NCBI GenBank assembly: GCA_964035545.1
Contig: OZ037769.1
Coordinates: forward strand, 10,880,633 to 10,944,632
Reading direction: 5' to 3'
DNA from: Bugula neritina
Taxonomy: Eukaryota > Animalia > Bryozoa
DNA: 64,000 nt
Position 1 is the stretch's first letter; every line of letters starts with the position of its first letter. A program made the position numbers and the translations under genes. The notes beneath the pieces are model-generated. The model saw nothing but the letters and a program-made list of their open reading frames with translations, was not told the origin of the DNA and did not search any database. Of the stretch, positions 1 to 64,000 are shown in pieces.

Positions 1-118
1 GCTTATGATATTGAGAGTTGTCTTTCTTATTTATGTCTGCCATATTATATTTTTTCACAGGCTCAAAATTTTCATTCCATTGAAGTGATGCAACCTTAAG
101 ATATGGGAATATCTAGAC

Positions 119-463
119 CAGGGCTGTCCAACAGGCGGCCCAAGGGCCAGATGTGGCCCCCAGCCTACATTTATGTGGCCCTCGAAGGCATAAAGCTAAA
201 ATATTTTTTCACTGTTCACATGAATTAAAGTGAAAAGCCACCTTTTAGATGCCTTATTTATACAAATAACACAAAAAATGCAGCTGGCAGTAACTATTGA
301 GACTTGAAGTTAATTGTGTAATGATTCATAAAGTTTTGGAATAAAGTAGTTTGAAAAATACTGATGCTGTGGCCCCCAGCACAAGCTGAAGCTTACAATG
401 TGGCCCTCCCCATGAGATATTTCATTTCTGTGGCCCTCGGTTTGAAAAGGTTGGACACCCCTG
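119..463. mobile_element. Non-autonomous hAT (Charlie-like) MITE, 345 bp
   Basis: TIRs CAGGGCTGTCCAAC (119-132) and GTTGGACACCCCTG (450-463). Perfect 8-bp TSD ATCTAGAC at 111-118 and 464-471. Repeated subterminal GTGGCCC motifs. Confidence 0.9.
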
Positions 464-1570
464 ATCTAGACTAATCGTGTCCTCTGTGATTATAGGCAAA
501 GATACATAACTCCTAAAACATGTACTAAGTGTAAGCTACCAAGTTCTAAATAACTAATTAAATAATTATATTAATATCTGCTGAAATATCATCGTTCAAA
601 CTGTTACTTAAAAGTTGTTAACTAATTAAACACTAAATGTTTTATTATGTTTAGCAATCTGCCCGTCATCCTTATCTCAGGATGATCTATTTTTGTCTCT
701 GTTTCCTCTTTTTTTCACATGCATTCCACCACATTAAAACAAAGAGTAATGAGGTATGAAGTCAGCAATGTCTTCAAGAGAGTTATGAGCCCTTGACATA
801 ATTTTTCCTAACAATAATAATACCTGTTAATTGTTACTAAATCATCACTAAATTGACTCTGAGAAGTTACCATGAGCAATACGGTACTAGGCTTAATATA
901 TGCAAGCCGTATGGGAAACTTTCTAAAAACTGAATACATTTAGTTAACATTTTGTATATATAAGTCATTTATATATAATATTCTGCTCTCAATCATATAT
1001 TCACAGACTCTGCAGGTTATATATAATATTTTTAAAACCAAAAGCTGTTTCCAATAAAAGATATTTGATACCAGAATTCACTGCAATTTTTCCTCATGCA
1101 TATTCGAAAATCACTATAAATATGACTATATTATTATGTATGACTGTAGCACCAATTAGTGTCCTTTTCAAATGCAAAAAGAAGGAAAAACTATGATTAA
1201 ATTGCCCTATCTTGCAATTATATGAAAATAAAAATGTTATGTTAGTTCAATAAGGTTAAGTAAAATTTACCCTTATAGTATGTGTTATATGAGCTAATTA
1301 TGACACCTTTACTAAAGTTGCCTTTATACCTTCACGATTTTCAGTCAGAATTTCAATTTCAATTTCATTATTAACTTAAACTCGGTACTTTTTTCAGCAG
1401 AGGTATAAACGCAACTTTAGCCTACAACAAACTGAAAGGCTTCATTTTGTAATTTTCAAGTCACTAGAACACTAGTTTGATGACAAGCATTCAAAAGGCC
1501 ATATGGCATAAAATTTCCTGAGACATCATGAGAATGGCATTGCATTAGCTTATCTGTTGCATGCTACTCT

Positions 1571-4205
1571 TCAAGCAGGGAAATTTTGCTGGTGATTGTA
1601 TTGGGTTAGAAGTCGTCTCCCACTCATTGGTGCTATGCTTCGCCGTAGACCAGTAAAGCTCACTGACTTTCTGCTACTCCTTTCACCATCAACTCTGGTG
1701 GGATTACCATGGCCTAGTCTTTCCTGTTATAGGGAGTAATTTATATATTACATACAGTATAACAAATGTTTGTGATGCATATTAATGTATGATATCAGTG
1801 GTCAGATCTTCATGATTTCTTGTATTTTATACCATGAAAAGTGACTTTTAGTGTAGACCAATAGCAATTAAGTTATATATTTATACATTTTAAACAGAGT
1901 GCATTGCATACAATGTGAAGGCCTGGGTTACAGATGTGTTTAAATTGCATGCTGATGAATTAATATTAGAGTAAAAGAATCATATAAGTGTATGATACCA
2001 ACACCTTTAAAAATAAAATTTAAGAAATAATTAGAAAGTTATAAAAGATAGTAATATAAGCAGAGAATAATAAAGGGAATACAATATTATCATATTAAAA
2101 ATAAAATGTACATAGCAATAAAACAAAAATCAAAGTGAATAATCTGCCATTTCTCCAGGCTATTTATTGCATTCACTAAGGCTTAAGTAAGATAAAATTG
2201 AGAAATTCTAATTATATAAAATAATATGCATCCCTTTTGAGAGATTAGGCTATATGCCCGATCTCTCCTGTAATAGACTGTGATTCAAAACTCTTCACAG
2301 ACAATATAATATTTACTTTTTATAATTGTAAAACAGATGCCAGTTTGAACTTATTATCTAAGAAGATCTAACGCATAGCCAAGCACTCAAGAGTTACTCA
2401 TATCATTCTCTATAAGCTAAACTTTTCATCTAATTCTAGCATATATATTCAAGCATATTACTACATGGCATTGGGGAAGGAGAAAAGATTGTGTTTCTTG
2501 GAGTTAATTATATTGCTATGTACATTTTACATTATAGTATTGTTTCCTTTATCAATTTGCAGGTTTTCATTAGCATCTTCTATAACTTTTATCACTGAAG
2601 TATTTATTACTCTGTGGTTTTCAAAGTGTTGGTGTAATGAACTTATACAATATTTTTGCTCCAACACCACATCAACTGCAGTTGAAACACATCCAATGAC
2701 CCTTTCGAATGCAGTACAGAGAAACATGACATTATGTTAATAGTAGATGAACATGCAGTTTACTTTAATTATGAGCACAATCTTGCTACATAAATTTAAA
2801 GCGTTGCTTTTAAAAAGCTGTAAAATATAACTGATGTTATTACATTTGGTTATATTAAGCTAGCATATGCCTAATATTTATAATATTTGCAATTGCCATG
2901 ATGTCAGACTGTCTTGCCCACAATAATTCATATAGATGTCACTCTCATACAGACATATAATGTATAATCACTCTCATACAGGCATATACTGTATAATCAC
3001 TCTTATACAAGCATATAATGTATAATCACTCTCATACAGGCATATATAATGTATAATCACTCTCATACAGGCATATACTGTATAATCACTCTCATACAGG
3101 CATATACTGTATAATCACTCTCATATAATAATGTATAATCACCTCAGACTCAGGAGGTGTATGAGCTGATATTCTCTCTTTGCCAGTGCTAACTGACATC
3201 ACTGGCTTCAACCTCTTCTGATCTACATGTACCGGTACTTTCTCAGTAAACATTCGGTTGAAGTTGCCTTCTCTATTACTTAGTTCTAGTCTGTATTTCT
3301 GCACCAGCTTTTTGAGGTTTTCCAGTTCTTCTTTCATTTTCTAAAGCAATGTTTGTTGAGGCATGATATAATAGTATTCTTGAAGCTACAATATTGTCAT
3401 TGTGTGCTGCAAGATTATAGAGTATGGACTAAATGTAATACTGCAATCTAATAAATAATGCATTGATTACATTGAATAATAACAGTGACAAGAAGAACTT
3501 GTAGGAGTGGCTAGTGACGAAGTACTGCTAGGAGTGGCTAGGGATAGGGGGCACTGTTAGGAGTGGCTAGTGACAGCAAAGAAACTGTTGAGACTTCAAA
3601 GTCAAGCAGAAAAGGTTTTAGAGTAGAAATTTAAGTTAATATCTGCTATCCTTGTAATCCATTTTATTTATTAACCAATGACATAGTTATAAAGTTTAAA
3701 CAAGGACAGCAGCACATTTTCGAAGACAGATATGGTTGGGCATAGAAGAAGGTACAGCCAAGAAGTGTAAATAATTACATTGACTGATGTAGATGCCTAA
3801 AGTAACACGACCATAGGATCTGTGCACAATACTGGAGACAGGCATAATGTTAGCTGTAGAACTAGATGCTGATCAACTTATGTATGTTCCCACACTGATA
3901 TGATGAGGCATGCAGGGTGACTAACATAAAAGCTGATGAGGTAAAAGTTGTGTGTCATATGTCGTCAACTCTCTCTTCTGTCAACTTTACTAACCTGATG
4001 GTTAACACTGACGTCTGTATCATTGGAATTAGGAATACTTGCAGACCGTCTGGATGAAGTTAATTCAATACTAGACTTTCTGGTGATTTCTCTCTTGAGA
4101 GATTTGAGTTCCGACTCAGCTTGCTGTAGTTTCTTAGCTGTACTTATTTCTTTGGACTGTGATTCTGATAACATCGACCTGCACACAATAATATTCAGAA
4201 ATATA

Positions 4206-4238
<33 letters not shown>

Positions 4239-6901
4239 ACTCACTCTGTGTGGTGCAGGGGCTGTTTTAGGGTTTGTCCCCTCGTCAGCAGAAAACAATG
4301 GAAGAAACTTAAGCATATTTAAAAGGAGTGTGAGTTTAATCCAGTGTGCTCAAGTAATTCCAGGTTTGCATAAGGCTAAAAACCTGAATTCAGGGCCATG
4401 ATTGAATTGCTCAATCACAGAAGTTCCCATTTAAGAGCTTTGAGTGAGAGTAGTATAAGTATATATTAAAAGTACAGGCCATCATTGATTTTCAGCACAC
4501 ATGATTATTTCACAGAGCTCAATTCATGCTCAACTCTGCATTAGAGTTGAAACACATTATAACCTTAAGGAAGATTTTGCTTTACCAATTATTGATCCAG
4601 AGCATAATATTATTTCTGCATTATTGATTTTGAATGCCAATTTATTTCCTGCACAGTAATATTTAGTTCAAGCCTGTTACATTCTGCATGACTTAATGAA
4701 AAAGAGAAGTTTATATAAAGTATAATAAAGCCATAACATGATTGTTGTTTTCATTGCTCTTTATCTTTACTATTTTTAATAAGCTTCGTGTCATCTAATT
4801 GAGTTATGGCAGCTTTATTCATTTTCTCTATTACATTAAAAATTGTTAATAAAGAAAACTTGCCCAAAAATTGCCATTTTCAATCCTTTTAGATCACATG
4901 TTGCAGTGAGAGATAGCAAATCAAATGCATTTAAAATTATTTTCTCAAAAAAGAAAAATGTTGATGGGATAGTGGAATATAATGTGAGCTGAAATAGACT
5001 GCTTGATGTAATGCTCAGCAAAACAAATTTCAAAAAGGCAAAAATGAAAAATGATATAACCACTGCTTGTTTTCACTAAGTATTTGCATTTCTATCTTCA
5101 CTGTAAAAACAAATATTTCTCAAGCCCTGTACACCCGGCAGACCTAGTGCATGGAATGCAGCAATTTAGGTAATGTGTATTGTATAGAAAAGAGGGAGCA
5201 GCCGTAGTCTAGGGGTTAGAGTGTTTGCCTAGTAAACATGAGGTCATGGGTTCGAACTGTCAAAGGCCATTGGTGATGTTAGGAAGAGAATCCAGTCATA
5301 ATTGCTCCTGTGCCTCATTTAAATAAGTTCTTAGTTCCGATTTAACAAAAACCCTTCCCATCAGGGGTTTTCTCACAGAGATAGCAACTATAAACTTTCG
5401 TGAGTGAGTGAGTTATTGTATAGAAAAGCACATTTCATCATTCTCTTGCTGAAAATGACACCACCACCAATAAAAATGTTTAGGATTTCAATTAATGTAT
5501 TTCGAGTCAGATTATTGATAATTTATCAACATATTATTCGTTATATGATATGGCTAATATTTAGTGCAGCATGAAATATAAGCAAATAATATAATATGTA
5601 GCTTGAACTGACCTCAGAGTTTGGCTTTCATCTCTGTGTTGAGCCGATGTGGTCTGTAGAACAGTGGATAGTTGCTCATATTCTTTGCATTGTTCTGCCA
5701 ACTTTCTATTCAACTGGTCAACTTCTTTTTTCTTACTCATTAATTGCATGTTTAGAGTTTGTGATGAGTCAGCCATTGACGTTTGCAAGAGACATAACTC
5801 CTGCTCCACTCTAGTTAATGATTCTTTTAACGCTACGTTATTCGTCTTTTCTGTTAAATACTGGCTCTCCTTACTGTCAAATTTCTTAGACCATTTGCTT
5901 TCCAGCTCCAACAGGGCTTGGTCTATCTTAGTCCTAAGAACTTCTTCACTTGAATTTGAGTTTAGCTTTTCTGTTGCTATATTCAATTCCTTCTCCAAGA
6001 TGTCTATTTTTTTCTTGTAGCTTAAGTGTATTCTATCTAATTCTTTGTTGTACAGCTCTTTCGACATCTGAATTTCAACCTGTACAAGTAGAAAGCAACT
6101 AGTTTTTTGAACACAGAGCAACGTAATTACATTAAGTTTATAAAGTTGAAGTATACACAAACTTTATATGCACTTTATATATACTTTACTTTGCACAAGC
6201 CACTTTCTATACAAATATATTAATAAATTTAGGGCAGCCTTTGCTTCTGTCAAAAATGTTTATATAATATTATTATGATAATATAATTATAAAATATTTT
6301 CATGGCAATAGCTTTAATGGCATCATAGTTTTACATATAAAGGGTTATGAGGTACAACAATTATTTTAAATCGGCAAAGAAACATTTAAATACAATCCTA
6401 CTAATTTATATGTTATTTTAAGTACCTAATTTGTAAGAATGTTTTTAAGTTTCTTATAATATATCTCTGTTATTTATGCTCTAGAGTCTAGTCTGTGAAA
6501 AGCTTTCTATGCACATGGTATATTATTACCAGGTTTTAATCTGCAACTTTATTAGCTAATTTGTTGTTCTCAACATTAATGGTAATAAAAAGAAATAAAC
6601 AAATATTGAGTAATTTGCCATTTTACCATTAAAAAATATTAAAAATTGCAGCTAAAAAAGGTTATGAATTCTTCCACGTATTTGAAACACCCACACAATA
6701 CTTTAGCAACAGTTTGTGCATCCATCATGCACAATATTAATGAACAAATATCCCAATCATAAGGAGTAAAAGTAATAATCTGTTTACCTCTCTCTCGTGA
6801 TTTCTAGTAAAGAGCATGTGGACAACCTGCGTCAACTCTGCCACCTTTTTAGACATTTTATAGTCAAACCCTTTCTTTGAGTTGCTTCCTTTAGCAGCCA
6901 T
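1571..6901 (-). CDS. FAM184-family coiled-coil protein, short form (~370 aa, 5 coding exons)
   Basis: GT-AG exons in frame: 6901-6788 (MAAKGSNSKKGFDYKMSKKVAELTQVVHMLFTRNHERE, resembling the FAM184 N-terminal KMSKKIAQLTKVI motif), 6079-5613, 4178-3995, 3340-3143 (YRLELSNREGNFNRMF, resembling the FAM184 C-terminal LELVNRETNFNKVF motif), and 1723-1571 (ends in TGA; least certain exon). Confidence 0.75.
2938..3142. repeat. ~29-bp minisatellite (~7 copies) starting at the minus-strand splice donor
   Basis: Unit approximately CACTCTCATACAGGCATATACTGTATAAT. On the minus strand each unit contains GTGATTATAC, identical to the donor at 3142. Confidence 0.85.
4264..4288 (-). ncRNA. Degenerate hammerhead-ribozyme-like core (possible Penelope-like element remnant)
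   Basis: Minus strand reads CTGACGA-GGGG-ACAAA-CCCT-AAAAC, related to the copy at 8494. An (AT)n tract at ~4200-4237 follows about 25 nt downstream. Confidence 0.45.
5193..5413 (+). mobile_element. tRNA-derived SINE, copy 1
   Basis: Head GGGAGCAGCCGTAGTCTAGGGGTTAG (A box) and GGTTCGAAC (B box), (GAGT)n tail, 15-bp TSD TATTGTATAGAAAAG at 5178-5192 and 5414-5428. Homologous to the copies at 13956 and 42074. Confidence 0.9.
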
Positions 6902-8493
6902 ATTGGCAGACCTATAGTGAAGTGTCTGTCAGTTTGTTCCTATCTGAAGATCAATAATTAACATAGTATCTGTATTAACTTAAAATTTATCTTCTTGTAC
7001 AAACACAATTCTAATTACTTAGCACTGTATACTTTTTAGTTTGGTTTAAGTAAAGTCAGTTTGATAAGCATAAGAAATGCTGTAACAAACTGTTGCCATC
7101 TCTATGTACTTTGTTGTTATTGTGTTAGCATTGTTGCCAAGCCCACTATAATATTATATTTTTTATTATGAAATGTTGTTAGGGTTCTTATGGGCGTTTA
7201 TTCTGTATTTAAATGCCAATACAGTGAAAATTGCCTACAAGCTGTTGGCATTTGGCAACTGTAAAACAATAACATATCAAACATTGAATACTTTAAAATG
7301 AGTATAAGTTAAAAAGAAATCACAGTTTGAGAAGTCTCTTTGTACACATAGCAATACATTTCAACAGTTTACCTCAAGATTGATCCTTTCAAAGTTAGAG
7401 ATGTAAAAGTTGAAGTGAAGTCATGCTCCAAAAGCTCTAAGATCATAAAAAACTGGTAACTATATAAACAAAACTTTTTCAGCCCAAGAGCTCAGAGTCT
7501 AAGCTAACGGCTAGCAGTCTACTAAATAACGTTGGTTTCATGTCACTGATTGTATACATTGAACAACAAATTCAATAGTTTCTACAATTGTTAACAATAG
7601 AATGAATAGGTTGTTTTGTATTATTTACTCAAGCTCTATAGAACTAAAACTTGCATATTAAATGATATGTTATAACACAACATGCGCTAAAATCTTAGCC
7701 CTCTATAGTCTTTCACAACAAAAACATACAACTTACTTTTGAAAATTGCTTTGAAATTTGTTTGTTAATTAGTTTAATGTCTCTTATCTTATAGTGTTAA
7801 GCAATATAGGTGTGTTGCACTCATCTCTCTATATTATACAGAGTCTAAGAAATAAGCTTCAGTTAGCTTAGACTTCTGGCTTATCTGTCGTATGAGGGAC
7901 ACATAGTATTTCTCACTTTCCAAACATTTAAATATTTTTACATTCAGCTCAACTTTGGAATTTAAATTATTGAAGCAGAAATCAAGAAACATGAGCTAAA
8001 GATCATGTGTGACTTTGTTGCTTTATTTCTTATAATGAATTCATGGCCGTTTGGTTGAAGTAAGACTTAACCGTGCCAATATGTTGAAGGATGCACAACA
8101 CTCAACCATGTGCAGCATTATATACACAGTATAAATATATTAGAAGCCGACAAATATTATCATTCACTATAATAAATTTTCTCTTTTATCCGATACAAAA
8201 AAGCTCATGTCTGTCCAAGTGAAATGTTTCCCTAAAAACCACAGCTTAATTTTGTGATCACAATATATTATTCAAAATAATACAAACCAAAGTGACATGT
8301 CTAAGATTATTGCTGCAACACTATTCAATATTATCAGTAAATGTTTTTATTACTATGTTTTAACTATTAGTTAGAATAAAATTTTAGAAATTTATTTTAT
8401 TGGTGGGTTTTGGGTTTAGCTTTGTTGAACTAAAAACTTGTATCTAAATAACATTTTTATTATGTGCATTGTATGACATGTAGGACGCATGTG

Positions 8494-8518
8494 CTGATGA
8501 GAGGACAAATCCCGAAAC
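8494..8518 (+). ncRNA. Hammerhead-ribozyme-like core (possible Penelope-like element remnant)
   Basis: CTGATGA-G(A)GGA-CAAA-TCC-C-GAAAC, giving the CUGAUGA box, stem II and GAAA box. Immediately followed by AT repeats. Stems I and III are not clearly intact. Confidence 0.5.
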
Positions 8519-8537
8519 CGTTATATATATAATATGT

Positions 8538-8638
<101 letters not shown>

Positions 8639-9251
8639 TAAAATATATAATATGTTATAGATAATGCCTCTATATATAGAGCAATTATATGTAACCAAAC
8701 ATGCCTTTCTTACCTTTTCTTACCACACTTGTCTTTTTCCTGATGCATGAGTGTGTAGATTGCCCAAACATAATCAGATGCATACAATTATTTGGTTGGT
8801 AATAGTTTTTAAATAATTTAAATCAAGACCTGGACAGCCTAGTAAATATTGTAAAATATAATTGTAAAAACTGTCTCAAATATTATATTTACTGTGATAT
8901 CTCAACATAGTATTATGTTATCATTAGATTCAAATCTATTAAATATATTCTATAATTATAGACCAGCGGTTTTTATTTACGTATAATGACTTTATATAGG
9001 AAATAAAGAGAAGAAAAGCAGATCTACTAAAAATATTACAAATAGATTTAACACGGAAATTATGGAGTACTGGGTAGACAATAAAGGGCATACCGAATAT
9101 ATATTTAAAAGAGCAGCTAAACTACAAATCAAACATTTCTACCCCTACGCATTATTGACAAAACTGCATGCTGTTAAAAACTCTAATGGTCAAAGGGTTA
9201 TAAGATATAATATTATTATATTATATAATATCACTGTGCTAATGTTATGTT

Positions 9252-9540
9252 GCGCCATCTTGGTATTGATTATGTAAGATTTATTTGGGAGTTGTATTTT
9301 CCTTATTACTCGAACACGCTCTGCTGTTGTCCGCAATCGAATCAATATTATTAGTCCGATGGGAAAATATTTTACCGACTGCGATTGCATCAAACGTATC
9401 GTTCTGGATTTTTGGGACAACGGCTGTTTTCCGTTTTTTCTTATACTCATATTCATATTGAGGGTAATTTTACCACAATAATGATAAATTGATCATTTAT
9501 ATTACATTTGCTCTGAATCAGTAAACAAACATCTTCAAAT
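9252..9540 (+). promoter_or_regulatory. Probable promoter / non-coding first exon of CK1-gamma
   Basis: Local CpG enrichment and a YY1-type GCGCCATCTT motif at 9252-9261. Possible donor GTAAAG at 9541, followed by low-complexity intron-like sequence. An acceptor at 13681-13682 shows the ATG exon is not the first exon. Confidence 0.35.
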
Positions 9541-10591
9541 GTAAAGAGACTTACACTTGAAATCTAACTATTAGTATTAGACTTAACTTTAGTCTTACTC
9601 TTACTCTTCTGACTTCTGAGTCTTAGACTAACTCCAAGACTTAGACTTAGAGTTAGAGTTGCAGTTACTGTTAGTGAGTTACTATTACTAATTAAGTATT
9701 ATAATAATAATTATGAGTATTAAGCATTACATTTTGATTTAGTCACTTTATTATTACTATTACTATTAGTATTAGTATTTATTTAATCTGATTCTATGAC
9801 TATTGAATTTATTATTTAATGATTTAATCACAAATTTAAATTTAGTTTTAATTTTATGCTATAGACTAAGACTATAGACTATCACTATCAGTATCACTGA
9901 GTATCAGTATAGTCGATAACGCTAGGTTAACTAGAAGATTAAGTATAAATAATTTTATTGTCTGGCAGCCAAAAATTTAAGCTTAAAATAAGACCTAAAA
10001 TGTAGTAATTTAATGGTTTACTTTTACTTTACAACTCTCCTGAGCTTAGAGTTAGAGTTAGTCACTGTGACTGTCAGTGTCACTCTCACTGTTAGTGTCA
10101 ATGTAACTGTAAGTGTTGAACTTGGTGTTGGACTGTAGGTTGATTGACTTTGAGGTTGGATATACTTATTAGTTATACTTATTAGTTATTACTATTAGTA
10201 TTAGGTATTGTATTTGTTGATATCTAAGGCTAATCTTATGATTATAGTTACTTTAAGTTTAAGCTTAGCTTTATTTCATAGTAATTATTATTATGATAAA
10301 TATAATGATATTCATATTGATATTTAATAATATTTTTATTATATAAGTTCTTACCTTCTTACCATACTCCGGATTAGACTAATGCCTGCCAGGTAGGAAA
10401 GTTGGTCAGGCTTCTCGATACAATGAATAATATAATATGAAATTACTGATAATGATAGTGATTAACTGATTATGGTTATCATTAACTTTAAAATTATAAC
10501 TATAAATATAACGTTTTATGCATATAACTATAACTATAGCTTACTATGAGTATGCGTATGACTGTTATTATTAGTATTACTATTACTATTA

Positions 10592-11056
10592 GTGTGTCCA
10601 GGCCATTTCGTACACAAGTCGCTTCTCGTACCCACTTTTTCAGCTCGTTTCGTACACATCTGATAGGACATATGAATATAAATAAACTAAAGGACATATT
10701 TTTATATTTATATTTAATGTATGAGTCATACAGTCTTGCTCACAAATATTAGTAACTTGCACATTTCATTTCACCGCATGTTTATTTATTGTGATATGTA
10801 GGTGATAGGGGGAACTGCTCTTTTGGCTTAGATATTCATATTGATATTGTTGTCAGTAGATGGCAGCACATAGTTAATGAAAATGTTTTTTGTTTCAAAA
10901 GCATGCTGGGAGAAAAAGAGAGCTGGGATGCAATAAATAAGAAAACTAGTATCATTCAAGTGGTTATCTAGTGTATTAATTTATTATTAATTTCGTGTAC
11001 GAAATGGATAGCAGTTTGTGTACGAAATGGCTTGTGTACAAAACGACGGTAACCCC
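10592..11056. mobile_element. Putative MITE with inverted subterminal TTTCGTACAC repeats
   Basis: Left end has CCATTTCGTACACAAG and variants (10602-10657). Right end has inverted GTGTACGAAATGG copies ending in GGTAACCCC. TSD is ambiguous because the flanks are low complexity. Confidence 0.6.
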
Positions 11057-13782
11057 TATTGCTATTAGAATTACTATTAGTATTATAGTTACTAAATAAT
11101 TATAAATTATTACTATTAGTATTAGTATTACTACTACTGCTAGTATTACTATTCTTATGACTAATAAATAATAAGTATTAATTATTGCTCAGCCTTATGC
11201 TGTTCTACTTTTGACTAATAGTAATAGTAAAAAGTAGTACTAATACTAATAGTAATAGTAATATTATTTAAGTTTACCAACTTTTACTTTTCATTTTGCT
11301 TTACGTAGCTTTAGACTTAGTCTTCAACTATAGGTGGTTCAACCTGAAATATCAAAATGAGTTTAATAGTCAAACGCTTGAAGACTTATTTAAAGTTATG
11401 ATAGTCATTATGATTATAACCAATCATCTCCATTATGATTAATCATTATTATGATTATCATACTGTTGGTCACAATTTTACTTTGGGTGAAAGAAATATA
11501 AAAAACTAAAAGGAGACAAATTGAAATATATTAAAAGAAAACCTTTAGGTTGATAGTTACAATGACAAATTATAAGTGATAATGTAAGTTTAAAAGTTAT
11601 TTAATCTAAAATGTTTTAGTTTTTATAATAGTTAGTATTTGTGCAGTTTTACTTAAAATTTTTTAATCACTAATTGTCATAGGAGTAATGGTCATAACCT
11701 TAGGACTAGGTTAAAATGATGATCCAAATCCTTCCTGTCATCATGATAGTTTAGTGTGAGGAAATTAGTTTCATTTTATTCTTGGATTAACTATTAACTT
11801 CTCTTTGAAATTGTATTTGAAGTCAAATTTGAAAATTTGCATCTATGCTACTGATAAATGTTGCCCTTGTTGATATACTATTAATGTGACTAATGGTTAT
11901 TTGCCTTAAAAGTATTAGATTAAAATCAAAATTAATAGTAACTGTAACCACTGTCACTTTTACCAAATTAAATAATCAATACCATTATAAATGCCAACTA
12001 TGAAATTGTTAATTATGCTCATTCTAATGTTGAGTATTAAACTGACTTTATTGTAGTTGATGAATATAATTTAGGCAGCCAAATTGAAAGTTAATTCTAA
12101 TTTTTTATACTTGTCAGTACTAATATTTAGAAGATAATAAACCAAATATAAATGGCCATGTAAATATTGACTATAACAATAATTATGACGGTTATATTGG
12201 ACTGAGAATATAATAGTAGTATATTTGCTATTATGTAGAATGTAGATGATTTTCCTCTTAAGTTTTAGCAGTAATTATAATTGTCATCAGCAAGTTAGTT
12301 AAATAGCAGTAATAGACTTACAATTACATCAATTCAATAACTGTAGCAAATTAATTCCTAACGTTCATCAAAAGTTAAGGACAAAAATCTTAAACCAGTT
12401 GATGTTCAGTTTGATATGGCTTTGTAAAATGGAATAATATTCTGAGTTTTAGTTACAGCAATTCAAACCTTTGTTTTTATCAGTTTGAATATATAGTAAA
12501 AAGTCCAAGTAAATCAATTATAATTCTTAGCTGTCATTAAACTTAAATGAAAGTTATTGTTCATTATTTAATGTTAGATGGTGCTGATAATAATTTAGGG
12601 TGAGCCTATTTTTGTTTTCTATGCAGTCGCATTGCTACCAATATATTTTAAATACTGCACTATTTATAAAGTTTCCTTCAACTAAAAAAGTTAGATTGTA
12701 CAGTAGACAATAAATTCTATGCCATTTTGCGTGCTTTGATTAAATTTGCTACAGAACGGGTATTTTTTATTTTGCTTGTTTGAAAACTTCTAGTCTACGT
12801 ATATAATTACTTTAAATATACAAGCTATTTATTGACTACATACAGGGGGAGGAGTCTTGCTGTTGAGTTTTAATCCTAGTTTATCCAAAAGCATAATCCC
12901 ACTAATATGTTAGCACTTGGAACACTCTTCTAACTTTGATGTCAGAGAGCTTACGTACAACTGCGGTAGCTTTTTTTACAAGAATTAGCAATTTGCATAA
13001 TAATTATGGCTACCGAAATCAATTTTAGCATATATCTCTCTCTCCATCGCTATCTCTACTTAGTAGCTATATCAAGCCAGTTTAAAACTTCCATTTAGAA
13101 TTTATATTCAACAAAAGTTGATTAACCATATCAAAAAGGAAATATTTGTTTATTGTTAATGATATTGGCTCCTTTCACTAAGTTGGTAGTTGATTAATAG
13201 GATGCAATGAAATATAATAATTATTATTATAGTTAATATTATAGTAGTGGTGTGTACTCTACTTTCATTCAAGAACTTCTTACTGATCCTGTAACTACTT
13301 ATCTGGCCCAACATGTACCAACCTGCCTAAACTAGTAGCAGCTATACAGCCCCTTAGTACTCAGTATACTTACAATAGGATGAACTTGATTCAATTCAGT
13401 TCTTCATAAAGATGGCTGATCCTACACTCAATATTAAATGTCATGTCGATTAATTTAATACAAGGTACAGATAGCCTATTATATATATAATTAAAATATA
13501 GTCATGATTTAACTGCCGAATTAAGTTTTGTATTGGTAGTTTTTATCCCTCAGTCTACACTAGATTTCTGACTTTAACCTATTCAAGGTTATGCTATTCA
13601 AAGCAATTACCCCTTGTAAACACTATTCCGCGTATACCCATACCTGTATACCTCCATCAACTTGTGAATGTTTTTGTTGTAGCCTAAAATGAGTTAGCTT
13701 GTCAGAGGCTATGCCAACTTGTGTATCACCTGTAACACACAAGGCTGCTAACTCAATGCTTTAACTGGCACTTCCGGATACA

Positions 13783-16700
13783 ATGCAGCCCGACAGGCAA
13801 GCAACCAGAACTGGTGGCAGCTCCAGCACCAGGACAACGTCTGGGGGCTCTAGTAGTCTTATGGTTGGTCCGAATTGGAGGGTCGGCAAGAAAATAGGCA
13901 ATGGCAATTTTGGAGAGTTACGACTTGGTAAGTAGAGAGACTGAGAATACAACTAAACTTGATAAAAAAACTCCTGGCAAAATCCCTGGCAGAAAGGGTT
14001 TTTTCTTAAATAGGGCTAAGGACTTATTCAGTCGAGACACAAGACCATTATGACTGGAAGTTCTTCCTAACATCACCAATGGCCTTTGTCCAGGCTTGAA
14101 CTCATGACTTCGTGCTTACTAGGCAAACACTCTAACCCCTAGACCACGGCTGCTCCCTACAACTATATTCGATATGGTCTCTAATTTGTTTGATAATTTG
14201 GTCCCGTAATTGCTGGATTATGGGAATAAATCTGATTCAATGTATAGAATACTGATCCCAGTCACCCACCTACTGCAGCTATATCATTGTAGGGTTGTTG
14301 CTTTGTTGTAGAGCGGTTGCTTTGTTGGGTGGTTGTTTTGTATAGCCCCAATGCAAGAATACAATGCTAACTGGCTCATCCGCACAAAGACTTGCCAGAT
14401 TGTTTATGTAGGCTTATTGTTTTGAATGGTGATAAAGGGAGATTATAATTCATTCAGCCCAGGCTGTGACTTTAATAGCCTCGTTCTATAGTCCTAAATC
14501 AGCTGTTGTTTATGTCAACACTGTTTGATACAGTTGATCACACTACCTACCTACTGGTACCTCTCATTATTAAACAGAACTTCCAACATCTCTAGACTCC
14601 GAAATGAATCTAGCTTCAACTTGACTAGAGCGTTTATTATAGACTGTGTGGTGCAAAAAATATAGTTCTTGTGACCATCAAGTGGTATGGGAATCAGTCC
14701 ATGCACTTCCTATTTATGACTTCCTATTTATGTTCTGCTCTAGTCTCATCACCATGTTGATAATTGCTGACATTGGTATAGGGCTGAAGATGATAAATTA
14801 GCAATGAAATTCCACTAGTGTCATCAAGTGTCATCAAGTGTGATGAGCTATGGGAAGTGTTTAACTTTTAGCTGTGACTTGTGTGGTGCATTGAGGTGTG
14901 GGTGGTCATAGTTACTCTGTAGCTGAAAGGCTAGCAGGAAAAACGGACAACTGGGATCTTGATGTAGCATAGATTATGGATTTTTTATATCACACTAGTT
15001 GAAGTTGTTTTTGTATGCAAGAAGTGCTGGCTTGAGTGCAGGGGTCAGACAAGGGTAGATCAGGTAGAATACGTTGTTTAGTTTAACATAATAAGTTGTG
15101 ATTCAACTCCAGGCTAATAGCATGGTAACATTACTAATTACTTTGTGCCTGAAGGTAACTAATATGCTCACAATATTGACTGCCTTTACAAAAGTTGTAA
15201 TTGACAAAAGAGTAGCCAAGAAAATGGACTAGTTTTGTACAACATTTCAACTGTGTGGCTGTTGTATACCAGCCTGTTTAGTAGTAGCACTGTGTTGCTA
15301 GTTAATGTCATTGTACAGGCTGAAAAACCTCTCTTGTGTTTAGTGTTGTTTCATCTCACAGTTCCTAGAGTGAATATAGCTGGTACCATGTAGTGGTGTA
15401 TGATTATACGGGCATTTCTTGTAACCCAGCAGCCATGCTGCGAATTAGAAATAGACACATCCCAATCATACACGATCTTCTCTGTTACAGGCAAGAACAT
15501 GCATACTAATGAGCACGTGGCCATCAAGTTGGTAAGTACACTGAATGGATGTAGAATTTATCTGATGGCTTACTCACTGCCAACAAGAGTCTGTAACTGC
15601 CTACTGACTGAAATGACAGCTAGGAGTAGAGAGAAAGGGGTTGAAGGGAGGGTGTAGTGAAAGTGGTGTGGTGTTGCATGACTGCAGTGAGAGAGAGATT
15701 GTATTGCACTACATTTACTTACCAGCTGCTATGACTAATTCAAAGTGTGATGTCATATGAAGCTAGGCAGAGGAAGCAACTTTCTAGGTTACACGAAACT
15801 GCTGGTAGCGATTGCAGTCTTCACATTCATTATGAAACTATGTACCACCTAAGAGGGCATACTGTAGGTGGTGCTGCCAATGCTGGGCTATTTTAGTCCA
15901 CAAGATTGTTGCATAAAACCTGCATGTAGGCAGCGTTGAGTCAGCTGCTGGTGTTACTCTGAGCAGTGAGTGAATACTGGCCCAAGGTCAGTATTCCCTA
16001 CTTTAACACCAACTAAAGTACTGTGTGTGTGACATGGTAAGAAGCACTCAACTGAAACTATAACTATAGGTTATAGTTCAATGGTAAGAAGCTGAAATTA
16101 GGTAGGTGCAGTAATGGAGAAATTGAGATGGCCTGTGTTCTAGATTAAAAATGTAGCCTAAGAAGTTATGTTCTCACAAGAATTTCAACCCGCGCCCCAA
16201 ACCAAAATTTGATGAAAGAAAATTAAAAAACTTACGCTATCTCAATTTCTCCACTGCTGCTCCTAAATGTGGGCTTCAATTACTTTCTGCTTACGTATTC
16301 CTTGAGTTATAATTAGAGTATGCATTTCATTTTCTCGCTCTCATTCAGTAATGTTTTCCTGTCTTTCCTCCCACATGAGAACTAAAGCTTTCACACTACA
16401 CTTCTTCTCCATTTCAACCTGTTTTAATGTTTTATATTAGGAGTCAATGAAGTCACGAGCTCCACAACTACATCTAGAATACAAGTTCTACAGACAGCTT
16501 GGAGTTCACGGTATGCCTGAATATCCATTATATCCATATGTATCTCTATACTATATCCGTATATTACTATATCCATATATTACTATATCCATATATTACT
16601 ATACCCATATATTACTATACCCATATGTATCACTGTACTGTATTACTATACTCTATTACTATATCCATATGTGTTACTGTACTGTATTACTATATCCATA

Positions 16701-19700
16701 TATTACTATATCCATATGTATTACTGTATCCATATGTATTACTATACTCTATTACTATATCCATATATTGCTGTACTGTACACTGTATTACTCTATACTC
16801 TATATTCTATTACTGTACTATATTACTGTACTCCATTATTACAATAATATTTTACAGATGGAGTACCTGTTATACATTTCTATGGGCTTTGTGGCAAGCA
16901 CAATGCACTGGTGCTAGAACTACTTGGGCCAAGTTTAGAAGATTTATTTGAGATTTGTGACAGGAAGTTCAGTCTGAAGACGGTACTCATGGTGGCCGTA
17001 CAACTGGTAAGTGTATGAGCATATTTTCTTCTCACCGCCATCACGACACTACTATGGATATTTGATTATGGTTTCTCCCTCCTTTGTAGCTGGACAGAAT
17101 GGAGTACGTGCACTCTAAGAACCTCATATACAGAGATGTGAAGCCTGAGAACTTTCTGATTGGGCGCCAGTCTACGAGACGGAATCATAAAATACACATC
17201 ATAGACTTTGGACTGGCCAAGGAGTACGTCGACCCTGACACCAAGAAGCATATTCCATTCAAGGAGAACAAGAGTCTGACTGGAACAGCTCGTTACATGA
17301 GCATCGGCACTCACCTGGGCAGAGGTAGGCTCTCAACACCTGTGCTAGTTCATACAGCAACACCTGTGGTAGTTTATACAGCAACACCTGTGGTAGTTCA
17401 TACAGCAACACCTGTGGTAGTTTATACAGCAACACATGTAGTAGTTTATACAGCAACACCTGTGGTAGTTTATACAGCAATACCTGTGGTAGTTTATACA
17501 GCAACACCTGTGGTAGTTTATACAGCAACACCTGTGGTAGTTTATACAGCAACACATATGGTAGTTTATACAGCAATACATGTGGTAGTTTATACAGCAA
17601 CACCTGTGGTAGTTTATACAGCAACACCTGTGGTAGTTTATACAGCAACACCTGTGGTAGTTTATACAGCAACACCTGTGGTAGTTTATACAGCAACACC
17701 TGTGGTAGTTTATACAGCAACACCTGTGGTAGTTTATACAGCAACACCTGTGGTAGTTTATACAGCAACACCTGTGGTAGTTTATACAGCAACTCCTGTG
17801 GTAGTTTATACACCTGTAATAACTCTTTATAATATTATACTTTCTTGATGTCATTCTACTCTTCTATTTCCCTTTTCTGACATTGTGTAATGAGGGGTAG
17901 ATGGGCAAGTTTGGGCATGTTTAGTTTTAAGCATCACCATTAAGTATATAATTGCAATATACAGCATGTGTTACTGTTCACTTACCTGATGGGCTAGTCA
18001 GCTACAGTGTCACAGCATGAGGTCTCAGCATAGTGCACCACCAGGTTCAAACCCCTTAGAGCTCCAGGTCATTGCTTACCTCACTAGATTCTAAGTCTAT
18101 TTATAGACTCTATTTCTTTTCACCAAGTGGCTGTTGAATGCTGGGGTTGGGGTTAATGGAGATTGAAAAGTCTTGAAATTAATTAGAAGATTATAGCTGG
18201 AGGCATGGATTATACAAGATGATGTGCAGTTAGAATTCTCCTTGACATTTGTAATTAGACTACGCTAGTGACTGTACGAAAAACAATGATAAGTTTCAGA
18301 ATATTGAGTGTCAAGTAGAGTTTACACTTCCTAACTACTAACTAGATTGTAAACTAGCGTGAATAGGCTACTTGTGGCCCCAGGATCTAATATGACAGGA
18401 GCAACGACTCCTAATCTTTGCCCTACCTTTGCAGGCTGCAATCATGTTTCTTTATTTCATTTGTAAAAAAACAGATTCAAATGGACAACAACTCATCAGA
18501 TGGAAGTGTTTTAGTAGAGACTAGTGAGCCAACAACTTTATATTTGAAAGCTTAAAGTTTGGCTGATTTAATATTGATTAATGGCAAGATAAAAATAGCC
18601 ACTCTGTTCATTTTCAAATTCAAGTAATGGATGTTTTAAATTATTTATTCTATGAAAGCAATACCTTGTATACATAGAAAGATTTTAATTTCTCTATTTT
18701 AAATATAACCCCGACTGCAGTCCTATCCTAAAGCTTGTGATACCAAATGGGTTCTCGACTAGTACTAGTTGTGTGCTGCAGTTCTTCCTGCATGTATGTA
18801 GATGGTGCAACTAATCTATATTATCAGCTAATGAAAATGTTTACAAATGAGATTGGTTACTGTGTGCTAAGTTACATTGACTGCAGTTTTACCTGCATAG
18901 TTTCAGTTTTACCTGCATAGTTTCAGTTTTCATCATGCTTGCGCAATAATTATTAATGTATAATGTTGAAAACGAGCTGTCCTAAATGTAAACATATAAA
19001 CTTTTCCTTCACAGTGCACGTGCACCAACACTTGCGTCACTATGGGGAGCAATATAGATATACAACTACTTCTAGACTGACATCAAACTGCATAAACAAT
19101 ATTTCTGAAATCCCTAAGTGTTGGTAAAAGAAGGGAATTTGTGTAGTTAATTATGCTAGTGTTTTTTGGTAGATTTCAAAATGAAGAATGCATACATTTT
19201 CTTATGCAGTTCTCATTTGAGGGGCAAATAACTTCTTGGAGTCAGTAAATTTATTGGTTGATTAGGTTAACTTATTTTTTATTTGCATTCTTACTATCAA
19301 TTGAAATAACTTTGTTAGTTGCAGTTAGTAATTCTTTCTAGTAGCAAACAAGTTATAGCCGAGAAATACAGTTCTCAACTGTTAGATTTTTCTTAAAATA
19401 CTATTTCCTATCTTTATTATAGAGTTTTGCTTGATGGTTTGTTTACATAATGTTTATAATATCAGTGCTTAATAATACTAATTGAATTTAATATGCTGTT
19501 TGATTCTGCCAGTATAATTATACGATAACTATAATTAATATTATCATTATAAACTAACTAATATAAATTAACTGTTGCTAGTAGTAAGGAGTGTTGTCAG
19601 ATTAATATTATATACGTGATTTATTGCTTCAAATTTAAGTTCCTAGTGGTGATAGAATAAGGGTGTGTTTGTACCATCATAATTTTTATTCAAAATGTTA

Positions 19701-22700
19701 ATGGGTGGGATAATTTCCTCAGTTTTCTTGCATAATAAAATCAGTTGGTCAAACTTATCTTGTGCGCATTTCACATCATTTGCTCTATTTTTGTTAATAT
19801 ACCAAACTGATTTTTGGTGACAACAGCTGGAACCTAAGGAAACCTTCAGTGTGTGGGTGTGATGGAAGTACTGAAATTATGCACTGTAAGCAGAAATATT
19901 AGTTCTAACTTTCTCCGGTATCTGCAGTCATGTGTTATATACATTCTACTGCTGCAGTTAGTTTTAGCCAATTATGTGTAATTATTGCTACTAATACTGC
20001 TAACATCAAGAGGTTACTCAGTCTATTACTGCGTCCTCTGCAACTAGTAGTCTGTTATGATTATGTAACCAATACTGGTATAAGTAACTCTTATCTTTCC
20101 CTATTCTCTAATATCTAGTGACTACACAATCGCCATGTCTCCACACCAGGGAAGGGCAGTCCTAGCTGAAAGCTCTAATGCGTGGGCATTGCGATGCAGT
20201 TTTTGTGGTTTATATAAGTACTGTGTAATATGCTGCATACTGCACTGAATATACTAAATGCGAGTGATCACATTGACGTACTTATGTTGCTGTGCTGCAT
20301 CTAACAATACAACATGTCTACTGTTTGCAGAACAAAGCAGACGGGATGATTTAGAAGCCTTGGGTCACATGTTTATGTACTTCCTAAGGGGAAGTCTCCC
20401 TTGGCAAGGGCTAAAAGCTGACACATTGAAAGAAAGATACCAGAAGATTGGCGACACGAAACGAGAAACTTCAGTAGAAGTGTTATGTGAAGGTTTCCCA
20501 GGTATGGCTGCAGCTGTGCTAACAGCAACAGCTGTTATATGTACCACTCCAACTCCAATACAGTTCCATGTTTCCTACTCTGTGCTTATGTCAACTGGTT
20601 TGTGGCAGAGATCAACTTGGCTGACAGTTTTACTCCTTTTCCTTCTCATACTGTGACCAGCTTGCTATGTTTCGCCCACACATCCTTCAGTCACTAGAAA
20701 TGGGTCAGTCACAGTCATTTAGGAGTTATGTGCTTTTTTGACAGTGACCTCTTTTGACTTCCATTGATGGTTTTCAGATTATACATGGTCAACCAAGGGG
20801 CAATAAATCAATGTTCTAACTTCTAAGAAATAAAACCAAAGCTGCAATTGCCAAAGTTGCACATAATAGTCATGCCATCACAGTAATAAATCCCTGTCCA
20901 TTCAATCACAGTAATAAATCTCTAACCACTCAGTCAGTAAAACTCACATTCTCTCAACGTATTTGATCCACTGCCTGTATTAATTATTCAAGTCCCAAGA
21001 GTTGAAACAGCACAGGGATGTGGTTTACCAATCACATGTTCTGGCTGTTAGTGAAAGCTGATTGTCATCTCCATTCTGTCACACAGTCTCTGTCACCAGT
21101 TATCTATTCCTACACATTTGCTTTAGAAGTTATCCTCTCATTAGCCTTAGAAATGTTTCTACACCAGATAGCCTATGAAAACTTAGTCAAAGTCCCCTAT
21201 ATACGTGATTAATGTTGCTTTCCAACCTGTTAGCATGCTGGTATCATGTCTAACTCTAGCTCTTGTGATGCTCAGTGTCTAACAGTGAGTAGGTGTTGAA
21301 GGATCTGGTGGGTAATGAAGGATGCTGGTGATTTTCATCATATGAATTATTAATTCTCTCCATATATATACATGCATCAACTGCCCTTTAAATGTTAGTA
21401 TAATACCACTGACCTTTTATAACATAATAGCCAAGTACCATGGCAACCACTTAAAACTGAAGGAAGCATTGTGTTTGTTTCATTCAGTGATTTCATGATA
21501 TTATCTATACTAACAGTTGCTGTGTGCTGTGTTGTTTGTATGTAGGTGGTACTTACCCAACATTTTCTGCTACAATACTAATGTGGCCATCCATCACTTG
21601 AGATAGATTTAGTTGCATAAATTTGAAATATGCTGAACTGCCTAAATATATTTGTCTTGAGAATATAACTTTCTTGTTTTCATGTTATCCCAAAGTTGCA
21701 CCTATCTGTCGTTAGAAAACTTGACAGCTTGAGTTATATTGCTGATTGAAATATTTGATGCATTAAAACTGTTTGAATTTTGATATAGCACACATGTCTA
21801 TCCTATCCCTGTCAGTATAACATTGTTCGGTATTTATCTCATCTCTTTTAGTCTACCTATGTGGAGTTGCCAGCCCTTTGTGTAAGCCTAGCAGGACAAG
21901 AAACTAATGTTTAGAGTTTACTTTACATCTTCAATAGTCACTATGTTCACCACCTGTAGAGTTGTCTCTCATGAGCCCTTAGAAACTTCTTCACTCAGTA
22001 GCCTCAGTTCATTATGCTCTGTACATGTTTTAGAGGAGTTTGCTACTTATATCCGCTATGCTAGACGTCTGAATTTCTTTGAGAAACCCGACTATGAATA
22101 TCTGAGGAAGCTGTTCACAGATTTGATGTCTGCTGAGAAGATGACGTGTGACTGGCACTTTGACTGGGTGGACCGACAGGTATCTGCAAGTTCCTGCTTG
22201 GTGTCAGTCAACCTTTTCTATCTCTGCAATGGTGGTGACTGTTATTGGGAATACTTTGCCTGCATTGTTTTAGAAAGGATGGCATAAGCCATGGTTGAAC
22301 TAAAACCATACATAAATTCAATAGAAAGACAATTAACACACTTCTGTACAGCTTTCTATCAAGGAACTGTTTGCTGAACAGCTTTTAATTTTAATCTGAA
22401 CCACAAAATATTTACTATGAATTGTGCTTTGAAAGAAAAGACAATTCCGAGTATTTGTAAAGAGACTCTAATATTAAGGTTGTTTGCGCTTGTTCCAGTT
22501 TCACAGTTATCCTCTCACTTAATTAATTACCAACCATAGCTTAGCTCACACACACATTAACAGACCTAGAGAGAGGTCTGTAGGCAGGAATATAATGTTG
22601 TTATCTGGAAGATATTCTAGTAGTATCATCAGTGTGTAACATGCTATTTGCTTGAATTCTCATTTTATGGATTGTGTGATTATTTGTAGCAGCAGACCAA

Positions 22701-24197
22701 CAACTCTAGTTCTGACCACAGCTCCAGACCTACTATTCCTGGCCCTCGGGTATGCTATTCGTATGCTATACTGTGTACTGTGTAGTATACTATTATTGGC
22801 CCTCGGGTATGCTATTCGTATGATATACTGTGTAATATACTGTGTAATATACTGTGTAATTACACATATTACACATATTATAATATACTGTGTAATATAC
22901 TGTGTACTGTATAATATACTGTATAATATACTGTATACTGTATAATATACTGTATACTGTATAATATACTGTGTACCAGGGTTGGGGTCAATTACATGTG
23001 AATGTAATTAATTACAATTACAATTACATGATAATTTGTCAATTACAATTACAATTATAATTACAGTCAAATAGTAATGTAATTAATTACAATTACAATT
23101 AAATGGCAATGTAATTAATTACAATTACAATTACTTTTGTTCTTGCAAGAGATAAATAGAAGTTATGCAATTTCACTTCTAGGGTCCAACTAGCAGGGGC
23201 AATTTTGACAGTGCTGAACCTCCTTTGTACTCAACAGTAATACTATACCACATTGACAATTAATCTGAATTTATTATTTAAGGTATGGTAGGAAAAGTAT
23301 GAAACTTTTAGGATTTCAAAGTTTGAAGTAATTGACATGTAATTATAAAGTAATTGTAAAAATCAATTACATTAAATATGTAATTAATTACAATTACAAA
23401 TACAATTACATTTTTATACATCAATTACAAATTACATTCAATTACTTGAAAAAATGTAATTAATTACAACCAATTACAATTACAAATTACAATTACCCCA
23501 ACCCTGCTGTGTACTGTATAATAATATACTGTGTATACTGTATATATTCTGTGTATACTGTATAGTAATATACTGTGACACTGTATAATAATATACTGTG
23601 ACCCTGCAGGCTGGAGACAGCCGAGCACTGAATTCTGCCAACAATGCTTCTCGGGATCCATTGGCTCCCAGACCTGTTATCAGAGAGCCGGATGAAGCTA
23701 CAACGTATGTGTAGTATTACCTTGCCACACTGGTTACTTGTAGTATACTAGTAGTATGTGTAGTATTACCTTGCCACACTGGTTACTTGTAGTATACTAG
23801 TAGTATGTGTAGTATTACCTTGCCACACTGGTTACTTGTAGTATACTAGTAGTATGTGTAGTATTACCTTGCCACACTGGTTACTTGTATATTAGTAGTA
23901 TGTGTAGTATTACCTTGCCACACTGGTTACTTGTAGTATATTCATAGTATGTGTAGTATTACCTTGCCACACTGATTACTTGTAGTTTACTTGTAGTATG
24001 TAAGTGTACAGTAGCGTGTGTACTTCTAGTGTTTAGGTAAAGAAAGTAAAAAGAAATTAGGAATACCCTTTTTGTTTTCACATTAAATTATATAATCGCG
24101 TATGAACTTATTGTATATTTATAGATGCTGTTTCTTTAAAAGAAGATTCAGACCTGATACACCTGCTGCGGTGCGGACACAGCGAGGCACTTCATAA
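13783..24197 (+). CDS. CSNK1G: Casein kinase 1 gamma (gilgamesh-like), 10 coding exons
   Basis: Exons 13783-13927 ([24 protein letters not shown]), 15491-15531 (HVAIKL), 16441-16510 ([11 protein letters not shown]), 16858-17006 ([10 protein letters not shown]), 17090-17324 ([26 protein letters not shown]), 20331-20501 ([16 protein letters not shown]), 22034-22179 (FDW), 22690-22749, 23610-23704, 24125-24197 (CCFFKRR, the gamma-type Cys tail). All introns are GT-AG and in phase. Confidence 0.96.
13956..14157 (-). mobile_element. tRNA-derived SINE, copy 2 (antisense, in a CK1-gamma intron)
   Basis: Minus strand reads GGGAGCAGCCGTGGTCTAGGGGTTAGAGTGTTTGCCTAGTAAG...AAAGGCCATTGGTGATGTTAGGAAG. Flanking direct repeat TACAACTA at 13948-13955 and 14158-14165. 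Confidence 0.88.
16104..16264. mobile_element. ~160-bp MITE (AGG-initiated TIRs), copy 1
   Basis: TIRs AGGTGCAGTAATGGAGAAATTGAGAT and ATCTCAATTTCTCCACTGCTGCTCCT. Full-length homologue at 41803-41962. Confidence 0.8.
16521..16845. repeat. Degenerate minisatellite filling a CK1-gamma intron
   Basis: Repeated TATCCATATATTACTA(C/T) variants occupy nearly all of intron 16511-16857. Confidence 0.8.
17333..17816. repeat. 24-bp minisatellite (~20 copies)
   Basis: Unit CAACACCTGTGGTAGTTTATACAG. Starts 8 nt after the donor at 17325. Confidence 0.95.
22977..23506. mobile_element. Non-autonomous hAT-type MITE, 530 bp
   Basis: TIRs CAGGGTTGGGGT and ACCCCAACCCTG. 8-bp TSD CTGTGTAC at 22969-22976 and 23507-23514. 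Subterminal CAATTA arrays. Inserted in a TATACTG-type satellite. Confidence 0.92.
23705..24005. repeat. 49-bp minisatellite (6 copies) beginning at intron position +1
   Basis: Unit GTATGTGTAGTATTACCTTGCCACACTGGTTACTTGTAGTATACTAGTA. The first unit starts at the GTATGT donor. Confidence 0.93.
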
Positions 24198-25269
24198 AAT
24201 TGGCTGGCCAATCACGCAGTGCTTCTTGAATAGTTCTGTACCGACTTTCAAACCAAAGGCATCATCTCCACATACACATTATAGAGGACTAGTTAACTGT
24301 CAGAGATAGCTCAAAGCTACAAGACTAACCACTGGATGGGGGGGGGGTATGCTCCCCCAACCCAACTCTTTATTGTCTTATATGACTTGCCACATCAAGC
24401 AGTAGTTGGCTGTTTGAAGCAGTGCCTGGCACTGTGCTGCATACTGCCCTCTCACAGCCCAACCACTTGAAATAAACACTAACCAGTGCACTTTTGCTTA
24501 TTAGGTGTAAATATTTGTCTTGCAATTTGTGTTCTTAAATGTTTATTATGATATTGTTTCTATAGTTATGAAGATAATAACCATCATTCTCACAGTACCA
24601 AATTTATTTCATTGTCTCCTACTTTTACCGTAACTTATGCAGTTATTTTTGCAGTTGCGTTTTCTTTAATTTTCTTTTTTATCCACAGTACAGAGTCTCT
24701 TGTACACTGCAACTACAAGTACTTGAGCTTCTCAATTTCAAGTACATCATATCTTTCTGGCATGTCGATATTCTGTTGAGTGGACTTGAGGTTAATTTGA
24801 TTTATTGACACTTCTCATACTGACTCTTATAATACTAATAGTTGCTTTCTTATATTTATGTATGCAGTCATAGTTGAAATAAAGTATTGTATTACTTGAA
24901 ATTTATTTATTATATGAATACAAAAATATGACAAAATTTGTGTTGATTTTTCACTTTTTCGTTGGATTATAAACACAATTTATGAGTTAACCAGAGAAAG
25001 GTTTTTATTTCTCCAAAGTGTAGAAATGGACTTCACTGTTCTAGATGAGTCATGCTATCCGCTAACTTACACTACACACTAGATGAAACGTTGCACTGTT
25101 CACCATTATAATATTCCTATTACTTTCTACACACAGTCAACCAAGACCATAATGCTGTGTAACGACTGAGCAGAGTAAATATTATAGAAACTAGTAGCCA
25201 ATGCTTTGGCATACAATCTCACCAAAGCTACACTATCTAGAGTCTAGACTATATGTCCAGGAGTGCTTA

Positions 25270-28200
25270 TTATAAAGCTGGTATAGTACGTTTAATATTT
25301 CCATTGATCAGCCTTTGTTCAAGATCAGGATATGGGATAGGCTGAGATTCTTCCAGTGTAAGCTTGTCCTTTACTCGGTAGGCCCAAAACAATATGGCAT
25401 CCACCCGAGTTTCCTCTATCTCGGGGTCTGCAAGGGTGATCGCTCGCTGCAGCTCATCGTAAGATACTTTTCTACAAAGCGTGATGAAAGACATCAATGT
25501 GATGCATCAACACGGCTCAACTATGCATGCATGCTTACCATTTCATATTAGTTGTCAACATGAAGTATGTATTACATTATAATGCAATATGTGTATGCAT
25601 TTTGAATATGAGTAAAGTGGTAACATCTTTCTATCACATATCTCTTCACAGCTCTTATGTTGTAACTCTGGGATGGACAACTCTCAAAAAGCAGTAACCT
25701 TCACAATAGTCAATATTATCATAATCACAGTTTTCTCCACATATAAGGCAGGCAAATAATATGACTTGAGCTAGAACTATATGGTTTTAGAGAGTTATCC
25801 CTTCTTGCGAAATGATCAGCCGAGTGTTAAAATAGTCTGGGTATGTTATAAAGCCTTTACTTGATTTGGAGTCACTGCTACCATCTCGTTTTTTACATAC
25901 ATACACATACACCCTACTCATGCTGTAAGTAAAGCCTTGCACATCACCCTGAAATATAGACTTACTTTGTATCTACTTCCTTCATTATATCAGAGACATA
26001 GTTCAGTTTCTCTTTTTCTAATTGTCTTTTCACTTCATCGACAAAAGCACCAAATTTTCCTTCTTCATCCTGATTAATGTATATTATAATAGAAATGACT
26101 GGAACAGCTGGTAAGTTGAGGTCGTATTGCAGTTTATAGTTAACTAACTCAGCTTGGACAAAATTCATTTTAGCTATCTCCATTCTCTATTTACACACTT
26201 CTACTAACGTGAACAAATTGGCTTATATAGATGACTTTTGAACAGCATAACATAACTATTACTACGCATGTTCATGTCTGTAGCAGATAGTTCATACCTC
26301 AATAAAGAGATCAGCATAAGTGAAGCTCTCACTAGCTTCTGTGATATTACTCTCCTGCTCAGCTGCTCGAACCAACTGCTCAACATCTGCTTCATCCTTA
26401 TCCTCAAAGAAGTCGGAGAGAGCAAGTTTGAACATGTCTCGAGACAGAACATCTGGTAGAATAAAGACAACATCTATGTAAGGTGGTAGCATACGCCAGA
26501 TATGAAGATACCATGTCAACTTAGCATTAGTAGTGTTCACTCTTTGGAGTTCATATAAATACAAGCAGATATAATTACATTTGCTACAATTCACAATTTA
26601 AAATGCATAACATTTTTATTATATATGAACTTAATTAAAATATTATGTTTTTAAACTTTGGATAAAACTGATCAGTACTCAGAAATATGAAAAGCAACAC
26701 AGCTTTGTATATAGCTGGTTTACTCTCCAAGAATTTATATATTAAGAATTTATTTAATACTTGGATTCTCTTCATCTGCAGCTATTTGACGGAAGTAGCC
26801 AAGTAGTCGAGACATGAGATTCAGCTGGCCATAGTAAACCTCTTCATCAATCTGATGAAACAAATATATATATATATACATGTAGATGTCTTTGTATAGA
26901 ATCGAGCATAATTACTGTGTGTTTGTATGTGTGCACTTGCCATGTATGTATTACTAACATATTATAATATTTCATAAATGTAATACAATATGATATAGTA
27001 TAAAGTTATATAAAAAATGTGTGTGTGCATGTGTGTATTACTAATATGTTATTAGATATCATAAATGTAATACAATACGATATATGCAGTATAAAATTAT
27101 ATAGTCTGGTAGTAATAAGTTCAAAATTGATATACTATATTTAATAAAATACATATTTGCCATAGGAAATATATTAATAATTATTAGATATAATATATAA
27201 GTGACTTAGCCCAATGATTCTTGTTTAGTTGATGTAACAATATTATTGCACCATGTTACACCAACCTCATCTGTAAGTACACCAAGGAACATGGCTATCC
27301 TTTCATCATGGGAGTACCTTTGACATGAGTCATGTATGTTATAACACCACTCTACCACCATCTGGTGGAGGGGAAACTTTGTGTTTAGATACTGAACTAG
27401 GAATACTGACATGGGTATTCTCTCTGGCTTATCCGCATCTTCTGATTTCTGAAAAATATATAAAACAACAATATTTACTCTTAATCGTATCTAAGTTAAG
27501 TTGGAGGATAATTAAATTGTCTATTAATTTGATATAGAGTTCTCAACTACACAAAAATTAACTTAAATTAACTTAGACTATGAGTCATAACATAACTGTA
27601 ATGGTATATCAACATGTCCACCAATCAGGTGTTTCGCTTAATATAATGAATGATAATATAGCTTATTCAATAGACATACTGTTTCAGCATTAGCAGCGGT
27701 CTTCTCTTTCCAAACATCTTTTATTAGAATGGCTGTTTCCTTCTTGCCCAAGTGTCTGTTTCTTACTTGACCTTCATATCTGAGATATGCAGGCACATCT
27801 TCTCTATCTCCTTGCCCTTCAAAATATTCAGGGGCACCAAACTCTCCACCCGAAGCTCTGCTCAACTCTTGCAATAGAACTCCAACTAAATCATCACTTC
27901 GGACACCATCAGATAATTCTTGCCATCGCTGGATACCTAAAATTGAAAGCTTAATATAAATTCTTAAATAAATATTTGTCTATTGTGATTTCAGTACAAC
28001 GAGCTAACAAATTTAAAATTACAAACTCCTTTCCTGAAAGCAAGTCTCAATGCAATGACTATATATAATATACTTAGTGCTTTAAGCAAGCTATTCGTGC
28101 CAAACTTTTCAAATGATGTAATATAGTACTACATAAATACTATAAACAAAATTTTTTTTGTAAGCATGATTAAGCTTTAAGAAGTTTTCTCATACTATAC

Positions 28201-31200
28201 TGAAAACTGATGATGGATGTTTATTTTGTTTAGGAATTTAAGATTTTTGAGTTAACAGAAGAAAAAGGAAACTCAGCTAACCCCCAGGCACGATATCAGC
28301 ACACTTCTCCCATTCAGGTCGAGGCGTAGCAGTTTGCCGCAACCTCTCACTTTCTTGAAAGAATTCATCTCTTTGCACAATAACTTGCTTGTGAACTTCT
28401 AGCAATGTACTAAAAGCATGAATTGAGAACTTATATGATATAAACACTACACCATAATATTATTATGTATTTTAATAAACGAAGCAAATCACATTGCAAA
28501 ATAACTATATAGTTGTACAGTACTAACTCATGCTCAGTTTTTAATGTTTCTGTATCGCGATCTTTTTCATAGAAATATTTTCTTAGAGCTTCTAGTTCTT
28601 TCTGAAGTTCTTCAAAATCTCGTCTGGGTGTAACATTGGCATACTTGTCTGTCATTTCTTTTAATTTTTCCAGTGCAATTCCTTCATCGTACTTTGCTCG
28701 TCTGCATGCAGGTTACAACCAACGTGATGAGTACATGAAGTATTATGCAGTATATCTTACCGATTTACTCAACTTATAAAGTATAGTAGGTTTTTATCAA
28801 TATTACACAAGTCTTTTATAAAATTCCAATATGGCGCCCAGTTAATCATAGTATATAAAATATATATAATAAAGACAGTATGCTTAAAGTTTACTCGGTT
28901 GGGATAGAAAAAGATCGAAAAGGTGGCTGTGTACACAGAATATCACGTCAATGCACACATAAATACTGTTTTACTACTTGTAAGCTATTCAAAGAAACTC
29001 TATACTCTACAGAAAAATGATTTGTGAGGGAAGTAACAAAAGTTATACCTGAGAGCGATTTTCATCATGGTTGGATCCTCTCCAGAAGCATACTGATTGG
29101 CTGCCTGCTGCTGCATAATCAAGTCTTCTTGACGGTATCTCAACTCATTGATGTCTAAGACTAGCAACTTTCTCGCATCTGCCTGTTGTTACATAATTCA
29201 AAATATTCAACTATATTAGGTGATGGGAGGGGGGGGGGGAGGGAGAGGGTCCAATTTAAATATACGATTGTAACAATACATGTATTGCTACCATAGGCTT
29301 TGCATGTATGACAGCAGTACAGAGTGGGTGGAACGACAGAGGCTACACATGATTCAAGGTTAATTAGTCAGATATTTAATGTTTGTTGAATTAAAATATT
29401 AAATATGCAATAAGAGAAAAAATTGTATCTAGACTTTTGAATTGTGGATATTTCTGAATTATATTTTATACCTAAATAGATTTTACTGATCTGATGTGTA
29501 AACAGCCTTTAACAACAATAAACTGTGTTTAAAAAGTTTCAAGTCATTTATTTATAAAATTGTGTGACATTCTGCAAAAAGATGAGCTGATGAACCCACC
29601 TGGTCTCGGTACTTTTCATATTCATTTGACAGTTTTTCTTGTAACTCATCAACTTGATTTTGGTATTTTAGCTGCTCCATTTTCATCACTTCTATTTGAT
29701 CTTTAAGAGCCTCACTTTTTTGTTTTAGTATCAAAACTTCTACATAACATTGTATGAAAAATCTCTACATCAGTCGAACAAACATACTTTATTATGCAGA
29801 TTTGGCCACTAATATTCAGCTTAATTTTATTCTCGTGGAATTATATACTCCGTTATTTTAGAGCACAAAACATTTATTAAATTACTTTTCCAGATACACT
29901 TATAAAACTTGATGCATGCGTGGAACAAAGTCTGATGCTGTTGGTAAACTGATATATTATACAAGACCTTTAAGTAAGTACTGTTAGTAAAACATGAGAT
30001 AAATGCCGACTAACCAGGCTTGTCTTTAGAGCGGATTGCATGTAGACGCTGCTCGCACTGCTCTGTGGTTGTAATGAGAACCTGCTTGAGGGGCTCAAGT
30101 TTTCTGGTAAGTTCTCTGTTGCTAGACAACATCATTTCATACTCATTCTTAATGGCCGAGAGCAGCGGTTTATAAGTAGAGAACTCTTCCATCAAATAGT
30201 CAAACACTTCTCTGTGCGCCTGCAGCCAGAAATTAAAATGTTTATAGGCCACATTTCTATAAATAATTATATTTAAAAAGACTTCAGTGAATGTTAGAAG
30301 ATATAATGTAAACTAAACAAATGAATCTTTCAAACATTTAATAGATTTAGAAATCAACACCACTGACAGTTTTACATAAATGCAGTAATGGCTCTACCTG
30401 CAGTCTAAGTTCATTAGGCTCAACCTTCGTCACTCCGAGAGATTGTAATTCTTTTTTGAGAAAGCTTTCTAGATTATGCAAAAATTTAGGTTTAGGTGTC
30501 ATTTGCGGCTTCCCTAGCTTCTCCTCGTCCACAACTACTAGTTCTTTGTGTTTGGATAAGCCAACTTGCTTTGTACCAGACATTCCAGTAGCATGTGCTG
30601 GCCACGTATCCATGGTCCCTGATTTAGTGTCCATATATGGCTAGATGACACAATATATCATATATATGCATATGGCAGTCTCAAAACACAGCTAAACAAG
30701 GTGCTAAATAGAGCTTAGTAAATCAATCTATTTAGGCCATGAAAGCCATAACCATATGTTTAGAGCTGCATGGTGTAATGAAAGAGGCTTTTATAATAGT
30801 AGACATTATGAGTAATATATCATATCATAGCTTTACCACATATTTACACCATAATGTACTATAAAAGATATAATGCAACTAGAGTGTTACACTTACATGT
30901 ATACACTGCGTAGGCAATGCACTCTGTTTACAAAATATTTATGCAATATACAATATAAATAAAGTATTAATCTGAAATAATTTTGATTTAGTCTAAACAA
31001 CTGATGATTTTTGACAACTTTTGTATTTTTCTGCAAACATGTACTGAGCCAATGCATGCTTCTTTGAGAATATTATAAAGATTATGTCATAGAGCAAATT
31101 TATACTTCAATTGTCCACATAAAGTCTAGCTTATTAACAGTTCAATAACTTTTATACAAAATATACCAGGAAAGAAAATGTTGTAATTTAGTACAAACTT

Positions 31201-31701
31201 CTTGTTGTTTACTGTTATACTTACTGTCAAATTTATAAATTTACAACATGCTACAGTAATGCTTAAACTAGTTTACCAAGATTTAAGGAATGGATTTAAA
31301 AGTTTGTTATGATTATAATTAGATACTAAACACTTAGTTTAATAAGTAAAATAATGTTATAACAAATTAATGTTATAATAAAGCTAACCTTGAGACTGTG
31401 AGGTGAGGGGAGAACATGTTTCATGCCTTTAACAACAAAACTTGGTCCAGTCCTGAATGGATTAGTGACTGGACTATATCTGTACTTTTGTAGCTGGTCA
31501 CTGCTGTTTTCTCTATCAAATTTTAAAATTTTAATTATGATTATAATAATCTCACAAAAACTTTAACAAAGTCTCTACCAATGGTTTCTCTACATAAAGT
31601 CAAACTCACCTAGATATTGGCAATGGAGGTAACCTTGAGTTTTTGAAAGAAGTCTCGACATATTCATTACTTGAAACTGCTAGTGGAGCGGCTGCATCCA
31701 T
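25270..31701 (-). CDS. TSNAXIP1: Translin-associated factor X-interacting protein 1 (~14 coding exons)
   Basis: Exons include 31701-31610 (ATG), 31512-31389, 30640-30398 (DTWPAHATG, PKPKFLHNLESFLKKEL, ELRLQ), 30219-30015 (AHREVFDYLMEEFSTYKPLLSAIKNEYE), 29739-29600, 29182-29049 (DARKLLVLDINEL, EDPTMMKIAL), 28701-28528 (VTPRRDFE), 28409-28283 (ATPRPEW), 27936-27680 (VPAYLRYEGQVRNR), and last exon 25471-25270. Motifs match TSNAXIP1. Confidence 0.9.
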
Positions 31702-32361
31702 AGTTGATAGTGATTCTAAAAATTTAAAATAAATTCAATCAATCAACCAATGTTGCTGCTCATATATTCACAAAGTGTCATTACATTATAATTTATAACT
31801 GTAAGTTACACCTGTGTGAGGAATTGATAATTTAATTTTTCACAATATAATGCTTGCCAAGATAAAAAAAAGTATTTTGCTTACTACAATAATTTTGAAA
31901 GTTTTCAATAATGCAAAAAACTTACATTCAATGGTATATATTTATGCGAGCAAGTTAATGACTGAAGTGTTTGATTAGTACTGAAAAAAAGGGGGAAAGA
32001 TCTTGAAGCTGAAGGATTCTTGAAAACTGCTTTGACAATCACTAACGTAAAGCATAACCGACTGTCGTAACGATGTCTGGTTTGCACTGCAGATTGTAAT
32101 GTAATGGTCATAAACACTATATATAATCATATGCGGGCCAAACTATAGAATTTTACAACCTGAAACTGTTTTCGGACTAACTCACTGTAGCCTTAGTTTC
32201 TATATTGCTTAATGTGGAAGCTGTTCTGAAACCCTTCGTTTTTGAAAGCATGAGAGTGTGGCAAGAAATTCGTGTTTAAAAAATGAAAGTGCGCGACAAT
32301 TAAAAACTTTTATAATCACTTCAATTAGTTTTTGACGTTAGAAAACACTCAAAATCTAGTA
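31702..32361. promoter_or_regulatory. Bidirectional promoter region between TSNAXIP1 and RMI1
   Basis: Divergent ATGs 660 bp apart with local CpG enrichment (~32040-32340). A likely non-coding TSNAXIP1 first exon has a minus-strand GTGAGT donor near 32185 and an acceptor near 31716. Confidence 0.6.
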
Positions 32362-35300
32362 ATGACTGAGTTAAATCATTCAGTTTATTCAATCTACAAA
32401 TGGCTATTGTCTAGACACATTAAAGTGCCTCTAGAATGGGTACAAGAGTGTGTTAGCTTTCTTGTTTCTGAGGTGAGCCACTTTGACTTTGACTTTGAGT
32501 TCGACATTCAATGATTCACTTTCAGACTGAAACTCATCATCATGAATCATGTCCATAGTTTGAGTTACAGTGTGCATGAACCACATTCACACTGTGGCTG
32601 ACACTTGTCTTTGAAATGAATTTGACAGTCACACATTCACTTTAACATTAAGTTTATTTATAAAAATTTTGCATTTAAATTTAATTTAGGATTTGATAAT
32701 TTTATTCTTAAAGTCGATATTCTATTTCTTACATTTACAGTCTCAATACAGTTTCAGTTTGAGTTGCTATCAGTATCATTATCAACTATAATTAGTAGAC
32801 TGATTTATTATTAGTCTTACATATTTATGAGTAGAAAGTTATTTTTGTTTTAATTTTGACTTAACTTTAAGTTTAAATTGCAATTGAGGCACATTAAATT
32901 TACTAAAGTTAATGCTCTGACTTATAAATTCAAATAGAGTAAGATTTAGATGAACAACTGAGTATGTTTGCTCTGAATCTGGGTGCAGATGAACTTAGTT
33001 TTTATAGTGTTCATTCTTATTCTAAGTATCTTTATCCACTAATAAATTGTTAGTAATTTACCTGTCTTCTTTTTAATTTTTATTATCTTTTTTCTTCATC
33101 TCTCTCGCTTCCTTCTATGTTTTCTAATGCTACTTGCAAGTATTCAAGTGCTGCTTGAATATACAGTCTTGTTTGACACTTGCTAGGGCATTTCTCAGGA
33201 GCTGATGTGTGACTCAGTGTATGAACAGTGGTTGGTCAGTGATGTGAAAACTTTACAAGAGGGTGTTATTAACTTCAACACAGACATGAAGGAACTGAAA
33301 AACGAAGTCTTTGCTCTTCAGGTTAGCTGGGATGTCTAAAATATAGTTTCCATTACTTCAGTCCAACAGCTTCTCTGCTGTTTAGGCTTTGAAGCAGTGA
33401 TACAGTCTAAACTCTAAACTAATATATTTATGTCTCTCAATCATTATGTGTTCTGCATTTTATTCACTCATATTTGTATTGACTTTCATTGTAGATGAAT
33501 TATGCAATAGATATTAGCAAATCCAGATTCAGTCAACTGAGAGCTCTGCTGGGGGTAAATGATGGTAACACAGATGTACAGGCATTTGAGGACCCTAATA
33601 CGAAAGTGAGGCATGGTTTTGCACATAATATAAATTAATGTTGTTACATTTTACATTTTATAAATAAGCTTTAAGTTTAATCAGCAATTATGTATGCTTA
33701 GACATTTGTTTAACTAATAGTATCTGTTCAGTTCATGTTTTGTAAAAAAATTTTGTTGTCGTAATTTTTGCTTTAGTTTGTTTAGTCTACGTTTTTTGTG
33801 TATCCACCATAAATATTGTAAAATTAAAGTTGTTATATTGCTCTGTGAGATTTGCTGTTAAAGCGCTCTGTGAGACTGATTGTGCTAATTTATAATCTAG
33901 TGGGAGCCAAAGCCCTCCAGATGCCTGCTGCTGGAGCTGACAGACGGAGTTCAACAGGTCAAGGGCATTGAAGTAGAGCCTCTCTGTGAGTTATCAACTG
34001 CGTTAGAGTGTGGGACAAAGGTAGGGGCATCTATAGTAAACACAGTAATAGTGGGAGCATCCTGACTCTGAGGCTAATCACTACATGGTTATCACTTTGA
34101 GCATTTATTCAGACTAAATTTTAATTAGTTATGAAATTTAGAAATATAAGTGTTTGTAAAAAAAATTTGCTAAAACAATATTCTTCTGAGCATTCACGCT
34201 AAACAATCAAAGCACCATCATCAAAGGTAAAATGTTTGGTAGTGGCTCGTTCACTTGTTTGGAATAACAGATCAGAAAAATGTTTCACTAATTTTTCTCT
34301 TTTTCAGATTTTTTTTGGCTAAGATTTTTTTGTTTAAACTCAGCTAGCAAGCTTCTCAAATTTAGAGAATACGTTGTAGAAATTATCTCTCTTGTGTAAT
34401 TAGGGTTTTACAGCATCACAACTTGCTTTTATTTATTATGTTTTATGTTAATCTTCCTAAACATCTCAAACAATAATTTCACACATACAACTGCTTCTTA
34501 TATTAATGCTTTATGTTTTTCTTATTTGACTGTTTGAGAAGTTATAAAATTCAGTTTTCTGGAGAAGAGACTTGCTGTTTTGATATCATATGCCATTTTG
34601 TAGTTAGGGTCTAAATATAGTGGTAAAAGTAAAGTTGGGTTTGCATGAATAGAAAGTGAAAAGGTAAATAAAAGGATGTTTCAGGTTCTATACACACTGC
34701 AGTGTCCAAATAAAAGTAACATAGTAAGCTATAGCCTTTGATCTTGTACTTTAGGTACTGATTAAGGGGCCTATAAAATGTGTCCGGGGTTGTTTGTTAT
34801 TGAGAAAGAACTGTATATCTATACTCGGAGGACATGTAGATGAGCTGGTTGAAAGATACAGCCAACCCTCTGTATTAAAGAGCCTGCTGTGAGTATATAG
34901 TCATGCTTTACTTGCATACTCTACCCTGTGGAGAGTTGAAACACTCAGTATTAGTGTGTTGTGCCGAACAGTTTGCAGTCACTAACGATACATACATTGA
35001 AGTCACTGCATGACTTTTATACACAAAAGGGGGCCACTGAAAACAGTTCTGCATTTATTGGCTTTGCAATCATCACTGTTGATTAAAAACATTTCAAATG
35101 GAGAAAAAATTGTTGGTCAGGGAGAGTTAGTCTTCAAGGTGCTGGATTGACTATCTAAGCTAATCAGCTGATATAACATCCATTAATAATGACTACTTCA
35201 ACAAGACACTAAAGCTGATTTCACAGCCATAGTTTTGAAGCATAAAAAGTAATATTTCCATGTTTTGAGAGTTTTCCAAATTAGTTGACGATTATTTGAT

Positions 35301-38300
35301 GCACCATTAGTAATGACTAACCACTCATTTTTCATTCTTGCTAATGCTATGTGTAAATACTATTTCACACCTTTTAGTGACAACGTTGCTGCTAATCAAC
35401 ACAGAGAGCTTTGCTCAAAATCCTTTCCTAATGCTGGAAAAATTAAAGGTAAGTATACTGTTCAGTAGCCAATGTATTTTACACTGTGCACATCTCTATG
35501 GTCGTAGAACTGTTTAGATGACATGCTACAGTTTACCAGGCATGACCATAAAGGCATTATTTTGTTCCATCCTGGTGAAGATTACAATATTTCAAGCTTT
35601 ACACTATCTGATCTTATTTGAATATTTCTCTTTCTCTCCTTTGGTAACTTGTTTTAGCCACATTTCTCACATCTTTATCCCCTTTTTCCACCGCAGGCTA
35701 CCAAACTCCTGGAGTTGTCCTTTCAACATTTATTTAAAATTGTAACATAGTATTACTTCTAATGTCATCTTTGTAACCAGGTTTTCACTGCTAGTACTAT
35801 ATTATATACAGTCTTAGTATACACTGTTGCAATGGGTCTGTCATACACTGTGTATTTGAGCAATTCAAACTGTGGAATACTAATAAACACACCTTTTTAA
35901 AACTACTATTACTTACAGTATGACTTATTTTATTTAAATTATCCCCATATAATGTGTCTGGAGTTCATTATTTCTAGTACACTACTCAGATACTCAGGTA
36001 GATAAGGTATCAACTATAACACAGTATAATGCACACATTTGACATTTATTTTTAAATTAGAACTTTGAATATAGTAAGTTTACAATTTATGATATAACTA
36101 AAGTTGTAGGGGGTTATAACCCCCTCAAGTTGGGATATTTATATGAAAACTATAACTGATATCATGTTGTCAATGTGAACCAGCATCAGCAGTAGCTCTT
36201 AGAAAAGTCAAATTTATGTCTTTAAATTCCATACATCTTTTAATTAATGGCAAAATTTTGTAGGTGCTAAAGCTGATATAAAACCCAAAAGCTTAACTGA
36301 CATTAAACAAGCACCTTCTCAAGCTGCTCGTAATCTAGACTGTGTGACTGCTGCTGTTAGACGCAATGCTAATGTGATGCCATCCAGCATGGCTATTGAG
36401 TGGGATGACGGGATGAGTGAAGATGAGTTTATAGCCGAGACAAAATTTGAGCCAAAAGTCAGTAGCCCAGTTACCAAGAGTAGGACTGGTCCTATCTCAG
36501 AGCTACCTGTAAATACGGCACCAGGCTACACTAAGCCGTCTCCAGCGCCTCCTACTTCAGTGGATGTCTTTCAGTCAGCTGAGGAAGTTAATTGGTCCGA
36601 TGATGATTTTGATAGTCATGAACAGAACAATGCAGGAAAGGGTAATGCCAATTCAATATCTTCACGTGCACCCAATCTGTCATTCTCTCAGACTGCAGGT
36701 AGAACCCCTATTGTAGCAGCCGTGGACATGCACCATGAGAACCAGTCTTTCACAGAGGAGGCCTTCGAGGATGCTTTTGATGACTCAGTGGACTGGTCAG
36801 ATAACATAGACTCCCCACAGCCTAGGAGTGTGTCACATGTACCAGAACCTAGGGGAGTGTCACACGTACCAGAACCTAGGGGTGTGTCACATGTACCAGA
36901 ACCTAGGGGTGTGTCACATGTACCAGAACCTAGGGGTGTGTCACACATACCAGAACCTAGGGGTGTGTCACACAAACCAGAACCTAGGGGTGTGTCACAC
37001 ATGTCGGAGCCAACTAAATTACAACCATCAGAGAAGAATATTCAAAAATGTGAAAGTAACACAAGTGTTATTGACTTGTTATCTTCTGATGACGAAGATT
37101 TCGGCATACCATCTGAGTCCCACAATGCCAGTGTAAAGACAGCATTCAGTGCTCTCACTAAATGCTCTGATAACTCTACGATGAATAAAGCAACAGCCAA
37201 TCACAGTCATACACCTACAAACAGAGGGTCAGCCAGGATGAGCGGAGACATCGCAGCAAGTGGAGATGTTGAAACAGCCAATAGAAGGGAGAATGTTGGA
37301 GCTACAGGCAAATGCTCAGACTTTCACGCACCTCATTTCCACTACCTCAGTCAACTTCCTTCACTGCTAGAGGTTTCCAAAAGAGTTATAGTCAAAGTAA
37401 GACTAGTAATTCATGAGGTTGTTAAATTGTAAATTGCCAACTTGTGACTGTTTTAGTTCATAGCTTACTAAAATATTTTACTTAAATACACTTATGCTAA
37501 GAGGGTTGAAGATCTTTGTTTTCTTCTATTTTATGTAGGCCCACATATCAACTGTCCTAGATAAGATAGGCACTAGCAAGGATAAAAGGGAATGGACTCT
37601 TAGTGTGAGAATCAACGATGGAACAGGCTACCTTGACTGTCAGTTATCTCACCATGTATGTTTGTTGAAATAATATACATTGTGTAATATACAAGACTAT
37701 TTACCATGATACCATATATGATATATGCTAAGTAGATATATAGCATTACTTATATTACAAACACATTTGCATTCTATATACTCACATAAATTAAAGTAAA
37801 TAAACTTGTTGAAATCAGGTCATACATAATTGTTATAACTCTTCAGGTTATGTTTAAAATGGGCTCTGTTTGGACAAAATAGTTTTCTTAAATTAAATTA
37901 AAATGTGATGTGTTAGATTAAACCCAGAGCACTATTCCTCACAGTAACTATGTAGAATCTGCTGTAGCTGTCAGAAGTGTAACCCACTGTGTGGGACTTG
38001 TACATCAAATTCTTTGTTGTAAATCCCCAACTGAAACTTTGCTAACTACTAAACCGATGTAATTGAAATGCCCATTGCTATATTTTTGAACTGTTATACT
38101 GAAGTCTAAACATTAAAACTTTAATTATATAAAAATAAATAAACTATATAAATTAAATAAAACCATAGCTTTAAAAAAGAAAAGTTATATTATAATTCTC
38201 ACATATGTTAACAGTGTTTTCTAACTCTGTTGACGTTTGATTAAAGATACTTGAGTCAGCCATTGGACCAGTGAGAGAAACTATAAAGAAAAGCAACTCC

Positions 38301-39234
38301 AACCTGACTCAAAGAAGGATTATTATACAGGTGGGCGTCACAATTTTGAAACTAGTATATCTTTAGAGAATGCACTGGTCACATACATAACAAGGAAATC
38401 AGTATATAAAACCAGTTGCTAATTGTGAATTAGTAAACATTCAGAGATAAAGGACCCAATGCACTGGGTAAAACATGAATTTTGCAGTTCCAAGTGACTC
38501 ATCGCAAGCAAATTTCTGTTGGATAATGCAGAGTTACATTTAAGCTTGATTTAAATTGTTTACTTAACTGGAATCAAATTAAGAATTCAGTCAATTCTGG
38601 GCAGAAATACAAGTGCACAAATACTGGCAATAGCAATGCGATAATTAAATGACATGTTGATCAGGCAAAAGGGACTGTAAATTTTGGTTCGTTTTTGCTT
38701 ATTGTGTTTCATCTCTGGAGCGTCATTGTAGTTTAAGGACAAAAATAGAATTGTTACAGGGGAGGACAATTGTTGTCATGTCAACTTAATTATATCTGTA
38801 CAATATCTTTACAACATAGTCGTATTACATTTATAATATTTCATAGTTTGTTATGTATAGATCATACACTGTAAAGATAGACTGTTATGTGTAGATCACT
38901 CACAGTAAAGATAGATTGTTGTGTATAGATCATACACAGTAAAGATAGATTGTTGTGTATAGATCATACACAGTAAAGATAGACTGTTGTGTATAGATCA
39001 TACGCTGTAAAGCATGTTGTCTTTCTCTCGCTTTGCTCAAAAACATAACATTAGTCATCTGAATACTCCATCTTTTATCTGCAGAAGATGAAGAACTTTG
39101 GTGACTATTTGTCGTCAGTGAATGGCTTCATGGAGCTAGACCTGTCAGCACCTGCTGTGCCTACTCTAACTAACATTAGACAGCCTACGTCTGCTGATAT
39201 TACTCTCTTCCGGCAATGTCTGGCTCAAAGGTAG
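32362..39234 (+). CDS. RMI1: RecQ-mediated genome instability protein 1 (10 coding exons)
   Basis: Exons 32362-32472 (WLLSRHIKVPLEWVQECV), 33187-33321 (VYEQWLVSD), 33495-33606 (IDISKSRFSQL), 33901-34020 (WEPKPSRCLLLELTDG), 34755-34888 (GCLLLRKNCISILGGHVDEL), 35378-35448, 36264-37396 (long linker, FHYLS), 37539-37655 (WTLSVRINDGTGYLD), 38247-38330, 39085-39234. Both N- and C-terminal OB-fold motifs are present. Confidence 0.92.
36821..37009 (+). repeat. Coding 27-bp tandem repeat (7 x PRGVSHVPE) in the RMI1 linker
   Basis: Unit CCTAGGGGTGTGTCACATGTACCAGAA, in frame within the long exon. Confidence 0.93.
38848..39012. repeat. 34-bp minisatellite (~4.7 copies)
   Basis: Unit TGTATAGATCATACACAGTAAAGATAGATTGTTG, ending about 70 nt before the last RMI1 acceptor. 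Confidence 0.9.
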
Positions 39235-40081
39235 CGGTTCTTTATGAACACGTGGAATGAACAAAGAATTGAAGTTACATTTTACTGTAAGATCGTCTGT
39301 TATTAGTACCAGGAATGAATGAAGTCACATTTCACTTCAAAACCTTGATGAGGCCAAAATCACAAATTCAAAATTATATTATTGCAATTCTATAAAACAA
39401 AAACACTCTGAAAACTAATGTGGTATATTAAACTGTTTCTATTGTATGTAGTACTTTTATTCAATCAAAGTTTAATTTATTTTTTGATACTGGTTTTTAT
39501 TTAATGCTGTTGGTAGACATTTATGTTACCTTTGTTTATTTCAATAAACAGTTTATTTGACTTCTCAACTATTTGTACCTTAGTGTTAAAATTAGGTATT
39601 TCGGACAAGTAAAATACACTGCAACAATATAGTGAAACTGCTGGTGCTAGTTCTCAATTGTTAGTTGCCTGTAGTTGTGTTGTTTTTCAAATCTAAATTT
39701 TATGTATCATTTATAAGCTGCAATCACAATGGATAATTCAGCTAAATGTCAACAAACTCTTAATGTCTAAATCAGACATGCTCTGCTAAATTAATTTGAT
39801 GCCCATGTATTTTTCAGGCCAGGAAGTGTTTCATATCTTAGCTCTACCAGAAATTAAGCTGATAATACCCTTTATTTTGCAATTTCCAAGTATTACTCCA
39901 TTATTATAATGTTACAAAACAGAAAAAAGTTAAATGTTTATTATTTTCAAAAAGTGTCATTGTGTGAACAAGATTAATCATTGCTCAATCTTGATCTGTG
40001 TCCAGTGACCTATGGAGTTTGGTGAGAACTGGAACGGTGAGATATAGAGGGAAAACTGTAGGTGTATTTATACTCTAATAT

Positions 40082-40548
40082 TGTTGTAGTTTTATGCTAA
40101 CAACTACTATGTGTGAGTATGAGAAGCTAAAACATAACTCTTTGTATTTATCCAGGAGAGAGGACTGCGAGTGTTCCGAGAATGATAATATACATTTACA
40201 CACTTGGCATTTGAGAAAAGATATTAGATAAAACAGTAGTGCAACATCAGAACCATACATGAGTAGTAATACTAGCTAAATGTCACTGAGTGCATGTATT
40301 GTCCTGCTTATATAGGGGAGCTTAATCTTGATTGGCTCCACGAGTTCCGGTCTCCCTGCGGATGGCTATCTGCAGCCAAGTAGAGTGTGCAGAATCCCAA
40401 GGGTGCCGCCATGAGACATGCATGTGAGTGTTGCAGTTAAAAATAGAGATGCGTGGCCAATGTGCTTGCAGCACAGTTAGTTGAGTAGACTATGGTCCAT
40501 ATTGCGACCAAGGGAGGGGGTAGCATGATGTATGCCACGGCCATCGCA
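40082..40548 (-). mobile_element. Probable solo LTR
   Basis: GC-richer non-coding island. Minus strand runs TG...CCAATC...TATATAAG...ACTACAACA. ATAT at 40078-40081 and 40549-40552 is a possible 4-bp TSD. An alternative outer boundary is at 40727. Confidence 0.5.
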
Positions 40549-41386
40549 ATATGAAACTTACAAGCTTGAAACCATGAAACGCAGTAAGAGCAAATAATTG
40601 TGCCCCATTGGGCCAAGCAGCACTATCGATAGTTTACATTAAACTTGCTGACCATTCGAATTCATCTCATTTCCTGAAGCTGTACCAGTGTTAAGGAAAG
40701 TAGTGCAGTGGAACACTCAACTCTACATTTTCAGTATGTTGCTTTATGTGAAAAGTGTCTATGTCTCCAGTTTATGCTGTAATTTGGTTGTGATTGGTTG
40801 AAAATGTTGACCCACTCAAGCAAAAGTGCGTTAGTTTCAGTGCATGACAATTCGATGTGCCACTCAATGGGACCACTTCTTTTGCACTCATTTTTATAAT
40901 AGGGAACTCAATAGGGAAATGTGATAGACATTTTTTAGTACTATAACCACAGTTTCACTTATAGATTCAGTTATAAATGTTATTTAAAGTCTTGGGAACT
41001 ATTTGTAAAAACTCTAAAATATAAGTGAACAGTTTATTGTGGTTGGATTTTACTTGGAGAGAAGTAAGATGTACTTATGGCAGGTTAAATTATTCTGTTA
41101 CACAAATGTGAAACTGTTATATCTGCAGATACAAACTATTTCAAATTAATAAAGTGGGAGTCATATGGACTGCCTCGAACTTAGACAGAATTTCAGCATA
41201 TTAGGGTTATTTTAACAAGGTGTTATAGATTGAAGATAAAAATAGAAAACTTTGAAGTATATTATAAATGAATTAATAGACGTATAAGAAACAGTAACTA
41301 AAATTAGATGTATGAGATAACATATTTAGCGAGTATAATACAAGTCAAAAACATTACTACATAATATTATTCTATGGTATAAGTTC

Positions 41387-42517
41387 TCATATTAATGGTG
41401 TGCAGATCAGTTCACAGGCTGTTCTGCAGTTCGCGCCACCTGGAGGGCTGCCAGTGATGGTTCCATACGAGATTGGCTCGTCAGGGTTAGCCTGTCTCTT
41501 CTATAGAAAAATAATAGTAGCTAGTACACTTTACATACACGTCTGAGTTAAATAGGATATATGTAAGAAACGGGTCCAACTGTAAATGCACTGTGAAACC
41601 AGCCATATGCATTGCAATGCTGTAACATGTAAATATTAGATTAGAAAATAAAGCATAGTTTTGGCTACAACATTGCAGTACTACCATAAATATAGTACTG
41701 CAGACATGTGCGAATACAGATGGTGACATCGTAGTTGGAACTGGGGAACTGCAAAAACAGTATAATTTATGCTGTGATAGCAAAAGCAGTTTGGTCAGAG
41801 GTAGGTGCAGTAATGGAGAAATTAAGAAAAGCCTGTGTTCTGGATTAAAAATGTAGCATAAGAAGTTATGTTCTCGCGAGAATTTCAACCTATGCCGCAA
41901 ACCAAAATTTAATAATGAAATTAAAGAACTTAAGCTATCTCAATTTTTCTACTACTGTATCTAATAAGTGTTTAGTCAACAGTATAAAGCAGAAATCTGG
42001 AGAGATTAATTTATGTTTATTTAGTCATATATTTTTCTCAATTAGTTTAAGGTCCAGCATTAAGACTTATATATAGGGGAGCAGCCGTGGTCTAAGGGTT
42101 AAAACGTTTGCTATGTGAACGCGAAGTCATGGGTTCGAACCCCGACAAAGGCCATTGGTGATGTTAGAAAGAGCATCAAGTCATAATTGCTACTGTGCCT
42201 CATCTAAACAAGTCCTTATCCCGTTCCAACTAAAACTCTTTATATCAGGGCTTTCTCACAGGAATAGCGACTATAAACTTGCGAGATTAAGACTTATATA
42301 ACCACAGTGAGTTTTGCATAGTAGCACGTACGTGAATAGAGTGAGCAGTTGGCCTAGCCTCTACCAGATTTATGGCTATCATGTTGCTCTGCCACAACCA
42401 GATGTTAAACCCTGTCTGTAGAAGAAGCAGAACTACCACAACTACCAGCAAAACATCTTTCACTCGCTGACATCTTCCATGTGGTGAGCCCTTCTTTTCA
42501 ATCTCTGTGAACTCCAT
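41387..42517 (-). CDS. Small two-exon putative secreted/type II peptide precursor (99 aa), family not recognised
   Basis: Exon 1, 42517-42332: agcATGg context, MEFTEIEKKGSPHGRCQRVKDVLLVVVVVLLLLQTGFNIWLWQSNMIAINLVEARPTAHSIH, donor GTACGT. Exon 2, 41500-41387: acceptor TTTTTCTATAG, KRQANPDEPISYGTITGSPPGGANCRTACELICTPLI-stop. Phase-0 junction. Both exons are GC-richer islands. Minus-strand AATAAA at 41033-41038. Confidence 0.65.
41803..41962. mobile_element. ~160-bp MITE, copy 2
   Basis: Colinear homologue of 16104-16264, located in the intron of the small peptide gene. Confidence 0.8.
42074..42285 (+). mobile_element. tRNA-derived SINE, copy 3
   Basis: GGGGAGCAGCCGTGGTCTAAGGG head and GGTTCGAACCC B box. 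15-bp TSD ATTAAGACTTATATA at 42059-42073 and 42286-42300. Confidence 0.92.
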
Positions 42518-44858
42518 GCTGTACCATTCGGAATAAATTACACTCACTTTTATAATTATATTTTTTAAAACTGGAAAATGTGCCCAGGTTATAAAAACAA
42601 TAATTAAAATAAATTGTTATCTTATAAAATATTATATTAGCTTTGTTTTTATTTGGTAAATGGTTTTGGTATGTAAAATAAGCAAACCAAATGAATTTAT
42701 AAATGTTATAAAGTTTGCATCTTGAATAATAATTTATACAAAGTGGTACAGCGTTCTTGAATACCAGCAGTAAGATATATTGGAAATATCAATCATCTAC
42801 AGAAAACTCACAATAAATGCTATATTTATGTATTATAAGCACTAAATTACATCATTGTGTTATTTATAGATTGTGAAGTCTGAAAATCCCAAACTTAAAT
42901 ACAGAAACTAGTTTATAAGAGATATGCTATAAGCACATAAAAGTGTTGAAAAACAATATAAATGTAGTATTGCTAAAAAAAGAGAACTGACCTTTCAACT
43001 GTCGTATCTGCTTATATTTATAGCAAAATCCAACAGTCAACTAAAATAACTTTATATTTATGACTGAGTTGAAAGAGTTTTTATGCTTGACTGTCTCGCT
43101 TGCTACCAGAAACTGAAATGGCCTGTGCTACTTGCATACAAGAGCTAATTCATCACATCCAGGCCAAATTAGAAATCAGCATTAGCTGGGCTGCTAAAAT
43201 CATCAAAACAACAGCATATATCCCTGTGACAGCTTTCATCACTGGCAACCCATTGCATCATAATATTGAATCTGCTATGCAATTTCTGCTCTTACAATTA
43301 TGATTCATAAAGTATATTATGTAATAATATTTTATTATAGTGCAATGCATTATACAGTCTGCTCATTCAAGTGCACTAAAAGAACATATTATTAATTTTG
43401 GTACACTGATGTACCCCCATATTAAGGAAATGCATATATGTGCTACTGAAGTGCTTAGTCAGAGTGAAAATATTTCACAAAAAATCATAAATCTAAACAG
43501 AAACACAACTGTGAAATTCTTTTTCTGTAATCTACATCAAATGCTATTAGCCAAATTTAGTAAATATAGAATATTTATTTTCTACCAGACTTGCACTAAA
43601 TTTATATTATATAATTATATTACATATGAAAAAGTGATTAGACATCTGATTACAGAGAAACCCCCTTACAAGTGCACTATGCACCAAGATATTTTTTATT
43701 TTCCTCACACATACAGAATTATAAGTAATATTATGCAAAATTTGTGCAACAAAAGTGATTGCAAATTTATTGAGCAATACAAAGCAGTTATTAAGTAATA
43801 TCATGTATGTATACTAAATTCACAAGATTGACTGCTTTACACTAAAATATTGTACTTGGTAGAATGTGATAAAAATTTAAATGTTGAAAGGGCATATGCA
43901 GACATTATATATTCAAATAACAACTCGTATATAGAACTTTCGTCAAAAACATTATTACTTCATACAGTTGTTCATATATTTGCATCATTTCATCATATTA
44001 TGCTGAAATCATTTAAGTATGGCAGAAGTTGTCTTCTTTTGTTAGTACTTTTTACAACTAGTGTTTTAAAACTGAAAGCAAGTAAATTGAGATTTGGTAT
44101 AAAAGTATCATATAAAATGTCATATAACTAAACATGCTGTGTTGAGGTATCTGGAGCGTACGTTGCTAAGCAACACAATAATTTAATGAATGGTTGTTAC
44201 AAAACTAACTAAATAACAGCTTTAGAAAATTTTAAAAAGTTCTCATCTAGAGATGATCTGTCATAAAGTTCATAAATAAGTAATTATTGTTTTCTAATGT
44301 TAGGCTGCATGAAGATGGTCAATGTGAAGATTACAATAGACTAAGTGAATCTAGTATAGTAGGGGTAAGAGGGGGGGATAATTACCTAACAGGTTAGATT
44401 ACTTGCACATAATATGCTTCTTAGTCTACCCGTAGAATATTTTGGTAACTTTTGTCAATTTTCATGATATTAACATAAATCTATTACAGTATGATATAAT
44501 TTATTTATATAGAATATTATTGATTGCATTAGTTCATGAAAGTTACACTTTGACATCACAATTGAGTAACACAAATAACATAATAATATTGATAGTTTGG
44601 CAATGAAACTAAAATAGAGTTCAAGTAGCGGAATAAATAGGTAAGACAGAAAATAAGCAAAACAGGCCACAATGATAACTTCAACAGAGTTTCACTGAAC
44701 TAGAGTAGAGAATTTGATTACTTCAACTCAAGATTGTATCTTCACATTAGTATTTAGTTACAGGAGCCATGAGTTCAATATATCCTCATATCTACATGAG
44801 AGTAGCTATGAAATTGCACTTAGCAGAAGTGAATACAAGAAGTATGTCCATATGGTGG

Positions 44859-47491
44859 TTAGTCATCCAACTCCTCGTACTTGGCCAGTCTCCTTCGCAG
44901 GGTCTTCATCTGGTCATTCTTCTTTTGCAGCATTTGTTTCAAGTTCTTAAATGGAGTTGTCTGACTCACCTGAAAGTAGCAACAAAGATAATACAGAGCT
45001 AATCAGACTCCAACCCACCACCAGATCTCAACCCACCACCAGACCTCAACCTACCACCAGATATCAACCTATCACCAGATCTTAACCTAGCACCAGACCT
45101 TAACCTAGCACCAGACCTCAACCCACCACCAGACCTCAACCTACCACCAGATATCAACCTACCACCAGATATCAACCTACCACCAGATATCAACCTATCA
45201 CCAGACCTCAACCTACCACCAGACCTCAACCTACCACCAGATCTTAACCTACCACCAGATTTCAACTGATTGGTGGTGATTTAGATACAAAATTATGAGT
45301 TTGTGACTAACAAACTAAAATAAATATTATTTAATAAATTACAAAGAATCTGTGCGACATTAATTTCATTTACCATGTCTAACAATACTACTCTAATGTG
45401 ACATAACTGTTAGTCCAGCTGATAGCACAGCTTTTCTATGAGTTTATCATATGGCATACTAAGTATATGTAGTATACTAAGTATATGTAGTATATTAAGT
45501 ATATATGGTATACTGAGTATATGTTGTATACTGAGTATGTATAGTATAATGAGTATATATAGTATACTAAGTATACGTAGTAGTATACTGAGTAGTATAC
45601 TATGAAGTGGGTAAAGTATACTAAGTGCACTGTGAAAATACACAAAACACTTGCACCTTCTTTCACTTCTAAAATAATGATTAAAACAGTTTTTAACACT
45701 TTAATTAGAGCATTGTCACTGTTCAAAGTTTTATTGTTACTAGTTGTACCTAACACCTACCTTCTTCTCTAGCTCCTTCTCGGCCATGTCTAACATTTCC
45801 TGAACTTTGAGCAGTTCGTGTTTTGTCTCCACCATATTAGACTCCATCTTATCAGCCTTGGCATTAGCCTGCTGCACATCCCCTTCCATGGTAGAGCGCA
45901 AGCTTCTCAACTAAGGTCAAGGAAATAGCAATGGGAATACGTGAGCAACTCACACACAAAGGAGGTAGGAAAAGTAGGCTGCTGTGAAAACTTGCATCTT
46001 ATAACTAAGAAAATAATATCTTACTAGTAGAAAATAAAAAACAACTACTTCTATCAGCATATGTGGTAAACAATTAGACATATCAAATTATATTTTGTAT
46101 TACACAGATAGTTGGAACAAAAGAAAATCTATAGCTGCACTATAGTTAATTTAATATAAAAACTTATTTTCACTCAAAAAATGCAGTTTGTCAACTAATG
46201 ACCTAAAGATGAGTAACCATATTTGCTGAAAAATTGCATAAGAGGAGACAACTAAGTAAACTCAAAATGATAGTCATAGAAAATTTCTGAACTGAAGATA
46301 ATTCTTTTCTCGAACTGGCAGGACTTGGACTAAAATCAATTCATGGTAAAATAAAGACTCACCAACTTCTCATAGAATAATCTAGAAGCTCACCTGTTGT
46401 TCCAGTTCCTGGACCTCAGCAGGGTCATAACCTTTCTTTTTATTCATGGCAGCTTTCAATGCTTCTTCTTTGCTCCTCAACTGATTTGAAAGAGCTGACT
46501 TTTCTTCAGATACTCCAAGAGCTTGTTTTTCCACATTTCCAAGTCTAAAATAATGCAGAAACGTTAAAAATACAATTAATTTGACTATTTAAAAATATTT
46601 GCAAACAAGACTAGGTATGTTTAAAAATGTAAATACAAAATTTATTTTTGGCAATTTAGAAGACTAGGTGTGCTAAAAACCCTTTTTTGTCAGTGGTGTT
46701 TAAACTTTCATGAGACCAGAAAATAGCATGGCAGTCAGAAATAGCCACTCCATCACTATGTTAGCACTCATAAACTCACTAATAAAGTTACTGTTTGAAG
46801 TTGGTAGGGTGATGCAGTGCAAACACTGAAAGGCACAATAATATTATGAAGGTTAAACTTTAACCATGGTGTAACCTTAAGAAAAAGCTTTTACATTTAC
46901 CATTTACTTGTGCATTTAAATATGAGCACATGTATTGCATGTATAACAATCATCTAAGCAATACAGTTTGTCAACTTAATACCTTGATCGCAGCATTTCA
47001 TTTTCCTGTTCCAATTCTTGAATTTTCATAGATAACAATGCAGTTGTTCCACTTTCATTGAGTGGCTCTAATTTAGAAGAGGCTAATGCAGACAAATCTG
47101 TATCACGAGAAGTGCCCATAAATTCAGCTTCTTCAAAGTCTTTAATCTTCTCGAGCAGTTCGCGGTTTTCTAATTCTGAAATGTCAGCTTGTAACTTTAG
47201 GTGCCACTTTTCAGCTTGTTGAAAGAGTTGACGCAACAGAAGAACGTTTGTATGAGACGTATTAAGTAACTCTTCATCTACTTCACCACGTACTACTGCC
47301 AACAAGCCATCTAACATTTCAGTAACTTCATCCACAGTGTATGTGTCTTCAAACAGCCGACTTGACTTTAGATCTTCAAAACAAGCATCAACACATCTGA
47401 GCCTTTGACTCCTCTGGTATCTAGCAAAGCGCATATAATTTATCACAGTGGCTTGATGGTGGTCATTAAGACCTAAAGATCCAGTAGCCAT
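44859..47491 (-). CDS. LZTFL1: Leucine zipper transcription factor-like 1 (BBS17), 4 coding exons
   Basis: Exons 47491-46983 (LGLNDHHQATVINYMRFAR, EDTYTVDEV, NVLLLRQLFQQAEKWHLKLQADISELENRELL), 46544-46394, 45910-45761 (MAEKELEKK), 44969-44859 (QTTPFKNLKQMLQKKNDQMKTLRRRLAKYE). Confidence 0.96.
45004..45266. repeat. 18-bp minisatellite (~14 copies)
   Basis: Unit CCAGA(C/T)CTCAACCTACCA, ending about 35 nt from the last LZTFL1 acceptor. Confidence 0.92.
45455..45625. repeat. Degenerate ATACT(A/G)AGTATATGTAGT minisatellite
   Basis: ~18-bp AT-rich units in LZTFL1 intron 3. Confidence 0.8.
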
Positions 47492-47999
47492 AGTTTTTAA
47501 AAAAAGCACCGGTGAGCCCTAAATGACAAAACACTGAAAATTTGAGGACTAGGATTAAATTGATTGTGCAAAATTTATGATGCTCCTAGGTGATGTAAAA
47601 TGGCGTGGAGCCTAAGTTTTTAAATGGATTTGTTACAGCAATACAAAGGGCTATGCATTCTATCGAACTTATCTAGCATAATTGTTAGAAATTATGGTTA
47701 ATATTTTCAAAAAGAGCTATTTGCATGTGTAGTTTTTCTTACTAATTATTACTAGTCGTTAGTAATATATTTTACATAAAATTAATTTTAATTTTCATTA
47801 AAATAAAAAAATTTTAAAAGTTAAAATTTTATTTTTGAAAATGCTATGAAAAAATATTTTAAAACGTAGTTTTCGAAACTCGTAAGGGTTACACTGAGTG
47901 TACAAAGCTGAAGGAAGGTTCGACTAAATGTTATGTTAATTTAATGATTGCAATTATAGCTCTACAAGAATCCTTACAGTCATAGTTGATTTGAGTAAA
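47492..47999. promoter_or_regulatory. Bidirectional promoter region between LZTFL1 and TPRKB
   Basis: Divergent ATGs 508 bp apart. YY1-type AAAATGGCG at ~47597-47605. Confidence 0.6.
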
Positions 48000-49779
48000 A
48001 TGAAAGAATTGGATTTGGCCGTAAATATAAATATTGGATCAGAAGATGCCCTGGTAGCGTTAATCAGCAAAATAACAAATGCAAATGCTGTCAAGAAGGA
48101 ACTGATCACTGGGAGTCTCGCTGCTTCGCTAATCAACTGCACGCACGTTAGAGTTTGACTTTTCTGCTAATTTCTCTCTAACTTTAACTTGAAGTTTATT
48201 GTCATAATTAACCTCATAGGTCAAAACGATTTGTAGTCAATAGCGTATTAGTTGTAGTTCAAGTTCTAGATTAGGCTTTCAGCTTTTAGTTTTATTGTAT
48301 TTTAATCTAATTTCAAGGATCCCTGCGCTTACTCTTACTCTTAGCATCAATACTGGTTACTTAATGCTTATGGGGAATATCAATAATTATAATCTTAATG
48401 TTTATAGTAGTACTTCGAGTGCAATCCTAATCTATAACTCTATGAAGAGTTACTAGTTGTAGTTAATTATCAACCTGACTAACTCACTATATTAACATAT
48501 TTATATTAATATTAAGTGTAATATTTCCAATACCATTTCTTGTTATCCTAAATTGACTATATTCTAAATTCACAAGATCTTTTATTGGGTATCGCAATTG
48601 CATTGAATTGGGTATTTGTCAAAGTTAAAATCTTGTTGATAAGTACAGCTCTTATATGTGTTATTGAAATATAATTATACTTTCTTGTAATTTTGCAGAT
48701 TCTTGACTCTTGTCAATTACAGCTTGCCATATATAAAGCTCGAATTGCTCAGACTAGAGAAAAAATGACAACAAGAAATGTCTATTCTGAAATTCTTTAT
48801 AATCTTTCGCCAAATCGTCAGGTAAAAAGCTTAGTCACATTCTTTCCGGGCTTCTAGTTTCAGCACTTACTAGCCATGAAAGTTAGTTTGGTCAAACTCT
48901 GTTGAATCAGCTGCATTTGGATCGTATTGTTTACCTGCTCTTCAGATTACCCAGGCATTCAAACTGTTTGGCATTCAGGACACTGACACTGCAAGCTTAG
49001 TAGTTACTGTGGGAGACTCCAAGGAGAGCAACATGCACCAAGTTGTCAGTCTACTGGAGTCAGGAGGAGCAGTATGCTTACCTTTTGAGGATATCAGTCA
49101 GTTCAATTCATTAGAAAGTATTGAAAAGGTATTGACTTCATTGATGATAAGCTTGTATTTTAATGTTGAAAAGTGCCGGTGGTTTGACAATTTTGTCTCA
49201 ATTATTTTAAGATCAAACAATTAGTAAGATTTGGTCAAAGCTGCTGTTTAAAAACTTGTTGTTTTTTGTTTTGCAATAAATGCATACTCCTTGAGCTGTC
49301 TTCACATTATATGATAATAGGTTAATGTTACTAAATACATGCTATCATGGATTTTATTTTGCACAACAGTTCATAATGATTATTAGCTTTTTTATTAATT
49401 TTTCCAAAAATTCTAAAACAAAAGTGACTACATCTTCGAAAATATATTTAATCAACTGGATAATAATTTGGAGAAACAATTTTTGGTTTGCTCAAATTAG
49501 AGTAATTGTGTATTTTCTCTGATCCAAGAGGAGGCAATTACTGAATGATGCAGCACCATAAATTGGCTTATATTGTTATCATACTTTGTTATGTCGATTC
49601 ACTGGAAAGTCAAATATGTTAAGTGTCTAGCTAATGATTCCTATTCTTTCATTAAAGTATTCAATATATTATTTTAAATTATTTGGCAGCTGTACAAAAT
49701 CCAAGATGAAGAGCTCAAGGTGGGCACTCTTTCAGAGGCTGTGGTGAGTAGAATTGCGGCAAAAGAGATCATTGCTTGA
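48000..49779 (+). CDS. TPRKB: EKC/KEOPS complex subunit TPRKB (CGI-121), 4 coding exons
   Basis: Exons 48000-48146 (ITNANAVKKELITGSLAASLIN), 48699-48821 (ILDSCQLQLAIYKA, MTTRNVYSEILYNLSPNRQ), 48946-49128 (ITQAFKLFGI), 49690-49779 (LYKI, LSEAVVSRIAAKE). These match CGI-121 signature motifs. Confidence 0.93.
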
Positions 49780-50166
49780 AGCAATTTTGTTGGAGAGCTT
49801 GTTGACATTGTGTAATGAAATGCTACACTTGCTCTAGATAGATAGTACACTCTACACATGTGTTGCTGATTCTGATTGGATGCTTTATGTAAACAGAAAC
49901 TCTAAGCGGTCTAACCACTAACTAGGAGCAGCATATTGCTACTGCTCATTAAAACAATCTTTTCTGCTCTAAAGTTTGCTATTTTTTTACTCTATAACAA
50001 TAAAAGTCACTGATATTATTTAGTTCTTTGATCAATAAATAGGTGGTACATAATGCAGATAGCGTTTACATGTTACTTGATTTTATTTTGAACAGACAAT
50101 TTTTATGATAAACGATAATAACGAAACATAAAGAATGTTGCCACTTGATTAACATATAACAATACA

Positions 50167-53100
50167 CTACTTGTTGGTGCTGACAATCACTTTAGCTGGT
50201 AACTTTTTACTGGATGTAATGGTCAGCGCTGACTTGGGTTGTTTTGGCTCCATGTCGCTCGCTGACTTTTGTTGTTTTGGCTCCATGCCAGTTGCTGACT
50301 TTTGTGACGCTGCTCCGACTGTGCTCTTTGCTGGAGCCAGCTTACTCGGTTTTTGGACGTTCAGTTTCGATACCGCTGCCTCCATAGCTGGCGGGATACC
50401 CATATCCTTGCTGGCCTAAAGACGTAAAGCAACCAGCATGTGAGGGCCTCGTTCAAGAATGTTTAGAAACTTGTTGCATTGTGTCTAGTCTACAGGATAT
50501 TTCTGGTCCACACATTTGTTAGAAGAAATGCTTATTTAATGAAGTTATCACATGAAATGCTCCCTGGTAAGTCGCAAACTTAGTAAAACTTAATTTGTAA
50601 CTTTCAAGTCTTCAGAAATAAAAAATTTGGTTATTGAAAAATTCTGTAGGTCATAGCCATAATTTGTAAGCTTTTAGCAATGTTCTAGATTAGGGGGGGT
50701 TTTGATGCGACTTGTAAAATATGAGTTCTGGAAGCTAGAACTACTAAAATTGTCAAATTGTAGAAAAATAAGCTGTAGTTACACTAAAAACTTTGTATTT
50801 TTGTGTTTGCTATTTGGGATCAATTACTGAATTTTCTGTAGTTTATCTCGACTTATGACTAGATTATTTAGATAATATGTATGTACAGGTTCGGAAAATA
50901 TAGTTTACAATTTGCGCTATATTTTGCTATCCTAAAACATGTAAGGTGGAAGTGAGAAAATTGTGAAGCTCACATGTGTTGAATGTATGACAGAATTCTA
51001 AGTATGTATGTTAGTTAGCTAGCTAGCAAAGGTATGCATGTTTTTTCAATCTATATGAATTTCATTCTCTTGTATTTTGTACAGTGACATAGTGACATGA
51101 CATACCCTTGCCTTGCTTTCCATCACTTTGAGTACATTCTTCAGGTGAGTCCTCATTTCCATTATTTCCTTTTCTCGTTGCTCTAATAGTTTGACTCCCT
51201 CTAGTCCCATCTTCTTGATCTCACTTCGTAATGATACAACCTCCTAGGTTAGGAATATACAGCTGTATAAATGTTGTAAGATAAACCTATCTCCGTAGTT
51301 GTACATGTATTATGCTATGAAGTTTAAGACCAAGTGGTTTAGAACAATGCTAGTCGGATAGTCTAATTGAATGTTTAGTACCAATAAGGTATTATGTTGC
51401 TGAGGGTTCTAGGAATAGTTCCACTGCATGATTTATAAAAATTTTTCTCCAACTATATTTTGGGAAATTCTACAGGTTAAAGTACATTTTCTATTCAGTA
51501 TGTGTTACAAGGACCAATACAATTCTTGTGGCCTTATTTCACTGTAATGAGTAAAATAGGAAAAGCTAAAAGGATGTAAGGTGGTCTTAACGCTTGTGAG
51601 ATATAATCTCTGGGGACTAATCAAATACCAGAAGTTGAGGGCATATTTATCAGTTGTTTCATGAGTTGACAATGCCATTAGATTGCACTTTCAGATTTTC
51701 TATTCTCTTATAATAATATGATATTCACTAACCTTGGACTTTTTCTCCATCTTCTGTTTCAGATCGCCTTCTGCTTTTTCCTTGGCATTGCTGCACTTTT
51801 CAACTTGCTGGGACAACTTCTCTATCCTAGTCTCTTTCTCTTTGAGAATAGCCTGAAGTTCTGTAGATATATCACCTCTTTCACGGGCAATCTTCTCCAT
51901 CTGTGTTACAAATACTCAGTAAGATTGTGTGCATCTTCACAGTGTTTCAAGGCTATGAGGTGTTTGAAGTATTAATAAATTAGCAGTTTTTGTATTAATT
52001 GGTAGACTATCCTGACATCATTTGAAAAATATCTTGTATCAGCTTAGAAATATGTTTATTTGCTATTTTATATATAATCCTATGTTCTCTGATTAATCAC
52101 AGCAGATTTGTTGTGATTTATCTCAACTCCAGAACTTTCTATTTACCTGAGTCGTAATGTACTACTAATGGTCGGCTAAACTGACTCATAGCCAGTCAAT
52201 GCTTACTCACCTTCCCATAGATATTGGCAACATTTTCCTCTGTCTGCTGCAGCACCTTGTTGCTGTCTCTGCGTACTGCTGCCACCCTCACCTCCATCTC
52301 ATGGTTCAGTCTGTCCACCATCTTCTCTAAATACTTCTTATCCTGTTTGACCTGCTCCAAGTCCTTCCTCAACCTCTCATTGGTCGCCTTCATTGAGTCC
52401 TGAAACAGCATGTTTACCACATTATTTCTAGACGCTGTCTGCTATTCAGATAGGTCAGCAAGTTCAACGAATTGAGTTCCTCCTGTAGCTAATATTGCTA
52501 TGCTGCTATTTTGTTAAACCAAAAGTGATATACAGTAGTCAAAGTGCTGACCTATCATTTAACTGTATTGGTTATGAAAAAAACAGGTTTTATTTATAAG
52601 TTGCGTGCAACTGCATGTGGGTAAAGCTTGATTCCAATAAAACTGTAACTCTTTTCAATAAACCACTTCTTACTCTTTGCAGGGATAGCTGAGTTCTGTC
52701 AGATTCTAGCCTCTTGATTTGTTCTCTCAGATCGTGGATAGTCTTGGTGTCTCTTTGGTGAAGGGAGGACAGTTTGTCGTTCTCTGATTTCAACTTTGTA
52801 ATCTGATTCTCCTTGGATGCGTTCACGTGAGCCTTTTCAGTCTTTGCTTTTTCCACCTACCAAGTATACAATATTGAGACTCAATACACCATATCTATCC
52901 CCATCTCCACATTACAGCTATGTCAAGCTTATATATTATGCTCTAAACATCTTGAATTGCTCTATAAGCAGCTCCGAGTTGGGGGTGACTGAGTGCATCA
53001 GTTTGAGGTTCTCGAGTTTGCAGTTGGGGGTTTAGGTTGGAACCTTAAACTCAGAGCTGCATGTAGAAGAATTCAAACATCTCACCATACCTTATCCTTG

Positions 53101-56100
53101 ACCTCAGCTTTCAGTTTGCTGATTTCTGCCTCCTTAGCGGCGTTGAACTTGGCTGATTCAACTTCCAACTTCTCTATTTGGGTGCAAAGTTTTCTAATTT
53201 CCATTTGCTTGTCCTAGAAGTGTGAACATATTTACTCGTATTTCACAATTTCAGATACAAAATGATATAAAACATACAATAACCCAAATAGCAGCTTAAC
53301 CTGCAGTAACTCTAACTAATATTAACTTTAACAGTAACTGACTAGCAGTAGCTCTAATTAATAGTAACTCTTACTAGCAATAACTCTAACTAACAGCAAC
53401 TCTAACTGTAACTGTAACAGTAACTCTATCAACAGTAACTCTAACTAATGTTAGCTCTAACAGTACCAAAACTTTCAGTAACTGGGTCTCACTTGTATCA
53501 TTTTAGCACACTCTTCTTGGAAAGCCTCTTTTTCAACTTTGTAGGCCGTTAGCTCACTATCTAGTTTCTCTAACTCGGCATCTTTCTCCTTAACGGCGCT
53601 GTGCAGAACAAGGGCAAGGCTACCTGGAGAAATTCAGATGTCATGATTTTCTACTTATTTTGGTGTTATTACACTGCCAATAGTTGTAACCAGCTGTGGA
53701 GTTGTGCTCACATGATAAATACATAGTACGTACATCTTATGCTCAATAACGACAATATTTATCCTAATAAGGAAATAAATCATGAGACATATTATTACAA
53801 TATACTAATTAACTTTATTTATTTTATATATATTATATGATATAACTTAAACTGTGCTTTCCTATATAATCAATATAATATATAATCAATGTATAATATT
53901 TATACAATTAATGTATTATATAATCATCATATTATGTGATTAACAGATTATGTAGTTATCTTATTACATAATTAACATATAATTATAGTTAACATATTAT
54001 ATAACTAAAATGTTGTATTATATCATACCCTAGTTTTGATTGGCTATAACAGATCACAATGCATACTGCTCTATAATATTGAAAAATCTAACCTATTTCA
54101 CTATAGAACTTGTCTATGTTTTCTCCCTGTATTTCATCAGTAGATTTGGTCTTAGTAATGAGCTCCATATGCTTGTGCTGAATTTCTTTGATCTGCTGAG
54201 TCAGCTGTAATATCTCCTTTTCTTCCGGTATTTTGGTAGGCGTGGTTACCGGCTTGCTCACCTGCTTCAAGCTCTGTATCTCTCTATCTTTAACTTTCAA
54301 CTCAAGCATCAACTTCTCTTGTAAATCGTGCAGCTCTCTATTTCTGTCTTCACACTTGAGTTTCCAGTGTAGCGCAGCTCCCTCTTTCTCTTCAGCTACT
54401 GCCTTTGATTCTATGGACTCTTTTCTCACTACCCGCAATTCAGCTTCTCTTATCTCTAATTTTTCTTTCAGAGTTTTCTAATGCATAATAAGATATTCAT
54501 ATTTTATGCACATATCTTTTGCTATGTTTAACTCATACAATACTTATATGTAAATACGATACAACACAACTTACTTCCATGTAGCCAATTTCTTCCTTTT
54601 CGTTCTGTCGTTCTTTCTCGAACTTCATACCTTCTCTTTGGAGTTGTTCTTCCATGTCTACTTTTTCCATTTTCATAATTTCCAACTTAAGCTCTGCTGA
54701 CTTTAGTGCTGCCTGCTGTTTCTGCATCTCGTGAGATATCTCCTCGTAGCTTATCCTGTCACACAGTGATCACATCACGTGAACTGACAGCTAAAGTAAC
54801 CTTCAGCTGCTACATGCATGGACTCAAAAAATTAATTGTACTGTTTTCATTTTTTTAAAACTAGAGTCGATTATTTTCCCATGTTATGTAATTTCCTAAA
54901 AGATTTTTAACATTATTGAATGCACTAATTTAGTTACGTTTAATCTAAGTAGTCACCAATAGTTGTCCAAAACCTTTCCTGCGACTTTTTACCTAGACCG
55001 CCATTAGTTTTACCTAATCATTACTGTACTAGCATGAAGATAAACATCAAAGTAAATGTGGTCACTATTTAGTATTCACCTTGCTTCCTCAGCCTCTCCT
55101 CTAAGTTTTGGTATGAGATTTAGTTTCATAGCTGTGAGTTCTTTGTTCTTCTGAGCCAGGTCAAAGTTCACCGACTCTACCATCTCCAACTTCTCACACA
55201 ATTTCTTCATTTCCTGTCAAGAAATTATCGGGTGATGAAAGTTAGATGCTCTGCTAACTTTACAGGATGGTTTCTCTTTTATAAATTACAAGTAATTTTA
55301 TTCGATATCATATCTATGTTTTATTGCCAACTGCTAAGCTATGCTTCCAGCAATCATAACGACTCTCTTACTCCTTACATTTACTGATACCTTGTATTCA
55401 CTGATACCTTACATTTACTGACACCTTACATTCACTGATACCTTATATTTACTGATACCTTATATTTACTGATACCTTACATTTACTGATACCTTACATT
55501 TACTGATACCCTACATTTATTGATACCTTACATTCATTGATACCTTACATTCATTGATACCTTACATTCACTGATACCTTGTATTCACTGATACCTTACA
55601 TTCACTGATACCTTACATTTACTGATACTTTACATTTACTGATACCTTATATTCACTGATACCTTACATTCACTGACACCTTACATTCACTGATACCTTA
55701 TATTTACTGATACTTTACATTTACTGATACTTTACATTTACTGATGCTTTATATTTACTGATACCTTACATTCACTGATACCTTACATTTACTGATACCT
55801 TACATTCACTGATACCTTGTTACTCTGCAGGTCAATAATCTCGCTAACAAGTGCCCCCATCTGCTCAGCGTAGTTTGTTTTAGCCGTGAGAAACTCTGGG
55901 TCCTTACTAATCATCAGTATTTTGTGTCTCTGAGTGAGCTCTTCCATCTCCACCTGCAATCTACTCAGCTCCATTTCCCCCTTCTTTATCCGCTCCCTGT
56001 ATCCAATCAAGTCTTTCTCCCCTGTCTCTGGGTTTACTTGCAGCACCTTCTCATACTAGCAAAATAAAAATATTTTATTGAGAGAGTCTAGCTCAATTAG

Positions 56101-59100
56101 GTATCATTACAAATATGGTTTCGCTGGTGCTGAATTTTTTTCAGTGTTCGAATAAGAGAATTATCTGCCCGCCTGTGGAAGTAACTTTGTCCTTTTGTCT
56201 CAACTAATGGACGTTTTTAATTATTTTAATTATTATTTTCCAAAAAGTTGTTTACCGTTGTCTTCTATTTTAAGGTCAAATTGAATGGAATTAACTACCA
56301 ATTGAAGGTATTCTAAATTTACAAAGCAAATGATGACGAAGTCTGGCATTCTAACATGTAATTATGTGATGTTGAAAAGTTTTTTATAGTTGATAGAAGT
56401 ATTGAATGGTTGTACTCAAAATTTGCAAAACTGTATATCATATTTCCATTTCTTTTTAAAATTAATACTTATACTGTCTGAAATAAAGTTTTAGCGTCAT
56501 TGAATATTGGCATTTTAGTTATTTTAAATATTACTTTTGCTGTATCTTTGCACTTTGTCCCTCCAAACAGAACAGAACTTTCATTAGGTATTTCAAAATT
56601 TTATCCTACTTTTAATTAAAATCATTTGCTAAATTTTTTTTTAGCTATTACAATTTGGCAATAACTGAATTAGGCCTGACATTTATCTTTTACTTTACTT
56701 TACTTTCCGGCATAATAGTTTCAATTTCTCTGCTAAAGAGTTTCATGTCATAAATTTAAGAACAAAATATTGTATTGAATGTTTTGTTAGCACCTGTTTC
56801 AAAGAGCTGTTGAGCTCAATGAGGGCCGCGTCCTTCTCCATCATGGAGGTGCTCAGTCTACGGTTTTCTTCCTCCAACTTTTCTAGTGACTTCTTCATTT
56901 TTTGGGATTCCTCAGTCATGATGGCTGTGTGTGTTAGAAGATTAATTTAAATTCAACTCAAAGCACTACTTTGTAAAAATTAGTTACGAAGAATAGTTAA
57001 TTCAAAATTTATAATTTTTTACACTGCTTGACAATACCTAGCATGCACACCTGACACAACCTAACATTAAATATGTGTAGTATAAGATATAACTATATGA
57101 TATAAGAATGCATGATATTTTAATGATTGAATTATGTAAGTATATCTTAATATTTAGTTTTTCATTTATTTCAACAAGGCACTTAGTGTTCTGTTGGGTA
57201 GTGAGATACCAAAAGTAATAGAAAAAGACAGCTGATCTATGTTTTATTATGTCAAATCTAGATTTTTGCATCAATTTGTAATCATGTTCCTTACAACTGC
57301 ATATTGTCAAAGTGTAGCAGGCATATCATACTCTAGGGATTGGAATCAAACATATACATGAAAGACAACTCCAGTACCATATCCAGTACAACATTTAATA
57401 ATCTGTCAACTCACCAACCAATTGGGTTTTACTCGCTCCTGTCATTTCAGTTAAGTCAACCTTCTGGAACTTGCTTTGACTTCCAGTTCTGCTCTTTTTG
57501 TGAGTTATCTCCCCTGACAACAGTTTATTCTGTGCCACAAGAATTCTCTGCTGCTCTGCTAAGTGATCCTTTAGTCGAGTAATCTCTTCTTCTCTCTGTT
57601 TCACTATGTAGGCTACGGTACTGTCCCCCGTTCTTGCACTGAAAAGTATAGAAACTACCGTACGCTACTCTGCTACTGCACGGAATTGTCACATGTTTGG
57701 TAATTATCTCTCCTTGCAAAACCATGTCGTCATAGATTCACAACATTGAATACAACACGAGTACGCCTACTGAAGTTTAGGCTAGAATACTGGGAATAAG
57801 AAGTTTTTATATCAAAAGAATAGACAACTCCTTGCTCTCCTGTGTAGCATTTCTACTGTTGCATGGGCATTTGCACATGTTTGACCAAATTTATATTCAG
57901 ATGGTATAATCAAAACTCGAGGCTTGTTCCATTATATACATGTAGATTGCAATAATCTTTCATCTGGTTTATATTCCCTCGGGTCATTTGTTTAACAGTT
58001 TTCATCATAGTTTGTTAGAGAGAGTTTTATGTAAAACCAAGTATTGTACTATTCTTATGTTTAGCTATAACATGTTAATGAAGAAAATAACATGCCAATA
58101 GTGAGATTTGAGCTCTTGTGACTCGTAATCTATTTATTCTAGGCTCTGGCCAGAAAGCTGAATCATGCTAGTGTTCATTTCCAATAGCCAAGTTATAACA
58201 TTTTCACCCGCTACAGCCATTTTGTGTGCTTACTTAGCAAAGTCCTTCAGATCTTCTTCGCACAGTCTAAGCTCTCGTTGCAGCTTTTCATTTTCTACTT
58301 CAAACTTTCTGGCTTTTCTTTTCTCTAGCTCAAGCTCTGCAGTGGTTTCTGCTCTGGTCTCCACTGGGTGCTACAACGTAGTAAACTCAATGTCTACTAC
58401 TACTGTATTCTGGGACATATAATACAATAAACGTGTCGTTACTCATGTATTTTCTATAACCAAACATCATGTGAAGACAACTTGAGCTCAGCATACCTGC
58501 AGAACTTCTCTTAATGCCTCCATTTCCTCCTTCAACATGTTGTTCTGCTCAGTCAGTCTCTGAATCATCTGAATTCTGTTTTTCTGAATATAATTTGGAG
58601 TTATCCTTTCACATCACTTCACATAGCAATTTAGTTATACACTACAAGGTTACTAACGTACTGTGTTGTATAATATAGTACTTACAAGTTGATATTTGAC
58701 CATGTTGTGCTCAGACTCTGTTACCATGTTACTCATATCCTACATTAGAAAACACTTCAGTTTTGTTTGGTAGAAAATTTATGTGATGTATTACACCATG
58801 TAATGTTCATTGTAGCTAATTGAGTTAATAAACTAAAAAACTCACATAGGTTTATAGTCCTACTTGTACTACTGTAACAACATACTTACTCAGCTCCACT
58901 TGTACCACACTGACAACTTACTGGCTGATGATCTTCTTTCACTGTCTTCACCTCAGACAAGGTTATCTTCTCTTTTTCATCTTCATCCTATAAAGACACA
59001 GTTGGGCACATCAAATGTAATTCAACTTCATAATTCTCTCAGCTTTCTAATTAAGTTTAGAGTTGAAATTTAAATTTGGTGTCTTTTGAAAATGGATAAT

Positions 59101-62100
59101 TTCTAGTTCAATCATAAGCAAATTAAAATTTCCATCTGCTTCCATTCTCTTCCCTCTTTATAGTCCTGTAGAGCTCTCAGTATTTTATCGTACTGCTGTA
59201 CCCATGTGCTAATTAACCTGCTGTTATGAATATGATGGCAAAGTGCGGAATTATTATATGGACAAACCATCGCTTGTTTTCTGACAAGGTTTATACTATA
59301 AAACTAGTTTTAATAAACTTTACAGCAATATCTCTTCTTTTTTTATTCATATTCTTGAGTTTTGAAATATATTCTAGTAGTTATTTCACAAATGGTTGGA
59401 ATAGCACTTTTTCTAAGAATTATAGTAGTAAATCTATTGTCAGTTTAGACCAGCTCTTTGAAAATGCTAAACTGTGAAATTTACGCACATTATAAAACCA
59501 TATCGAGGTATCTATTTCATTACTATAGCTACTACCACACTATCAACTACTACAGTTTTATTGCTCACGATAACATTGACATGAGCCCAAGATTAAAATG
59601 TATGAGTGTACAATAGACATTTTTGTGTCTTATTTGTTTTATGTTCATTTTGTTATTAAAAAGAAAGATAGTTTCTATTAAATTTTTCAAGAAGGAATTT
59701 TTCTTCGAGTAAATAGTGTTTGGATTAAAACCAGGAATCTGACTGGTTACTGAAAACTAATTCTTATGTATTATTGTATAATTATGTAACACAGTTTTGA
59801 ATGGTATATAGGAATTTAGTTAAAGTCAGCGAATAAAGTAGTCAGAACATACCTTATCCAAATCAATATTAGCAGCAGTCATGCTAGCCAATGACCTGAG
59901 TGATTTCACTTTCTCAATGACGGAGTCTGCATTCTTCATGGCGTCGTATGCATTTCTCATTGTTGTGCTAACATCTCCTTCTTCTTCCTGAAAATGAAAA
60001 CATTTTATAAAAGACACCGTAAAATATTTTGGGAAATGTTGAGAGAAATTAGCTGACAAGTGTTTTTCATATTAATTGTTAATTAGTTACAAGTAAATAT
60101 TGTGGTGCCCGTTCTATTTCGGATGCGAACAGTCGGCATTTTCACTTTACACTCTCACAAACTCATTCACAATGTTTGACATTAGGAATTATCTTACCGT
60201 CATCTCATCCAACCTGACTTTCATATCCAGATTCTGAGCTTTTGATTTGTTGAGTTCCGATCTCAGCCAATCATTCTAAAGATCAAAACATGTGTACTTC
60301 ACTTCAGTATAATAACTGCAGCACTGGTGCTCTGCTTGAGTTCAACTTCTAATGTCTACTCTTGTACTGTTTATATCGTAACTAATATGTTTGTATATAG
60401 TAATTATTAACCTCTTTGCTTTCAACTTATTTTTAGTAACGTCTGCTTATTAGTTCCATATTTTTTCACAGAACAGTTGAACGACTCTCACCTCTTTAGT
60501 CAATGTGTTAACAGAGGCTTGCAATGACTCATGCTCACTGTTCCCCCCTCTACTCGCTCCCCCTCCAACTACACTGGAATACTCCACATCCGACACTGGC
60601 ATATGATTATAGTTTCTCTCACTGAAACAATCTTCTTGTTGACCGCAGAAGTTGAAAGTTCTGGTAGCTGGATTCTGTGCGTACATGAAGGTGGGAGTGG
60701 CCGGGTCTTCTGCACCCTCTTCCATCTCTGATGACTCACCACACTCATCCCTGCTGTCTGTGATGCTCACCTCGTATCTTGCTGGTAAAACTCGCTGAAT
60801 TACTCCCTTTCTTGTTCTACACATTAGATACTCAAGTAAACAGAAAATAATGGTGGTCATATTTGGGGTTTGGTAACCTTATTAATCAAATTCCTGAGAT
60901 GGGTTACCAGGCTTTCAGGAACAAATTTTTTTTCTAATAATAGACTTGTAAGCACAGTAGATGCTAAAAGTTACAGCTGCACACCAATTAGGATTATAAG
61001 AGATTCACCACAACCATTTTCATAGTTTTTACAGTAGAAGTTACCTTTCTCTTTCTTTGTCCACAAAGACACAGAGTTTGTTACACAGTAAAGAAATTGC
61101 CTCCCCTTTCTCTACACAATCTAGACAGTCAGTTTCAGGGTCATAAAGGTCATTACATCTATAATAGATCATTACATTGACTCATGGGTTTTGTAAGTGT
61201 AGTTTGCCTCCTTCAAAGCATTGTAATTATTATTCTTTCATAAACTTACTTATAGTAAAGTTATCAAAGAATAATTATAAAGAATTCATCAAGTTTAGGT
61301 CAGAGGCAAGTATAAAACAGAAAATGTTTGAGTTATCAAGAAATCATTTCTTTACTTCGAAAAAATTTGACTAATTGTTTACTTTGAGCTTATAAAATCA
61401 TGCTGTATTGTCCTGTAATATTCATTACACAATTGGTATAGGATAATTATTTATAAATGAATCAAACTACAAGCTGGATGTAATTTAAAACTTTCTCTCA
61501 TGTTAGTAGCAAATCTTCTGTGGTCTTAGCTGTATTGATTTCATGAAGTTTCTAATCTCCAATGCACTGTGTTGTGTGTGTCAAAGTTGTAGTAGTACTA
61601 CTGTAGCTTACTTAAAATAATATTATAGTACAATATTTTATAGTTACAAAGGATGTGTTTAAAAGTAAAATAATTTAGATCTTTTTTACTCATATTATAG
61701 TTCAAGATTTTAAATATAGATTACGGGTTTTCAGTATCAATATTCAGTATCCACATACTAGTTTATAGACATACAATTTAACAATATGATGTAGAGTAGG
61801 ATTTTTAAAACACACTTTACTTAAAAAATTTTCAACTACAGCATTTTTTATAAGAAAGTTTAAAAAAATATTTTCTCTGGGCTTTTGCTAAAAACTCGAT
61901 GCACCATTGTTCAAGATAGAATATATGACTACATTTCAAGAATGAGGTTTTGTTGTGTATTCTTTGGTTACACAACATCTGGTTTTAACATTCAAATTGA
62001 TAATTCTATTTTATCACAGCCGATTCTTACAGAGTATCCAGAATAACTTACTCGTTTGCAACTCTGAGTAGAGAAGATAACTCTCTTCTTTGATTTGCGT

Positions 62101-62528
62101 CTTTTCCTTTCACGGCTGCATATGAGGGACTGAACTGTTTCCCTCCGCAGTCAGTGAGTTGGTTGTGTTGAACTGTAGGAACTAAGGCGTCAATTGTCTC
62201 TATTACAATGTCTTCATGCTGGTCACTCATATGCTTGATTGTCTTATTAGCTTCCTCCATGGCTATCTCATACCTCACTATCTCATTCTGGAGATCCGTC
62301 ACAGTTCTTCTCCACTCTCCAATTTCCTGTGAGTATCCAACAAAGTTTTATTATAAAGTCATGAAAAGTTTCTATTTACTTTGCTGTCTGTTATTGTATC
62401 AACTTTTTTTGATCAACTTGTAAAAATGAAAATTGTGTAAAGTTTCAATGAATTGCATTTTGTGTTGATTGCCTCCTGTCACTATCTCAACCATTAAACA
62501 TATTATATGCTACTGGCACAGCTACTGG

Positions 62529-62559
<31 letters not shown>

Positions 62560-64000
62560 ATTACTTACTCTTTGGTATTTCTTTTCAACTTGTGAAGTAT
62601 TTCTCATAGCATTGTCAACATCTGCTTGCTTGCTAGACAATTTTTCTTTCCAACATTGCACTTCTTCCAAATGTGCTTCATTAGTGTCTTCGATTTTACT
62701 GTCAAGTCTTACTAACTCATTCTCTAAAGTCCTGACTCTACACTGACTAGCTTCTAGTTCCTAATAGACGCAAGGCAAGTATTGACATATATGGACATGT
62801 GTGGACATTTACAGGCATGTATGGACATGTATAGACATGTATGAACATGTATAGACATGTATGAACATGTATAGACATGTATAAACATGTATGGACATGT
62901 ATGAACATGTATAGATATGTATGAACATGTATGGACATGTATGAACACGTATAGACATTTATAGACATGTATGAACATGTATGGACATGTGTAGACATGT
63001 ATGGATATGTATAGGTAGTCATGTATAAACATGTTTAGAAATGTATTGGCATGTGTAGGTAGACATGTATAGACATGTACAGACATATATAGACATGGCG
63101 TATAGACACATAGGGACATATACATGTAGATATGAACACCATAAACAAAAAAATATGAATACAATATGAGAAATAATGCCGTAAAACTGTTCAGTTGTGA
63201 CTAATAAAGAATTAAATTGCAGATAACTCTTGAATGCTGGCTCATCTGTGATTCTCATCCACTGCATCCACATATAAACTCATATAATTTTACTTCCGTG
63301 AAATAAATGCCATTAGCTCAAGTAGTAGTACATAATATAACAGCTAAGCCACGTGTATTTCAATTTACGGGCATTCAAATATTCTTAACTCTAAAACTTT
63401 AAGCACCGTATAATCTTTTTTTTCACTTTTTAACGTCATTTCATCAAGTCCTTACGAGTATGCTAGTTAAAAGGATAGTTTCCATATGAAGTGTAAGACT
63501 TTAGCGTTGGTAAGTTATTCTTACAAAGGGTTTGGTTATGCTTGCAGTTTATTTGAATGATCCAACATCCAATACAGGAATAAAACGAAACTCACAATTC
63601 TTAATTTCACATTTACTTCCTCAGCATACTCTTTGGAAATGTTTGTCTCCTCTGCAGACGTTTTTAGTTCTTCTTTGCATCTGTTAGCCTAAAGAATGTA
63701 AAGAAATTGGCAATAACATAGTAGATGTCAAGGCCAATTAGTATTGTCTAATATAACAATTTAAGTGAGGTTCTATAAGTAATTGTATTATGCAGCAAAT
63801 TAATAGAAGCGTTACTGAATCAACTCATGCTATGTTTTATTCAAATTAATGAATAATCTTTATTTAAACATAAGTTTTTGACAAATATGATTGCTCACTT
63901 ACAAGTTTGAGTTTTTCTTGGTAATGTCGGATTTCTCCTTTTAAAGAGCCAATTTCTTCTTGCAAACATTTTTCTGTAGAAGAAGCTTTGCATAAGCTGA
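50167..64000 (-). CDS. Long multi-exon coiled-coil protein, family unassigned, 5' end outside the window
   Basis: More than 20 GT-AG-flanked E/K/Q/L-rich exons, for example ~62760-62569, 62326-62052, 60818-60492, 59987-59853, 56056-55817, 54477-54093, 52399-52210, 51900-51735, and a K/S/A/P-rich last exon 50415-50167. Some junctions are ambiguous and no diagnostic domain was recognised. Confidence 0.75.
53305..53482. repeat. Degenerate (AGTAACTCTAACTA)n satellite next to a minus-strand donor
   Basis: Repeated TAACTCTAAC variants starting about 10 nt inside the intron whose donor is at ~53493. Confidence 0.75.
55373..55819. repeat. 17-bp minisatellite (~26 copies) whose unit spans an exon/intron junction
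   Basis: Minus-strand unit AAG|GTATCAGTRAATGT. The first copy is the real donor of exon 56056-55817. Confidence 0.95.
62783..63135. repeat. 10-bp minisatellite (ACATGTATRR)n
   Basis: About 30 degenerate copies, ending about 20 nt from a minus-strand acceptor at 62761-62762. Confidence 0.92.

Follow-up and report, generated by a model that had tools for sequence, protein, structure and literature searches.

A spliced and expressed small gene of Bugula neritina encoding a 99-residue protein with a predicted membrane anchor and a three-cysteine tail

BRI2/ITM2B proteins are type II membrane proteins from which a furin-like convertase releases a C-terminal peptide. A classical signal peptide has a short n-region, a core of 7-15 residues and small residues at positions -3 and -1, located about 3-7 residues from the core. 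Bugula neritina, a colonial, sperm-casting and symbiont-bearing bryozoan, is a fouling invader and the source of the bryostatins, and to our knowledge bryozoans are among the animal phyla least studied at the molecular level.

Here we describe a small gene in a 64,000-nucleotide stretch of B. neritina DNA, hereafter the window. The best explanation of its product, which we regard as moderately probable from its sequence, is a type II-anchored propeptide that would be cut at a Lys-Arg (KR) site to release a three-cysteine peptide. Its likeness to BRI2/ITM2B would be one of mechanism only, comprising an N-in single-pass anchor, a lumenal C-terminus and a short C-terminal peptide freed at a basic site. 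Unlike BRI2/ITM2B, the protein is without sequence similarity to them and about one third of the size, and the lack of both a BRICHOS domain (Pfam blank) and an R-x-x-R motif excludes it from the ITM2 family. Like the prepropeptides of conotoxins, defensins and neuropeptides, it combines a conserved N-terminal targeting or pro region with a dibasic site and a hypervariable part on a fixed Cys framework; unlike them, it shows no convincing cleavable signal peptide, an odd Cys count, a predicted helical i/i+4/i+8 spacing and no homology. The gene represents a concrete expressed orphan family with a simple testable model, consisting of a putative anchor, a dibasic cut and a three-cysteine helical 'zipper'.

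Structure and transcription of the gene

The gene is flanked by LZTFL1 (upstream) and RMI1 (downstream), which are the two housekeeping genes between which the initial annotation of the window had located it. Translation of positions 42332-42517 on the minus strand yields the coding part of exon 1, 62 codons running from the ATG to the last codon ahead of GTACGT and encoding a charged N-tail (residues 1-21), a hydrophobic segment and a linker ending in AHSIH. The coding part of exon 2 (41387-41500, minus strand) directly follows TTTTTCTATAG and holds 37 codons plus TGA, which specify KR, a Pro/Gly-rich stretch and the Cys tail. Removal of the 831-nt intron (41501-42331, minus strand; GTACGT...TTTTTCTATAG) joins the two exons by GT-AG splicing in phase 0, giving 62+37 codons, or 99 aa. 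The translation thus bears out the 99-residue protein, with a charged N-terminus, a hydrophobic core, KR as the first two codons of exon 2 and a following Cys peptide, that the initial annotation had obtained by splicing 42332 to 41500. The same annotation had called the gene hidden, but the 99-aa model is already present in GenBank as KAF6023463.1 (90% identical), and that description is corrected here.

All RNA evidence comes from unstranded assembled contigs of a sibling B. neritina lineage that is about 92-95% identical. In RNA-type contigs of runs X1 (depth 210) and X2 (depth 43), which represent one sample, 41500 is joined to 42332 (CT..AC on the plus strand, i.e. GT..AG on the minus strand), with 30 letters only on the shorter side of the joint. 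Consistent with this, a 410-letter contig of X3, a run from another study, stops exactly at 42332 (placed at 42332-42510) and resumes on 41327-41399. The junction on which the initial annotation depended is therefore found in RNA. At the 3' side, the X3 contig reaches 41327 with 31 further letters beyond, and X1 and X2 show depth in the bin 41291-41487 and none below 41290; the 3'UTR (41296-41386, minus strand) is about 90 nt long, and a canonical AATAAA was not seen in it. At the 5' side, a single 597-letter RNA-type contig (depth 519 in X1 and 96 in X2) spans 42333-42935, with 30 unplaced letters in addition. The AT-rich 5' leader of exon 1 (42518-42965, minus strand) is about 450 nt long, and a candidate TATA element (TATAAATATAAG; 43012-43022, minus strand), read from the sequence, lies some 30-50 nt upstream of the most distal transcript sequence observed. 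This element is kept in lineage A of B. neritina and partly in lineage B.

RNA depth is almost nil over 43261-44442, towards LZTFL1, and the gene is therefore a separate transcript. Accordingly, the possibility that the two exons are a 3' extension of LZTFL1 was rejected on this near absence of depth and on the end of the exon-1 contig at about 42935-42965, downstream of the TATA-like element. As far as contig depth, a rough guide, can be compared, X1 contigs have depths of 210-519 at the gene versus 68-109 for LZTFL1. The unspliced form is also abundant, with a contig over 41471-41724 at depth 476 in X1, and at the acceptor it is at least as deep as the spliced form (476 vs 210, X1); it would encode a 76-aa product without the Cys tail. 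An 80-codon ORF that starts from 41729 within the intron was considered and rejected, as it comprises just 41 codons in the sibling lineage.

The intron also contains a tRNA-derived SINE antisense to the gene (42074-42285, plus strand), flanked by a 15-nt target duplication (TATATAAGTCTTAAT; 42286-42300 and 42059-42073). The SINE is missing at the same site in L008, L009 and L010, and its very high summed contig depth in all four RNA runs suggests that it is a high-copy repeat. ARAGORN and Rfam reported nothing in the window, including this SINE.

Coding conservation and the gene family

KAF6023463.1 (UniProt A0A7J7JBZ4; EB796_018219, assembly GCA_010799875.2), a 'hypothetical protein' of 99 aa, is the orthologue of the gene. 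The two share the two-exon model, the length, the synteny (LZTFL1 upstream and RMI1 downstream) and 89 of 99 residues; they differ by ten amino acids, including A54D, and the intron of the orthologue is without the SINE and without a 73-nt piece. The copy on the second haplotype, KAF6022918.1 (EB796_018774), is represented in the annotation by just a 71-aa exon 1 read-through, and no functional description is attached to either record.

The ATG, donor, acceptor and frame are all kept in lineages A and B, where the introns are 547 and 627 nt long (831 nt here) with identical donor and acceptor. Exon 1 is 95-97% identical to those of A and B with zero indels, and exon 2 is open in both A (37 codons) and B (34 codons). 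Exon 2 of lineage B carries 3-4 indels, all multiples of 3, versus 24% of 177 indels in neighbouring non-coding sequence (P 0.013-0.003), and across the lineages the frame survives 13-28 substitutions in addition to 3-4 in-frame indels. A dN/dS comparison, which had been proposed with the initial annotation, gave 1.0 for W-A (W being the window gene; 10 non-synonymous and 3 synonymous changes) and 0.6 for pairs with B, compared to 0.01-0.04 for the neighbouring LZTFL1; with dN/dS at 0.6-1.0, amino-acid constraint is therefore weak, and substitutions alone show no purifying selection on the protein. In the pairs with B, dN is 0.167-0.184 in exon 2 versus 0.028-0.050 in exon 1, and evolution of the Cys tail proceeds at about four to six times the rate of exon 1.

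A dN/dS of about 1 for W-A, synonymous and non-synonymous sites that are equally slowed relative to the intron, high intron retention and a long, uATG-rich leader would all suit a locus that is transcribed without coding for protein or has lost its function (a lncRNA whose intron is facultative), and in which the 99-codon frame is kept by the closeness of the lineages only. We consider this very improbable. The GC content steps exactly at the ORF borders, being 24% in the leader, 45% in the exon 1 CDS, 53% in the exon 2 CDS and 23% in the 3'UTR. Across the joint, which was observed independently, the frame stays open: both exon pieces are open in only 0.35% of shuffles per frame that retain their own raised GC (P ~0.0035), and the alternative two frames close 4 and 31 codons past the joint. 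Moreover, indels occur only in frame, and the main ATG with its CAGCATGG context is identical in all three lineages, whereas upstream ATGs come and go (6 here, 3 in A and 5 in B). The strongest point is that the ORF architecture, the motifs and the intron phase are all retained in three paralogues whose identity is about 30%. These data indicate that the B. neritina locus is a genuine spliced, expressed, protein-coding small gene with a 99-residue product.

The gene thereby belongs to a small family, to all appearances confined to Bugula, of which four complete members were found. The three paralogues, for which a search had also been proposed with the initial annotation, are clustered on contig 9 (351480-352423; 345500-346886; and 339186-338056, minus strand), whereas this gene is solitary on contig 5. 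All have two exons in the phase-0 layout, with GT donors and AG acceptors throughout; exons 1 and 2 contain 62 and 37 codons here, and 57 and 37, 98 and 39, and 98 and 28 codons in the paralogues. Common to the four genes are a positively charged N-tail of 17-34 residues, one predicted transmembrane (TM) segment with the motif Q(S/T)xF..W(L/M)W, KR, RR or KKR at the exon joint, and a G-x2-N-C-x3-C-x3-C tail. The paralogues differ from this gene in that identity is only about 20-35%, linkers have 15 to about 50 residues, and the tails, 23 to 37 residues long, include one with two extra Cys and another with a C-terminal Gly. Before inclusion in the profile, paralogues were detected with E 0.36 in a single-sequence search (10 of 18 residues identical), E 0.019 with the profile and E 2e-5 for exon 1 by BLASTP. 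At three loci besides that of the window, an exon-1-like piece is separated from an exon-2-like piece on the same strand by 0.66-0.98 kb. For two exon-1-like loci on contig 5 (4.639 and 4.643 Mb), a Cys-tail exon was not found.

In line with the lineage-specific gene that had been suggested, relatives of this two-exon gene were found only in Bugula, and none outside it in the searches made. With the two exons and P0002, the natural GenBank protein used as the query in whole-protein searches, Pfam returned nothing but a sub-threshold DUF2570 match (E 0.2). Searching P0002 with phmmer against 1.84 billion representatives retrieved only its own cluster and one transmembrane-segment match, and the exon 1 profile (A6) matched only Bugula-derived read-through ORFs (JGI, Logan) among 5.8 billion proteins. 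Of 600 pattern matches to exon 1 in JGI metagenome contigs, 0 were confirmed. The ESM Atlas gave no match by features and, by structure, generic long-helix look-alikes only (TM under 0.55; query model pLDDT 0.47). No bryozoan-specific secreted or tethered peptide family was found in the literature searched.

Predicted anchor, basic site and cysteine tail

The hydrophobic segment (42392-42454, minus strand; residues 22-42) is a predicted transmembrane signal anchor carrying the family motif Q-T-G-F-N-I-W-L-W, whose Q, F and W.W positions recur in the paralogues. Its best 19-mer has a Kyte-Doolittle (KD) value of 2.44, and its flanks have net charges of +3 on the N side and 0 on the C side, therefore pointing to an N-in orientation, a topology call made with heuristics only, namely hydropathy and the positive-inside rule. 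The same holds for 8/8 family exon-1 sequences, each with one 19-mer of KD 2.07-2.55 and net charges of +2 to +5 in the N-flank and 0 to -2 in the C-flank. A type II signal anchor accounts better than the classical cleavable signal peptide that had been proposed for both the positively charged N-tail of 21 residues and the conserved hydrophobic stretch of 19-21 residues, and the protein is probably membrane-anchored. The signal-peptidase site assigned in the initial annotation, VEA|RP, is likewise corrected, given its distance of 21 residues beyond the hydrophobic core and the Asp that occupies its -1 position (Ala54 here) in both other lineages.

The Lys-Arg dibasic site (41495-41500, minus strand) forms the first two codons of exon 2. 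The initial annotation had read it as a processing site. It is kept in W, A and B, and its counterparts in the three paralogues are RR, KKR and KKR, each no more than 3 residues from the corresponding exon joint. The furin consensus R-x-x-R is absent at these basic sites, P4 being Ile, Glu, Val or Ala in the four genes. The genome contains convertase P-domains at seven or more loci.

These features bear on the reading of the product as a classical secreted prepropeptide of the neuropeptide, toxin or antimicrobial type, with a cleavable signal peptide, a KR cut and conversion of the following Gln to pyroglutamate. The 12-residue V/L core followed by Q-T-G could permit cleavage right after the core (~T35/G36), the KR-Q sequence is kept in all three lineages, convertase genes are available, and toxin and AMP precursors typically pair a conserved N-part with a hypervariable tail on a Cys framework, as is seen here. 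However, in addition to the position and variability of VEA|RP, the N-regions are 17-34 residues long in every family member, a disposable signal peptide would not usually conserve polar and aromatic positions (Q, F and W.W) across some 21 residues, and the Gln after the basic site is replaced by G, A or S in the paralogues. Moreover, no known peptide family was matched in Pfam, the ESM Atlas or phmmer, and the family motifs are absent from the main text of a neuropeptide prediction for B. neritina (PMC4990251). We therefore judge a secreted prepropeptide to be unlikely.

The tail bears the signature N-C-x3-C-x3-C, preceded by G-G-x (41402-41431, minus strand), and is probably helical. The C-x3-C-x3-C spacing noted in the initial annotation holds in the three lineages, and N-C-x3-C-x3-C in the three paralogues; only the G, the N and the three C are invariant across the 6 sequences of the tail alignment. 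The AlphaFold2 model has a helix that coincides exactly with Cys25-Cys33 of the tail, at low confidence (pLDDT 60), which is a hint of a helix only, and a two-copy complex prediction of the exon-2 peptide scored 0.03, which is evidence neither way.

In the anchored-propeptide model that we favour, residues 22-42 would serve as a type II signal anchor with no usable signal-peptidase site at VEA|RP, leaving the basic 21-residue N-tail in the cytosol and directing the 57-residue C-terminal part into the ER lumen. A prohormone-convertase-type enzyme would then cut after Lys-Arg at the exon joint to free a 35-residue peptide, whose three cysteines (i, i+4, i+8) would lie on one face of a short helix and would most plausibly engage in inter-chain disulfides, giving a covalent dimer. 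The released part may be an extracellular recognition, defence or signalling peptide rather than have a housekeeping role, because it evolves fast and is very different between haplotypes.

The same topology argument applies to an unprocessed small type II membrane protein, in which the basic residues would be a juxta-exon feature and the Cys tail would work tethered, e.g. by disulfide-linking neighbours at the cell surface or in an organelle. This would agree with the mismatch of the basic sites to the furin consensus, with other K/R-rich stretches in the longer paralogues and with the TM motif as the best conserved part, suggesting a function within the membrane. Yet a K/R-R pair lies within 3 residues of the joint in 4/4 genes whose surroundings are otherwise unalignable, and the contig-9 copy at 339 kb has, in the sibling lineage, a stop in exon 1 with the exon-2 peptide kept, which would not be expected of a role that depends on the entire tethered chain. 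We regard the lack of processing as rather improbable.

Divergence between haplotypes

The two haplotypes of the 2020 assembly are 1-5% apart over LZTFL1 and RMI1, and 10-12% apart across this gene. The private branches of these haplotypes are 2.5-4.5 times longer at the gene, and the branch of the third lineage is not (Fisher P 6e-24). In exon 2, dN is 0.17, three times the neighbouring synonymous divergence (0.05). Because of this divergence pattern, the branch lengths and the exon 2 dN, we considered that the gene product might be a polymorphic peptide for extracellular recognition, maintained by long-term balancing or diversifying selection, a speculative proposal to which we assign a low probability. 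If it is true, possible roles include colony self/non-self recognition, sperm-egg recognition and symbiont control. The tail is the fastest-changing part between B. neritina cryptic species and haplotypes, which makes it a candidate marker; it may also take part in the recognition of species or colonies or in defence. Throughout the diverged haplotypes, the Cys framework and KR are kept.

Gene model, neighbourhood and existing records

On translation, exon 1 of the candidate gene (minus strand) begins with an ATG at 42517 and runs for 62 codons, ending exactly before GTACGT (42331...), and exon 2 follows directly after TTTTTCTATAG with 37 codons and a TGA, from 41500 to 41387. The intron is 831 nt long and in phase 0. 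The features listed for this 99-residue product in the initial annotation, a charged N-end, a V/L core, VEA-RP, KR and C-x3-C-x3-C, were all found on translation, with exon 2 opening on the KR codons.

The gene sits inside the 5.6-kb spacer between LZTFL1 and RMI1. The LZTFL1 orthologue is upstream on the same strand (PF15294 exons 46979-47428, 45758-45901 and 44880-44969, minus strand), and RMI1 converges on the candidate from downstream on the plus strand (PF08585 exons 33901-34023 and 34755-34862), a position also borne out by synteny. The RMI1 orthologue spans 33901-39230 (+), including a 362-codon ORF without a Pfam match (36344-37432) that is probably a large, poorly conserved middle exon of RMI1. 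Elsewhere in the window lies a kinase-gene exon, a 249-codon ORF at 17099-17848 (+) that begins with 68 residues matching the protein kinase domain (PF00069, E 2e-12).

The gene had been described as hidden, but the same model is already public. Searching with exon 1 gave a single 90% cluster, in which KAF6023463.1 (UniProt A0A7J7JBZ4) is a 99-aa "hypothetical protein EB796_018219 [Bugula neritina]" and KAF6022918.1 (EB796_018774) is a 71-aa read-through model. Both map to contigs of assembly GCA_010799875.2 (PMC7576161), on which LZTFL1 and RMI1 flank the gene just as they do here. No functional description of the EB796_018219 gene was found in the database records or papers searched; the gene model is public, but the family has yet to be described, as have its features.

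The intron contains a tRNA-derived SINE of 212 nt (42074-42285, plus strand), oriented antisense to the candidate and flanked by a 15-nt target-site duplication (42286-42300 and 42059-42073). It is absent at the same site from three sibling-lineage sequences, indicating that the insertion is recent and lineage-specific, and the enormous summed contig depth over it in all four runs compared suggests a very high-copy family.

Transcription and splicing in a sibling lineage

None of the recorded runs of the window's own lineage is listed as RNA; RNA evidence came from unstranded assembled contigs of three RNA-type runs from a sibling B. neritina lineage (92-95% identical), X1 and X2 being from one sample and X3 from another study. 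The splice joint proposed in the initial annotation, 41500 to 42332, is present in X1 and X2 (depth 210 and 43), with no more than 30 letters to its shorter side; its CT..AC ends read as GT..AG for a minus-strand gene. In X3, a contig of 410 letters ends exactly at 42332 and picks up again at 41399-41327. The 5' leader is at least 420 nt long, since one contig of 597 letters, at depth 519 in X1 and 96 in X2, extends from 42333 to 42935.

LZTFL1 is expressed and properly spliced in these runs (X2 record 12, depth 16; X1 contigs, depth 68-109), with the joint 45910 to 46394 and a three-exon contig, and depth is almost nil in its introns and over 43261-44442, indicating that the libraries behave as RNA. 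The near-nil depth over 43261-44442, between the candidate and LZTFL1, also indicates that the candidate is a separate transcript. Its contigs are deeper than those of LZTFL1, contig depth being only a rough guide.

Depths of 476 and 85 are reached by a contig (41471-41724) that continues from exon 2 into the intron; the unspliced form, which would encode a 76-aa product without the Cys tail, is therefore no less abundant than the spliced form. By BLAST, a 73-nt intron piece (41726-41798) is missing from lineage A (contigs L008 and L009); an apparent joint from 41724 to 41798 matches this absence, and the RNA-type contigs therefore carry the unspliced intron of the sibling lineage.

An orphan family found only in Bugula

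The genome searched comprises 321 sequences (216,009,554 bases). The exon-2 peptide gave one weak match (E 0.36), which lies on contig 9 and has 10 of its 18 residues identical, N-C-R-T-x-C-x-x-I-C included. Some 0.7 kb further upstream, the same strand carries an exon that encodes a basic N-tail and a hydrophobic segment ending F-I-L-W-L-W, followed by a GTGAGT donor directly after ...VEERR; it matches candidate exon 1 by BLASTP (E 2e-5). Profile searches added two more complete contig 9 genes and two exon-1-like loci on contig 5 (4,638,901 and 4,642,856), and repeat searches with enlarged profiles found no further family loci in the genome. The paralogue search proposed initially thus yielded three complete contig 9 genes with the same layout of anchor, basic site and N-C-x3-C-x3-C: C9:351480-352423 (+; 57 + 37 codons, RR at the joint), C9:345500-346886 (+; 98 + 39, KKR) and C9:339186-338056 (-; 98 + 28, KKR), alongside the candidate at C5:10.92 Mb (-; 62 + 37, KR). 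All four complete genes have a phase-0 intron and a K/R-R site at most three residues from the exon joint. The only invariant tail columns across the four are G, N and the three Cys, and the only invariant columns of the exon-1 sequences are the start Met and a Q within the hydrophobic segment.

The introns of the contig 9 paralogues contain (TA)n microsatellites. In the sibling-lineage copy of the 339-kb paralogue (Logan contig L025, ~1150-1180), a TAG interrupts exon 1 eight codons ahead of the donor; the exon-2 peptide of this copy is complete and differs little, reading MKR in place of KKR. The exon-1-like loci on contig 5 (4638901-4639092 and 4642856-4643041) are in tandem and share the N-tail and anchor, GT donors and a linker Cys. 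The several kb around them yielded no N-C-x3-C-x3-C exon, and they may carry a different tail.

Among 1.84 billion representatives, a phmmer search with KAF6023463.1 retrieved nothing beyond its own cluster and a single match on the hydrophobic segment. Profile searching gave only Bugula-derived genomic read-through ORFs, and separate scans of Pfam, the Atlas and JGI contigs were negative. Bugula-restricted here means not found elsewhere, rather than shown to be absent; the collections searched contain few other bryozoan sequences.

Both exons bear signs of coding. GC content steps exactly at the ORF borders (leader 24%, exon 1 CDS 45%, exon 2 CDS 53%, 3'UTR 23%), both pieces are open in 0.35% of shuffles that keep their own composition, and the other two frames shut 4 and 31 codons past the exon joint. 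The ORF is also conserved in close relatives, as the initial reading would predict: the haplotype contigs A (VXIV02002709.1, identical to JGI contig L008) and B (VXIV02002788.1) of the 2020 assembly retain the ATG in its CAGCATGG context, both splice sites and the open frame. The upstream ATGs, 3-6 per lineage, are not conserved. The window lineage (W) differs from A by 13 substitutions and no indels over 300 nt. Exon 2 of B carries 18-19 substitutions and 3-4 indels, every one a multiple of three, and a shifted stop leaves it 34 codons, with KRQANP, G-G-x-N and all three Cys retained. Since just 24% of 177 indels in 16 kb of neighbouring non-coding alignment are multiples of three, in-frame-only indels would arise by chance with P 0.013 (3 of 3) or 0.003 (4 of 4).

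By the Nei-Gojobori method, candidate dN/dS comes to 1.01 for W-A, from 10 non-synonymous and 3 synonymous changes, and to 0.60 for W-B as well as A-B. LZTFL1, under very strong constraint (dN/dS 0.01-0.04), provided the neutral benchmark through its dS of 0.14 (W-A), 0.15 (W-B) and 0.05 (A-B), that is, 0.14-0.15 from W to the sibling lineages. Compared with LZTFL1, the candidate protein sequence is therefore weakly constrained, and its frame, motifs and cysteines are kept despite this.

Divergence between A and B is 1.4-4.9% in the flanks (LZTFL1 side 48000-44501, RMI1 side 39500-38001), and 10.6-11.8% in three of four 500-nt windows across the candidate (43000-41000); the fourth (42500-42001), mostly coding exon 1, shows 3.7%. 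Private branches are 0.052 and 0.119 (W), 0.013-0.014 (A) and 0.015-0.016 (B) in the flanks, and 0.044, 0.035 and 0.066, respectively, across the gene (43000-41295), where A-B divergence equals the distance of A or B to W and W's own branch is not lengthened. Overall, A and B (L009 and L010) are 2.5-4.5 times more diverged from each other across the candidate than over LZTFL1/RMI1. The 39.5-44.5 kb block, excluding the poorly aligned 40001-40500, differs from both flanks (Fisher P 6e-24). A-B dN reaches 0.167 in exon 2, threefold the synonymous divergence of neighbouring sequence (0.051); in exon 1 it is 0.028. The assembly containing A and B was built from two Virginia colonies and has high heterozygosity (PMC7576161), and B. 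neritina is a cryptic species complex (PMC11480708). With three sequences compared, old allele classes under balancing selection, introgression or lineage-specific acceleration are possible explanations of the raised divergence.

Predicted topology and processing of the precursor

All eight exon-1 sequences contain a single hydrophobic 19-mer (Kyte-Doolittle 2.07-2.55), preceded by 17-34 residues, the last 15 with a net charge of +2 to +5; the flank on its other side has a net charge of 0 to -2. Under the positive-inside rule, these flank charges suggest a signal anchor of N-in, C-out orientation. Cleavage by signal peptidase falls 3-7 residues beyond the hydrophobic core. The site initially placed between VEA and RP is 21 residues past the V/L core, and A and B have Asp in place of its -1 Ala; this site was rejected. 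Alternatively, signal peptidase may cut directly after the hydrophobic core. For the anchored form, the 57 C-terminal residues would face the lumen, and a PC1/3- or PC2-type convertase would cleave after KR, freeing 35 residues; convertase P-domains occur at no fewer than seven loci in the genome.

AlphaFold2 places a helix on Cys25-Cys33 of the tail at low confidence (pLDDT 60); in this model, the Cys at i, i+4 and i+8 lie on one helix face. The odd number of cysteines on a single helical face suggests inter-chain disulfides. The initial annotation stands as to a real spliced gene of an orphan family, and falls as to the VEA-RP site and the hidden status. Most likely, the candidate encodes a precursor that is tethered to the membrane and releases a Cys peptide able to form disulfides.

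Within the contig 9 cluster, one paralogue tail has two extra Cys, and another ends in Gly, a possible amidation signal.
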